Shown here: one piece after another, positions 1 through 64,000 of the stretch
How the letters are laid out: each line of letters starts with the position of its first letter
Position numbering within the stretch: position 1 is the stretch's first letter
DNA from: Bdellovibrionales bacterium
Lineage (GTDB): Bacteria; Bdellovibrionota; Bdellovibrionia; Bdellovibrionales; JAUICD01
Direction: 5' to 3'
Assembly: GCA_965262715.1 (NCBI GenBank)
Contig: OZ253553.1
Coordinates: 2,272,001 to 2,336,000 of the forward strand
DNA: 64,000 nucleotides
Translations under genes and position numbers: made by a program
The notes under the pieces: generated by a model
What the model saw: the letters and a program-made list of their open reading frames with translations, nothing else
Told to the model about the DNA's origin: nothing
The model's database searches: none

Positions 1-3
1 AAA

Positions 4-861
4 GTGCAATCTTCAAGTTTAAAAGTTTTAGAGGATGATCTTTCTTTTTTTACAGAATACCTTCCTGTAGCATTAGTGAAAAAAGGCTTTAAAAAAAAAT
101 TTCCAGGAGCTTGGCCGGCTATTCAGAGTTTAGAAAATAGTATAGATGAATCCCTCATAATCAGTATGAACTCAAAAGTGGATATCGATAAATTGCCTTA
201 TGGAAAAGTCATTGCTGATTTTGTACAACCTCTTTCTAACTTTCAAAGTGACACATTGTTTTCAAGGATCATGAAAAGAACACAAGAACATATTTTATTG
301 GTACTAATTGCTTCGTTCATTTCTTTATTGATAGGATTTCCTTTAGGTATTATTTCGACAGAACATATTATTTTAGAAAGAATCATACTTAATGTAACAA
401 GCCTTATACAAACTATTCCATCTTTAGCACTGTTATGTTTACTTATTCCTTTCTTCGGTATAGGAGAAGTATCAGCATTAATAGCTCTCATCCTTTATGG
501 CCTTCTACCTATAGTTATTAACACCTTTACAGGCATAAAAAGCATAGACAAAAAATACAATGAGGTGGCTTATGCCTTAGGGCTTTCTTGGTGGGAGTCT
601 CTTATTTATATTAAAATTCCTATCGCTTCTCCTAGTATTTTGGCAGGCATTAAAACCTCTGTTATTATTGGTATTGGAACAGCCACATTATCTGCCTTAA
701 TTGGGGCTGGAGGATACGGTGTGCCTATTATGACGGGTCTTGCCTTAACAGATACATCTAAAATTTTCGAAGGAGCTATTCCTGCCGCTATAATGGCTAT
801 TCTAGCTAATCTCATTTTAGAAAAAGTAAATCAAGTACTCATTCCAAACGGATTGAAGTAG
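4..861 (+). CDS. Osmoprotectant (glycine betaine/choline) ABC transporter permease, probably fused to a substrate-binding domain; likely 5'-truncated by window edge
   Basis: QTIPSLAL, LYGLLPIVINTFTGI, EAA-like loop (EVAYALGLS) and IGAGGYG motifs typical of OpuBB/ProW permeases. Confidence 0.85.
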   Translation: MQSSSLKVLEDDLSFFTEYLPVALVKKGFKKKFPGAWPAIQSLENSIDESLIISMNSKVDIDKLPYGKVIADFVQPLSNFQSDTLFSRIMKRTQEHILLVLIASFISLLIGFPLGIISTEHIILERIILNVTSLIQTIPSLALLCLLIPFFGIGEVSALIALILYGLLPIVINTFTGIKSIDKKYNEVAYALGLSWWESLIYIKIPIASPSILAGIKTSVIIGIGTATLSALIGAGGYGVPIMTGLALTDTSKIFEGAIPAAIMAILANLILEKVNQVLIPNGLK

Positions 862-892
862 CTTCACACACATCAAGGATAGCAAGGCATAT

Positions 893-2053
893 CTAAAAGT
901 TAAGGGCTTGATCTAAATCATTAATGAGGTCTTGAAGGTTTTCAATTCCAACACTCATGCGAATAAAATTATCAGTTATTCCAAAGCTTTGACGTATTTC
1001 TTCTGAAAGATAGGCATGGGTCATGATTCCAGGATGTTCTATCAAAGATTCAACAGCGCCTAAACTCTCTGCTAAGTTAAATATCTTAAGTTTGCTCAAA
1101 AAAGTTTTAGTCTCTTTAAGACCTCCCTTAATATAAAAGCTAATCATTCCTCCAAAACCATACATTTGTTTTTGAGCAAGATCATATTGCGGATGACTTT
1201 TAAGTCCAGGATAAATAACATTTTCTACTTTAGGATGATCTTCTAAAAAATTGGCAACTTTTTGTGCGTTAAAATCATGCGCTTTCATACGAAGACTTAA
1301 TGTTTTTAAAGATCGCAAACACATAAAGCTATCAAAAGGAGAGGCAATAGCTCCAAGAGCGTTTTGTAAGAAATACAAGCTTTCAGCTAAATTCTTATCT
1401 TTTACTGCAATAAATCCGCCGATGACGTCACTATGCCCACCAATATACTTAGATGTAGAATGATAACTAACATCTGCCCCTAATAAAAGAGGTCTTTGAA
1501 AAAAGGGGCTCATAAAAGTATTATCAACTGCTACTAAAACACCTCTTTTCCTAGCTATTTGAGATACCTTTTCTATATCAACAAGTTTCAATGTAGGGTT
1601 GCTGGGAGTTTCTATCCAAACACATTTAGTGTTCTCACAAATAGTATCTTCAAATTTTTGAATATCAGATAAATCTACAAAATCAGCTTGAAGCCCCTGG
1701 TTTTTTACAAATTGATCAATCAGCCTCACTGAGCCACCATAAATATTGTCCATAGATATGATATGATCACCTGTTTTAAAAACATGAAGTAAAGTCGTAA
1801 ACGCGCTGCAACCTGATGCGAACGCAAGGCCATAGTTACCAGATTCTAAATTTGCCAAACATTTTTCATAAGCCGTCCGTGTAGGATTACCACTGCGCGC
1901 ATATTCATAACCCGCATGCTCCCCAGGAGCTTCTTGAACAAAAGTTGTTGCAAGTGTAATAGGAGTGATCACAGCTCCTGTGATTTTATCTGGCTTTTGA
2001 CCAGCATAAATAGCTCTTGTCTCAAAATCCAAGTCTTTAAACTCCATATTCAT
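893..2053 (-). CDS. Cystathionine gamma-lyase/synthase family PLP enzyme
   Basis: YARSGNPTR, ETPSNP, DNTF, HSTSKYIGGHSD (PLP lysine), LAESLGAVESL. Confidence 0.92.
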   Translation of the reverse strand: MNMEFKDLDFETRAIYAGQKPDKITGAVITPITLATTFVQEAPGEHAGYEYARSGNPTRTAYEKCLANLESGNYGLAFASGCSAFTTLLHVFKTGDHIISMDNIYGGSVRLIDQFVKNQGLQADFVDLSDIQKFEDTICENTKCVWIETPSNPTLKLVDIEKVSQIARKRGVLVAVDNTFMSPFFQRPLLLGADVSYHSTSKYIGGHSDVIGGFIAVKDKNLAESLYFLQNALGAIASPFDSFMCLRSLKTLSLRMKAHDFNAQKVANFLEDHPKVENVIYPGLKSHPQYDLAQKQMYGFGGMISFYIKGGLKETKTFLSKLKIFNLAESLGAVESLIEHPGIMTHAYLSEEIRQSFGITDNFIRMSVGIENLQDLINDLDQALNF

Positions 2054-2126
2054 CCTTTAATTAGAACTCATCTCAAAATTAATTCTAATGTCCACGTTTT
2101 CAAAAAACAATTTAACAAACAATCTC

Positions 2127-3524
2127 TCATTTTCCAATACAAAATTCAGCAAAAACTCTATCCATAACTTCATCATTAAATTCTTTTCCTAATAGAGTAA
2201 AAAGGGATTTAAGCCCTATTTGTAACTCCAAAGCAATCAGTTCTAAGCTTTCATCTTTTTCTAAAAGAAAAATGCTTTTTTTAAGATTTTCTTGAAGCAC
2301 CTTTAAACATTCTATCTGTCTTGCCTGCATAATAACAACGGATCTATCTTCAAAAGTGTCTTCTAATATCTGGCCAATGGACCTTTTAATATCTTCTATC
2401 CCTTCTCCTGTTTTATTTGAAATAGCAATGTCTTCTTTAAATAAGCTAGCATTATTTGTAATTAAGTCTTTCTTACTCCTTACCTTAATTACGGAAACTG
2501 AAGGTAACCCTTTTAAAATACGCTGATCTTCCATAAAAAATTTTTTAGAAGAGTTTTCATTTATATCTGTAACAAAAATTAAAAGATCTGCATCTAAAAT
2601 AGCTTTTTCCGCCTTTTGAACACCTATTTTTTCAACGATCCCCTTCGTTTCCCTTAACCCCGCTGTATCTATTAATCGAACAAAACATCCATTTATGATA
2701 ATTTGTTCTTCTATCAAGTCTCTTGTTGTACCTGAAATATATGAAACAATAGATTTGTCTTTTTCTGTTAAACAGTTCAATAAACTAGACTTACCCACAT
2801 TTGGTCTTCCAATAATGGCTATCTGATATCCTTCTTTAAGAATTCTTCCAGCTTTATAACTACAAACCAAAGAATCTATAACCTCTAATATACCTTTTAA
2901 TGTACATAAAACTTCTTTAACATTTAAAGGTTTTATGTCTTCTGTGGTAAAATCGATATTCGCTTCGATAAGCGACAAAACTAATGTGAGATCATCTGCT
3001 ATTTTTTTAAGGTCTTTACTTAATTTCCCTCTTAATTGCTGCAGAGATTGCTGCCTGCTTTTAACAGACTGCGATTCAATCAAACTTAACACGCTTTCTG
3101 CTTGCACAAGATCTATTTTCCCATTGATAAAAGCTCTATATGTGAACTCTCCGGGTTTTGCCAGTCGCGCTCCAACCTCTAATAAAGCGTCTATTATCTC
3201 TTTGACAATAAGAGGGCTGCCATGACAGGATACTTCAATGAGAGTTTCTCCTGTATAAGACCTATCATTCAAAAACACGGTAACTAAAACTTCATCAATC
3301 AATTTATCAACATGCTTCTTAGATTTTACTTTTAATGCACCAAAATAAGCCTTATGTGATTCTAAATCATTTGGTAAAAATCGAGCAATTTTTCTAACAA
3401 TTTCTATGCTGTGAGGGCCACTGATGCGAACAACTGAAATACCTCCTCTACCTTGAGGTGTAGCCAGTGCGCAAATCGTATCGCTATCACCTAACAGATA
3501 GGAGTTTGCCATTATAAATTCCAC
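2127..3524 (-). CDS. mnmE: tRNA modification GTPase MnmE
   Basis: DTICALATPQGRGG, GRPNVGKSS, GTTRD, DTAG, C-terminal FCIGK; conserved position after jag. Confidence 0.97.
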   Translation of the reverse strand: MEFIMANSYLLGDSDTICALATPQGRGGISVVRISGPHSIEIVRKIARFLPNDLESHKAYFGALKVKSKKHVDKLIDEVLVTVFLNDRSYTGETLIEVSCHGSPLIVKEIIDALLEVGARLAKPGEFTYRAFINGKIDLVQAESVLSLIESQSVKSRQQSLQQLRGKLSKDLKKIADDLTLVLSLIEANIDFTTEDIKPLNVKEVLCTLKGILEVIDSLVCSYKAGRILKEGYQIAIIGRPNVGKSSLLNCLTEKDKSIVSYISGTTRDLIEEQIIINGCFVRLIDTAGLRETKGIVEKIGVQKAEKAILDADLLIFVTDINENSSKKFFMEDQRILKGLPSVSVIKVRSKKDLITNNASLFKEDIAISNKTGEGIEDIKRSIGQILEDTFEDRSVVIMQARQIECLKVLQENLKKSIFLLEKDESLELIALELQIGLKSLFTLLGKEFNDEVMDRVFAEFCIGK

Positions 3525-3535
3525 AAAATGAAAGC

Positions 3536-4093
3536 TTACCTGTCCCTTTTTTTGTCACCATAGGATGATCTTGACTTGAAATTAGAATAGCCTGAAGGAA
3601 TAATTTTAATTTTTTTATAATAATCATCTCCAACAGATTGTGTTTTAATGCGAGAATCATTTGATAAGTGTCTATGTACCATGCGGCGCAATCTTGGAGA
3701 CAATGGCTTCAAATAAACACTCTTTTTATTTCTTAAAGCAGCCGCTTTCAACCTGTCTACCATCTGTAAAAGATCTTGATGAGAATTATCACGAAATCCT
3801 TTTGAATCTAACTGTAGAGGAACTTTCTCATCAGGAAATTTATGTTGAAGAGTTTTTTTGATAAAAAACTGAAAGGCATCTAAAAACTGCCCTCCTCTTT
3901 TCTTTAATAAAGCCTCATCTTCTCCCTCAAGTTCTATTAATATAGAATCTTCTTTTTCTTGAAAAATAGTATAAGAAAGATTAAAACGCCCTTTTTTTAT
4001 AACCTCTTTTAATCTTTCTTCAGTAAAATCAATAACCTTTGTATATTTTTTCTTTGCAAATACCTTAGTCAATATATTTGAAAACAAACCCAT
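3536..4093 (-). CDS. jag: Jag/EloR (KhpB)-like KH and R3H RNA-binding protein, short form
   Basis: KH-like GGQFLDAFQF, R3H motif RRMVH; located between yidC and mnmE. Confidence 0.85.
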   Translation of the reverse strand: MGLFSNILTKVFAKKKYTKVIDFTEERLKEVIKKGRFNLSYTIFQEKEDSILIELEGEDEALLKKRGGQFLDAFQFFIKKTLQHKFPDEKVPLQLDSKGFRDNSHQDLLQMVDRLKAAALRNKKSVYLKPLSPRLRRMVHRHLSNDSRIKTQSVGDDYYKKIKIIPSGYSNFKSRSSYGDKKRDR

Positions 4094-4108
4094 TAAGAGC
4101 CTCCTTCT

Positions 4109-5731
4109 TTAGCTTTTCACATCAAGAGGTTTCCGATCCTCTCGCATTAAAATCAATTGCTGAACAATACTAAATAAGCTTCCAACAAAAATATAAAGAG
4201 CAAGCCCACTAGGATAAAAAACCATCAACAGAGAAAAAATCACTGCAACGACAAGAAGCATCTTTTTAACATGAGGCTCAGCAGTGGTTGGTGATACCAT
4301 TTGATGTAAGATCATTGATAATGCCATTAATACCGGGAGTACAAAATAAGGGTCTGGTTCACTTAAATCTGTAATCCAAAGAAAAAATGGGGCTTGATAA
4401 AACTCAATGGCATTTCCAAGCACCTTAAAAAGTGCAAAAAACACTGGAATCTGTAAAAGCATTGGGAGACAACCTCCAATAGGATTGGCTCCATCTTCTT
4501 TCATTAACTGCATTGTTGCTTTATTGAGATTTTCTTTATCATCTTTATGTTTCTCTTTTAATTCTTTGATGCGTGGTTGAAGTTTTTGAAGTTTTTTCAT
4601 AGATCTGTATGACATAATATTAAATGGCAACAAAAGCAATCGAACAAAAAGTGTCATTAAAATAATAGCCACCCCCCAATTCCCAAAATAATGGTAGAAA
4701 AACTTCACTAAGTCCATTATAGGATGAGCTATCCAAGAAAAAAAGCCATAATCTAAGACATCTTTGAGACGAGGATCTGTAGCCATAAGAATCTCTTTTT
4801 GCTTAGGGCCTACAAAAACATCCTGCTTAATAACAAATGATTGAACATTTTTAGGAAACAAATAGGATAACCGAGCAGATGCAACTTTTGAAACACCATT
4901 ATAAATGAGATGAGCTTCTGGAAACACTTCAGAATCATCAATAATTGTCCTTGTAAAATAATGTGTATCTAAGCTTAACAAACCCACTTGATTAAAATGC
5001 TCTTCGATGAGGTTCTCTGTAAGATAATCTCTTTTAGAACTTGTAGTATAGACAACATAATAACTATTTGTGTCATAAATAGGGATAAGAGGAATGCTGT
5101 TTTCTTGTATTTGAATTTTTTCCTTAAAAATTGTTTCAATACCCTGCACACGAGATAAATCTCCAAGAAGCTCAATAGTAAGTGAAATTAAATACTTTTC
5201 TTGATGAACAGTGATTGTTTTTTTTATCTTTATACCATCGGACTGCGCTTGACCTAAAAACACATTTTTTGTACTGCCTTTCTGAACATCAAAAATAAGA
5301 GGTTTATTTTGACCAATTACTCCCGTAGCTAAAAAAGGGGTGCCTAGATCAGAAGGAAAAGAAATTATATTTCCCTCTTTATTTTTATACTTATTAATTA
5401 AAACATTCTTTAATCCAAGACCAAAGTTAGATATATCGAAAGATAAGGTTTCTGATTTAAAACTCAATAAATCCTCTTTTATTTCTAAGTCATCTATATC
5501 ACTTAGCTTTTTACTATTATCTGAGACGCCAACACTGCCTTGATTAAAAAGCTGCTTGTTTTGATCTTCGACTTGAGTGGTTTCTGTTACTTGATTTTGT
5601 CTCTGTCGTTCATAGTAATTAGGATATTTACTACGCATATAACTCTGCCATAAAATCAACATGCCAAAGCAAAGAACAATCACTAAAATCATTTTGGGAT
5701 CCAAAAAAGATGTCTTATTATCCTGACTCAC
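4109..5731 (-). CDS. yidC: Membrane protein insertase YidC
   Basis: GNWGVAIILMTLFVRLLLLP, GGCLPMLLQIPVFFAL, WITDLSEPDP. Confidence 0.97.
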   Translation of the reverse strand: MSQDNKTSFLDPKMILVIVLCFGMLILWQSYMRSKYPNYYERQRQNQVTETTQVEDQNKQLFNQGSVGVSDNSKKLSDIDDLEIKEDLLSFKSETLSFDISNFGLGLKNVLINKYKNKEGNIISFPSDLGTPFLATGVIGQNKPLIFDVQKGSTKNVFLGQAQSDGIKIKKTITVHQEKYLISLTIELLGDLSRVQGIETIFKEKIQIQENSIPLIPIYDTNSYYVVYTTSSKRDYLTENLIEEHFNQVGLLSLDTHYFTRTIIDDSEVFPEAHLIYNGVSKVASARLSYLFPKNVQSFVIKQDVFVGPKQKEILMATDPRLKDVLDYGFFSWIAHPIMDLVKFFYHYFGNWGVAIILMTLFVRLLLLPFNIMSYRSMKKLQKLQPRIKELKEKHKDDKENLNKATMQLMKEDGANPIGGCLPMLLQIPVFFALFKVLGNAIEFYQAPFFLWITDLSEPDPYFVLPVLMALSMILHQMVSPTTAEPHVKKMLLVVAVIFSLLMVFYPSGLALYIFVGSLFSIVQQLILMREDRKPLDVKS

Positions 5732-5988
5732 TTGTTACCTCTTTTATCGATTGATTTTTTGGGATAAGGATCATATCCAAAATCACCAAATGGATGGCAT
5801 CTTATAACTCTTATAACAGAAAAAACAAGGGCTTTAATAAAAGAGTCAACTTTAAATCCTTCCAAAGCATAATCAGAACAAGAAGGAATATAACGACAAC
5901 ATCCTCCCATCCATAGCGAAAAGATAGCCTTATAAGAAATAATAAGAAGGAGTACTAAATTTTTAGCAATTTGCTCTACATATCTCAT
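5728..5988 (-). CDS. yidD: Membrane protein insertion efficiency factor YidD
   Basis: CRYIPSCSDY and RCHPFG..GYDP motifs; position upstream of yidC. Confidence 0.93.
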   Translation of the reverse strand: MRYVEQIAKNLVLLLIISYKAIFSLWMGGCCRYIPSCSDYALEGFKVDSFIKALVFSVIRVIRCHPFGDFGYDPYPKKSIDKRGNK

Positions 5989-6031
5989 AAAATATTAATA
6001 TTTGACAAAAATAAATCTTACTTTTTGAGGA

Positions 6032-6325
6032 TTAATTATTTTTTCTTATTAAGAGTAATCCTTTCTCTAAAGATGCGATCAATTCATTATATTTGATTTT
6101 TTTATAAAAACTTTTATCTTGAGGCTTTAAAATAATATTTATATCCATACATAAATTATTATATTTTTGAAGTTTTTCTCTAAAATATTGTCTATACCAC
6201 CTCTTAAATTTATTTCTCACAACAGCAGTGCCTATATGTCTTGATATAGTCCACCCTAACCTTACCTTTGTTTGATTATTTTTTAGAAAACTTAGACACA
6301 TCCACTTATTAGGATAAACTTTCAT
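6032..6325 (-). CDS. rnpA: Ribonuclease P protein component; true start probably upstream of 6325 (see findings)
   Basis: RLGWTISR..GTAVVRNKFKR motif; position between rpmH and yidD. Confidence 0.88.
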   Translation of the reverse strand: MKVYPNKWMCLSFLKNNQTKVRLGWTISRHIGTAVVRNKFKRWYRQYFREKLQKYNNLCMDINIILKPQDKSFYKKIKYNELIASLEKGLLLIRKNN

Positions 6326-6401
6326 CCCTTTTTGTTTTAAACGTTGAAAATCACTAGAATGTAGTATAAGCGTGTTACCTTTTAATGATTTCCTTGATAA
6401 T

Positions 6402-6551
6402 CTATTTACCGCCTACAGAAACAGACAACATTTTTCTACCCTTAAATCGTCTTCTAGACAAAACTTTTTGGCCATTTCTTGTTGACATTCTCAACCTAAA
6501 GCCATGGACATTTTTTCTATGTCTCCTACTAGGCTGGTATGTTCTTTTCAT
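6402..6551 (-). CDS. rpmH: 50S ribosomal protein L34 (absent from ORF track)
   Basis: Hand translation: [49 protein letters not shown]. Confidence 0.97.
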
Positions 6552-6711
6552 AATTACCTACACAATTCATAAGCTGTCATCTATTATTTACCAACAATAG
6601 AAGTAAATAAACAACATTTATAATACACTAACAATTTACTCATTTGTCAAGCAATTCACCTAGTGCACCATATCTCTATATAGAACACAATTATAATTTA
6701 CAATATTGAAT

Positions 6712-6770
6712 GGCTTTATTACGTAAATATTAAGCTTAATGATCTAAAATAAGGTTTGTGCAACAAAGCC
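6712..6770. mobile_element. 59-bp IS5/IS903-group-like miniature element with 9-bp target site duplication
   Basis: GGCTTTATTACGTAAA ... TTTGTGCAACAAAGCC imperfect terminal inverted repeats; ATATTGAAT on both sides (6703-6711, 6771-6779). Confidence 0.7.
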
Positions 6771-7074
6771 ATATTGAATCATTCTAAATAACGTAATAAA
6801 CATCTCTCCATTAAAAATAATAAATATTTCAGTTCTATATTTTTTATTTAAGCGATACAAAAAGGCAGTTATAAGTTTTATTATAATAAATTCAATTATT
6901 TATCTTAAAAACACTCTTTTTGATGTACAAAAAAAATAATTATGACTCACAACATTAAATCTTCTCACACTTGGTAAAGTTAAATAATTTATATACTTCT
7001 ACACTCTTTTTATATTTTATCGAGTGTTTCAAAAATCTTTTTAATTCATAGCTAATAAGCAAGGAGTATATATC

Positions 7075-8496
7075 TTGAATAAAGAAGTTTGGAATCAAGT
7101 TAAAAGTAATTTATATGTAAAAAACTACAATAATCCAACATTCAATGCCTTACTAGAGTCTTTAAATCCTGTCGATAAATCTATAGACTCTTCAGAAGCA
7201 CAAATTAAGTTTACAGTCCCTACAAGGTATCATAAAAACTTAATCAAAGATCATATTATTATAGATCAAATAAAAAAAGAGTTATCTAAATTTTACCAAT
7301 CAGGATTTCAACTAGAATTAAAAATAGAAACATTAAAAAAAGAAGAGAAAGTCCCTTCAAAACAATTAAAATTTAATCAAATTGGATTTTTTACAAGTTT
7401 AGAAAAATTAAAAAACAACTCCTTAGAAACACAACAAACCAATAAAGAAACTCTAAAAAAAGAGCCTTTAAGAAACGACTTTACATTCAATACTTTTGTT
7501 GTAGGACCTAATAATGAATTTGCACATGCTGCATCATTTCAAGCTTCAGAAAATCCTGGAGAATTAAAATACAATCCTCTATTTGTTTTTGGCCCTACAG
7601 GACTTGGAAAAACACACCTACTTAACGCTATTGGAAACCACATAAAACAAAAAAAATCTCAAACAAGAGTTGTTTATATTTCAGCAGAAAGCTTTCTTAA
7701 AGAATGTGTTACTGCCTTACGTTATAAAAAAATGGATAGCTTTCAAGAAAAATATCGTGAAAATGCAGATGTTCTTTTAGTGGATGATATTCATACCCTA
7801 GGTAGAGGTACTGTCGCTCAAGAAGAATTTTTTCATGTACTCAATTCATTATTACAGTTAAAAAAACAAATTGTTGTAGCTTGTGATCGAATGCCAAAAG
7901 AATTAAATGGTTTAGAAGACCGTATTCAAACTCGTTTAGAAGGCGGATTAATAGTAAGTATTGAGATACCTGACTTGGAAACAAAAATGGCTATTTTACG
8001 TTATAAATCAGAAGCTATGTCTTTAAATATCTCTAATGAAATTATCCAATATTTAGCAAGCATCTCTAATAGATCTATACGTGAATTAGAAGGAAATCTT
8101 AATAAAGTTAGAATGTTCTCTCAATTACAAGGTTTAAGTATCTCAATTGACATGGTTAAACGTGTCCTCAATCACAATGAAAGCCTAAATACACTAACTA
8201 CTGAAAAGATTCAAAAGATTGTAAGTGATGCTTTTAATATAAAACTTACTGACTTAAAGTCAAAAAATAGGCAAAAGCAAATAGTTACAGCAAGGCAAAT
8301 TGCTATGAAACTTATACAAAAATATCTCAAAAAAACATTAAAAGATATAGGGCGAGCTTTTGGAGGAAAAGATCACTCAACAGTTTTAAATAATATAAAA
8401 AAAATAGATTTTAAGTTATCAAAAGATAGTGAATTAATGAGTATTTTCAATAAGATAGAATCCTCTATCCACAAAATAACACCTATAGAAATGTGA
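7075..8496 (+). CDS. dnaA: Chromosomal replication initiator DnaA (TTG start)
   Basis: YNPLFVFGPTGLGKTHL, LLVDDIH, IRELEG, FGGKDHSTV; AAGGAG ribosome binding site upstream. Confidence 0.99.
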   Translation: MNKEVWNQVKSNLYVKNYNNPTFNALLESLNPVDKSIDSSEAQIKFTVPTRYHKNLIKDHIIIDQIKKELSKFYQSGFQLELKIETLKKEEKVPSKQLKFNQIGFFTSLEKLKNNSLETQQTNKETLKKEPLRNDFTFNTFVVGPNNEFAHAASFQASENPGELKYNPLFVFGPTGLGKTHLLNAIGNHIKQKKSQTRVVYISAESFLKECVTALRYKKMDSFQEKYRENADVLLVDDIHTLGRGTVAQEEFFHVLNSLLQLKKQIVVACDRMPKELNGLEDRIQTRLEGGLIVSIEIPDLETKMAILRYKSEAMSLNISNEIIQYLASISNRSIRELEGNLNKVRMFSQLQGLSISIDMVKRVLNHNESLNTLTTEKIQKIVSDAFNIKLTDLKSKNRQKQIVTARQIAMKLIQKYLKKTLKDIGRAFGGKDHSTVLNNIKKIDFKLSKDSELMSIFNKIESSIHKITPIEM

Positions 8497-8700
8497 TTTC
8501 ATCTAACTATGTGGATAAGTATGAAAATAAAAATGTGGATTATTATAATGTGGATATAAGTTAAGTTATGCAACTACTTAGTTATAAAGTTATAAAATAA
8601 ATAAAGTAAATAATTACAATATTTTATATTAGTTTTGTACAAAATAACATATACCTATTATTACTATTATATATTTATATTTTATATTAATATATATGGA
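8465..8700. promoter_or_regulatory. oriC: DnaA boxes plus AT-rich unwinding element
   Basis: CTATCCACA 8465-8473, perfect TGTGGATAA 8510-8518, TGTGGATTA 8534-8542, TGTGGATAT 8549-8557; AT-rich TAT/TAC triplet tract ~8655-8697; dnaA-dnaN intergenic position. Confidence 0.8.
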
Positions 8701-8708
8701 GAAGTATT

Positions 8709-9842
8709 ATGAATGTAAAGGTCAACCAAGAAGACCTTCTTGGTTTAATTAGTAAAACACAAAATATAGTTGAAAAAAGAACAACTATGCCTATTTTAAG
8801 TCATGTCCTTTTAGAAGCTAAGGATGGATACTTAAAAGTTTATGTTACTGATTTAGAAATTAGTTTAACAAATAAAATAAAAGTAGATATTATTGAAGAT
8901 GGAAAAGTTGTTGTTGATTCTAAAAAATTCTATCAAATTATTAAAGAACTTCAAAACTGTGTTATTACACTAGTCAAAAAAGATGAACAATTACAGATAT
9001 CTTATCTTAAAACATGTATTAATATTATGAGTTTAAAAGTTGAGGAATATCCTACTTTTCCTTTAACTCAATCAAAAAATCCTTTATATATTCAATCAAC
9101 AGTTTTAAAAGAAATGATAGAAAAAACAATTTATAGCATTTCTCATAATGAATCAAGATATCAGTTAAATGGAGTTTATTTTGAACAGTTTAAGGATAAA
9201 TCTAAACTATTTTATAAAATGGTTTCTACAGATGGACATCGTTTAAGTCTGATTACAAGGCTTGTAAATAATAAAGATAATAATTCTAATAAAGATATGA
9301 CAGGTTTTAAAGGGGTTATTATTCCTCGTAAAGGTTTAAATGAGATAAAAAGGCTTTTAGATAAAACTCATGACAAGATAGAGGTTTATATTGAAGGGGT
9401 TCAATTAATAGTTAAACAAGGAGATACTTTTTTACTTATTCGGCTTATTGAAGGATCTTTTCCTCAATATGAGTTATTTATTCCTAAAAAAAGTGATAAG
9501 AAAGTTCAAGTATTAAAGGAAAAATTAATTTCATCTTTAAAATTAGCTTCGATTTTAACAAGTGAAAAATCAAGAAGTGTTAAGTTTTTTTTATCTCAAA
9601 ATAAATTAGAGATCACATCTGAAAACCCAGATTTAGGTAATATAAAAGAAGAGTTAGATGTCTTTTATGATAATAAAAATGATATAACAATTGAATTTAA
9701 TGTTCAGTATTTATTAGACTTTTTAAATTCTTTTGAAGATGAAACTGTCTATATTGGTCTTAATAATAATGAAGAGGGTGGAATTTTTCATCCTTTAAAT
9801 GATAAAGATTATATGTGTGTTATTATGCCTATGAAAATATAA
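8709..9842 (+). CDS. dnaN: DNA polymerase III beta clamp
   Basis: TMPILSHVLL, TDLEI, STDGHRL, C-terminal IMPMKI. Confidence 0.98.
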   Translation: MNVKVNQEDLLGLISKTQNIVEKRTTMPILSHVLLEAKDGYLKVYVTDLEISLTNKIKVDIIEDGKVVVDSKKFYQIIKELQNCVITLVKKDEQLQISYLKTCINIMSLKVEEYPTFPLTQSKNPLYIQSTVLKEMIEKTIYSISHNESRYQLNGVYFEQFKDKSKLFYKMVSTDGHRLSLITRLVNNKDNNSNKDMTGFKGVIIPRKGLNEIKRLLDKTHDKIEVYIEGVQLIVKQGDTFLLIRLIEGSFPQYELFIPKKSDKKVQVLKEKLISSLKLASILTSEKSRSVKFFLSQNKLEITSENPDLGNIKEELDVFYDNKNDITIEFNVQYLLDFLNSFEDETVYIGLNNNEEGGIFHPLNDKDYMCVIMPMKI

Positions 9843-9846
9843 ATGA

Positions 9847-13411
<3,565 letters not shown>

Positions 13412-13467
13412 AAAATCTGGCGATATAGTTGAAGATTACAGTAATAAAAATTGATTATTACAGACTT

Positions 13468-13674
13468 AACTTCGTTGCACAAATATGTCTAAGAGAATCA
13501 AGTCAGGCTTTATGAAATAGGTTCTAGGCAACCCCCGTGCCCTGTACTATTTTGGCTTTATGATTTCACTATAGAATAAGATGTTTTATATAAACGTTAT
13601 CTCCTGAGGCACTGGCCTAAACCTTTATTTCATAAAGCCTGACTTAATTCTTATATATGTCTATGTAATAAATT
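13468..13674. mobile_element. IS903-group-like MITE with long internal hairpin; right end degenerate
   Basis: Left end AACTTCGTTGCACAAA; 25/26-bp inverted repeat at 13494-13519 / 13626-13651; homologous to 32062-32304. Confidence 0.6.
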
Positions 13675-13981
13675 TTTATTTTCAATGATTGTAAAATTTA
13701 CCCATCCCCAACTTTCATAATTACTAAATCAAATTGGAGCTTTTTATAATAAGTCTCTAGTCAGTAGAGGTCAAATAGCACACTTTGGTTTCCGGTACTG
13801 TGTGCTCAAAAACAGCCAAAGATTTACTTCAAGAGGTTGGTTTATTTTGAGTGAGACAATATGTAGTGTGTCTTGAACAATCTAAGATATTGAAATTATT
13901 GGATGATGCATGCGCAATTTGATTTTATGACTTTTTAGGTATAATATAATATATATAATAATTTCATAAGGTAAGGAAATA

Positions 13982-14707
13982 ATGTCTGAAAAAAAGTATG
14001 CCAATCCTCCAATTCAAGAAGCTGTGTTTAACTTACAAGTAAGAAGTGGAAGACCTTTTGATGAAAATATGTTTGATGAGTTTGTAAAAAAAAATCATTA
14101 TACTTCTATTGGTCCTACAAGGAACATAGATATTGATGTAGATACACATACTATTTCAAAACCAGAAATAACTGGTTATAAATGTATATCACAACAAGAC
14201 AATAAACAAGTTGTACAATTTAATAAACATGGATTTAGTTTTAGCCGACTAAGGGAATATAATGGGTGGAATAAAAATTATAAAGAAGCATTAAATTTAT
14301 GGCGAGAATATTGTAAAATTAGAGATGTGGAGGCCATCACTAAAGTAGCCACCCGGTTTGTCAATCAATTTCATACTCCTATATTCACAAAACCAGAGGA
14401 ATACTTTAATTCATACATTAAATATAATGATCAAATTTCACCTGCTTGGAATCAAGTTTTTTATAAGTTATTGGTATCTCATAGTTATGGTATTAAGTCG
14501 CAGATAATGTTTGATGGCAGAGTAAATCAAAGTAGTCAGAGAGTGGATATTATATTTGATATAGATGTTTTTGCTGATAACTTAGGCCTTTCATTGAAAG
14601 ATGAAGATACTGACAGTTTAGAAAATCTTTTTTGTAAGATGCGAGATATAAAAAATGATATATTTGAAAAAAGTATTACAGATCAAACAAGGAGATTGTT
14701 TCAATGA
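13982..14707 (+). CDS. TIGR04255-family protein
   Basis: N-terminal YANPPIQEAVFNLQ, Y.GW..Y, KVATRFVN, FDIDVF, KNDIFEKSIT pattern recalled for this family. Confidence 0.8.
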   Translation: MSEKKYANPPIQEAVFNLQVRSGRPFDENMFDEFVKKNHYTSIGPTRNIDIDVDTHTISKPEITGYKCISQQDNKQVVQFNKHGFSFSRLREYNGWNKNYKEALNLWREYCKIRDVEAITKVATRFVNQFHTPIFTKPEEYFNSYIKYNDQISPAWNQVFYKLLVSHSYGIKSQIMFDGRVNQSSQRVDIIFDIDVFADNLGLSLKDEDTDSLENLFCKMRDIKNDIFEKSITDQTRRLFQ

Positions 14708-15270
14708 ATTCTCCTAACCAATCTATTTTAAATGAGCTGCTGCTAATAAATCATTGTCCTATACATGATTATGAAAGATTAAGAGGGCCTAATTATTTTG
14801 ATTCCAAAAATTTATTTTGTTCTTCAGTTAATTTGGGATCTTCTACATTAAGCATACCCATTTCTCCTGACTGTTACAATCAAATAAATGATTTGCTAAC
14901 TGAAAGAAATTTTTTAGACTATAAAGAATCAAAACAAGATTTAAAACAGAAAGTTATGAATGTTTATTATGGTCATCAAAAGAGAAATTGGGATGGTTAT
15001 GAATCTGAACCTGTGAAACATCTCATTTCATCCTTAAAATTTGCTGAAACTGTGTCTTCAGAGGCACTCACTGAGTTAATAGATATTGTTCCTGAAAATG
15101 ACGGATGCCTTTGTTTCGAGTGGTTTAAATCAAACAACAGGTTTATTAGTGTTTCTGTTAAGGATGACAAGCTTATTTATAATTATAAAATTGGGGATGA
15201 AGAAGGTTGTGGAGAAACAACTTTTGCAGGGAAACAAATGCTTGTTGAACAGATAAAGAAAGTCATCTAG
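14704..15270 (+). CDS. Hypothetical protein, middle gene of TIGR04255 cassette
   Basis: ATGA overlap with upstream gene; NWDGYESEP and PENDGCLCFEW motifs. Confidence 0.7.
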   Translation: MNSPNQSILNELLLINHCPIHDYERLRGPNYFDSKNLFCSSVNLGSSTLSIPISPDCYNQINDLLTERNFLDYKESKQDLKQKVMNVYYGHQKRNWDGYESEPVKHLISSLKFAETVSSEALTELIDIVPENDGCLCFEWFKSNNRFISVSVKDDKLIYNYKIGDEEGCGETTFAGKQMLVEQIKKVI

Positions 15271-15278
15271 TTCATATT

Positions 15279-15695
15279 ATGGATAAAGAGCTTAGCCCAT
15301 TTGTAGAAAATCACGAGCCTTTAGCAAGGTATATTTTTTCTAACAGTCATTTTAATTTTACTAAGCAAAGAGTCAAACGTCATGCTTTTATGCCGCCTCC
15401 TGAAGGCAGAGTGTCTGTGATTAGACATGAAGAATGTTTGATAGATTACATTTTAGAAATAGGCAAACAAATGGAAAAAGATAGAAGGGAAAGTTTAAAA
15501 GCAGTTGCTTCTATATTGACTCAAGATGTGCGGTCAATAAATGGTCTAGATGTTGAATCTGATACAAGTAATGAGCAACATAAAAGGCATGCCAATATAA
15601 AAAACTTTCATGGATACAGTGATGCAAAGATCAGACAGCTTGCCCAAAGCTTAGCAAATAAAGCCGAGTTGCTGCACTGCATGTCTGATAATTAA
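15279..15695 (+). CDS. Hypothetical protein, possible ADP-ribosyltransferase-like fold
   Basis: LAR...AF...VSV...HANI spacing; starts 8 nt after previous gene. Confidence 0.6.
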   Translation: MDKELSPFVENHEPLARYIFSNSHFNFTKQRVKRHAFMPPPEGRVSVIRHEECLIDYILEIGKQMEKDRRESLKAVASILTQDVRSINGLDVESDTSNEQHKRHANIKNFHGYSDAKIRQLAQSLANKAELLHCMSDN

Positions 15696-15821
15696 TACTG
15701 GTTAGCTTTATTAAAAGAATGCAAAATTTGCTTTTAAGACTATTTCTAGTACCACATTTTGAAGGATTTTTACAAATAGTTTAATTTTCGCTAGGAAGAC
15801 ATTAAGAAGATATTTTTATGG

Positions 15822-16170
15822 TTGAAATGGTTATTTTTGTATAGGAGAAGGAATATAATTAAAATAATTAAGTGGAAATCCAAGCGTACAAATAAAATAT
15901 ATGCTATTAATATGGATTTAATAAAGAATTTTACTATTTATTACCAAAATAAAGAATCAAAAGAAGGTCTGGCTCTTTTTCTTCATTTTATGGATATCAA
16001 TCATACTCCAAAAGAGGTTTCATATAAGTTGAATGAAGGCACAATCATAGAATCTATTTATGAGTTTCTTAATAACTTAATTTTTGATTTTTTAAATAGT
16101 TCCAAAGGATATGTTTAGATTTAACTATTGAGTTAAAGAAATGGGAAACTCGCAGTAAGACAGACAAATA
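15822..16170 (+). pseudogene. Degraded hypothetical gene, copy 1 of duplicated pre-gyrA region
   Basis: Homologous to 17572-17842; stop at 16118 arises from a 1-nt indel relative to copy 2 (GTTTAGAT vs GTTTTAGAC). Confidence 0.5.
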
Positions 16171-16392
16171 ACTTTGAAGGCATTTCAAATAAGACCAGAG
16201 GTACTATCTATCTACTAGGTTCCAGGGAATAAAGTCTCAATTATTTCTAAATACTCTATATCTCCACTTTACCCTATCCTTTGTTTGATATAAAGTAAGT
16301 TGTTTGGTAGACTGCGGTATATTTATAACATTCTACTAAATTCAAACAAAAAGGGTTAAATCTAGAGTATAAATGAATATGAGGTTGGTGGT

Positions 16393-16530
16393 ATGAAGCC
16401 GAAGCAGGTGGATATTTGGGATGCTATAGAGGTAGATGAAACATTTAGTGTGCTGATGGGCGAGAGCGTAGAACCCAGAAGAAACTTCATAGAGGAAAAT
16501 GCAAAATATGTATTAGGATTAGATGTATAA
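16393..16530 (+). CDS. 45-aa chimeric mini-ORF: GyrA residues 1-8 fused in frame to last 36 residues of GyrB
   Basis: [49 protein letters not shown] upstream; expression unknown. Confidence 0.55.
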
Positions 16531-16898
16531 AGTTAAATCCTATATTTTACTAAAGAAGTTAAGAATTTGGTGAGGCTGTTTCCTTAACATTTTGTAAGAA
16601 GCAATGAGTATCTCTTTACTCAAAACTGCCAGATTATACTGAAAAAAATAAGTATAGATTTTGTATTTTTTACAAGATAATGTCATTTTTACCTAGTTGT
16701 GAATAATTTAGTGTTTATAAAAGTGATCAAGCACTATAAAAATATATAAGTAAGTTCAACAAGTTGTCAGCACCATCTCCTCTTTTCTTTTTTACTTTAA
16801 TTCTGGTTAATATTTTGCTTATGAGTAGGATAGTTTTGAATGAATTTTAATTATGCCCCAATCGAGGGTTAAAGATACTTTAGAAAAAGGAGTTTATT

Positions 16899-17474
16899 AT
16901 GAAATTTTTGAATTTATTGTTGAGTTTGATGTTACTCTTATCTTTGAAAGTTTCTTCAGTTAAAGCTGAAGTCATTCAAGAGCCATTTTCAAATTCTGAT
17001 AGAAAGTTACTTTGTGTAAGTGATGGAACGGTTCCTCTATTTTATATAGGTGATCCCAGCATCCCTCTTCTGCAACAGATAGTGTTTTTATTACAATATA
17101 ACTGTGAGAGGGCTGATATTTTAGCGGACTTGTTGAAACAAATAATAGAACAAGGAATAGATATAAATGATTCAATAGAACCAGATTTTCCACCCTTGTA
17201 TTATGCTACACTCAATAATGACTTAACATCAATTAGACTTTTATTAAATACAGGAGCAGATACAAATACAAGCACTGAAGGTGGTCCAGTATGGTTGCAA
17301 AATGTAGATCATCGTTCCATAGAACGCATTCATTTATTCTTAAATACAGGGCGTGTAAATGTTAACGATACGTTTCGAGATAGGCCAGCCATTTGCATAA
17401 TTAAAGCAACAAATAATAATAGGTTATTACAGAGAATGATTGATATGGGCGCAGACCCTAACGAGGAATGTTAG
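16899..17474 (+). CDS. Secreted ankyrin-repeat protein
   Basis: Signal peptide; PPLYYAT.NND...IRLLLNTGADTN repeat; AAGGAG ribosome binding site. Confidence 0.8.
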   Translation: MKFLNLLLSLMLLLSLKVSSVKAEVIQEPFSNSDRKLLCVSDGTVPLFYIGDPSIPLLQQIVFLLQYNCERADILADLLKQIIEQGIDINDSIEPDFPPLYYATLNNDLTSIRLLLNTGADTNTSTEGGPVWLQNVDHRSIERIHLFLNTGRVNVNDTFRDRPAICIIKATNNNRLLQRMIDMGADPNEEC

Positions 17475-17571
17475 TGTTTCATTGCTAATAAAAGAGCAAT
17501 TGACTTCAAATAGTTTGTATTTGATAAACCAGTCTATTTGTTATTACTTAAATCTATTACACCTGATTTGC

Positions 17572-17842
17572 TGAAGTGGTTATTTTTGTATAGGAGAAGG
17601 GATTTGATTAAAATAATCAAGTGGAAATCCAAGCATACAAATAAAATATATGCTATTAATATGGATTTAATAAAGAATTTTCATATAAGTTGAATGAAAA
17701 CACAATCATGGAATCTATTTATGAGTTTCTTAATAACTTAATTTTTGATTTTTTAAATGATTCTAAACAGTATGTTTTAGACTTAACTGTTACGTTAAAA
17801 AATCGGGAAATAATTAGAAAAATAGAATTCCAAGCAACCTGA
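17572..17842 (+). pseudogene. Degraded hypothetical gene, copy 2 of duplicated pre-gyrA region
   Basis: Matches 15822-16170 with an ~85-bp internal deletion. Confidence 0.5.
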
Positions 17843-18004
17843 TACAACTAACTTCCAATTTGTAGGGTCCCAGAAGATAAAGTCTCAATTATTCCTAAAA
17901 ATCTTATAATCCACTTTACCCTGTTCATCGTTTGATATAAAGTAAATTGTTTGATAAGTTGCATTATATACAAGTGATAAATCATATTATGTGGAGTTGA
18001 TGAT

Positions 18005-20467
18005 ATGAAACCAAAGCGGGTGGATATTGAAGCAGAAATGAAGGATGCTTATCTGCAATACTCGATGAGTGTGATTGTAGGTAGAGCGTTGCCGGACGTG
18101 AGAGATGGGTTGAAGCCGGTTCATAGGCGTGTTCTTTTTGCACAGCATGAGATGAACAATGTGCACAACAAGCCTTATAAAAAGTCAGCGCGTGTTGTGG
18201 GTGATGTGATTGGTAAATATCATCCTCATGGAGATGTTGCTGTCTACGATACCATTGTAAGAATGGCTCAGTCTTTTTCTCTAAGATACCCATTGATAGA
18301 TGGACAAGGTAACTTTGGCTCTATTGATGGAGATAGTCCTGCTGCTATGAGGTACACAGAAGTACGCATGACTCAAATTGCAGAGGAATTATTAGAGGAT
18401 ATTGAGAAAGACACTGTTAGTTTTTATCCTAACTATGATGACTCATTAGAGATACCTTCTGTATTACCTTCAAAAGTCCCTAACTTATTGATTAACGGGT
18501 CTTCTGGTATTGCTGTTGGTATGGCCACCAATATTCCTCCACACAATTTATCTGAGATAATAAAAGGTTGTATTCATGTTATTGATACCCCGGACTGCAC
18601 TATTGATTCTCTAATAAAAATAATCCCTGGGCCAGACTTTCCATCTTTTGGAGAAATTTCAGGTAGAAAAGGAATGATATCTGCTTATAAGACAGGAAGG
18701 GGAGTTATTACGCTGAGGTCTGTTGCAGAGATAGAGGAGAAAAAAGGCAGAGAAGTTATTATTGTTACAGAAATTCCTTATCAAGTGAATAAAGCGCGTC
18801 TTATAGAGTCTATTGCAGAGTTAGTAAAAGATAAAAAAGTTGAAGGGATTTCTGATATTCGAGATGAATCTTCAAAGGCTGGTATGAGGATTGTTTTGGA
18901 TATCAAAAAAGGAGAAAATAGCGGTGTTATTTTAAATCGTTTGTATAAATACACTCAGATGCAGGTTCGATTTTCTATGATTATGTTGGCTTTAGATAAG
19001 GGCAGTCAGCCAAGACTTTTTAATCTTAAAGCTTTCTTAGAAGCCTTTATTGAACATAGAAAAGAGGTGATTACAAAGCGTTGTATTTTTGATCTTAAAA
19101 AAGCAGAAGCTAGAATTCATATTTTACAAGGGTTAAAGAAGGCTTTAGACAACATTGATACTGTTGTGAAAGTTATCAGAGAAAGCAGAGAGCCTGCTGT
19201 TGCTAAGTTAGCACTTATAAAGAAGTTTCAATTTAGTGCAGTACAAACACAAGCTATATTAGATATGAGACTAGCTCGGCTGACGGGGCTTGAAGGGGAG
19301 AAAATATTAAAAGAGATTCAGGAATTGGAAAACAAAATAAAATGGTTAAAGGATATCTTAGGGGATATTAAAAGGGTATATGAAATTATAAAAGAAGAGT
19401 TAATAGCTATTAAGAGTAAATATGGAGATAAGAGAAAGACAGTTATTGTTGCAGAACAAGAAGACCTTGAAGATGAAGACTTAATAGCTAAAGAAGAGGT
19501 GATTGTGACAATCACCTACACAGGTTATATCAAGAGGATTCTAAGCTCAACATATAAAACTCAACATAGAGGTGGTCGAGGTATTAAAGGGGCCATGGCT
19601 CGAGAGGAAGACTTTGTTTACAATATTTTTGCTGTTAATACTTTCACAACTCTTTTAATTTTTACAAATAAAGGAAAAATTTATTGGCTAAAAGTTTATA
19701 AGTTGCCTCAGGGATTAAGAACATCTAAAGGAAAATCTATAGCTAATATGGTAAACTTATCTTCACAAGAAAAAGTCATGGCTATATTACCTGTAGATGA
19801 GTTCAAAGAACATGATAATGTGGTATTGATCACCGAAAAAGGGATTATTAAAAAGACGCCTCTTTCTGCTTTTTCGCACCCAAGACCTTCAGGAATTATT
19901 GCTTTAAAGATTGATTTAAATGATAATCTAGTAGGAGCAAAGCTCAGCTCAGGGGCTGATGACATTTTTATAGCGACATCAAAGGGTCAGTCTATACGCT
20001 TTGATGAGAGTCAAGTCAGGGCTATGGGGCGTACAGCAAGAGGTGTTAAGGGCATGAATCTCTCTAAGAATGATAAAGTTGTAGGAATAGAAATTCTTAA
20101 CAAGTCTCATAAGGTCTCTAAAACAGAGCAGCAAATTATTATTATGGTGACTGAAAAAGGTTATGGAAAGAAAACCCTTGCTAAGGAATATAGGACTCAG
20201 AACAGAGGTGGTGTTGGAATTATCACTCAAAAAACCACAGACAAAGTGGGTCGTGTTGTAGGTACGGCAAGTGTAAAGCTTAAAGATGATGTGATGGTGA
20301 TCACGAATAAAGGTCAATTGATTAGGATGAAAACCAGTAAGATTTCTACTTATGGAAGGAACACTCAAGGAGTTCGGTTGATCAATTTAAAATCAGAGGA
20401 GACCGTTTCTAATTTTACTCTTATTGTTGAGGAAGACGAAGAAGAGGCATTAAATGATCTAGCCTAG
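18005..20467 (+). CDS. gyrA: DNA gyrase subunit A
   Basis: [29 protein letters not shown], GyrA-box-like QHRGGRG. Confidence 0.99.
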
Positions 20468-20528
20468 AGAGGCTTGCCTTGAAAGTCTTGCTTCTGGCCG
20501 CCAGCCTTAAGAGCTTCACCTTCAGTAA

Positions 20529-20616
20529 TGGCTGCCTCAAAAATCCATTTATTTTGAGCAGGGTAGATATTCTTCGGTTTTTACATCATGTTAAGGAAAA
20601 CTTCTTATTTCTCAAC
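20529..20616 (-). repeat. Dispersed structured repeat, inverted homolog of 41964-42053
   Basis: TGGCTGCCTCAAAAATCCATTTATTTTGAG...CATGTTAAGGAAAA...CTCAAC matches reverse complement of the array unit interior. Confidence 0.7.
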
Positions 20617-20941
20617 AGTTTTAACTGCTTTTTCTGTACTTTTAAAAGAAGAATTTTTCTCTAGTGTGTAAACATTACAAATAAATATGCATGACTACAT
20701 AACAAAAAAATGACTTTACTTAATGACTAAAAAGGGTATACATGGCTACAATTTTACATAAAGACAGTTAGTATATGAGACTTATAAGGAACTGGTCTGA
20801 GATAGCTTGCCACGAGTGGCTTGCCACAACCAGATCAAAAGCCTACTACAATGCTTATATATTGAATGTTCTAAAAAATATTTACACAGCAAGGTATATA
20901 CATAACTTAATCTTTCGAAACTTTAATAAAGGAGATGTGAA

Positions 20942-21535
20942 ATGAATTTTAAATTGATAGGGGTTAATAATTTTTATTTGAGAAGTAAAGTCTTTCTTTT
21001 AACTGTGCTTATAGGGTTTTTAAGTCAAGTTTCTGTTGCTCAAAATAATGTACAAGACACCATTGTTATAAATGGAAGAGAATTTCCATCAGTAAGAGCA
21101 TTTAATTATCATTTTTCTTTATTATCAGTCCGACTGTATGGGGGCTCGGATGGTTCTGTTACGGTTGAGGAACTATTTGGTGAAAGTTTTAAGGATAGAG
21201 CTATGGATGCTTATCAGCCTTTTATAGATGCTGAGGTAGGATTGGAGTTTCTTCATAGATATTCTTTAACACCACTGATATACGCAGTTGTGGATAGAGA
21301 TGCAGATGCTGTTAATTTTATCTTAGCTCAAGAGGGGGCTGATTCTAACTTGCCGGACAGTAATGGTTTTACACCACTGATATGGGCAGCTATAACAGGT
21401 GATGAAGGTATTGCTAGAGCTCTTGTGGATGCTGGAGCTGATGTTGAATCACAAGGATCTACAGCAATTTGGTATGCAGCTAGAAAAGGGAATCAAGAGA
21501 TTGTTAATTATTTTATAGAGGTTTTAGAGAATTAA
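20942..21535 (+). CDS. Secreted ankyrin-repeat protein
   Basis: Hydrophobic N-terminus; TPLIYAV, GFTPLIWAA, TAIWYAA repeats. Confidence 0.85.
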   Translation: MNFKLIGVNNFYLRSKVFLLTVLIGFLSQVSVAQNNVQDTIVINGREFPSVRAFNYHFSLLSVRLYGGSDGSVTVEELFGESFKDRAMDAYQPFIDAEVGLEFLHRYSLTPLIYAVVDRDADAVNFILAQEGADSNLPDSNGFTPLIWAAITGDEGIARALVDAGADVESQGSTAIWYAARKGNQEIVNYFIEVLEN

Positions 21536-21566
21536 AGTATAGTCATAAGATATATCTTTGTATAGG

Positions 21567-21594
21567 TTGACATCAAATTACGGCGTGATATGAT
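21567..21594 (+). promoter_or_regulatory. Sigma70-type promoter, probably giving a near-leaderless transcript
   Basis: TTGACA-16 nt-TATGAT ending 8 nt before ATG 21603. Confidence 0.5.
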
Positions 21595-21602
21595 GTTATA
21601 GT

Positions 21603-22760
21603 ATGCAAAAGTCTATCTTGTTTCCTCGTCATTTTATAATGCCCAAATCCAGTTTTTTTTTGCTAGGTCCTAGGGGTGTTGGTAAAACCACTCTTATTCG
21701 CAGTTTGAAATTAGCGTCTCATGAAATTTCTTTGCTAGATGAAACAAGATATCAGCATTATTTAGCTCGCCCAGGATCATTTTATGAGCAACTTTATGTT
21801 TTAAAAAAGGGATCATGGGTTTTTGTAGATGAAATTCAGCGTTTACCTAATTTATTAAATGAAATTCACAGGTTGATAGAGGATAAAAAATTACGTTTTA
21901 TCCTTACTGGTTCAAGCGCAAGAAAGCTGAGGAAGGCAGGGGTGAACTTGTTAGCAGGAAGGGCTGTGTGCCGTTATCTTTATCCTTTAACGTCGATGGA
22001 AATGGGAAAGAGTTTTTCTCTGGATTTGGCATTAGAAACAGGAACAATTCCTCTTATTTGGAATGCTGAAGATAAACGTGACACATTAAAAAGTTATGTT
22101 CAAGTTTATCTTAAAGAAGAGATTCAAGCTGAGGCGATTGTTCGTAATTTACCAGGATTTGCACGATTTCTTCCTGTAGCGGCACTTTTTCACGGGCAAA
22201 CAATTAATTTATCCAATATTGCAAGAGATTGTGAAGTAGCTCGTCCGACTGTTTCAGGATTTTTCCAAATATTGGAAGACACTTTGCTTTTAAAGGTTTT
22301 AAGAGCTTATGAGGGGAAAATTCGCATACGTGAACGTAAAAAATCAAAATGTTATTTTATAGACCCTGGTTTGGTGAGAGCTATCAAAGGTCAATATGGA
22401 CCTGTAACCATAGAGGAAAAAGGCCCTTTATTTGAAGGATTGATTTTTAGTTTGCTTATGTTTCAAAAGGATACTTATGGTGATATTGAGGATATTTTTT
22501 ATTGGTCATCAGCAGAGGCTACTCAAGTTAAGGTTGACTTTCTTTTGCTCAAAGGAAAAGAAAAAATCGCTATTGAAGTTAAAGGGACAGAAAAAATTCG
22601 CTCAGAACATTTTATGGGGTTACAAGCTATTTCTTCATTAAAAGGAATAAAGAGAAGAATATTGGTTTATTGTGGAAAAAATAATCAGATCACCCGTGAT
22701 GGGATTGAAATACACACATTTAATAGTTTTGTTAAGCTACTAAAAGATAGAAAGCTTTAA
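21603..22760 (+). CDS. AAA_14/DUF4143-family ATPase with C-terminal PD-(D/E)xK-like motif
   Basis: GPRGVGKT, VDEIQ, LTGSS, YFIDPG, VDF...AIEVK. Confidence 0.85.
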   Translation: MQKSILFPRHFIMPKSSFFLLGPRGVGKTTLIRSLKLASHEISLLDETRYQHYLARPGSFYEQLYVLKKGSWVFVDEIQRLPNLLNEIHRLIEDKKLRFILTGSSARKLRKAGVNLLAGRAVCRYLYPLTSMEMGKSFSLDLALETGTIPLIWNAEDKRDTLKSYVQVYLKEEIQAEAIVRNLPGFARFLPVAALFHGQTINLSNIARDCEVARPTVSGFFQILEDTLLLKVLRAYEGKIRIRERKKSKCYFIDPGLVRAIKGQYGPVTIEEKGPLFEGLIFSLLMFQKDTYGDIEDIFYWSSAEATQVKVDFLLLKGKEKIAIEVKGTEKIRSEHFMGLQAISSLKGIKRRILVYCGKNNQITRDGIEIHTFNSFVKLLKDRKL

Positions 22761-22919
22761 ACATGGGCTTTTCTCTCTAAGAAGAGGTGATTGTGACAAC
22801 ATCTTTACAGTGAACACTTTAAGTGGGGTGGTTTATTTTGAGTGAAACAGGTACAAGCCTCATAAAAGAAATTGATAAGCTTGGTGCTTATCTTTATAAA
22901 TTATATCAGAATACTTGAG

Positions 22920-23033
22920 CTTTATAATTTCTTTAAGTTTTATCTCTGACATTTGAGAACGGAGAAAATCTGTTTTCTCTAGTTATAACAATAGGTTAAG
23001 CCTCTTAAGAGTTGCCTTAACTAGTTATGAACT
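22920..23033 (-). mobile_element. Degenerate IS1595-family left end and 5' transposase remnant
   Basis: Reverse complement AGTTCATAACTAGTTAAGG...TTAACCTATTGTTA aligns with 47143 onward and continues into the transposase start. Confidence 0.65.
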
Positions 23034-23214
23034 ATTATTATAAGGGTTGGTTATTGCATAACTATTAAAGTAAGGCATATTTCTAATTTTTAACACTATA
23101 CTTATCTTAAGATTATCTCAATGTGAAACTTTTATTGTTCACTGGCTATTGAATTTAAGTATTATATATAATCTGTCGATAGAGAGAAAGATTAATTATA
23201 ATAGGAGGCTTGTA

Positions 23215-23541
23215 ATGCGGGTTAATTTTTTATATTCCCATCTTAGGCTATTTATACTGATGGCTTGTTTTTTACTTTTGTTTGTCTCACAGCAAAGTTT
23301 TACTAGCGTGGTTGTTCCTATTGATGGAAAGGTAGAATCCTTTAAGAAAGGTGTTTATACTATTCGGACAAGTACAGGTTTAATACATATTAAAAAATCT
23401 AAAATAGGATATAACCTTGATCAAAAACTAAACAAAAGTATCGGAAACAAAGTTCAAGTGGATGTTCCGCCGGAGGTTATAGCTTCTTTTCAACAATTTA
23501 GAACAAGTAGACGCCCTAGTTCAGATGAGGATAATAAATAG
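23215..23541 (+). CDS. Hypothetical exported protein
   Basis: AGGAGG precedes ATG 23215; hydrophobic N-terminus. Confidence 0.6.
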   Translation: MRVNFLYSHLRLFILMACFLLLFVSQQSFTSVVVPIDGKVESFKKGVYTIRTSTGLIHIKKSKIGYNLDQKLNKSIGNKVQVDVPPEVIASFQQFRTSRRPSSDEDNK

Positions 23542-23573
23542 AATTTTATAAAAAATAAGAACAAGGAGTTTAA

Positions 23574-24032
23574 ATGAATTATTTTAAAGTGGCTTCAATG
23601 ATTTTGACTATTATTTTTTCTGTTCAAAATGGTTTTGCTCACGAGGGTCATCAAGATGTTTATACAGATTGTGAGCTTACAGGAAAAGTAATATTTGTAA
23701 ATGGTATTTGTACTATGCCAGCTAAAGGTTGTAGACGAAATGGTGGTAAAGTTATAGCTCCAGGGAAGGATGTAATGCTAGTGTGTGATGCAATGCCCCA
23801 GCTCTCAAGAGGACTTCCATTACGCGCAGGGTGTCCTGATATTGATGAATGTTCTAATGATATACCGCGTGATGATAAGGTAGATTATAGTGGTAGTGTA
23901 ACTTGGATAGTTACTGATAAATATAGAGAATGGAGAATTGGTAGTGTATATGAAGTGCAAGAAAACTATCAGAGACCACCGTTCAATACTAGAATTACCA
24001 CAGATGAGACAGGGGAAGGGTGGATCGATTGA
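23574..24032 (+). CDS. Hypothetical secreted Cys-containing protein
   Basis: AAGGAG ribosome binding site, signal peptide ending GFA, six Cys. Confidence 0.7.
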   Translation: MNYFKVASMILTIIFSVQNGFAHEGHQDVYTDCELTGKVIFVNGICTMPAKGCRRNGGKVIAPGKDVMLVCDAMPQLSRGLPLRAGCPDIDECSNDIPRDDKVDYSGSVTWIVTDKYREWRIGSVYEVQENYQRPPFNTRITTDETGEGWID

Positions 24033-24073
24033 AGAAAAATAAAAATGAAGCAGTTTGTCTTTTATAGCGGCAA

Positions 24074-25021
24074 GTGATAGGTTTGGAGGGATATAGGACA
24101 CATCATTTTATATGCCAAGAGAGCTGGTCATTAAGCTACATGAAAAAATACAAGATAGAACTTTACAACATAGTTATTCTTTTTTTTGCAACTCAGGTTC
24201 TTTTAGGATGTGATTTTGCGCCAAAGGATGTTTCTTATTTAAAAAAAGCGATAAGAAGTGAAGAACAACAAAATTACACTCAAGCTATTTTATTTTTAAA
24301 TCAAGCCATAGATTTTAGTAAAGATACTCAATTATTACTAAGGGCAGCTAATAGAGGCCTTGATATTCTCAAGCATTTTACAACAGATAAGTTAGAGAAT
24401 CAGCTTGCAGATCAGTCTAAAAGCACACTTCAAATTAAGTATTTGCATTTGATTTTGCTTTATTCTCAAGATAGAAAGCAAAGAATATCAAGTCAGAAAG
24501 CTATTGCTGATATCTATTTCAATAACATAAAGGATTATCATAAGGCTATTGAGGAGTTGAGTCGTCTTCTTACTCTTGATTTATCAGAAAAAGATATAGC
24601 AAACATTAAATTGAAGATTGCAAAATCTTATTATCATATAGGCAATTTTCAGCAAAGTAAACTAGAGCTTCAAAAACTAGAACAAAATAGCCAACCCTCT
24701 TTTGAGATATTATTGCTAAAAGGGCATATTTTAATTGGAGAGAGGAGTTATGATGAGTCTGTATTAATTTTTGAAAGTCTTATTAAAAGTTTCCCTAAAA
24801 AAGCTGTTACAGATAAGGTCTTTTTAACACTCTCTCTATGTTATGAAGAACAAAAAGAGTTTCAGAAAGCTATAAGTCTTTTATCTAATTTTTTAGAGAA
24901 TAATAAGTTATCTCTAGATATTTCTCAAAGGCAATTTATTGCAATGAAAATTCAGAGATTGAAAGAAACATATAAAATGCAACCGGGTGTTTTTCAAGTT
25001 GGTCAAACATATAGAAGATAA
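24074..25021 (+). CDS. Tetratricopeptide-repeat lipoprotein; likely start ATG 24140
   Basis: LLGC lipobox; TPR-like helical repeats (IAKSYYHIGNFQQS, LSLCYEEQKEFQKA). Confidence 0.8.
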   Translation: MIGLEGYRTHHFICQESWSLSYMKKYKIELYNIVILFFATQVLLGCDFAPKDVSYLKKAIRSEEQQNYTQAILFLNQAIDFSKDTQLLLRAANRGLDILKHFTTDKLENQLADQSKSTLQIKYLHLILLYSQDRKQRISSQKAIADIYFNNIKDYHKAIEELSRLLTLDLSEKDIANIKLKIAKSYYHIGNFQQSKLELQKLEQNSQPSFEILLLKGHILIGERSYDESVLIFESLIKSFPKKAVTDKVFLTLSLCYEEQKEFQKAISLLSNFLENNKLSLDISQRQFIAMKIQRLKETYKMQPGVFQVGQTYRR

Positions 25022-25371
25022 TGAAGCAATTTAAAAGTTGGATTTGGATACAGATAGCTTTATGTTTTTTATCTACTTGTTTTGTCTTTTTCTTTTTTGA
25101 TCAAAAGATCACAGTGAGTTTTTTTATTGGAGCTTTACTGAGCACTTCTAATGTGATCTTTTACTTTTTCTTATCTTATTTTTTATTGAAAAGCTTTTTA
25201 CATAGAGGTGTTTTTTTATATCTTTTTTTGGGCTATTTATTGAAATATGGTATTTTATTTTTGATATTTTGGCCTTTCTTTTCAGAAGTGGATATTCTGT
25301 GGGTTATAGCTGGGTTTTCCACTTTTATTGTTTCAAGCCTCATTGAGAGAATTAAGATTAGGGCTTCGTAG
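25021..25371 (+). CDS. Four-helix membrane protein, possibly ATP synthase protein I-like
   Basis: 116 aa, four hydrophobic segments, G...S..N and LLKY pattern. Confidence 0.5.
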   Translation: MKQFKSWIWIQIALCFLSTCFVFFFFDQKITVSFFIGALLSTSNVIFYFFLSYFLLKSFLHRGVFLYLFLGYLLKYGILFLIFWPFFSEVDILWVIAGFSTFIVSSLIERIKIRAS

Positions 25372-25390
25372 TTAAATGATATAATAACAA

Positions 25391-25909
25391 TTATAGACTT
25401 TGGTTATTTTTTTCGACTTGTTGATCACTACCACAACATTCTGAACTTGTATAACCTTGCTCTTTGTTTTCTATAACCTCCCATGGTTCAATATCATCAA
25501 TAAGTGGCATCTTTTCCCAGTCAGTGACTCCCCATTTTTCAAGATCTGTACAAGGCACACTTCCTGTTAAAGTATGAGGATCATCTTCAGTGCCGGGCTC
25601 TTTATCGGCTCCATAACCATAATATTTTCCATTTTCAGAAATTACAGATAGATATCCACAAGAAGGGCGACAAATCCCATCACCTAAATCTTTGACATGG
25701 CAGGTACTGGGGCTATCGCAGTTTTCTATGCTGAAACGAGTATCTTCTGTTCTTTCACAGGCTCCATAAGATATCGCGGTCGTGGTAGTAGTAGCAGTTG
25801 TTGTTGTTATAATAGAAAGTGTAGAAGGTATTGTTAGCTCTCCTTTAGAACAACAAACAAGGAAGGTGCTTATAATTGATAGTAATGTAAGTTTGTGAAA
25901 AAGTGACAT
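25391..25909 (-). CDS. Cys-rich lipoprotein with Thr-rich linker
   Basis: FLVCC lipobox, poly-Thr tract, eight downstream Cys. Confidence 0.7.
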   Translation of the reverse strand: MSLFHKLTLLSIISTFLVCCSKGELTIPSTLSIITTTTATTTTTAISYGACERTEDTRFSIENCDSPSTCHVKDLGDGICRPSCGYLSVISENGKYYGYGADKEPGTEDDPHTLTGSVPCTDLEKWGVTDWEKMPLIDDIEPWEVIENKEQGYTSSECCGSDQQVEKNNQSL

Positions 25910-26437
25910 AGATGTTTTCTCCCTGCTGTTTATAAATAAGTTATCGGAAGATGAAATGGATTTATTGGCACAACCTAAGTCTAAATATTCATTAACTAAT
26001 CTTTTGTTTACAACAGGTTACAAGTTATTTTGTTAGAGGTTTATAGCATATGCGTTATAAATATATTTGTAGCTAGGCATTAGAAAAGCATGAATGAAGG
26101 TGATTGCTTTTTCTTAATTATCTGATGAAATGGATGAATTTTTAAATATAAAAAAGTTTAAATAGCGGAAAAATGAGTGGAAAAACTGTAAATCTTAAGT
26201 AAAACAAGATAGGAAATTAAGAGAAATACTTTAGGATATTTTATAAAAACCTTTGATTATTGCAACACATAAGATAAAGGGCTTTATTGGCGGTGTTGAT
26301 GAACCTTGTAAAAAAAATAATATTTTTTAAATAAATTGTAGACAGCTCTTGTCGCCTCATGTAACGCTATTAGTAAATGAATTATTATACACTTTTATTA
26401 TTAACCTATTAACTTATTTTTTGAAGGAGTTGTGATT

Positions 26438-26611
26438 ATGAAAAATACAAAAAAAACACTACTAGGATATCTATTTGCTATGCTGTTTGTACTAGGAGCT
26501 ACACTAGTTGGTTGTGGCTCTGATGATTGTGATGATGGTCAAGTAAAAAATGATGCCGGCACTTGTGTTGCATGTGGAGGAGGAGGAACTCAACCTCAAT
26601 GTTCTAGTTAG
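26438..26611 (+). CDS. 57-aa Cys-rich small lipoprotein (absent from ORF track)
   Basis: AAGGAG ribosome binding site; MKNTKKTLLGYLFAMLFVLGATLVG|CGSDDCDDGQVKNDAGTCVACGGGGTQPQCSS*; hairpin downstream. Confidence 0.8.
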   Translation: MKNTKKTLLGYLFAMLFVLGATLVGCGSDDCDDGQVKNDAGTCVACGGGGTQPQCSS

Positions 26612-26777
26612 ATATTTATAAAATAATAACTCAAGGTGGGTGATTGCTTTTGAGCAAATTTATCCACCTTGAGTTATTTTAATATTTATCTAAACAAAGC
26701 CTGAAAAGAACTTCTGATAACTAATCTTTTGCAGCAATACTGATACTCAATTCGTCCCTGTGTATATGATGAGGGCT
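26545..26777. repeat. 233-bp direct repeat (left target duplication of IS1634 #1)
   Basis: Matches 28698-28930 with no mismatch seen; abuts the element terminus. Confidence 0.95.
26624..26680 (+). terminator. Hairpin terminator of the small lipoprotein gene; duplicated at 28777-28833
   Basis: AATAACTCAAGGTGG ... CCACCTTGAGTTATT stem followed by T-rich tract. Confidence 0.6.
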
Positions 26778-28697
26778 CCTGACTTCGACGGTTTAAACTT
26801 ATAAGTTACTGGGATCATTGGATGATACATTACATCATAGGCACTACAATTGATTTTTAGTTATGTATTAAGTGTATTTTTATTCAATAAGATAAGGTGT
26901 TGTAGAGTGCTTAAGTCCCATAATCTGATAGATTTTCAGAGCTTCCTTACTTATATTTGAAGGTATAGAGTACTTTCTGTTATTGGTTTGATCTACTAAT
27001 AAACTATGCTGTACATGGATTAAAGCATTTCGTATAACTTCCGGTGAACAGGATTGGTATTGTATCTTAATTCTGTAAGCTAAGTGTCTTATACAGACTA
27101 AACAGATAAAAGCAATGGCTATGTGGGCTTTGATTCGATCTGATGTCCAGTGAAATATAGGACGTATTTTTAAATCATGCTTAGCTATCCGGAATGTTTC
27201 TTCGACTTGCCATAACCCCTTATATTGGCTAATAATGTCTAAATCATCCATATCTTTGAGGTTTGTTATGACTCCAAACAAACCATCCCACTTTTGATCT
27301 TCTTTGACTCGATTTTCATTGACTGAAAGCTTTTGTTTCTTGCCTGTGACTTTTAAATACTTCTTATAACCGTAATTGTTTAATAAAGTCTTCACATCTT
27401 GAGCCTTTGAGAGTTTCTTAACTAAACTATCTATAGTTTGTTGACGATCATGTCGATCTTTCTCCGCTCTCTTATAAGAATAACAAACTATCACTTTCCT
27501 CTTATTATCTTTATCTTCTAATGATTGAATCTTGAAACCTTCTTGTTTACTGACAATTTTGTACTTTGACTTATCTAATACAAGCTCTTGTTTTACTTTT
27601 GGTAATTTCTTAAGCTTAGCTCCTACAATATAATGAAGATTCTCATCTTCTAGTGCTTTTAAATTATCTTCACTTAACATTCCTCTATCAGCGACATAAA
27701 TAGCTTGTTCTAAGTTATATTTAGACTTCATCTCTTTTATCACTGGATTTAAGGTATGACCCTCGAAGATAGCACCCGGGAAAGTCTCGTAACTGACAGG
27801 AAAACCTTCTTTGGTCACAACGACTGCTAAACACACTTGAGATTCTTTAAACTTAGCATCTTTACTGTAACCTCTTTGTCTTAAATCATCTTCAATAATT
27901 GATTCAAAATACAGTGTCGTACAATCAAAAAACAAAACTTTCAAAGGCTCTTTAAAAACCTTTTGTGCCACTTGACCTGCCAGTCTCTTTATCTTATCTA
28001 TCCTTTTGCTATCTAAACGATCCATCATGCGATAAATCTTCTCTAACGAAATATGAACTCCAAAATCCTCTTCTAAAAATCGACTGCTCTCTCTTTTACT
28101 TTGAGGATTAGCTATCCGAGCCATCACTGTATGAAATAAAACCCAATGTGATGAATGATAACGACTCACTGGTAAAATGCGATCTAAACCTAATTCCTTG
28201 TACATAGCTCCATAAACCTCATGAATACCTACAATGACTCTTTGATCTTCCCTTAGTTTCTTAAGATCTACTTTTAAGGGTTTATTGCAATGACGAAACT
28301 TGGACTCAATCACTTGTTTAGAAATCTCTTCCGGAGCAAAAAAAGATAATTGATTTTCATTTGTTAGTTTAGCTTTGATGAATTCTCCAAGCTCTTGAAG
28401 ACGAAATAGCTCATCCTCATCTTGAGCCACTCCGACATGACGGATGATCTTTTGGCGAACTTTATTGCCATAACGGATAGAATCAACGATCTGAACTGAC
28501 TGCCTTGGACTGTTTGGTGTGCTTTTGATTCTTACAAACATAAAAATAATTTAATGCTTATTAAAAAAAAAGTCAAAATAAAAATAAAAATAATCTGACA
28601 TGGTGTGTTACTAGGCACTACATCGAAAACTTACTCCAAAATCCTATAACCATCAATGTTACAAAACCAATACCGAACATAAACCGTCGAAGTCAGG
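26778..28697 (-). mobile_element. IS1634-family insertion sequence #1 (1,920 bp)
   Basis: Perfect 18-bp terminal inverted repeats CCTGACTTCGACGGTTTA / TAAACCGTCGAAGTCAGG; single transposase; long flanking direct repeats. Confidence 0.93.
26880..28541 (-). CDS. IS1634-family DDE transposase
   Basis: FFDCTTLYFE, GYSKD, VADRGM, WQVEETFR..K..L.IRPIFHW. Confidence 0.93.
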   Translation of the reverse strand: MFVRIKSTPNSPRQSVQIVDSIRYGNKVRQKIIRHVGVAQDEDELFRLQELGEFIKAKLTNENQLSFFAPEEISKQVIESKFRHCNKPLKVDLKKLREDQRVIVGIHEVYGAMYKELGLDRILPVSRYHSSHWVLFHTVMARIANPQSKRESSRFLEEDFGVHISLEKIYRMMDRLDSKRIDKIKRLAGQVAQKVFKEPLKVLFFDCTTLYFESIIEDDLRQRGYSKDAKFKESQVCLAVVVTKEGFPVSYETFPGAIFEGHTLNPVIKEMKSKYNLEQAIYVADRGMLSEDNLKALEDENLHYIVGAKLKKLPKVKQELVLDKSKYKIVSKQEGFKIQSLEDKDNKRKVIVCYSYKRAEKDRHDRQQTIDSLVKKLSKAQDVKTLLNNYGYKKYLKVTGKKQKLSVNENRVKEDQKWDGLFGVITNLKDMDDLDIISQYKGLWQVEETFRIAKHDLKIRPIFHWTSDRIKAHIAIAFICLVCIRHLAYRIKIQYQSCSPEVIRNALIHVQHSLLVDQTNNRKYSIPSNISKEALKIYQIMGLKHSTTPYLIE

Positions 28698-28930
28698 AAA
28701 AAATGATGCCGGCACTTGTGTTGCATGTGGAGGAGGAGGAACTCAACCTCAATGTTCTAGTTAGATATTTATAAAATAATAACTCAAGGTGGGTGATTGC
28801 TTTTGAGCAAATTTATCCACCTTGAGTTATTTTAATATTTATCTAAACAAAGCCTGAAAAGAACTTCTGATAACTAATCTTTTGCAGCAATACTGATACT
28901 CAATTCGTCCCTGTGTATATGATGAGGGCT
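28698..28930. repeat. 233-bp direct repeat (right target duplication of IS1634 #1)
   Basis: Matches 26545-26777. Confidence 0.95.
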
Positions 28931-29216
28931 CTTCGGGATGAGTTTTTATCTTTGGTTGTTTAAATGTCTGACTTTTCCATGCTTGATAGCCGGTCGAGAC
29001 CAATTATCAATGTGATGATAATAAGTCATAGTTCAGATAACGAAAAGCATAAGGTTAAAGATTATTAATGAACACATAGATCACATTCTTCTTATAAAAA
29101 AGCTTGTCAGACTCAATTAAATCAAATGCTGTTATTTTAAAAAATAACTAGACATATTACTAGGTTAGTGTAACAAATCAAAAGAGCTTTTATCCAAGAG
29201 TAACTTAGAGGCAGCC

Positions 29217-29315
29217 TGTCTATGCAATCTAAAACGCAAGGGATTTTTAACTTTCAAAATCACCTTATAAAGGAATCGCCGGTTGAAAATTTGCAGACGA
29301 ATGAAAACTTTTCTG
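29217..29315 (+). pseudogene. Diverged 99-bp copy of xseA 5' end
   Basis: About 7 mismatches to 36311-36409; MQSKTQGIFNFQNHLIKESPVENLQTNENFS. Confidence 0.85.
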
Positions 29316-29916
29316 GTATTAAATTTAACAAATCTCTAAAAACGTTTAGATCAGATAGTGTTTTAATATCACGACTATTCTCAAAGGCTAATCGATCCAA
29401 TTGTAGCCTAGACCAACGTTTAGCTTTTTTTCATGCCCAGCTAGCAGAAAGGCTTTGGGAATCCGCCTAAGCTCATTAAACCTTCCCAGTTATAAGAAAT
29501 CTAGTTTTATGAAGCACTTGATCAGGGCTAGGAGATTTAAAATTTTCTGTTACAGAGAAAAGGGTAAGTCGATATGGAATGTATCTACCAAGTAGGCTAT
29601 CACTGTGTTTTCTGTAAGTATCTAAACGATTGCTGCCTGTTACAATGATGCCTAAATTGTCTTTGTAAGAATCATAAAGATCTTTAAGATGGGGGTTCCA
29701 TTTTCTGTTTTTGTGCATTTCATCAAAAAGAACAGGCCCATGACCAATTTTTTTGATAGCACCTTCAGGTGAATGCATCCAAGTTCTTTGAAAATGAGGG
29801 TTATTCCATGAAAAATAATTATTTTTAGATTTTAACAAGCTTTTGCCTAAAGTAGTTTTACCTACCTGACGCGGACCACTTATAAAAGCCATTTTTTTAT
29901 AATGCAGGTAGTACAA
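29316..29916 (-). pseudogene. Truncated, frameshifted AAA_14/DUF4143 ATPase
   Basis: GPRQVGKT, FDEMHK, VTGS; LGGFPKPF motif continues in another frame beyond 29476 and ends at the xseA fragment. Confidence 0.75.
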
Positions 29917-30125
29917 CTGTTATACAACTGTCCATGCTTTAATCACAGAACGTTTTATAAATGTTGATCAAATAAGTTTATAAATTCTATTTTTGTTTCA
30001 TAGTTATACAATTATGATTTTTCAATGCCTTTTTAAAGGCAACTTTTCTCTTTATGCTCTCAAAAATTCTTTATTGGAGCGTTTTTTGCTTATTTCCTAT
30101 GTAGGGATATTTTTTGAGGGGGAGT

Positions 30126-31916
30126 ATGAAGAATCATAAATTTTATTTTCTAGGGATTACATTAGCTTTATTAGCTTTATTTACAAATTGTAAAGAGAGT
30201 TCTTTTTCTTCAAATAATTTAACTTCTATGTCTTCTGGTGAGAATAAAGCTTCCACGACAACAATAACAACATCAACACAACAAACACAAACATCGGAAG
30301 GTACACCTGGGCAATGTGGTCAAGACACTTATACTTGCTTGAACGGTACAACTCTTTCTAATAACAGAGAAGAAGATGGTTCTTACAAGTGGTCTTGCTT
30401 AGGGTTAAATGGAGGAGAGGATGTCCATACCTGTAGTCTAACTACAATGCCATTATCTCCAGAACCTGTCAATGGACAGTGTGATAACTCTCTTCGCTAT
30501 GCATGTTTTAATGGTAGCACTCCTGATTATACTAGAGAGCAAGGAACCTTTTATAAATGGTCTTGTTTAGGACTTCATGGAGGAGAAGACATTGACACCT
30601 GTAGTAAAGAAATCCCAGCTTCATCTCAACCAGTTAATGGACAATGTGATGATTCAAAATATTATGCCTGTCTTAGTGACACCACAGTTTCTAGCAAAAG
30701 AATAGAAAATGGTTTTTACAAATGGACGTGTCTAGGAATTCACGGAGGCTCAGATATTTTCTGTCAATCAGCAGTTCCACCACAAGCTGTCAATGGAGAA
30801 TGTAGTGAGGAAGAACATTACACTTGCCTCAATGGTACCACTCCATCAGATGCTGTAGAAAGCGATGGCTTTTATAGATGGTCCTGTCTAGGACTTCATG
30901 GAGGAGAAGATATTCACACTTGTCATCAAGCTCTACCACCACAGACTGTCGATGGACAATGTGGTGAGGAAGAACATTACACTTGCCTCAATGAAACTAT
31001 TCCTGAAAATCTCATAGAGGAAGATGGCTTCTATAAATGGACCTGTTTAGGACTTCATAGAGGTGACGATACCTCTTGTAGTAAAGAAGTGCCACCTTCA
31101 ATTCCAGTAGAGTCGGATGATAGTTTTGAAGTAACTCAAACATCTTTAGCACAAAAAGTAGATATCCTTATGGTGGTAGATGACTCAGGTTCAATGAGTA
31201 AATATCAGAACTTGCTTGGACAACGCTTTGGAGATTTGGTTTCAAATATTACTGGTGTGAATTGGCAAATAGCCTTTATAAATACAAACAGTAGTACTTC
31301 ATCGCATATTAATGAAGTGCTTTCTTCAACAACTTCCAATGTACAAAATAGATTTTTAACATTGATCACTAACCCTCCTGGATCTGCCAGTAATCATGAA
31401 TATCCTTTAACAAATATCACTAGAGTTATAAGTGACAGCCAAAACTCACAAAGCTTTTTTAGAAATGATGCTAGCTTAGCAGTAGTTATTCTTACAAATG
31501 AAGGTCCTGATACAAAAACAGCGCAAAATGTTCTGGATACACTTAAAGCGCAATTTGGTAATGATAAAAGGCTTTTTGCCTATGCGATTATTCCAAGTGG
31601 TAACACTAGTAATAGATATTTATATAGAATCAGAGACCTTGTTGATCGTACTGGGGGAATTACGGGCAATATTAATTCCACGGACTATACCTCTATTTTA
31701 CAAAGTATGAGTACAAATCTAGAAGCAAAACTGAGCCTTAAGGAAATTCCTCTGAGATATGAAGGAGTTATTCAACAGACAATTTCATTGGATTTTACAC
31801 CTGCTGCAAATAAAGTAACAGACTATGTTTATGATCCTCAAACAAATAAAATCATATTCACAACAGTTCCTCCTGGAAGCACAACAATCCATGTTCAATA
31901 TAGATATGTACAATAA
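30126..31916 (+). CDS. Lipoprotein with five Cys-rich repeats and a vWA domain
   Basis: FTNC lipobox; five ~52-57-aa G(Q/E)C...Y.C...Y(K/R)W.CLG..(G/R)G.D..C repeats; MIDAS DDSGSM. Confidence 0.85.
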   Translation: MKNHKFYFLGITLALLALFTNCKESSFSSNNLTSMSSGENKASTTTITTSTQQTQTSEGTPGQCGQDTYTCLNGTTLSNNREEDGSYKWSCLGLNGGEDVHTCSLTTMPLSPEPVNGQCDNSLRYACFNGSTPDYTREQGTFYKWSCLGLHGGEDIDTCSKEIPASSQPVNGQCDDSKYYACLSDTTVSSKRIENGFYKWTCLGIHGGSDIFCQSAVPPQAVNGECSEEEHYTCLNGTTPSDAVESDGFYRWSCLGLHGGEDIHTCHQALPPQTVDGQCGEEEHYTCLNETIPENLIEEDGFYKWTCLGLHRGDDTSCSKEVPPSIPVESDDSFEVTQTSLAQKVDILMVVDDSGSMSKYQNLLGQRFGDLVSNITGVNWQIAFINTNSSTSSHINEVLSSTTSNVQNRFLTLITNPPGSASNHEYPLTNITRVISDSQNSQSFFRNDASLAVVILTNEGPDTKTAQNVLDTLKAQFGNDKRLFAYAIIPSGNTSNRYLYRIRDLVDRTGGITGNINSTDYTSILQSMSTNLEAKLSLKEIPLRYEGVIQQTISLDFTPAANKVTDYVYDPQTNKIIFTTVPPGSTTIHVQYRYVQ

Positions 31917-32061
31917 ATAAAGATAACCTCAAACTGACTGTATAAGTAATTTTATTACTTATAAGCACTCCTCACCTCGATTTGAATCTCTATGTTTCAA
32001 AAAAAATCAAAAATGTATCTCTTCATTATTATAAATGAGCTCTGGTTTTAAGGTGTTCAAC

Positions 32062-32304
32062 GACCTTGTTGCGCAAACATCGGTTGTAACTTCTTATATA
32101 TACTAAGATTTGTAACAAGCTTATTCACTAGCAGCAGAAGGTCCCTGTGCCATCACACCCTAATACAACATTAATACCATTATAGAATTACATTTCTTAA
32201 ATCCATTTCTCTCATAAGGCACTGGCCTGAGCTAGTTCAGTTCATAAGCCTGTTACAAATCTTACATATACTCATTGGCCATTAAGTATTTGTGCAACAA
32301 GACC
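32062..32304. mobile_element. 243-bp IS903-group-like MITE with long internal hairpin
   Basis: Ends GACCTTGTTGCGCAAA / TTTGTGCAACAAGACC; 7/9-matching flanks GTGTTCAAC / GCATTCAAC; 19/20-bp inner inverted repeat. Confidence 0.7.
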
Positions 32305-32411
32305 GCATTCAACTCTTACAGTTTAAGTCAATTTGTGGTGTTCCAGAGAGAGAAGTTTTAAGTTTTCGTTCCATTAGGCCGATCTAAAGTAAAAGAAGAG
32401 GGTTTTGAAAG

Positions 32412-35400
32412 GTGGGTTACTTAAAAGCTTTTTTAAGTCCAGATTATTGTATTCTGTATTTATTATGTGTGTTTCTTATATCTTGTGGTGAGACTGGTAC
32501 AAACACGAATCCTTCTGTTAATGATACACTGCAAGTTATAAATCTAGAAAACGACTTGATGCCTAAGTCATCTAAAACATGGACTTGGAGCTGTAACGAT
32601 ACACCTTGTACGTATCGTCATAAAATCAATCAAAATGCAACTCCATATAGCTTTGATGATAATACTGATATTTTTAATAGTACTGCAACAGCTACACAAG
32701 ACGTAAGAAATGGCGGAGAGGGAACTTATTATTTACATGTACAGGCTGAAGATTCAGAGGGTAATAAATCAGAAGTTCTTCTCGTGTTTGCAATTCTCAA
32801 TAATTTAGGCAATAAAATAGAAATCACCGATATTGACCACGACCTCATTCCAAAGAAATCTAAAAAATGGACTTGGAGTTGTAGTAAACCCCATTGTGTT
32901 TATCGGTATAGTATCACCACATCACCTCAGCACGATTTTTCTGAAAATGACTCATATGTCACAACAGCTACAGCTGCCCAAAGTACAGGAGATGGCATAT
33001 TTTATATTCATATACAAACTAAAGAAAGTGAAGATTCAGATATAGCCTCAGAAGTTGTCTCTTTTTCAGCAATTTTGGATAATACCCCTCCAGACGCTCC
33101 TAACGCCAGTTCTTTTTCAGTATCTTCTCCCAGCAATCTAAGGGTACCCGATATCACAGTATCGAATCTTAAAGAAGGTGATCATGTTGAGATTTATACA
33201 AGCAGTGATTGTTCAGGCTCCTCTGTAGGAGATGAAGTTGTAGGAAACTCTCAAACCTCTGTGTCAGTTAAGTTGCAGCAACTAATAACAGAAGATAGTT
33301 ATAAATACTACGCAAAGATTATAGATGTTGCCGGAAATGCTAGCTCTTGTTCTAAAGAACCTGTTTTGACATATGTTCTGGATCAATCAGCACCAGAGGT
33401 TACAGGATTAGAACCTGATAATGTTGAAAAAGGTGCTAAAACATGGTTATGGTCTTGTAATGAGAGTTGTACTTACCGACATCATATTAATAATCAACCT
33501 CAGCATATTTTTCAAACAGATGAAGCTTATACTCTTACAAATTCAACTTCTCAAGTAGAAGGACAAGGAACTTATTATCTTCATGTTCAAGCTAAAGATA
33601 TTGCGGGGAATGAATCTCGAGTGAGGTCGGTATCTGCTGTTTTAGTCAACAAGCCTGGAGTGATCGGTCTTGTAAGTAGCAAGCTACCTCAAAAATCTGT
33701 CACTTGGACTTGGGGTTGTAATAAAGAAAACTGCACGTATCGTCATAAAGTCAATCAAAATACAACTCCATATAGCTTTGATGATAATACTGATATTTTT
33801 AATAATGTTGCAACAGCATTACAAAATACAGGAGATAGCACTTATTATTTACATGTACAGGCTAAAGTTATACAAGATGGACAAGAGTTGCTTTCTACTG
33901 TTGAAGTGGTTTCAGCTATTTTGGACAACACGCCTCCCTCAGCTTTAGCATTAGCTCATTTTTCTACTCAATCTCCTAGTAATGATAGAACTCCAGAAAT
34001 AACAATTTCAGGTGTCACTGAAGGAGATACTATAAATCTTTATAGGCAAAGTAGTTGCACAACTTCTGTTGGAACTGCAACAGTATTGGCTGGAGAAACC
34101 TCTGTTGCTATTGAAGTGAATGAACTTCCTAATGTAGATAGTAGTTATGATTTTTATGCTACAGTGACAGATCAGGCTGGAAATATATCTGATTGTTCAA
34201 CAGATAAAATCACTTATGTATTGGATGTAACAGCTCCAAGCTCTCCTTCAAATGTAAGTCTTGTGACAGCATCTCCAAGCACAGATCCGCAACCTTATAT
34301 CAAAGTTGATGGAATAGCTATTGGAGACATAGTCAGGTTATTTATGGATAATAGGTGTAGTGAAACCAATGAAATTGCTTCTGCCTCTGCACAATCAGGG
34401 AGTATAGATATCCAAGTTTCCTCACCTTTAACAATAGCTTCATCAGACAACCAAAAAACATTTTCTATTTACGCAAATACAAGAGATACAGTAGGTAATA
34501 TCTCCTCTTGTTCTACAGCATCAGCTTCATATGATTTACAAAAACCAGCAGCTCCTACAGCTTTGACTTTAGTGGTTCCAACAACTAATGCAAAAGATCT
34601 TTATGTAGATGCAACTCCAACAATTCGTGTGGGAAGTGTTGTGAGTGATCAAACTGTAAATATTTATAATATGGCTGGTTGTGGAGGTGACTCTGTTGGT
34701 TCAATGAATGCATCTGCTTCAGGGACAGTAGATGTAAAACTATCTCGTTCTTTATTTCCAGGGGCACATAAATTTTATGCGAGTATCTCACATGGAAGTA
34801 ATGTGTCGAGCTGTAGTAATGCCAGTGGGTTTGAATATGTATTTTATAAACCAGTAGCAAATGGAGGGTTTCACACATGTTTTTTATTTCCAGATGGTCG
34901 TGTGAAATGTTGGGGGTACAATCTTTTTGGACAATTAGGGTTAGGTGATACAAGTAGTCGTGGTGATGATAAAAGAGAAATGGGTAGTGCTCTTGGGTAT
35001 ATCAATTTAGGTAGTGGCCGTACAGCTAAGGCTATTTCTGCAGGAAATTCCCATACATGTGCTATTTTAGATAATGACACGGTAAAATGTTGGGGCACAA
35101 ATAGTCATGGTCAATTAGGGCTTGGTAATAAAGTAAACACTAATACTCCAGGTAATTCTACTGTTAGCTTGGGGACTAACCTTACAGCTAAAGCTATTTC
35201 TGTGGGGAATGATCATGCTTGTGCCATTTTAGATAATGACAAGTTAAAATGTTGGGGTAGAAATAGTCATGGTCAATTAGGGCTAGGAGATACAAGAGAT
35301 CGTGGCGGAGCCAATACTGAAATGGGAGATGCTCTTCCTTATGTAGAGATAGGTAATCATACTGCAAAGGCTGTCTCTGCAGGGGATAGCTATACCTGTG

Positions 35401-36080
35401 TGATTTTAAATGATGATCAGGTAAAGTGTTGGGGATTGAACAATTATGGTCAGTTAGGACTTGGGCATACAAGGGTTATTAATCAAGCTCAAAATCGGAG
35501 TATTTCATTGGGGGCAAGCCGTAATGTAAAAGCTATTTCTGCAGGCAGTTTTCATACCTGTGTGATTTTAGATGATGATAGTTTAAAATGTTGGGGTAGG
35601 AATGACTCTGGTCAGTTAGGTTTAGAAACTGATACAAATAGTACGAGTCCTCCTAATAATCCAGTTGATTTAGGTACAGGTCGAGCTGTAAGGCAGGTAT
35701 CTACAGGTTTTGCTCATACTTGTGTGGTTTTAGATAATGATGAAATGAAATGTTTTGGAAATAATGGACACGGTCAATTAGGATTAGGAGATACAGAAAA
35801 TCTTGGTGATGAAGCTGGAGAGATGGGCAGCGCTCTTCCTGCAATTAGCTTAGGTAGCGATACAAATAATCTTACATATACAGCTAAGTCTGTCTCTATA
35901 GGCAGCAAAGCTATTCACATTTGTGCCTTACTTACAACAAGTGGAACCAATGCAGATGCTAAGCATATTAAGTGTTGGGGAGATAATAATTATGGTCAAC
36001 TAGGGCAAGGTGATACTCAAGATCGAGGAGATGGCACAGGAGATGATGTAGCAGATACAGAGATTATTGATGTGGATTGA
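32412..36080 (+). CDS. Large surface lipoprotein with Ig-like repeats and C-terminal RCC1 beta-propeller
   Basis: LISC lipobox; W.WSC...C.YR and YYLHVQA.D repeats; seven HTC....KCWG.N..GQLG-type repeats. Confidence 0.88.
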   Translation: MGYLKAFLSPDYCILYLLCVFLISCGETGTNTNPSVNDTLQVINLENDLMPKSSKTWTWSCNDTPCTYRHKINQNATPYSFDDNTDIFNSTATATQDVRNGGEGTYYLHVQAEDSEGNKSEVLLVFAILNNLGNKIEITDIDHDLIPKKSKKWTWSCSKPHCVYRYSITTSPQHDFSENDSYVTTATAAQSTGDGIFYIHIQTKESEDSDIASEVVSFSAILDNTPPDAPNASSFSVSSPSNLRVPDITVSNLKEGDHVEIYTSSDCSGSSVGDEVVGNSQTSVSVKLQQLITEDSYKYYAKIIDVAGNASSCSKEPVLTYVLDQSAPEVTGLEPDNVEKGAKTWLWSCNESCTYRHHINNQPQHIFQTDEAYTLTNSTSQVEGQGTYYLHVQAKDIAGNESRVRSVSAVLVNKPGVIGLVSSKLPQKSVTWTWGCNKENCTYRHKVNQNTTPYSFDDNTDIFNNVATALQNTGDSTYYLHVQAKVIQDGQELLSTVEVVSAILDNTPPSALALAHFSTQSPSNDRTPEITISGVTEGDTINLYRQSSCTTSVGTATVLAGETSVAIEVNELPNVDSSYDFYATVTDQAGNISDCSTDKITYVLDVTAPSSPSNVSLVTASPSTDPQPYIKVDGIAIGDIVRLFMDNRCSETNEIASASAQSGSIDIQVSSPLTIASSDNQKTFSIYANTRDTVGNISSCSTASASYDLQKPAAPTALTLVVPTTNAKDLYVDATPTIRVGSVVSDQTVNIYNMAGCGGDSVGSMNASASGTVDVKLSRSLFPGAHKFYASISHGSNVSSCSNASGFEYVFYKPVANGGFHTCFLFPDGRVKCWGYNLFGQLGLGDTSSRGDDKREMGSALGYINLGSGRTAKAISAGNSHTCAILDNDTVKCWGTNSHGQLGLGNKVNTNTPGNSTVSLGTNLTAKAISVGNDHACAILDNDKLKCWGRNSHGQLGLGDTRDRGGANTEMGDALPYVEIGNHTAKAVSAGDSYTCVILNDDQVKCWGLNNYGQLGLGHTRVINQAQNRSISLGASRNVKAISAGSFHTCVILDDDSLKCWGRNDSGQLGLETDTNSTSPPNNPVDLGTGRAVRQVSTGFAHTCVVLDNDEMKCFGNNGHGQLGLGDTENLGDEAGEMGSALPAISLGSDTNNLTYTAKSVSIGSKAIHICALLTTSGTNADAKHIKCWGDNNYGQLGQGDTQDRGDGTGDDVADTEIIDVD

Positions 36081-36315
36081 TGTTTGGTAAGTGTGGAAGA
36101 TATCTTGTATAAGCCATTTTTGATAGAAAAACATAACAGGTTCCTGGTAAAAATTGATTTCATACAATAAAACCATTTTTAAGAACAACAAACCAATTGC
36201 TGCAGGAAAAAGCTTCGTAGAAAAGTACAAAAGAGAGAAATAACTGGACAAATGGCCTAAGTAAATATAACACTCTCAAAGAGAGTTTCGTTCTAACTTT
36301 AAGGGTGCTTTGTTT

Positions 36316-37770
36316 ATGGAGTCTAAAACACAAGGGGTTTTTAACTTTCAAAAGCACCTTATAAAGGAATCGCCGGTTGAAAATTTGCAGACGAGTGAAA
36401 ACTTTTCTGATCCAGAAGAGCTTCATTCACCTGATGGTGTTCAGGTTTATTCTGTCACTGATTTAAGCTTAGCTATTAAATCTCAATTAGAAGGCAGCTT
36501 TCCTCAAGTTTGGGTGAAAGGAGAGATTTCTAATTTTGCAACCCCTCCTTCTGGGCACTTTTACTTTTCTCTTAAAGATAGCAAGTCACAAATAAAAGCT
36601 GTTATGTTTAAAGGCTTTAATAATCAATTAAGATTTCGTCCTGAAAATGGTATGGAGGTAATTGTTAAGGCCAATGTCAGCACTTATATGCCAAGAGGGG
36701 ATTACCAATTAATTTGTCAGCAAATGGATCCTGTGGGTCAAGGAGCGCTACAAGCGGAGTTTGAACAGCTTAAGAAAAAACTTCAAGAAGAAGGGCTTTT
36801 TGATGAAGATCGTAAAAAGCCATTACCTGCTTTTCCTCAAAAGATTGCGCTTGTGACATCTTCTACAGGAGCTGTTATCAGGGACTTGCTCAATGTTTTA
36901 AGACGTAGATTTAAAGGCTTGGATATCACATTGATTCCTACTCTTGTTCAGGGAGAGGCTGCAGCTGATGAAATTATTAACGCTATTGACTTAGCTCATA
37001 AAGTACTTCCCACCTTTGATGTTATTGTTGTTGCCAGAGGTGGAGGGTCTATAGAAGATCTTTGGTGCTTTAATAACGAAGATGTTGTAAGATGTATAGC
37101 ATTGAGCAGTATTCCTATTGTTTCAGCTGTAGGGCATGAGGTTGACTTTACGCTTTCAGATTTTGTGGCTGATAAAAGGGCTCCAACGCCTTCTGCTGCT
37201 GCGGAACTTATTGTTCCAGATAGATTGGATGTGAAAGCGACCGTCAATCACCTAGAATCTAGGATCAAAGCTGCTATGTATTCTGATCTGGAAAAGCATC
37301 AACAAAAGTATTTAGGATTATTTAAAAGATTAAAAGACCCACAAAAACTATTGCAAGAGCTCTCTCAAAGAAATGATGAACTTCTACAAAGAATGCAAAG
37401 AACCTTTCAACACCAGATAACTTTTATAAGAGAAAAACACCATAATACACATCAGAGGTTAAATTGTATCAATCAAGTCTGGGAAAAAGAATATCAACGT
37501 ATTAAAGTGTTATTTCAAAGCCTTATAAAATATATAGATATATTTTTAACTCAAAAAAGAGTCTTCTTAAAAAATCAAATAGAGCTTTTAGATTCTTTAG
37601 ATCCACAGAAAGTTGTGGCGCGAGGTTATTCCATTGTTAAACTATCTCGTGGAAGTGGAAAAGTTGTAACTTCTGTTTCTCAGATTAAACCGAATGATGT
37701 TATACATATTACTTTTTCAAAAGGAAAAGCAGAAGCTCAAATTAAAAACATCATTAATAAAAATAAGTAA
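36316..37770 (+). CDS. xseA: Exodeoxyribonuclease VII large subunit
   Basis: SGHFYFSLKD, ARGGGSIEDLWCFN, SAVGHEVD, RAPTPSAAAE. Confidence 0.97.
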   Translation: MESKTQGVFNFQKHLIKESPVENLQTSENFSDPEELHSPDGVQVYSVTDLSLAIKSQLEGSFPQVWVKGEISNFATPPSGHFYFSLKDSKSQIKAVMFKGFNNQLRFRPENGMEVIVKANVSTYMPRGDYQLICQQMDPVGQGALQAEFEQLKKKLQEEGLFDEDRKKPLPAFPQKIALVTSSTGAVIRDLLNVLRRRFKGLDITLIPTLVQGEAAADEIINAIDLAHKVLPTFDVIVVARGGGSIEDLWCFNNEDVVRCIALSSIPIVSAVGHEVDFTLSDFVADKRAPTPSAAAELIVPDRLDVKATVNHLESRIKAAMYSDLEKHQQKYLGLFKRLKDPQKLLQELSQRNDELLQRMQRTFQHQITFIREKHHNTHQRLNCINQVWEKEYQRIKVLFQSLIKYIDIFLTQKRVFLKNQIELLDSLDPQKVVARGYSIVKLSRGSGKVVTSVSQIKPNDVIHITFSKGKAEAQIKNIINKNK

Positions 37771-37781
37771 AAGGAGGGTTT

Positions 37782-38003
37782 ATGGAATTTGAAAGTAATT
37801 TAAGTAAGTTAGAAAAAATTGTGGAAAAGATGGAAGCAGGCAATTTATCTCTTGATGAGTCTCTGGTTGCTTTTGAAGAAGGGATTCGTCTTTCTAAAGA
37901 TTGCAATAAAAGATTGAATCAAGCTGAGGAAAAAGTGAAAAAGCTTCTTAGTGTGGATAAAGATGGTAAAGCGGAAACCACAAATTTTGAATCCATCGAA
38001 TGA
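37782..38003 (+). CDS. xseB: Exodeoxyribonuclease VII small subunit
   Basis: FE..L..LE.IV..ME.G.LSLDESL..FEEG..L. Confidence 0.96.
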   Translation: MEFESNLSKLEKIVEKMEAGNLSLDESLVAFEEGIRLSKDCNKRLNQAEEKVKKLLSVDKDGKAETTNFESIE

Positions 38004-38965
38004 CATCTTTTTTTGAAGTTGCTTTTCAAAAAGAACTGGATCTTCTCGATCGTTTTTTACAAAGTTGGATCGAAAATTACAGAAAAAACGTTCCGCCTGA
38101 AAATAAACAATTAGTAGAGGCTCTTAAGCATGCCCTTGTTGGAGGGAAAAGATTCCGGCCTTTACTTGCCCTCTTAATAGCAAAAGCCTTCAAGCAAGAT
38201 ATGAAATGTGTTTTGCCTTATGCTTGTTCAATAGAGTTTCTACACTCTTATTCTTTGATTCATGATGATCTGCCAGCAATGGACAATGCAGAAAAAAGAC
38301 GTGGTCGCCTTTCCCTTCATAAGGCCTTTAATGAAGGTACTGCTATTTTAACAGGAGATGCCTTATTAACAGAGGCGTTTGAACTTGCTGTTTCTCATAA
38401 GTCTAGGTTTTTACAAGACACCTCATCTCTTATTTGTCTTTTAGTGCAAGCAGTTGGTGGGAGAGGAATGATAAGTGGTCAAATGCTAGACCTTCAGGCC
38501 GTAGACCTTCAGGCCGTAGACCTTCAGGCCGTAGACCCTCAGGCCGTAGACCCTCAGGCCGTAGACCCTCAGGCCGTAGACCCTCAGGTCGTAGACCTAC
38601 AAGTTTCAAATAATAAATCAATTAACTTAGAACGTCTTTATGATTTGAAAACAGGAGGATTGATTTGCGCTTCTATTATAGGGGCAGCCATGATTTCTGG
38701 AGTTAAAGAACTAGACCTCTTAAAGTTGAAAAGCTTTGCACACAAATTGGGAATTGCATTTCAAATTGCAGATGACCTAGAGGATTTCAATGAGCAAAGC
38801 GATAAAAGTGCTAACGTCATCAACTGCGCACACCAGTGGGGGGTTCAAGTGGCTAAAAAAAAGCTTTATAAGCTTTTTAGCCAATCTTTAGAGATTTTAA
38901 AATCTATCGAAAATACAAAGGGCCTTCAAATGTTAATGCGGTTGCATTTTGAAAAGCAACTTTGA
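38000..38965 (+). CDS. ispA: Farnesyl/geranylgeranyl diphosphate synthase with in-frame repeat insertion
   Basis: GGKRFRP, HSYSLIHDDLPAMDN...RRG, GQMLD, KTG, FQIADD. Confidence 0.92.
   Translation: MTSFFEVAFQKELDLLDRFLQSWIENYRKNVPPENKQLVEALKHALVGGKRFRPLLALLIAKAFKQDMKCVLPYACSIEFLHSYSLIHDDLPAMDNAEKRRGRLSLHKAFNEGTAILTGDALLTEAFELAVSHKSRFLQDTSSLICLLVQAVGGRGMISGQMLDLQAVDLQAVDLQAVDPQAVDPQAVDPQAVDPQVVDLQVSNNKSINLERLYDLKTGGLICASIIGAAMISGVKELDLLKLKSFAHKLGIAFQIADDLEDFNEQSDKSANVINCAHQWGVQVAKKKLYKLFSQSLEILKSIENTKGLQMLMRLHFEKQL
38487..38598 (+). repeat. 15-bp coding tandem repeat, 7 units plus partial
   Basis: TAGACC(T/C)TCAGG(C/T)CG repeated; encodes D(L/P)QAV. Confidence 0.97.
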
Positions 38966-38997
38966 TGTTGTTTGATGAGCTGATATCTAAGCATGCC

Positions 38998-39543
38998 TTA
39001 CTTTATTTCTAAGGGTTTATTGGTTAAAAGGTCTTTGGCCTTTTCTAATTTCAATAAAAATATCTTTTTTGTCATACCCCCTGTAAAGCCGCCTAATTTC
39101 ACTCGAATTTTATTTATTTTTGCTTGTTTTTGAGGAGTGTATTTTGAAATCACTCTATGGCAAGGGATAATAATAGGAATAGGATTTTTTCCGTTTGCAT
39201 TTCCTATTGCTCTATAACCTTTAGGACATTCTGCCATCTTTGCTTGTTGCTGGTAGGATATTGTATTTCCATAAGGAATTTGTCGCAAAGCGCGCCAAGC
39301 TTTTTGTTGAAAATCAGTTCCTTGATAAAGGTCTAAAGGTATAGAAAAGACCCTTCTTTTGCCTTGAAAGTATTCATTAAGCTGTCTTTTCGCTTTTTGT
39401 AAGATAGGGCATCTTGTATTTTTCTTAAGAGATGTTATAAAATCAGGAAGCTTGTTCCAAAAAACATGTTTTAATCCTTTATTTGAAGCAATAAGAGTTA
39501 ATTTACCAAGTGGACTTTGAAAGGTTATATAATAATCTTGCAT
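38998..39543 (-). CDS. ogt: Methylated-DNA--protein-cysteine methyltransferase
   Basis: GTDFQQKAW..L.QIPYG, NPIPIIIPCHRV active site. Confidence 0.93.
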   Translation of the reverse strand: MQDYYITFQSPLGKLTLIASNKGLKHVFWNKLPDFITSLKKNTRCPILQKAKRQLNEYFQGKRRVFSIPLDLYQGTDFQQKAWRALRQIPYGNTISYQQQAKMAECPKGYRAIGNANGKNPIPIIIPCHRVISKYTPQKQAKINKIRVKLGGFTGGMTKKIFLLKLEKAKDLLTNKPLEIK

Positions 39544-39760
39544 ACCGTTATATTCTTATAGTTTAATCAAGTTTTTATGAGGCCGGTTTATATAAAATTT
39601 TAAAAAAGAAACAAACTATTGATATCTTTGTTATTGTATTTAATATATTGAATAATTCTTATAAGTAGGTATATTACTGAGCAAGCCGTGTCAATAGCTT
39701 CTTTAAATGGTAGGTAAATTATTAAGAGTTATAGAATTAAAAAAATTTTGAGAGAGATAC

Positions 39761-40300
39761 ATGAGACAAAAATCTAGATGCCTATTTTTCAATCAACCAA
39801 TATTTTATGGTTTTGTTTTTTTATTCATTTTTTCTGGCTGTGGATTGCCTACAGACTCTATTAAAAATATCGATAAAAATATAGAGGAGATCAAAGAAAG
39901 TGTGACAGATAGTGGCGTACAAATCGTAATTAAAGATGCTGATTTTGATCAACTGCCTTTAGAAGAATTAAAAGAACTTATTGAAAAGCTCAACAGTATA
40001 TTGAATAGTATATTGAATAGTATATTTAATAATGATAAAGATGCAGTTGATGAGCCTTTGGAGCCCGGCATTGATAAACAACCTGAAGAAGGTGTAGCTG
40101 ATGAGATAGCAGATTTTGAGGTAGATCCTGAAGATCTGTTTAATGATAGTGATAGTGAAAGCATAAAAGTTGTATTAGAACAAATTAGGACAGATCTTAT
40201 AGAAGCTCTTAAAGAAATGGAACCAGAAGATGACAGGAGGGATGATATAGAAGGATTTATTGAACAAATCACACAGATTTTAGGAGACGAGGGTCAATAG
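39761..40300 (+). CDS. Acidic hypothetical lipoprotein
   Basis: FSGC lipobox; 12-bp repeat encoding LNSI x3. Confidence 0.7.
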   Translation: MRQKSRCLFFNQPIFYGFVFLFIFSGCGLPTDSIKNIDKNIEEIKESVTDSGVQIVIKDADFDQLPLEELKELIEKLNSILNSILNSIFNNDKDAVDEPLEPGIDKQPEEGVADEIADFEVDPEDLFNDSDSESIKVVLEQIRTDLIEALKEMEPEDDRRDDIEGFIEQITQILGDEGQ

Positions 40301-40397
40301 CCTTGGGTTAAAATAGTTAGTTACTTCTCTAAATAAAGGTTCATTAAAAGATATTAAATCATTAAAGGGTTAACTTAGGTGGGAATAAGGTATAAAT

Positions 40398-41153
40398 ATG
40401 CATTGTAACAAAGTAAATAGGTATTTAGTGAGAAAAACTTTATTTTTTAACATTCTTTTTGTCTTATGTTCTTCATCTGCTATGAGTTTTTCTTCTTTAG
40501 AAAATAGTGTTAAAATTGAATCAAACAGTAATGGATGCATAGATGTAAATTATGAAGAAATTCTAACACGAATAGAAAACTTTGCCTCTTATCGAGAAAT
40601 TGATGATCACATTGTATGGCCTAATGTGCGGTCATGGCTATCTGCTGCTGTTGAGAGCGTGTTGCCAGGAGTTTTGGAGCGGTTTTTAGATATAAAGCCT
40701 TTAGATATGACAATGTCTGAGGAAAGGGAGTGTGAAAGTTCACAAGGAAATGAATCAGGACGTTCTAGAGCATGCAAAGTATGGATGGCTTTTTCGCCTT
40801 TAGAATTGCCTAGGAGCTTACATGCGTTCTATCCTAAAATACCTTTAATGTGTAGTATACGAGAAGATGGAGAAGGCCATGTCATTCATAGATGTGATCA
40901 GGTAGAGGGTTTAACTTATGCTGTTCAGTCGTTTTCTTCTTTGTTGCAGATATCGAAACACGATTGTGGTGTAAAGTCATTTTTTAGAATTGTTTTTAAT
41001 CTTCATAGGGATCATGTGGAGGCTATTTATGAATCAATTATTGATTATTACGAGTGGCCTACGGTTGTTTTAAGAATTATGCAAAGAGCTGATAAAACCG
41101 AACTGTTTTCACTTTATTTTCAAAATCTTTATAACCAGCTTCTTTTGTTATAA
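40398..41153 (+). CDS. Hypothetical exported protein
   Basis: 251-aa ORF with signal-like N-terminus. Confidence 0.6.
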   Translation: MHCNKVNRYLVRKTLFFNILFVLCSSSAMSFSSLENSVKIESNSNGCIDVNYEEILTRIENFASYREIDDHIVWPNVRSWLSAAVESVLPGVLERFLDIKPLDMTMSEERECESSQGNESGRSRACKVWMAFSPLELPRSLHAFYPKIPLMCSIREDGEGHVIHRCDQVEGLTYAVQSFSSLLQISKHDCGVKSFFRIVFNLHRDHVEAIYESIIDYYEWPTVVLRIMQRADKTELFSLYFQNLYNQLLLL

Positions 41154-41389
41154 TGAGCTTCAGTATTTGCAAGCTATTTTGATGAGAGTATTAAAAGCTA
41201 AGCTCATAATAGTTATAGAGTGGGTCACTTTTAAACTTAATAATATTCTTTTGGCAAGATGCTTTTAATTGCTAACGAATCAGATAAAAGGCAGAAATTG
41301 ACAATAAGCATCATAATAAAAAGAGATTGTTTTGTTAGACTACATAACTGATCTTGACTTTAACAAGTAAAACACTGTTTATTCGAGGC

Positions 41390-41962
41390 ATGAGTGTGAA
41401 ATGGACAAAAGAGCAAATAAAAAGGGTAGCTAAAGGTGTTTTTAGTGATTTAAAAGCTAATAATATTGTCACTTTTAAGGCTCCAGAAGACTCAGTGATG
41501 ACAAAGGTTGTTAGTTATGTTATAGCAGATCAAAATAAGGATAAAGAGATAGACAAAGAGGCGCGAAGAATGGTAGAAGACCTAGAAAGCAAGGCCTCGG
41601 ACACCATTGATAGGCATAAGTTATTTCAGTTGGTGAAGAAAAAGCTTATGGCTGAGAAAAACAGACCTGACAGTTGGAAATCAAAGGGTGGAGTTATTGA
41701 AGAGCTACCCATACATTTTGCTCATCTTATAATTGATGCTGTTTGGAAAGATGATTTGGTAGATTATACTGATGATAATCGGGCTTTGAAGGTAGCAAAG
41801 CAATCAGTTGCAAAGTTTTTAAATGAAGTAGAAGTTTTAAATGAGCAGGTGAGACATAAAATACAATCAATTAAAAGAACCATCCCCGAAGGAAGTGATG
41901 AGTGGAAGGCTTTATATGATAGATTTTACAAAGAGGAATTACGCCGTCGAGGATTTTTATAG
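41390..41962 (+). CDS. DUF507-family protein with two tandem domains
   Basis: KLFQLVKKKL and KIQS.KR.IPEGSDEW..LY.R.Y.EEL halves; ATG 41390. Confidence 0.75.
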   Translation: MSVKWTKEQIKRVAKGVFSDLKANNIVTFKAPEDSVMTKVVSYVIADQNKDKEIDKEARRMVEDLESKASDTIDRHKLFQLVKKKLMAEKNRPDSWKSKGGVIEELPIHFAHLIIDAVWKDDLVDYTDDNRALKVAKQSVAKFLNEVEVLNEQVRHKIQSIKRTIPEGSDEWKALYDRFYKEELRRRGFL

Positions 41963-42626
41963 AGTTGAGTTAGGTTAAGAATTTTCCTTAACATGGTGTT
42001 AGCTGATAAGAAGAGTCTTGCTACTCAAAGTAAACGGATTTTTGAGACAGCCAGCATTTTTTTGACGGTGTTAACCGTCAGGTTGGCTGTCCAAAAACAG
42101 CTAGGAGCTGGTTTATTTTGAGTGAGACAGAGAGTGGAAGGCTTTATATGATAGATTTTACAAAGAGGAATTACGCCGTCGAGGATTTTTATAGAGTTGA
42201 GTTAGGTTAAGAATTTTCCTTAACATGGTGTTAGCTGATAAGAAGAGTCTTGCTACTCAAAGTAAACGGATTTTTGAGACAGCCAGCATTTTTTTGACGG
42301 TGTTAACCGTCAGGTTGGCTGTCCAAAAACAGCTAGGAGCTGGTTTATTTTGAGTGAGACAGAGAGTGGAAGGCTTTATATGATAGATTTTACAAAGAGG
42401 AATTACGCCGTCGAGGATTTTTATAGAGTTGAGTTAGGTTAAGAATTTTCCTTAACATGGTGTTAGCTGATAAGAAGAGTCTTGCTACTCAAAGTAAACG
42501 GATTTTTGAGACAGCCAGCATTTTTTTGACGGTGTTAACCGTCAGGTTGGCTGTCCAAAAACAGCTAGGAGCTGGTTTATTTTGAGTGAGACAGAGAAAT
42601 GGCTTAACACATGAGGAGGGGGTAAT

Positions 42627-42767
42627 ATGATTGAATTTTTAAAAGTTTTTGCAAAGGATGTTTTTTGTGCGATTTTCGAAAAACGTCCTGAAGATGAAAT
42701 TCGTGAGAATATAAAAGACATTATTCACGAAGTGCTAGACGAGAGAGAAGATAGTGATTTTGATTAA
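42627..42767 (+). CDS. 46-aa acidic small protein inside the array insert
   Basis: GAGGAGG ribosome binding site; MIEFLKVFAKDVFCAIFEKRPEDEIRENIKDIIHEVLDEREDSDFD*. Confidence 0.55.
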   Translation: MIEFLKVFAKDVFCAIFEKRPEDEIRENIKDIIHEVLDEREDSDFD

Positions 42768-42912
42768 ACTTATTTTTCTTTGTTTATCAATTGCGATAAT
42801 TATTGTATTTTTTCCTATCGCGATTTTAATTTCATTAGTAAATTTCTTGAGGTGGAAGGCTTTATATGATAGATTTTACAAAGAGGAATTACGCCGTCGA
42901 GGATTTTTATAG
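42754..42912 (+). CDS. 52-aa hydrophobic peptide fused in frame to duplicated DUF507 C-terminus
   Basis: GTG start; MILIKLIFLCLSIAIIIVFFPIAILISLVNFLR-WKALYDRFYKEELRRRGFL*. Confidence 0.4.
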   Translation: MILIKLIFLCLSIAIIIVFFPIAILISLVNFLRWKALYDRFYKEELRRRGFL

Positions 42913-43126
42913 AGTTGAGTTAGGTTAAGAGTTTTCCTTAACATGGTGTTAGCTGATAAGAAGAGTCTTGCTACTCAAAGTAAACGGATTTTTGAGACAG
43001 CCAGCATTTTTTTGACGGTGTTAACCGTCAGGTTGGCTGTCCAAAAACAGCTAGGAGCTGGTTTATTTTGAGTGAGACAATGGATTGTTTTTTAGAAAAA
43101 CAATGGAAAAAATCTTTGGAGGCAAT

Positions 43127-43225
43127 GAATTGATGTTTTAAGCCAAACCTCGAAGTCCTCGAGCAAGCTGCTTGAGAGCAGTTTGCTCTGCGGAAGATAT
43201 CGTTTTTAGCTTAAAACATCAATTC
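43127..43225. repeat. Palindromic structured element, copy A
   Basis: 17-bp outer stem, AAGTCCTC-hairpin-TGCGGAAGAT core; homolog at 46944-47033. Confidence 0.75.
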
Positions 43226-43397
43226 TTAAGTTGCTATTATAAAGATTTGAGGCGATTTGTTTGAGGAAGAGAGTAGGAGAAAGTTTTCCTTAGAGTTATG
43301 TTAAGAAACAAAGAGAGTCTCTCTACTTAAAATGAGTGGATTTTGAGGGAATGAGGATTTTAAAAAAGCGTTAGTCGTCTTCGGTTATTGATCAGAA

Positions 43398-44897
43398 GTG
43401 GAGACAGTAATGAAAGAGGTTTTTATGAAAAGTTATGTTGTTATTGTAATGTTAAGCCTATTAGGGTTATCTCATGCAGGTGCTTCTGCTGTATTAGATT
43501 TAGAAGGTCAGTATTCTCTAGAGGGATTTTTTATAAGGAATGCTTTATTAAATAACAGTTCTTCAAAGTTTTATTTTTTACATCAATTACGTCTTAAACC
43601 TGAAATTAAAGTAACCGATGGTCTCTCTGTTCATGGAAGGTTGGATTTACTGACAAATCCTTGGACTTATAATTTTAAGTATAAAGCTGGCAGTGTGATG
43701 GGAATGAATGAAATATCTTCATCTCAATTTCAGAACAGTTTTTTTCAGCCTGGGTTAGATATCACTAATTTATATTTTAGTTGGAATAATGCATTTATAA
43801 AGCTTATGGGTGGCCGTATGCCTTTGCATTTTGGTTTAGGCCTTTTGTTTGATGAAGGAGAGGATTCTTTAGATCATTTTGCAGATTATATAGATGGTAT
43901 AGGTGTAGAGTTTAAAATAGGTAACTTAGAGATTCACCCTGTATTTGGACTATTAAGTGAAAATTTAAGTGGGGGTGTTAACGCTTATGAAATCTTGTTA
44001 CAATTACAATATGAGCTTGTAGATTCTGGACTGTTATTTAGTTTAATGTATGATACACGAATAGCTACTCAAAGTGGCAGGCAACTTTCTTATGGCCCTT
44101 TAGTTCCTGAGCCATCAAGAGATCTATACTTTCCAAGAGATAGGCCTTCTAGCCCTACCTTTCCTTTTCCTGATACAGTCAATACAGGTGTGGAAAGATG
44201 GAGCAGCCAAACTATTGGAACTTATGTTAAAAAAGACTTTTCTTTTGGAAGTATTAGTTTAGAAGCCGACTTTATTTTCAGTAGCACAGTTGGTCTTAGA
44301 GCAGACAATAATAGTGATCAGGCTTTAGAGTTTTCAGGATATGGAATAGTGGCAGAAATTGCAAGTCATCCATCTGCTTCATGGAATTGGGGATTAAAAA
44401 CAGGTTACTTGTCAGGAGATGATCCAAATACAAATCAGAGATATGAAGGATTTATTGCAAGTCGTAACTATAATGTAGGCATGTTGATGTTTAATCACGC
44501 GATAGGTTATCAAGATACAACAGGTGGTTCTTATCGTGTTTATAATCAAAATGCACAGCAATCTAGCAATGAGAATGTGACTAATTTTTATAGAGAGGAC
44601 TTGCCTGATGTTGAATACTTAACAAACGCATTATTTATTGCTCCTAGCTTAAAAAAATCTCTTTTTAAAAATGGTTACCTAACAAGCAATGTGGTATGGG
44701 CTCGGTTAGTTCAAAACTCGATATGGGCTGAAGGGACTAATCTTGGATTTGAAGTGGACTTAGGGTTTCTTTATGAAAGTAGTCGATATTTAGCTCTAGG
44801 CATTGAAGGAGGATTGCTTTTTCCAGGAGCAGGCTTTGTTGGAGAGTCAAAAAGAATGGTTTATGGTATTCAGGGGAATGTCGTTGTTTCATTTTAA
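43398..44897 (+). CDS. Putative outer-membrane beta-barrel protein; start may be 43410 or 43425
   Basis: Signal peptide, GRMPLHFGLG, alternating beta-strands, SGDD, terminal Phe. Confidence 0.75.
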   Translation: METVMKEVFMKSYVVIVMLSLLGLSHAGASAVLDLEGQYSLEGFFIRNALLNNSSSKFYFLHQLRLKPEIKVTDGLSVHGRLDLLTNPWTYNFKYKAGSVMGMNEISSSQFQNSFFQPGLDITNLYFSWNNAFIKLMGGRMPLHFGLGLLFDEGEDSLDHFADYIDGIGVEFKIGNLEIHPVFGLLSENLSGGVNAYEILLQLQYELVDSGLLFSLMYDTRIATQSGRQLSYGPLVPEPSRDLYFPRDRPSSPTFPFPDTVNTGVERWSSQTIGTYVKKDFSFGSISLEADFIFSSTVGLRADNNSDQALEFSGYGIVAEIASHPSASWNWGLKTGYLSGDDPNTNQRYEGFIASRNYNVGMLMFNHAIGYQDTTGGSYRVYNQNAQQSSNENVTNFYREDLPDVEYLTNALFIAPSLKKSLFKNGYLTSNVVWARLVQNSIWAEGTNLGFEVDLGFLYESSRYLALGIEGGLLFPGAGFVGESKRMVYGIQGNVVVSF

Positions 44898-45220
44898 TTT
44901 ATATATTATATAATATTTGGTAGTGTTGACTTTTAAGAAAAATAATATAATAATAATGTAAGACCATGAAACTGAAACATAAATTCCCTTAAAACCGTAA
45001 TATGATACAATTCAATGAGTTCTAAGCACATCTTTTGTACAAAGAAAAAAGTGGTTTAAGATAATAAATATATTTGGTCAAACAAGTAAATGTTAAATAA
45101 GAATTAATCTATAGAGCAAATAGCTTATAATAAGAGACATAAAAATTATAATTAAAGTTTTTTTTCAAGATTCATTTTTCTATCTCATATTTTTAACTCA
45201 ATAAAAAGGAGTCAGTTATT

Positions 45221-46864
45221 GTGTCAGATTCTTCTAAAGTAGAGGATGTCAAAACAGAAAGTTCTAAAACAAGCACAGGTAGTGGTAGATCAGATTCTGC
45301 ACATAAAAAAACAGAGTCAGGATCTTCTTATCGAGATAGAGGAGGAGATCGAGATCGAGATCGAGACCGAGATTATCGAGGAGATCGAGATTATCGATCT
45401 CATAGAAGCGGTGGACCTCGTAGACAGAGTGGTCCTAAAAGGCAGTCTAATAGTAATCGTAATAATCACCGCAGCAGCAGGCCATCATCTTACAGGAGAT
45501 TTGAACCTCACAGCAGTACAAATGCAGGAGATGAGTCTGGAGTTCATGCTCCACCTGAATTGACAGAAGAGCAAATAGAGAAAATCAAAAATTCTTTAAC
45601 AGAAGATGAGAAAAAATCGCTTAATTCCAAAGATTTGAAATCTAAAAAAATTGAGGCATTAACTGATTTGGCGGTAAAGCTACAGATAGAGCATGCAGCT
45701 GGCCTGCGTCGTCAAGACCTAGTTTTTGAAGTGCTAAAACGTGCCGCTCGATTTGGGGATATTTTTGGTAACGGTGTTCTTGAGATTTTACCAGATAGCT
45801 ATGGTTTTTTACGTTCACCTGATTATAACTATTTACCTGGGCCAGATGATATTTATGTGAGTCCTTCACAGATCAGACGTTTTGGATTGAGAACGGGTGA
45901 TACTATTGCCGGTACTGTACGGCCTCCTAAGGACAATGAACATTACTTTGCATTGTTAAAGGTAGATACTCTTAACAAAGAGCCTTTAGAGCAATTTAAA
46001 GATAAAATTCTTTTTGATAATTTAACTCCTCTTTATCCTGATGAGAGATTGAGATTAGAACACAATCCTTCAAATTACACCACTCGTATTGTTGATATGA
46101 TGGCTCCATTAGGAAAGGGTCAAAGGGCTCTTATTGTAGCTCCTCCAAGGACAGGTAAAACTGTTTTATTGCAAGATGTCGCTAATGCCATTTCTATCAA
46201 TCAGCCAGAGGCTTTTTTGATTGTGTTATTGATTGATGAAAGGCCAGAGGAAGTTACAGATATGTCTCGCAATGTTAAAGGAGAGGTGATCAGCTCTACA
46301 TTTGATGAACCACCGACAAGACATATTCAAGTTGCAGAAATGGTACTTGAAAAAGCTAAAAGGTTAGTGGAGCACAAGCATGATGTTGTGATTCTTTTAG
46401 ATTCTATCACTCGTCTTGCAAGGGCTTATAATACAGTAGTTCCACCGTCTGGTAAGATTTTATCTGGGGGTGTAGATTCAAATGCTCTTCATAAACCAAA
46501 GAGGTTTTTTGGAGCAGCTAGAAACATTGAAGAAGGCGGTAGCTTGACCATTGTAGCAACAGCTTTGATTGACACAGGCTCACGCATGGATGAGTTGATC
46601 TTTGAAGAGTTTAAGGGTACAGGTAATGCTGAGATAAACTTAGACAGAAAGCTTATGGAAAAGCGTATCTTTCCTTGTATGGACATCAATAAATCTGGCA
46701 CAAGAAAAGAGGATTTACTTTTAGATAATAATTTACTGCAAAAACTTTGGATTTTAAGAAAAGTTTTAGCTCCTATGAATGTTGTGGATAGCATAGAATT
46801 TCTTTTAAAGAAGTTGCAGAGCACAAAAACCAATGAAGAGTTTATTGCCAGCATGAACTCTTAA
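45221..46864 (+). CDS. rho: Transcription termination factor Rho with low-complexity N-terminal extension
   Basis: [50 protein letters not shown]. Confidence 0.99.
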
Positions 46865-46943
46865 TCTTTTATTGATCAAACAGTTTTTAATATACTAAAA
46901 ACATATTAAAAAGAGCCTAAAAATTTTTATAACACATAACACA

Positions 46944-47033
46944 AACATTTTAGGCCAAAGCCTCAAAGTCCTCGATTAAGCTGCTTGGTAGCAGCTTAAT
47001 CTGCGGAAGATCTCGTCTTTGGCCTAAAATATT
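46944..47033. repeat. Palindromic structured element, copy B
   Basis: 16/17-bp outer stem, same core as 43127-43225 with compensatory changes. Confidence 0.75.
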
Positions 47034-47141
47034 AGTTTTTGACCTAAATAGATTGAATGGTATATTGAGGAAAAATTTCATAAAAATAAATACTTTTTAA
47101 AGTTTGGAAAATGGCATGACCGAAATAACTGAAAAAATATT

Positions 47142-48177
47142 TGGTTCATAACTAGTTGAGTTGACTTTTAGAGGAGTTAACTTATTGTTATGACTATGAA
47201 AAACAAGTATTTTGTCCGTTCCCACATTTCTGAGAAGAGATTTAGAGAAATTATACGTTATTTTTCAATAGATTTAACAGCTACTCAGATATCATCTTTA
47301 ACAGGTCTTAATATAAATACTGCTAATAGTATCTTGATGAAACTTCGTAAGAGAATAGCTGAATTTTGTGAAAAAGAAAGTGTATTTTCAAAAGGAGAAG
47401 TTGAGATTGATGAAAGCTACTTTGGAGCTAAGAGATTACGTGGAAAGAGAGGAAGAGGAGCAAGAGGAAAGGCTATTGTTTTTGGATTAAAAAAAAGAAA
47501 TGGTAAGTCTATACTCAGGTGATCAGCAACTGCTCTCAGAGCATCCTCCTGCTCATTATAAGTGACAGGATAGGTAAAGGCATCTACTGTGTACACAGAT
47601 GGCTTTAAATCCTATGATAGCCTTGTAAGTATGGGCTATAAGAAGCACTACCGTGTTCATCATGGTAAGAATGAATTTGCTAAGAAAGAGAAGATAGAAA
47701 GCAAAGGTAAGAAACTTCAAGTGAGAAATCATATTAACGGCATAGAAAACTTCTGGGGCATTTCTAAGGTAAGGCTTTCTAAGTTTAGAGGCATGAATAA
47801 AAAAACATTTTATTTACACCTTAAAGAATGTGAATTTAGATTTAATTATAAGAGTAAGGTGTACCCAATGTTGTTAAGTATGTTGAGAGAGGATCCTTTA
47901 AGATAAGGCCTAAGAGAGTGCCACTTAAAGGAGACCTTTAAAAGTCTCTAGGTGGCACTCTCTTAGGCAAAAATAGGCTTGTAAGTTGTAGTGACATCTG
48001 CTAAAAGATGAACTTAAGTGAAATGAGTTTTTATAATTTTTCGATGCTGAACACAATGTTTATATAAGATTTTCTTATAATAAACCAGGTCTAAAAAGGG
48101 ATAATTACAAGGTGTTTTAATGCAATTTGACTTAACTATTTTGATAACGAAAAGACCTCTCAACTAGTTATGAACCT
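47142..48177 (+). mobile_element. IS1595-family insertion sequence (1,036 bp)
   Basis: Perfect 18-bp inverted repeats GGTTCATAACTAGTTGAG (47143-47160 / 48159-48176); 8-bp target duplication AAAATATT (47134-47141, 48178-48185). Confidence 0.9.
47190..47906 (+). pseudogene. ISXO2-like IS1595 transposase disrupted by two compensating frameshifts
   Basis: VEIDESYFG, YTDG, HINGIENFW, LKECEFRFN; linker VYTQVISNCS lies in a different frame at ~47508-47580. Confidence 0.85.
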
Positions 48178-48697
48178 AAAATATTCTCTCTATGATGTGT
48201 TTAGAGATAAATTAGAAAGAGAGATTTTTTCTGGTCGTAGAGATTCTCGGTTTCAAGTTGTAAGAAAAATGAGACTTGCTATTATCGCAGCTTTTCCAGA
48301 GACCTTTTTAGATTTTGTTAAAGGAGAAGCTGTAGACGCTGGTGATGATAATAAAAGAATTTTGGGATTAGAAACTAATGAACAACGCCGTAGGGTTATC
48401 AATAAAATCATTGAAGAACTAGATAATGTAGCACGTGAGATAGATCAAGAGCAAGAGGTTCGAAAACATGAAAGAATTAGAAGAATCATGGAACTTGTAG
48501 AAGGTGGTAGTAATATAGATGAAATAAGTGCAAGTGTAAGTGCACAAGATATGGAAACCTTAAGGACAATTGATGGTAGATTACCTAAGAATAGTGAAGG
48601 AGGAGATCATCTTAGGAATAGTATACTTAAAGGTCGATTATCCCAAATCATCAAAGAACTTAATATAGATGGTTTAACTCCATTCCGTTATCTTTGA
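48170..48697 (+). CDS. Hypothetical protein; predicted ATG lies inside the IS1595 right inverted repeat
   Basis: 175-aa ORF; may be a gene fragment. Confidence 0.45.
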   Translation: MNLKYSLYDVFRDKLEREIFSGRRDSRFQVVRKMRLAIIAAFPETFLDFVKGEAVDAGDDNKRILGLETNEQRRRVINKIIEELDNVAREIDQEQEVRKHERIRRIMELVEGGSNIDEISASVSAQDMETLRTIDGRLPKNSEGGDHLRNSILKGRLSQIIKELNIDGLTPFRYL

Positions 48698-49264
48698 TTA
48701 GCTGGTTGTAACTGATGAAAGTAAAGCTGTGTCTAGTTGACCCTTTTTAATATTTCCAATCACTATAAATTAAATTCAAAAACTTATTTTAGAAGCTTAA
48801 TATATTAATTTGAACTAGTTCACTCAAAATAAACCAACCTCTCGAGGCAAGCCTCTGGTTGCTTTCTGGCAATGAAATAGATGCGAAAATTCAAGTTACA
48901 GATGCCGGATATTTTGATTCCGTGTACAGTATGCCAGGTCCCGGAAAAAAGGATGCTTAAGTAGTTATGAACCTAAATTTATGTAATTTTTATATCTTAT
49001 TGTAAAAATTACATGATGAGGATTGTTTTTGTTTTAAATAAAAATCTTTTTGGAAAGAAAAGATATTAATTTTTATTTTTAAATCATAACTCTTGTATAA
49101 GTAAAGGTTTTTAAAAGTAAATAAAATTAATGATTTATTAGCTTATTCATAAATGGATATTACTTAAACTTCATTTATTGTTTGTATTAATTGAAATCTT
49201 TGATTCAAGTTATTGAGGAATTTTATTTGGCTTAAGTATTGCATAATATTAAAGAAAGGCTCTC

Positions 49265-50815
49265 ATGAAAAAAATAAAATTTTTATTTTTTGTAATTATT
49301 TTACAGTGTTCTTCTTTATATGCAGATGCAAATCTACAAGCTTATGTAGAATCCGTATCTTATGAGAAAGGAGAGCTTCTTTGTTATAGTGTTGCTTACC
49401 CTCTTTATCTTCAGATACAGTCTGGGAGAATATTCTCTGGTCCTCCTATAAGTTCACGTCAGCACTTATTTTGGAGAGATGTTAAGTATAGAAGAGCTAT
49501 GCTGGAATGGATGTTTTTAGCAAAAGATGCATTTGAAATGTCTTTGGGCTCTAGAGCAGATGAATCGCTTGCAACGTTATATGCGCAATACCCTATGTAT
49601 CTTGTAGCTTCAGAAGGATTTCAACACGCTATCGAAGATTGCTCAAAAAAATACTATCCGAAAGGTGCAGTATATAATGAAATGGAGCCTAAAGAATATG
49701 AAGATTTTTTACAAAATCAAATAAGAGAAATGGTTTTATTTTCCAATAAATATATTGATATGACTGCAAGAGTTGTAGCTGTGGAAGTTTCTGCTATTGT
49801 TGGGTTATTTAGAGTTATAAGAGGTTTGTGGAGAGGCATAAAATGGCTTTATAGAATAACAGGAAATGGTTATAGGCACTTAAGAGGAATCACATCTACT
49901 CAAACTGCTATCCTGCAAACGCAGAAACAGCAGTTTGAATCTATGACAAGAAGCTTTTTTCATTTTACAAGAGGTGAAATTGCTTTAGGATTAGTGCCTC
50001 TTTTAGGTATGAGTCGTCAAGTTAGTGTAAATGTAAGCGCGCATTATGAAAGTGTACAAGAGGAAGTCTTTGAACAAGAGATCAGGGATCGTCCTAGTAC
50101 AAGGCTTTCACCTCTACCTGAAAGATTGTTCCATCATCGTATCGATGAAAGTTTATACACAAGGTTGGAAGTATGGTGGAATACAAAAATTGAAGACTAT
50201 CGTGTTTTGTTGATTCAAAAAGGATTGGATGTTCAAAGATTAGAAGTTCAAACAACTTCAGAAACTCATCTTCAAAGTGCAGAATTTTATATTGCTCTCA
50301 ATGAATATAGGGTATGGGTGGATATGTATTTAGTAGATTATTGGTTAGTAAAAGGAGTAGTGGAGTGGTTTCGTAAAGAGATTGCAGAAAATCAGGTTAT
50401 CTTATTTCATCATAGAAGGTCTTATGAAATTCTAAGAATGACTCTTCAAGTTCTAGAACTAAGAAAAGGACAATTAGAAAAACGTATGGAAGAGTTAGAA
50501 AATGGCCATGCTGTTAATGTGAATTATGATTTAGAACACTTAAAAACCATTTTTACTATTATAGATCAATCTAGAGATTCTCGCTACTCACCTTACAATA
50601 TACTTAATTACTTGCCTTATGGGTATTGTCTCAGTATGGAGGATTATAGGAGGTTTGTTTTTACAGATATGTCTGACAGAGAAATTTCAGAAATGCAAGA
50701 ATGGCAACTTTGTCGGCTTCATAAACTGCAAACAACCAGGCGTCTTGGTAAGGAGTTAAATGATTTTGAGGAGAGGGAATTTAGACAAATACTTCAAATG
50801 GTGAGAGAACTTTAA
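49265..50815 (+). CDS. Hypothetical exported helical protein
   Basis: 516-aa ORF with signal peptide; no recognisable motif. Confidence 0.7.
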   Translation: MKKIKFLFFVIILQCSSLYADANLQAYVESVSYEKGELLCYSVAYPLYLQIQSGRIFSGPPISSRQHLFWRDVKYRRAMLEWMFLAKDAFEMSLGSRADESLATLYAQYPMYLVASEGFQHAIEDCSKKYYPKGAVYNEMEPKEYEDFLQNQIREMVLFSNKYIDMTARVVAVEVSAIVGLFRVIRGLWRGIKWLYRITGNGYRHLRGITSTQTAILQTQKQQFESMTRSFFHFTRGEIALGLVPLLGMSRQVSVNVSAHYESVQEEVFEQEIRDRPSTRLSPLPERLFHHRIDESLYTRLEVWWNTKIEDYRVLLIQKGLDVQRLEVQTTSETHLQSAEFYIALNEYRVWVDMYLVDYWLVKGVVEWFRKEIAENQVILFHHRRSYEILRMTLQVLELRKGQLEKRMEELENGHAVNVNYDLEHLKTIFTIIDQSRDSRYSPYNILNYLPYGYCLSMEDYRRFVFTDMSDREISEMQEWQLCRLHKLQTTRRLGKELNDFEEREFRQILQMVREL

Positions 50816-50986
50816 TTTGTCAATGAAGTCTAAAATAAGCTAGGCTTTTCTTATAAATTCATATAGAGCTTGATATTTGTTACTTGATAGAATAAATATA
50901 TCTTTTATTTGATAAAATTTGCTAAGGTATATTGTTCTTTGTAAAAAATCGCAATAATATTTAATGCATCAAAGAGATTTTATCTT

Positions 50987-51925
50987 ATGTTATTTGAAGG
51001 TACAGAAAAGAAGTTAGAATTTTTTATTTCAAAGGATGTTAAGTCTCTTAGAGACTTTGATCCATCTGTATGGGAAAATGTGGTCAAAATATCAAAAGCT
51101 CAAATTATATCATCTTTGCATAATGATTATTGTACAGCTCATTTATTGTCTGAATCTTCTTTATTTATTTATGATAACTTTTTAACAATGATCACCTGTG
51201 GAAATACATCCTTAGTTGATGCTGCATTTGAAATTTTAAAGTTTGTTCCTAAAGATAAAATCCTTTCTTTTTTCTATGAACGTAAAAATCCCATATTTCC
51301 TAACAAACAGTCTACAAGTTTTTATGATGATATAAAGAAACTAAAAAAACATTTTAATGGAGCAGCTTATAGATTTGGAGATTTAACAGAACATCATATT
51401 TGTCTTTTTCATAAAAATGTTGAAGGTGTATTAAATCTTCAGGATATGACTTTTGAAATTCTTATGCATGAAATAGATGACAGCGTTAAAAATCTTTTTT
51501 GTTCAGGGAAAGATGTAAGACCTTCTTTAAAATTACTTGGTGTTTATGATCTCTTTGCTGCAGATTTTCAAATTGACGATTATTTTTTTCAACCTTATGG
51601 ATATTCTTTAAATGCAATAAGGAAAGATGAGTATTATACCTTTCATGTTACTCCAGGAGATTTAGGGTCTTATGTGAGTTTTGAAACAAATCATAGATTC
51701 ACAAATGACTATCAAGAAACTATTGAAAAAATTTTGAATATATTTAAACCTAAATTATTTGATGTCTTTCAGTTTCAAATTACAGATAATCCAAGTGTGA
51801 ACAGCTTGTATTTGCCTAAGAGAAGAGTGCGTAAAAAGTTGAACTTTGGTTATGACGTTCAATTTTATAACTTCTATAAAAAGCAAAATGGATTTCTAGA
51901 GCCATTTCCAATTTCACTAGACTGA
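50987..51925 (+). CDS. Eukaryote-type pyruvoyl-dependent S-adenosylmethionine decarboxylase
   Basis: FEGTEKKLE, LSESSLF autocleavage site, TCG.T, F.PYGYSLN, HVTP, SYVSFETN. Confidence 0.88.
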   Translation: MLFEGTEKKLEFFISKDVKSLRDFDPSVWENVVKISKAQIISSLHNDYCTAHLLSESSLFIYDNFLTMITCGNTSLVDAAFEILKFVPKDKILSFFYERKNPIFPNKQSTSFYDDIKKLKKHFNGAAYRFGDLTEHHICLFHKNVEGVLNLQDMTFEILMHEIDDSVKNLFCSGKDVRPSLKLLGVYDLFAADFQIDDYFFQPYGYSLNAIRKDEYYTFHVTPGDLGSYVSFETNHRFTNDYQETIEKILNIFKPKLFDVFQFQITDNPSVNSLYLPKRRVRKKLNFGYDVQFYNFYKKQNGFLEPFPISLD

Positions 51926-52228
51926 TCTTTTTACGGGGAGCATGCTTGAGCTTGCTAAAGAATAATCTTTTTGAGGAATGTTTTCTTGTATACATCGATC
52001 GATATTAATATTTAATTTAATCTTTGCTTCTTCTATAACATCTATTGCTGTTTGAGTGCTAGAGAGAAAATTAGCAGAGGAATTATTGATTATGAAATCG
52101 TTAAAACCTTGCTCAAGTTCCTCAAGTTGTTGATGAATACGATTTAAACTGTCAGCGATCCTATCTTGTGTTTTTTGTGCACATTTAAAATCAGAACCAA
52201 ACATATTTAAAGTGATAAACATATCCAT
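51917..52228 (-). CDS. Hypothetical protein, possibly frameshifted 3' half of 52249-52572
   Basis: Coiled-coil-like ORF starting 20 nt after the upstream stop. Confidence 0.4.
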   Translation of the reverse strand: MDMFITLNMFGSDFKCAQKTQDRIADSLNRIHQQLEELEQGFNDFIINNSSANFLSSTQTAIDVIEEAKIKLNINIDRCIQENIPQKDYSLASSSMLPVKRSV

Positions 52229-52248
52229 AACATAGATTTTAGTATTTG

Positions 52249-52572
52249 TTATAAAGCATGAGAGATATCTCTAATTTCTGCAATATTATCAATGTATGTA
52301 GAGTCTTCTGTTTCTTCTTTCGTGTACAAATCAGGAGAGCCATAAGAGTCAGAGTAGGGGCTAGAAGAATCAGGAGGGTCAATGGAGTTAGTAGAATCAA
52401 TAGGTGGCTCGTAAGAAAAATCAGAGTCAATGGAACTAGTAGAGTCAGAAGGTTCATAAGAATTGTCAGGGTTGTAATACTCATAAAAATATTCTGGTTC
52501 TTCAACACATCCTGTGATTATTAATAATGTAGTTATTATCAAGCTTTTATAAGTGTTTTTAATTAATTTCAT
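52249..52572 (-). CDS. Ser/Asp-rich lipoprotein
   Basis: AAGGA ribosome binding site, ITGC lipobox, internal short repeats. Confidence 0.65.
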   Translation of the reverse strand: MKLIKNTYKSLIITTLLIITGCVEEPEYFYEYYNPDNSYEPSDSTSSIDSDFSYEPPIDSTNSIDPPDSSSPYSDSYGSPDLYTKEETEDSTYIDNIAEIRDISHAL

Positions 52573-52747
52573 ATTTTTGTTCCTTTTTTAGGTGAACACT
52601 TAAGATATTGTCAAATTTGGCGTTAAATATTTTAGAATAAATTAGATTCTTAACTTATGTTATGTGAAACTTAAAAGCTGCATTTTAAGCTAAGTCTATT
52701 CTTTTAAAATATATAAGAACCTTACTTTCTACCTATGCTTTTTTAAT

Positions 52748-53246
52748 TTATTTTTTCCACCCATCACTTTCTTTGTCTTCATATCTCCAATCAGGTTTTT
52801 GGTTTTCATATTGGACTTCTTCATAATGAATTTCATAATTATTATCCATGCCAACTGGAGCTCTGTTTAGTTTGCAGTTTTCTGTTCTTAAATCAATAAC
52901 TTGTGCTCTTAAATTGTTTAGTCTCATTTCGAATAACGTGAAATAAGCTTCTGAACTATCATTAAAAAACTCTAAGGCATTTTCTCTCAATTCTTCTCTT
53001 AGAAGTATAACTCCATCTTTGATATCTAATGCTTCTATATAAGAGTGGTTATTGCAAACGAAGGGAGAGGTTTTTCGTTCTACTAAAGTGTCTACTTTAT
53101 AAAGAAGTATTTTAATGTCGTTCTAAATCAACAAGAATGGTGTCTACAGGAGGATCTTCAGAATAACTATATACTTCTTTAGAGAAGCCTGTGATGAATA
53201 AAGTAGTGATGATTGTAAAAAAAATAAAGTTTTTAAATAATTTCAT
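52748..53246 (-). pseudogene. Frameshifted lipoprotein-like gene related to 52249-52572
   Basis: AGGAG + MKLFKNFIFFTIITTLFITGF (Phe where the paralog has lipobox Cys); frame change near 53120 joins ORF 52748-52990. Confidence 0.55.
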
Positions 53247-53517
53247 ATTGTTCTCCTTATATAATTCAACACCATAAAATAGCAATACTTATACCAATTA
53301 GAAGTAAAGTCATTTAATAAGTTTTTAAAGCTTGTTTGATTAATTATTAGAGTTATAGACTCTTATTTTTTGTCTTTAGAAGGGCTTTTTGAAATAGTAA
53401 CCTCAACAGAAAAAGATGTAATGTTGGTAGAAATTACAAGCTTTAAAAAGATTATTGAAAATTTTACACTATAAACTAGATGGAACTTTATAAATGATTA
53501 ATTCTAATTAGAAAGAT

Positions 53518-53594
<77 letters not shown>

Positions 53595-53605
53595 ACAGTA
53601 ACCAC

Positions 53606-53634
53606 GTTCTAATCAAATTTGATGCAGTAGTCAA
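53606..53634 (-). promoter_or_regulatory. Sigma70-type promoter of tRNA-fMet
   Basis: TTGACT-17 nt-TAGAAC on minus strand, 11 nt upstream of the tRNA. Confidence 0.55.
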
Positions 53635-53693
53635 GGATATTAGTTATTTTACCACAAAAATGACCCTACAAATTCTCAAAGAGGACTTAGTAG

Positions 53694-54227
53694 TTATTTA
53701 GCACTCTCTTTTATAAAACGGCTTAAATAATACCTTACCAGATAAGATATATCAACAGTTTGATTTCTATGAGTCCATTGCAATTGACCAAAAGAACCCC
53801 ATTTAGCTTCTAAAATATCTTCATTTGTTGTGTTTTGCAGCTTAGTGGCCTGTCCATCTTTGGGATCTTTAGGCATAATGCTTGTTGTTTGATAGGAAAA
53901 ACAAATTCTTATAGCTCCCGGTTTTTTCATAGAAAACAATAGTTTATAGCCATTTCGAAAAAGCATGAAATCAGATTCTGTATTAGAAATACCATAAATC
54001 TTAACACCTCCCACAGTTAATCCACGCATTTGATTAAATAGAGAAGCAGAATCAATAAATAAATTCTTGATATCTAGTAAAAATTTTGTAGTTTCTTGCT
54101 TGAGATTTTTATCATCAAACCCTGTTGATATATCAAGCATGCCAGTTTCTTCAATTTTACGCTCAGCACTGACAAGATCTTTAATCCAATCCATTTCACC
54201 ACCCCCTTGTTGACCATTTATCTTCAT
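53694..54227 (-). CDS. Hypothetical protein; start may be 54194
   Basis: Long ORF; SD-like GGGGGTG precedes the MDWIKDLV start. Confidence 0.7.
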   Translation of the reverse strand: MKINGQQGGGEMDWIKDLVSAERKIEETGMLDISTGFDDKNLKQETTKFLLDIKNLFIDSASLFNQMRGLTVGGVKIYGISNTESDFMLFRNGYKLLFSMKKPGAIRICFSYQTTSIMPKDPKDGQATKLQNTTNEDILEAKWGSFGQLQWTHRNQTVDISYLVRYYLSRFIKESAK

Positions 54228-54286
54228 TTTTCACTAATTCAATTCAAATATCAAGGTTTTAGAATAAAAACAGTTGGGCTTTCAAG

Positions 54287-54586
54287 CTAAGAATAGTTAT
54301 AAATTTCTGTGAATGGATCTGAAACTTCTTCACCTTCTGAATAAATAGTTTCAGGATCGATGTCTATACAATCTGACTCAGAAAAGCATCCACTGCTATC
54401 CCATGCAAGGGTTCCTCCCATAACTGTGCATTTATTCATAAATTCATCGATTTGAGAGATTTTTTGAAATATTCCACCATTACTGATTAAAGGATTTACA
54501 TCATATAACTTAATTTTTCCATCATCAAAGTAAACATAGACTTTAAAGTCCTCTCTCGGCTTAACTTGAACGACTGTTTTTAGCAT
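54287..54586 (-). CDS. DUF2442-family protein, putative antitoxin-like partner
   Basis: V.P..DF...VYFDDG.IK.YD, GTLAW, DIDPETIY. Confidence 0.8.
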   Translation of the reverse strand: MLKTVVQVKPREDFKVYVYFDDGKIKLYDVNPLISNGGIFQKISQIDEFMNKCTVMGGTLAWDSSGCFSESDCIDIDPETIYSEGEEVSDPFTEIYNYS

Positions 54587-54598
54587 ATTAAGACCTTT

Positions 54599-54859
54599 TT
54601 ACTTTAGGGGATCAATTTTCTTAATCATACCATTTTTCTGAGCTGATTTCCAATTTTGAATAAGTTCTTGTTTATGTATTTCACACCAAGCCAGTACTAA
54701 TTTAAGTTGTTTTGTGGGGAGCAGTCCTTTTATAACAGCGGCTTGTTCGATAGATATAATAGCCTTAGCACTTTTATGCTCAGCATGAAAGTGCATTGGC
54801 AGATGATCTGCCCAGTGCATATATATTTTGATTCCAAAGAATTGACTTATAAGCGGCAT
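54599..54859 (-). CDS. DUF4160-family protein, putative toxin-like partner
   Basis: MP.IS.FFGI.IYM...DH.P.HFHA, W.EIH..EL..NW, KIDPLK; start reassigned to ATG 54859. Confidence 0.85.
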   Translation of the reverse strand: MPLISQFFGIKIYMHWADHLPMHFHAEHKSAKAIISIEQAAVIKGLLPTKQLKLVLAWCEIHKQELIQNWKSAQKNGMIKKIDPLK

Positions 54860-54922
54860 AATTAAGCTCATTTTATATGGTTCATTATAATCTTTATTAT
54901 TTGTAAATTTAACATAAAAAAG

Positions 54923-54969
54923 GGACTTGTTGCACAAATACTTAATGGCCAATGAGTATATTAAGCTTA
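54923..54969. mobile_element. Solo end of IS903-group-like MITE family
   Basis: 54926-54960 is the exact reverse complement of 32267-32301. Confidence 0.75.
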
Positions 54970-54978
54970 GATGGAGAT

Positions 54979-57900
54979 TTAAACAGAGCGGCGATATGCA
55001 CCGCCGACTTCATACAAGGCTTTAGACATTTGCCCTAAGGAACAATATCTAGAAGCTTGCATAAGTGCCTCAAAAATATTTTTTCCAGATAAAATATGTT
55101 CCTTTAAATATACTAGTTCTTTTTTAGCTTGTTTTTGATGTTTTTGTTGATAAAGCTCAAGATGTTTTAATTGTTTATCTTTTTCTTGTTTGCTTGATCT
55201 TGAAAGACCTTCTTCATTGATATCAGGGACATCATCTTCTTCAGAAATATAAGTGTTTACACCTATAATAGGTAGCTTGCCTGAATGTTTTAAATGCTCA
55301 TAATGAAGAGATTCATCTTGAATTTTTCCTCTTTGGTAGCCATGTTCTATAGCTGGTAAGACACCGCCTCTTTCGCTAATGCGAATAAACTCGCTTAATA
55401 TAGCCTCTTCTACTAAATCTGTGAGCTGTTCTAGCCAGTAACTACCTTGAGTAGAGTTTTCGCATTTTGTCATTCCAAACTCACGATTGATAATCATCTG
55501 AATGGCCATAGCTCTTCTTACAGACTCTTTAGTGGGTGTTGTAATGGCTTCATCATAAGAATTGGTATGTAGGCTGTTGCAGTTATCGTAAATAGCAATC
55601 AGGGCTTGTAGAGTCGTTCTTATATCGTTAAAACTCATCTCTTCACTATGTAGAGAACGTCCACTGGTTTGAATATGGTATTTGAGCTTTTGGCTGCGAC
55701 TACTGCCTCCATAAAGATATCTGATGGTAATAGCCCAGATGCGTCTGGCAACGCGCCCAATAACAGCATACTCAGGGTCTAAGCCATTAGAGAAGAAAAG
55801 GGAAAGATGAGGGGCAAATTGGTCAATTTGCATGCCTCTTGATAAATAATATTCTACATAGGTAAAGGCATTTGCTAAAGTAAATGCTGTTTGAGTAATC
55901 GGGTTAGCACCAGCCTCAGCAATATGATACCCAGAAATACTGACAGAATAAAAGTGACGCACTTTATTTAAAATAAAGTATTCTTGAATATCTCCCATCA
56001 TTTTCAGTGCAAAATCTGTTGAAAAAATACAAGTATTTTGGGCTTGTTCTTCTTTCAAAATATCTGCTTGAACTGTTCCACGGACAGAAGAGAAAGTTTT
56101 AGCTTTGATATCTTCAATTTCTTTTTTTGTTAAATTTCGTTTTAATTCTTTTTCTCTTTTTTCAAGTTGTTGATCGATAGCTGTGTTCATAAAAAAAGCT
56201 AAAATAATAGGAGCAGGTCCATTAATAGTCATGCTCACGCTTGTAGAAGGATCACAAAGATCAAAGCCAGAATAGAGAGTTTTCATATTGTCTAATGTGC
56301 ATATACTCACGCCGCATTCTCCTATACGGCTATAAATATCAGGTCTCAAATCAGGGTCTTCTCCGTAAAGAGTCACGCTATCAAAAGCTGTGGAAAGCCT
56401 TTTGGCTTTTGTGTTTTTACAAAGATAGTGAAATCTCTTATTTGTTTTTTCAGGAGTTCCTTCACCTGAAAACTGTCTTTGAGGGTCTTCATCTTGACGT
56501 TTTAGAGTCCATATTCCTGCTGTGTAAGGGAACTCTCCTGGCACATTTTCAAGTTTTAAGAACTTGAGTTTTTCTGACATATCTTTAAAACGAGGAAAGA
56601 CCACGCGTCTGATCATTGTTCCACTTAAAGAGGGTTGCTTCAATGAATAAGATTTGGTTTTACCCATAACAGAATAAGGAATGTTATCCTGTTGATAGGT
56701 TTTTTGTTTATCATTCCATGATTTTAATAACTGATAGTCATCATCTAATTTTTCTATAAGGTCTTTTATTTTAGGTTCTATTTCTGTTTTAAGATGGGGG
56801 AGAAGTTTTAGAGTTTCTTCTAAAGCTCCTAGTTGGTAAGCTAAATCTGCTTTTTGCTGTACTTCTTCTTTATACTTGCGGACAGTTTGGGCTACTTGTG
56901 TTAAATAAGCCTTTTTTTCTGTAGGTATAATTTGTTGATGCTTTGAGTGAGAGGAAATGTTTTTGGAACATGGTATATTTATTTTTTTTAAGAGGGCAAA
57001 AAATAATTTATTCATTCCTTCGTCGTTAAAACAAGAGGCTTGTGTTAAAAAAACAGGTAAGTTGCTGTCTTCTTCTTGAAAAAGCTTTCTAGAACGCTTA
57101 TATTGCTTTCTTACATCTCTTAGTGCATCTTTAGAGCCTTGGCGGTCAGCTTTGTTGATAGCAATGAAATCTGCAAAGTCAATCATGTCAATCTTTTCAA
57201 GCTGTGAGCTTGCTCCAAACTCAGAGGTCATTACATAAAGACTGAGATCAGAAACTTCTGTGATGGCCATATTGCCTTGTCCAATTCCAGATGTTTCTAC
57301 AATGAGCAAGTCAAAACCTTGATTTTTCATTTGGTTGACAATGAGCCTTAAATTATCAGAGATTTCTTTGCCTGAATTGCGAGAAGCTAAAGATCTCATA
57401 AAAAAGTGGGGATAAGAAAGAGCATTCATTCTAATGCGATCTCCTAAGAGGGCTCCGCCAGTTTTCTTTTTAGTAGGATCTACACAAATAATGCCTACTT
57501 TAATATTGTCGATATTTCTTGCCATACGGAAGAGTAATTCATCAACAAGGGAAGATTTCCCAGCCCCACCTGTTCCTGTTACTCCTAATACAAGAGGACA
57601 TTTTTTATAAGTAGCATAAGGTAAATGAGGTAATTTAAGTGCTTCTGTATTTTTATTCTCAAGTTCACTTATTTTAAGCCCTAGATCTCTGTCAGCTAGA
57701 AGAATTGTGTCTGCTAATTTTGTGTCTTGGGATTTGCTTTTTTGATAGGCAGTGCATACATCAAAGTCAGACGCTTTTACAATTTCTTGGATCATGCCTT
57801 CTAGTCCAAGGCGTTTTCCATCTTCTGGTCGAAAGATGCGAGAGATGCCATAAGCTTCTAACTCTTTTTTCTCGTTAGGTGTGATGAGGCCTCCACCTCC

Positions 57901-58173
57901 GCCAAATATTTTGACGTAGGTAGCTCCATTTTGATCTAAGAGATCTCTGGTATATTTGAAATAGGCGATATGACCACCCTGATAATTACTTATACATATT
58001 GTTTGTGCTGCTTCTTGCAAAGCTGTGCGCACTACATCTTTTACAGAGCGGTTATGTCCTAGATGAATGACTTCACATCCTGCATCTTGCAACATTCTTC
58101 TGATGATGTTGATGCTCACATCATGTCCATCAAATAAACTTGCAGCAGTGACAATACGTATAGGATTTTTCAT
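54979..58173 (-). CDS. icmF: Fused isobutyryl-CoA mutase / MeaB-like GTPase IcmF
   Basis: N-terminal B12-binding FDGHD, GTGGAGKSS GTPase domain, mutase domain RLSTAFD and GYHIAEAG. Confidence 0.93.
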   Translation of the reverse strand: MKNPIRIVTAASLFDGHDVSINIIRRMLQDAGCEVIHLGHNRSVKDVVRTALQEAAQTICISNYQGGHIAYFKYTRDLLDQNGATYVKIFGGGGGLITPNEKKELEAYGISRIFRPEDGKRLGLEGMIQEIVKASDFDVCTAYQKSKSQDTKLADTILLADRDLGLKISELENKNTEALKLPHLPYATYKKCPLVLGVTGTGGAGKSSLVDELLFRMARNIDNIKVGIICVDPTKKKTGGALLGDRIRMNALSYPHFFMRSLASRNSGKEISDNLRLIVNQMKNQGFDLLIVETSGIGQGNMAITEVSDLSLYVMTSEFGASSQLEKIDMIDFADFIAINKADRQGSKDALRDVRKQYKRSRKLFQEEDSNLPVFLTQASCFNDEGMNKLFFALLKKINIPCSKNISSHSKHQQIIPTEKKAYLTQVAQTVRKYKEEVQQKADLAYQLGALEETLKLLPHLKTEIEPKIKDLIEKLDDDYQLLKSWNDKQKTYQQDNIPYSVMGKTKSYSLKQPSLSGTMIRRVVFPRFKDMSEKLKFLKLENVPGEFPYTAGIWTLKRQDEDPQRQFSGEGTPEKTNKRFHYLCKNTKAKRLSTAFDSVTLYGEDPDLRPDIYSRIGECGVSICTLDNMKTLYSGFDLCDPSTSVSMTINGPAPIILAFFMNTAIDQQLEKREKELKRNLTKKEIEDIKAKTFSSVRGTVQADILKEEQAQNTCIFSTDFALKMMGDIQEYFILNKVRHFYSVSISGYHIAEAGANPITQTAFTLANAFTYVEYYLSRGMQIDQFAPHLSLFFSNGLDPEYAVIGRVARRIWAITIRYLYGGSSRSQKLKYHIQTSGRSLHSEEMSFNDIRTTLQALIAIYDNCNSLHTNSYDEAITTPTKESVRRAMAIQMIINREFGMTKCENSTQGSYWLEQLTDLVEEAILSEFIRISERGGVLPAIEHGYQRGKIQDESLHYEHLKHSGKLPIIGVNTYISEEDDVPDINEEGLSRSSKQEKDKQLKHLELYQQKHQKQAKKELVYLKEHILSGKNIFEALMQASRYCSLGQMSKALYEVGGAYRRSV

Positions 58174-58448
58174 AGTTTATATCAGATATTTCTTTAAATA
58201 TCTGAGCCTTTGTGGGGTTGTGTTGTTATGGTTATATGTCATATAAAAAACATAAGTCATTATAGCATGTGAAAAATAGTATTTCAATTTCAGTTCAGGT
58301 TATATATACTGTGTAAATTTTTCAAAAACATGTAATAATTTCTCAACTATTTTATATTTAAGTTTATGGCAGGAATATCAGTAGATATTTTTTCAAATCT
58401 ATGTTAGTTAGTTAAAGGCTTGATTAACTATAGGAAGGAGATTTAATT

Positions 58449-59126
58449 ATGAATTTATTTAAGCATTTATTTATTCTATCCATATTATGTTTGATCACAA
58501 GCACTTTCAGTATATCGGCTTTAGCTCAGATGTCTCAGGACGAGTTAAACAGGTTCTTTCTTAATGCAAGCCGCTCTGGTGATGTAGAAAGTGTCAGAGC
58601 AGCACTTGAAGGAGGAGCAGATGTAAATGTGGCTGATGAAGAAAATGGCTGCACAGCTTTAATGTATGCGACTAGTCTTCATGAGGAATGGCGTGAAGAT
58701 AGTAGTGGTCGTAGGGCTGACAGTCCCTTCATATGTTCTCGAGGTCAGTATAATCATGAGGTATTGGAGCTATTGTTTGATAAGGGATTTGACTTAAATA
58801 AATTAAGCCAACACAGAATAGCTGAGTTTTTACTTAAAGCAAGCGAAGTTGGAGATGTACAGAATGTTGTAAAAGCACTTGAAGCAGAAGCAGATGTAAA
58901 TGGAGGTGGTCGCTACCCACCTTTACTTCTAGCAAGTGAAAATGGGCATGAAGATATCGTAAGAACATTAATTATAGCTGGAGCTGATATAAATCAAATA
59001 GTGAACAGCATAGATGGGCAAAAAACAGCTTTAAATATTGCAATAGAGAGAGGTCATGAAGGTGTTGAACGTGTATTGCGTGATGCAGGAGCTCTTACTG
59101 TAGAGTTTATGGCGATGAAAAGATGA
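58449..59126 (+). CDS. Secreted ankyrin-repeat protein, copy 1
   Basis: Signal peptide ending ALA; GADVN, TALMYA, PPLLLASENGH, TALNIA. Confidence 0.9.
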   Translation: MNLFKHLFILSILCLITSTFSISALAQMSQDELNRFFLNASRSGDVESVRAALEGGADVNVADEENGCTALMYATSLHEEWREDSSGRRADSPFICSRGQYNHEVLELLFDKGFDLNKLSQHRIAEFLLKASEVGDVQNVVKALEAEADVNGGGRYPPLLLASENGHEDIVRTLIIAGADINQIVNSIDGQKTALNIAIERGHEGVERVLRDAGALTVEFMAMKR

Positions 59127-59128
59127 AA

Positions 59129-59182
59129 AGGTTCAACAATAAGTTAACTCCTCTAAAAGTCAACTTAAGGTGTCATGAACCT
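59129..59182 (-). mobile_element. Minimal IS1595 left-end derivative; duplicated at 62307-62360
   Basis: 59135-59181 reverse complement matches 47143-47189 with about 5 mismatches. Confidence 0.75.
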
Positions 59183-59313
59183 ATATTATAAACCAAAGGT
59201 TATTAGTTCAATCTCTTTATTTTCAAGTTAGTAATTAAAAACACCTTTTGAAGTTTTTCTGCCGAGAAAACCAGCTTCAACATATTTAGTTAGAAGAGGA
59301 CTTGGTCTGTATT

Positions 59314-61309
59314 CCTGACTTCAGCGTTTTTGTTTAAAGAGGAAGTTTTTTTCAAGTTTTTTCATTAAATTTCGTTATTGAGAGCGGGTTTATTTTGATT
59401 TGAGGCTGAAACAGCTATTTATTTTTATTTTGTGTGGCCCTAAGCCCTTGACAGATTTTGAGAGTTACTTCATAGTTATTTTATGTATATCAAAGAGACT
59501 AAAAAAGCCAATGGTAAGATATCCATACGGATCATGAAGTCTATCCGTAGAGGTGAGAAAGTGACTCATCATACAGTAAGTAGTCTTGGTTGCTGTTTTG
59601 AGAATCAATTGGATTTTTATAAAAAGAATGCAAAGACCTTATTAGATCGTTTAGAAAAAGAAGAAGCAGAAAAAATGTCAATACTTCTTCCAGGAATGAA
59701 AGAATATTGTGACAGCATAGAACCGGTTTCTAAACAACCAAGGTCAAGAAAAAAGAGTGTTAAAGTTAAAAAGAAAGCATCTTCTCATTTTAAAATCATA
59801 CTTTCATCAGAAGCAAAAGAGCGATGTCGAGTGATTAGTGGCATACAGAGTGTTTTTGGAACAATATATAATCAATTAGATTTTAATAATCTTATAAAAG
59901 GTAAGAGTCAAAAAACGAAGCAATATAATGAGTTATTAAAGCTGTGTGTTTTATCTCGGATAGCTCAACCAGAGTCTAAGCGAAAGACAGTAGATACATT
60001 AGGATTAGATTATAACAAAGAGATTTCTTTAGATCAGGTTTATCGGATGATGGATAAACTTCATACTCGTATACCTGAATTAAAAAAGCAAATTTCAGAT
60101 CATACATTAAGTCTTTTCAATCAAGAGGTGGATGTTTTATTTTTTGATGTAACGACATTATACTTTGAAAGTTTGACAAAAGATGATCTGAAGGACTTTG
60201 GATTTAGTAAAGATTGTAAGTTCAAAGAAGTTCAAGTGGTTTTAGCTTTAATAACAAATTCAGAAGGTCATCCATTAATTTATCAGTTATTTCCTGGAAA
60301 TACGAGTGAAGGCAGCACTCTTATTCATGTGATTCAAGATTTAAAGAAACACTTTAGTGTTAAGAGAGTTATCTTAGTAGCGGATCGAGCTATGTTTACA
60401 GATAAGAATTTAAGTTTTATGGAGAAAGAGAATATCCAATATATAGTTTCAGCCAAGCTCAAGCAATTTTCAAGAGATAAGAAAGCAGAGATTTTATCAG
60501 CTTCTAAGAAAGGTGAAGATGTCAGTATATTCAATGAATCACAAAGAATGAAAGAGTTAGATCATAATGGTCGCAGATTATTAGTGAGTTATTCTATCAT
60601 GAGAGCTAAGAAGGATAAAGCAGATAGAGATAGACTCATTGATCGATTAATGAAGAAAGCAATAGATGATAAGATTTCCACTAAGTCTCTTATTTCTAAT
60701 TATGGAACTAAGAAGTACATAAAGATAGAAGATAGCAAAGCGACTATCAATAGGAATAAGATTAAAGAGGATTCTCACTGGGATGGTCTCTACGGAGTTA
60801 TAACTAATATTAAAGATCAAAGTATGCAGAGTTTATTTACTCGCTATAGAGGCCTCTGGAAGATAGAAGAGGCATTTAGAGTGAATAAACATACATTGAG
60901 AATGAGACCGATATATCATTGGAAGAAAAGAAGGATAGAGTCTCATATAGCGATATGTTTTTTAGCCTATGCTTTATCGTATCATATCAAGCACAGACTT
61001 AAGACAAAAAATATTAATTTAAGTATTCAAAAGATTAAAGAGATCTTAAAGAGGGATCAGTATTCAATTATAGAAGACCCAAAGACTCATCAATTATATC
61101 AATTAGCATCTTCATCAACAAAAACTTTAGAAGCTATATACAAGATTTTTGAGCTTAAAAGAAAGACAGGACTTACAAAAATAACAGAAAACCCGCAAAC
61201 CCTTAATACATAAGCCTTTTAAGTAACCTCGATGTCAAATGTGTGGCCCCAAGAAAATCGTAAGTGCTTGATTATAAAGAACTTTGCCTTTCAAAATGCT
61301 GAAGTCAGG
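59314..61309 (+). mobile_element. IS1634-family insertion sequence #2 (1,996 bp)
   Basis: 16/17-bp terminal inverted repeats CCTGACTTCAGCGTTTT / AAAATGCTGAAGTCAGG; single transposase. Confidence 0.93.
59483..61213 (+). CDS. IS1634-family DDE transposase
   Basis: FFDVTTLYFE, GFSKD, VADRAM, WKIEEAFR..K..L.MRPIYHW. Confidence 0.93.
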   Translation: MYIKETKKANGKISIRIMKSIRRGEKVTHHTVSSLGCCFENQLDFYKKNAKTLLDRLEKEEAEKMSILLPGMKEYCDSIEPVSKQPRSRKKSVKVKKKASSHFKIILSSEAKERCRVISGIQSVFGTIYNQLDFNNLIKGKSQKTKQYNELLKLCVLSRIAQPESKRKTVDTLGLDYNKEISLDQVYRMMDKLHTRIPELKKQISDHTLSLFNQEVDVLFFDVTTLYFESLTKDDLKDFGFSKDCKFKEVQVVLALITNSEGHPLIYQLFPGNTSEGSTLIHVIQDLKKHFSVKRVILVADRAMFTDKNLSFMEKENIQYIVSAKLKQFSRDKKAEILSASKKGEDVSIFNESQRMKELDHNGRRLLVSYSIMRAKKDKADRDRLIDRLMKKAIDDKISTKSLISNYGTKKYIKIEDSKATINRNKIKEDSHWDGLYGVITNIKDQSMQSLFTRYRGLWKIEEAFRVNKHTLRMRPIYHWKKRRIESHIAICFLAYALSYHIKHRLKTKNINLSIQKIKEILKRDQYSIIEDPKTHQLYQLASSSTKTLEAIYKIFELKRKTGLTKITENPQTLNT

Positions 61310-62491
61310 AAATAAACTTGCAGCAGTGACAATACGTATAGGATTTTTCATAGTTTATATCAGATATTTCTTTAAATATCTGAGCCTTTGTGGGGTTGTG
61401 TTGTTATGGTTATATGTCATATAAAAAACATAAGTCATTATAGCATGTGAAAAATAGTATTTCAATTTCAGTTCAGGTTATATATACTGTGTAAATTTTT
61501 CAAAAACATGTAATAATTTCTCAACTATTTTATATTTAAGTTTATGGCAGGAATATCAGTAGATATTTTTTCAAATCTATGTTAGTTAGTTAAAGGCTTG
61601 ATTAACTATAGGAAGGAGATTTAATTATGAATTTATTTAAGCATTTATTTATTCTATCCATATTATGTTTGATCACAAGCACTTTCAGTATATCGGCTTT
61701 AGCTCAGATGTCTCAGGACGAGTTAAACAGGTTCTTTCTTAATGCAAGCCGCTCTGGTGATGTAGAAAGTGTCAGAGCAGCACTTGAAGGAGGAGCAGAT
61801 GTAAATGTGGCTGATGAAGAAAATGGCTGCACAGCTTTAATGTATGCGACTAGTCTTCATGAGGAATGGCGTGAAGATAGTAGTGGTCGTAGGGCTGACA
61901 GTCCCTTCATATGTTCTCGAGGTCAGTATAATCATGAGGTATTGGAGCTATTGTTTGATAAGGGATTTGACTTAAATAAATTAAGCCAACACAGAATAGC
62001 TGAGTTTTTACTTAAAGCAAGCGAAGTTGGAGATGTACAGAATGTTGTAAAAGCACTTGAAGCAGAAGCAGATGTAAATGGAGGTGGTCGCTACCCACCT
62101 TTACTTCTAGCAAGTGAAAATGGGCATGAAGATATCGTAAGAACATTAATTATAGCTGGAGCTGATATAAATCAAATAGTGAACAGCATAGATGGGCAAA
62201 AAACAGCTTTAAATATTGCAATAGAGAGAGGTCATGAAGGTGTTGAACGTGTATTGCGTGATGCAGGAGCTCTTACTGTAGAGTTTATGGCGATGAAAAG
62301 ATGAAAAGGTTCAACAATAAGTTAACTCCTCTAAAAGTCAACTTAAGGTGTCATGAACCTATATTATAAACCAAAGGTTATTAGTTCAATCTCTTTATTT
62401 TCAAGTTAGTAATTAAAAACACCTTTTGAAGTTTTTCTGCCGAGAAAACCAGCTTCAACATATTTAGTTAGAAGAGGACTTGGTCTGTATT
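61310..62491. repeat. 1,182-bp direct repeat (right flank of IS1634 #2)
   Basis: Matches 58132-59313. Confidence 0.95.
61627..62304 (+). CDS. Secreted ankyrin-repeat protein, copy 2
   Basis: Identical translation to 58449-59126. Confidence 0.9.
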   Translation: MNLFKHLFILSILCLITSTFSISALAQMSQDELNRFFLNASRSGDVESVRAALEGGADVNVADEENGCTALMYATSLHEEWREDSSGRRADSPFICSRGQYNHEVLELLFDKGFDLNKLSQHRIAEFLLKASEVGDVQNVVKALEAEADVNGGGRYPPLLLASENGHEDIVRTLIIAGADINQIVNSIDGQKTALNIAIERGHEGVERVLRDAGALTVEFMAMKR

Positions 62492-63269
62492 TAGAATCTC
62501 CAATATCTTCATGTAAGACTTTCATAATGGCTAAACATACATCAAGCCCAATAAAGTCAGCAAGCTCTAAGGGTCCCATAGGTTGATTTGTTCCTAGCTT
62601 CATAGCTGTATCAATATCTTTTGCAGAGGCGATACCTTCATCTAAAGCAAAAAAAGCTTCGTTAATCATGGGCATTAAAATACGATTGACGATAAAGCCG
62701 GGAGTGTCTTTTAAAGAAGCTACAAAAACCTTCTGCATTTTTTCAGCTAATTTTTTAGCTTGTAAAAAAGTGTCATCTGAAGTTTGTAGTCCTCTGATGC
62801 CTTCTACCAAACGCATAACAGGAACAGGGTTCATAAAATGTAAGCCCACTACTTTGTCTGGGCGTTTTGTAGCTGCTGCTAAGCGGGTTATTGAAATAGA
62901 AGATGTATTAGAACATAAGATCACATCTGAGGAAGTTATTTTATCTAATTGAGTGAAAAGTTGAGTTTTTGCATTAACATCTTCTATGATAGCTTCTATG
63001 ATTATTTGGCATTGGTCTATTTTGGTTGTGTTATTAGATAATACTAACCATGTGATGCGATTTGTAATTTGATTTTTCTGATCTTTTGTGATTTTTTGTT
63101 TTTCAATCATTCTTGTTAATTGTTTGTCTATTTTGAGTTTAGCTTTCTTTAAAGCTTCTAAAGAGGCATCAAAACAAATCACAGGTAGGCCACTTGTTGC
63201 TGCCATCTGAGTTATACCTTGACCCATTTGACCAGCACCAATAATTCCAATAGATTGAACGTCTTCCAA
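62406..63269 (-). CDS. hbd: 3-hydroxybutyryl-CoA dehydrogenase
   Basis: GAGQMG, SNTSSISIT, GLHFMNP, PGFIVNR, PMGPLELADFIGLD; GGAGG + TTG start. Confidence 0.93.
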   Translation of the reverse strand: MEDVQSIGIIGAGQMGQGITQMAATSGLPVICFDASLEALKKAKLKIDKQLTRMIEKQKITKDQKNQITNRITWLVLSNNTTKIDQCQIIIEAIIEDVNAKTQLFTQLDKITSSDVILCSNTSSISITRLAAATKRPDKVVGLHFMNPVPVMRLVEGIRGLQTSDDTFLQAKKLAEKMQKVFVASLKDTPGFIVNRILMPMINEAFFALDEGIASAKDIDTAMKLGTNQPMGPLELADFIGLDVCLAIMKVLHEDIGDSKYRPSPLLTKYVEAGFLGRKTSKGVFNY

Positions 63270-63320
63270 AATTTCCTCCTTTTATATAAAATTCCACTTA
63301 CCTTTTATTTTATGCAAAAG

Positions 63321-64000
63321 TCATAAACTTGGAAGTTTGTCATCTACTTTTCTTAAAAGAAGTTGATAAAGAAAAACCAATTGAGGTTGATAGAATTTTG
63401 TAATTACATAAGGTGTTTCATAAAAGATAGAAAAGATGCTTTGTTTATGATGAAATGCCAACCCAAGAGTTATCTTTTTTTGTACATCAATAAGATTAAT
63501 ATTATTATTCATAGATAAATATTCCCATCTACCGAATATGGAGAGCTTTTTGGTTAAAGGATGTTCTAAATCTATATGCCAAGCAGATATAGGTATTTTG
63601 TTTTCATCGAAATAAATCTCACCAAAGTGATATTCGCTTTTAAAGGACATTTGTTTGATCTGAAAAGCCAAAAAAGCATTTCCAACTCTGCGTGCATGGC
63701 TATAATAAGGCCATAAATTGCGACCTATAAACTCTCCCACAGATGCTGACATGCCTATATCTATGCCGTAATTCGCTTTCCAGCCCCCTTTAGTTGTCCA
63801 CCATAGCCTCTGGGATGCTATAGGGTTAGAGAAGGTGTTTCCTTGAAAAGCTCCATTGTGCAGTGCAGATTCAACATAAAAGCCTTTGTAAGAAGCTAAA
63901 TAAGATAGTCCTAAATCATAGTTAGGGATGAATTGAGAAAAGATAGATCGAGGTAATACCAACTGAGAATCTCTTACACCACCTTCAAGTCCATAAGATA
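63321..64000 (-). CDS. Putative porin-like outer-membrane protein, 5' end outside window
   Basis: DLGL, NG motif and amphipathic beta-strand pattern; frame appears to continue toward the window edge. Confidence 0.55.
   Translation of the reverse strand, partial: SYGLEGGVRDSQLVLPRSIFSQFIPNYDLGLSYLASYKGFYVESALHNGAFQGNTFSNPIASQRLWWTTKGGWKANYGIDIGMSASVGEFIGRNLWPYYSHARRVGNAFLAFQIKQMSFKSEYHFGEIYFDENKIPISAWHIDLEHPLTKKLSIFGRWEYLSMNNNINLIDVQKKITLGLAFHHKQSIFSIFYETPYVITKFYQPQLVFLYQLLLRKVDDKLPSL

What the first reader, a model, noticed from the sequence alone, without database searches (positions are those of the whole stretch)
58132..62491. IS1634 element flanked by a 1,182-bp direct repeat that duplicates an entire gene without damaging neighbours
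Seen: a 1,996-bp IS (59314-61309) is bracketed, flush to both inverted repeats, by 1,182-bp direct repeats. Each holds the first 42 nt of icmF, the intergenic region, a complete secreted ankyrin gene and the last 86 nt of hbd. icmF stays intact on the left and hbd on the right, so the net result is an extra ankyrin gene with its upstream region. Known: IS1634 (Mycoplasma) and IS1549 (Mycobacterium) make long variable target duplications, to my recollection tens to a few hundred bp. Inference: this is a kilobase-scale target duplication, making the element a gene-duplicating, non-disruptive transposon.
Basis: partly seen in the sequence, partly recalled or inferred. Interest (0 to 1): 0.85.

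Follow-up and report, generated by a model that had tools for sequence, protein, structure and literature searches.

The report
Jumping gene copying kilobase-long landing sites
A jumping gene of the IS1634 family sits between two identical 1,182-base copies of the DNA it landed in, including a whole gene, and 33 of its 35 intact relatives in the same genome carry similar copies of 38 to 1,666 bases, so it likely duplicates its landing site in the act of inserting, a known habit of this family seen here at about three times the published maximum length that I could find.

Summary
Confirmed. A 1,996-bp IS1634-family element is flanked, flush to both ends, by an exact 1,182-bp direct repeat holding a complete ankyrin gene; icmF and hbd stay intact. 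It is not a one-off: 33 of 35 two-ended copies of this group in the genome carry flush repeats of 38-1,666 bp, five over 1 kb. Ten other genomes add 49 (31-1,701 bp). Repeats start with A and end with T (143 of 156 ends), so both junctions are likely transposase-made. A sister subgroup in the same genome makes 7-bp duplications, so the trait follows the element. Best reading: one insertion whose two strand transfers land far apart, the gap copied by host synthesis (inferred). 'Non-disruptive' is only partly true: 6 of 29 copies break an ORF, against 13 of 25 short-duplication elements. Long variable repeats are known for IS1634/IS1549 (8-514 bp, no mechanism; PMC2266710 passages); kilobase length, whole-gene copying and the A...T rule were not found in ten searches. 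This scan noted such repeats on other DNA before (e1-9782085, e1-1389796).

The parts
58132..59313 (.). Left copy of the 1,182-bp target duplication (begins with A, ends with T)
   Evidence: Exact match to 61310-62491, no extension; boundary bases
61310..62491 (.). Right copy of the 1,182-bp target duplication
59314..61309 (+). IS1634-family insertion sequence, 1,996 bp; one identical copy elsewhere in the genome with a 164-bp duplication
59314..59330 (+). Left terminal inverted repeat (17 bp, one mismatch to the right one)
61293..61309 (-). Right terminal inverted repeat
59483..61213 (+). DDE transposase, 576 aa; D222, D301, E462 invariant; Y455-x2-L-W459-x2-E462-x6-K469 in place of YREK
   Evidence: NF033559 347.5 bits, cut-off 100; alignment of 70; model matches Tn5 transposase best
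58449..59126 (+). Ankyrin-repeat gene, copy 1 (225 aa, likely exported)
   Evidence: Pfam Ank_2 E 6e-21; N-terminus read by eye
61627..62304 (+). Ankyrin-repeat gene, copy 2 (identical)
54979..58173 (-). icmF, intact; its first 42 nt lie in the left repeat
62406..63269 (-). hbd (3-hydroxybutyryl-CoA dehydrogenase-like), intact; its last 86 nt lie in the right repeat
59228..59313 (-). Orphan copy of the last 86 nt of hbd
   Evidence: follows
61310..61465 (-). Orphan copy of the predicted icmF promoter (11 of 12 consensus, extended -10) and first 42 nt of icmF, pointing into the IS end against the transposase gene
   Evidence: consensus match only; 38-aa read-through frame
26545..28930 (-). Second element of the same group in this window (26778-28697) with an exact 233-bp flush duplication

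Best explanation
The 1,182-bp repeat is likely a true target-site duplication made in one insertion of an IS1634-family element whose transposase would join its two ends to opposite target strands tens to about 1,700 bases apart. Shown: the flush repeats, their length range, the A...T boundary rule at both ends, their dependence on the element subgroup. Inferred: the two strand transfers are uncoupled (each end picks its own half-site, cutting 5' of an A, with a weak A-N-T/A-W-A preference); the still-paired interval between the two nicks is opened and copied by host synthesis from the two free target 3' ends or by a passing replication fork. Consequence (shown as a statistic): a gene is broken only if both cuts fall inside it, so long duplications spare genes and sometimes copy them whole; the long repeats would also let the element be lost cleanly by homologous recombination (inferred).
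For: 33 of 35 two-ended long-group copies in G000 have flush repeats at unrelated sites, 27 of them exact. Other genomes: 26 of 40 two-ended elements and 23 of 42 loci have them; pooled n=82, 31-1,701 bp, median 258, 22 above 514, 8 at or above 1 kb. First duplicated base is A at 54 of 58 ends in G000 (p 1e-21), 47 of 52 and 42 of 46, the same at both element ends. No T at +5/+6 or other strong mirror base, so no hidden short palindromic duplication. No 10-11-bp phasing of lengths (p 0.69), against a fixed looped synapse. Same-genome control: a sister IS1634 subgroup has 7-bp duplications at 2 of 2 copies, its relatives 6-7 bp at 5 loci, and other IS families 3-9 bp or none. Cut ends fall in ORFs at 30 of 58, as often as short-duplication elements sit in ORFs (13 of 25), yet only 6 of 29 break one (p 0.023). 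Founders IS1549/IS1634 make 8-514-bp repeats (PMC2266710 passages).
Against: No empty allele from the same species: the same-genus genome shares only icmF and hbd at separate places. All evidence is from standing genomes; no new insertion was observed. 12 of 40 and 16 of 42 elements in other genomes show no flush repeat within 1.4-6 kb of flank, and only one flank swap explains such a case; some may be deletions, which a strictly polar mechanism would not give. No asymmetry or orientation bias relative to local GC skew (16 of 29), so a link to the fork is not shown. Gene calls come from a crude ORF model.
Confidence: 0.78

Rival explanations
1. Two-step origin: an ordinary short-duplication insertion, followed by unequal crossing-over between two nearby copies on sister chromosomes, or by a second attack of one element end on neighbouring DNA (adjacent duplication).
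For: Both junctions would be transposase-made, which fits the A rule at both ends. IS1634-flanked 13-kb tandem repeats in Mycoplasma mycoides PG1 are read this way and are unstable (PMC1798306 passages). One flank swap between copies exists in another genome.
Against: It needs short-duplication precursors: none among 35 copies in G000 and none of 3-19 bp among 36 elements tested elsewhere. No mirror base at +5 to +12 that a full short target site would leave. It should give deletions as often as duplications; in G000 at most 2 of 35 lack a repeat.
Confidence: 0.1
2. The transposase inserts one end only; the other end is joined by host repair, or the element is captured in a break during a host-made duplication.
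For: One-ended retroviral integrations give host duplications of hundreds to thousands of bp (PMC5041404 passages). An IS481 copy appeared at the junction of a 60-kb duplication in Pseudomonas fluorescens and was lost with it (PMC11708052 passages).
Against: In the retroviral case the second end is often truncated; here both inverted repeats are intact and flush and both ends obey the A rule (26 of 29 and 28 of 29; both ends A in 21 of 26 elsewhere). Other IS types in the same host show no long repeats.
Confidence: 0.06
3. Assembly artefact: the repeat is a consensus error around a repeated element.
For: The genome is a metagenome assembly; no single contig piece in the runs spans the locus.
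Against: Unitig breaks and depth match a real two-copy segment with both junctions; the pattern recurs in 11 assemblies and in finished public plasmid records (33, 108, 406, 680 bp); an artefact would not obey an A...T rule or spare the 7-bp subgroup.
Confidence: 0.02

Closest known systems
[quoted passage not shown]
   Same: Same family model (NF033559), size class, end signature, and long variable direct repeats; PMC2266710 (passages) gives 8-514 bp and says no mechanistic model had been proposed.
   Different: Repeats reach 1,182 bp here, 1,666 bp in this genome and 1,701 bp in a relative; 22 of 82 exceed 514 bp; whole genes are copied at 5 of 29 sites; an A...T boundary rule is measured. 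The original IS1634 paper (PMC93511) was not held, so I could not check whether it reports a boundary rule.
Short-duplication IS1634-family subgroups (Acidiphilium type; subgroup F of this genome)
   Same: Same family and DDE core; C-rich ends; subgroup F shares the host.
   Different: 4-7-bp duplications, T...A bounded in subgroup F; they lack the tryptophan three residues before the catalytic glutamate that all long-repeat transposases aligned here carry. Only two short clades were sampled, so this is a correlation.
Tn5/IS50 transposase (IS4 family)
   Same: Best structural match of the model (Foldseek E 7.5e-9, TM 0.36-0.44, 11% identity).
   Different: IS50 makes fixed 8-9-bp repeats and has a full YREK motif (PMC2266710 table); here the R position is L.
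Insertion with long target duplication of restriction-modification genes; IS481 at a 60-kb duplication junction; aberrant one-ended retroviral integration
   Same: Insert flanked by long, variable direct repeats (PMC2853133, PMC11708052, PMC5041404; passages).
   Different: Those lack a transposase, are single events, or have a damaged second end; here it is the routine product of an intact element.

Membership tests
IS1634 family | Transposase above the curated cut-off of the family model | tested here: met
   NF033559 347.5 bits, cut-off 100
IS1634 family | Single ORF, element 1,500-2,000 bp (PMC2266710 table) | tested here: met
   1,996 bp, one 576-aa ORF
IS1634 family | Terminal inverted repeats with end signature C-----YT (PMC2266710 table) | tested here: met
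   Both ends C at 1, T at 7 and 8; 16 of 17 matched
IS1634 family | DDE triad with long spacer before E, RNase H-type fold | tested here: met
   D222, D301, E462 invariant in 70 sequences; Tn5 is the top fold match; catalytic role inferred, not assayed
IS1634 family | YREK motif incomplete, usually lacking R | tested here: met
   Y455-x2-L458-x3-E462-x6-K469
IS1634 family, IS1634/IS1549-type (long variable repeats) | Long direct repeats flush to the ends, varying between copies | tested here: met
   1,182 and 164 bp for the two identical copies; 38-1,666 bp in 33 of 35
IS1634 family, short-repeat majority | 5-6-bp AT-rich target duplication | tested here: not met
   No short duplication in any of 35 long-group copies; not filed in this subgroup
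IS1634 family | C-terminal sliding-clamp-binding motif Q-L-x-L-F (PMC4549789 passages; shown for the Acidiphilium element) | tested here: inconclusive
   Only a partial Q-L-Y-Q-L near the C-terminus, read by eye and not kept in relatives
IS1634 family | Transposition activity producing the repeat de novo | not testable with these tools
   Identical copies at different sites with exact repeats suggest recent activity
IS4 family proper (IS50/Tn5) | Complete YREK motif and about 10-bp duplication | tested here: not met
   R absent; NF033592 40.8 bits, cut-off 115

The most novel reading that the evidence does not exclude
A widespread IS1634 subgroup inserts across the two arms of a replication fork or its repair intermediate: one end attacks near the fork, the other up to one Okazaki-fragment length behind, so each jump copies 30-1,700 bp of host DNA. 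This makes it a routine, reversible gene-duplicating and gene-sparing transposon with a ceiling near 1.7 kb and a protein determinant (the tryptophan before the catalytic glutamate) that separates it from its 5-7-bp sisters.
Probability: 0.25. Interest if true: 0.8.

Novelty: new variant of a known kind. Interest (0 to 1): 0.56.

Why it matters
How IS1634 and IS1549 make long, variable duplications was described as unexplained (PMC2266710, 2008, passages). This genome gives 33 events, relatives 49 more, plus a short-duplication sister element in the same host. That turns the question into tests: both ends are sequence-marked, lengths are unphased and roughly log-normal, and a candidate residue differs between long and short clades. 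It also shows a DDE element that copies whole genes with their upstream DNA and halves its gene-breaking rate, which matters for gene-family growth in IS-rich genomes, for annotation tools that look only for 2-14-bp duplications, and for reading IS-centred tandem duplications usually put down to recombination.

Tried and rejected
Empty site: searched 20 relatives; hbd and icmF are neighbours, with or without an enoyl-CoA hydratase gene between, in same-family genomes, and the ankyrin gene was not found there with this DNA query, but no same-species allele was found. Promoter targeting (lead from e1-1389796): not seen here; 9 of 29 duplications hold a position 40 bp before a start, against 8.1 at random, and no -10-like peak near the 58 cuts (sigma-70 weights recalled, crude gene calls). 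Terminator-side enrichment (13 vs 8.1, p 0.019) vanished when conditioned on disruption status (p 0.29). Helical phasing of lengths: none. Orientation against local GC skew 16 of 29, and no motif difference between fork-ahead and fork-behind cuts after 120 tests (22 sites used, 7 dropped for weak skew). Hard ceiling at 1.7 kb: a log-normal fits (KS p 0.98); zero above 1,701 has p 0.08; five lengths in 1,500-1,750 has p 0.003 but was picked after looking. IS-free tandem duplications as scars of lost elements: 66 listed, no evident A...T rule by eye, not pursued. Excised circles: no end-to-end joint in four runs of contigs, which cannot show absence. No RNA holder listed. Literature: ten searches found no report of kilobase IS1634 duplications; the library lacks most subscription papers, ISfinder and PMC93511 were not available, supplements were not read, and I have a vague, unverified recollection of recent surveys of long-duplication IS that the searches did not retrieve. 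A wide structural search did not run.
Full report
Observation. The direct repeat is exact over 1,182 bp (58132-59313 and 61310-62491) and touches both ends of a 1,996-bp element. The element has 17-bp inverted repeats with one mismatch and one ORF of 576 aa that scores 347.5 bits on the IS1634 family model, cut-off 100. The repeat holds the first 42 nt of icmF, the intergenic region, a 225-aa ankyrin ORF and the last 86 nt of hbd. With the element and one copy removed, icmF and hbd are open frames. In two runs of one sample, probably the source sample, unitigs break exactly at the outer ends of the repeat, both junctions have their own unitig at depth 8-9.4, and the repeat has depth 14-18 like the two-copy IS; no piece spans the whole locus.

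The genome. G000 is one 2.94-Mb contig; the closest loci in named records are Bdellovibrionales assemblies. The transposase finds 40 places at E 1e-8 or better. Of these, 35 are two-ended copies of five related types, 2 belong to a distant subgroup (F), and 3 are truncated. Of the 35, 33 have a long flush repeat: 27 exact, 2 at 97.6-99.8%, one of 327 bp interrupted by another IS, a nested pair with 244 and 345 bp and one of 739 bp at 96.5%. One lies in a minisatellite and cannot be resolved; one has no repeat. Lengths run from 38 to 1,666 bp; five exceed 1 kb (1,182, 1,340, 1,593, 1,663, 1,666). The copy identical to the focal element has 164 bp, so length varies per event.

Other genomes. In regions fetched from five relatives, 26 of 40 two-ended elements have their own flush repeat (31-1,406 bp), two share a 302-bp repeat as a composite, and 12 have none. 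Of 77 new loci, 15 were dropped as too short and 20 as belonging to a genome already counted; 23 of the remaining 42 have a flush repeat (41-1,701 bp), 3 lack an end pair and 16 show none within about 3.8 kb, one pair of which has swapped flanks. Pooled: 82 repeats from 11 assemblies, median 258 bp, 22 above 514 bp, 8 at or above 1 kb, none under 31. Finished public records add Persicobacter 33 and 406 bp, Aliarcobacter 680 bp and Mycoplasmopsis 108 bp (one of two copies), while Acidiphilium and Sphingobium copies show 5 and 4 bp and Mesorhizobium and Pseudonocardia copies none.

Boundary rule. Read from outside in, the first duplicated base is A at 54 of 58 ends in G000 (p 1e-21), with weaker T at +3 (31) and A at +5 (34); the rule is the same at both element ends and holds at 47 of 52 and 42 of 46 ends elsewhere. 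If each junction came from its own ordinary insertion, a mirror T should stand as strongly at the short-duplication length; T counts at +2 to +12 are 17, 31, 23, 7, 18, 18, 21, 18, 19, 14, 20 of 58, so none does. Lengths show no helical phasing.

Controls. Subgroup F in the same genome has 7-bp duplications at both copies; among 52 loci examined for this clade and others, five gave 6-7-bp duplications, most gave no end pair by my strict rule, and none gave a long one. Three other IS families in G000 have 2-9 bp or no detectable duplication. The long repeat therefore follows the element, not the host. All long-repeat transposases aligned carry W three residues before the catalytic E; subgroup F and the Acidiphilium clade do not. 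The tree of 18 proteins leaves the deep forks open, so I do not claim a single long-repeat clade. The model (pLDDT 80.6) matches Tn5 best; no extra domain that would explain the behaviour stood out.

Effect on genes. A gene is broken only when both cuts lie inside it. With a simple ORF model, 6 of 29 simple sites break an ORF, against 14.9 for random placement at the same lengths and 22.7 for a 5-bp duplication. Selection alone does not explain this: cut ends lie in ORFs at 30 of 58, the same rate as short-duplication elements of this genome (13 of 25), but the broken fraction differs (p 0.023). Five of 29 sites copy at least one whole ORF, six ORFs in all, two of them ankyrin-like. So 'gene-sparing' is a tendency and 'gene-duplicating' an occasional outcome.

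Mechanism. Shown: flush repeats, length spread, symmetric A rule, element dependence, strong excess of duplications in G000. Inferred: one insertion in which each end is transferred on its own to a 5'-A site on opposite strands, and host synthesis copies the interval (0.78). Two-step recombination (0.10), host-joined second end (0.06) and mis-assembly (0.02) are treated under rivals. What fixes the polarity is open. A fork-linked version is attractive because an IS1634 transposase binds the sliding clamp (PMC4549789 passages) and lengths stop near 1.7 kb, but I found no clear clamp motif, no orientation bias and no fork asymmetry, and the ceiling is not significant.

Known and new. PMC2266710 (passages) states that IS1549 and IS1634 make repeats of 8-514 bp and that no model had been proposed. 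PMC1798306 (passages) describes 13-kb tandem repeats flanked by IS1634 in M. mycoides, read as IS-promoted and unstable. PMC11708052 (passages) reports one IS481 at a 60-kb duplication junction. PMC3971601, PMC11004492, PMC3053259, PMC3365025, PMC2853133, PMC13343696 and one preprint were read as passages and gave no length data for this group. The original IS1634 paper was not held. Ten searches found no kilobase case; the library is incomplete and supplements were not read. Earlier notes of this scan describe the same trait on other DNA; I did not check their loci, and the promoter-seeking claim of one did not hold in this genome.

Verdict. It is a member of the IS1634 family showing the founders' trait at gene scale, with new quantitative handles on an unexplained mechanism: new variant of a known kind, interest 0.56.

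Noticed in passing
window 26545-28930: A second element of the same group (26778-28697, minus strand) with an exact 233-bp flush duplication lies in this window.
   Followed up: yes
window 61437-61465 (minus): The duplicated predicted icmF promoter points into the right end of the IS, antisense to the transposase gene, with a 38-aa read-through frame; it could damp transposase expression.
   Followed up: partly
L053 5019-14682 (G077): A 155-bp miniature element and a full IS about 7.6 kb apart are bounded together by a 302-bp repeat: a composite transposon of about 9.7 kb that kept the long duplication.
   Followed up: partly
G000:C1:2903764-2907847: One copy inserted into another copy of itself, giving a 244-bp duplication of IS sequence inside a 345-bp outer duplication.
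   Followed up: yes
G000:C1:709902-711591 and 1048319-1050008 (L073): A distant IS1634 subgroup with 7-bp T...A duplications and a Y-F-D-K-D motif before the catalytic glutamate; a natural short-duplication control.
   Followed up: yes
window 59135-59181 and 62313-62359: A 47-nt dispersed repeat just after the ankyrin gene recurs at many places in the genome and in relatives.
   Followed up: no
window 41900-43083: Tandem 232-bp units (three exact plus one displaced copy) next to another IS type.
   Followed up: no
window 58174-59227: The ankyrin gene sits on the opposite strand between hbd and icmF, which are neighbours in same-family genomes; it looks like a lineage-specific insertion older than the IS.
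   Followed up: partly
G000:C1:1336000-1346500 (L074): The one copy without a repeat lies in an array of about 2-kb diverged paralogous units with an exact 327-bp segment repeated 2,000 bp upstream; likely reshaped by recombination.
   Followed up: partly
window 54287-54952: A DUF2442 gene and an upstream small ORF, a likely toxin-antitoxin-type pair, directly after icmF.
   Followed up: no
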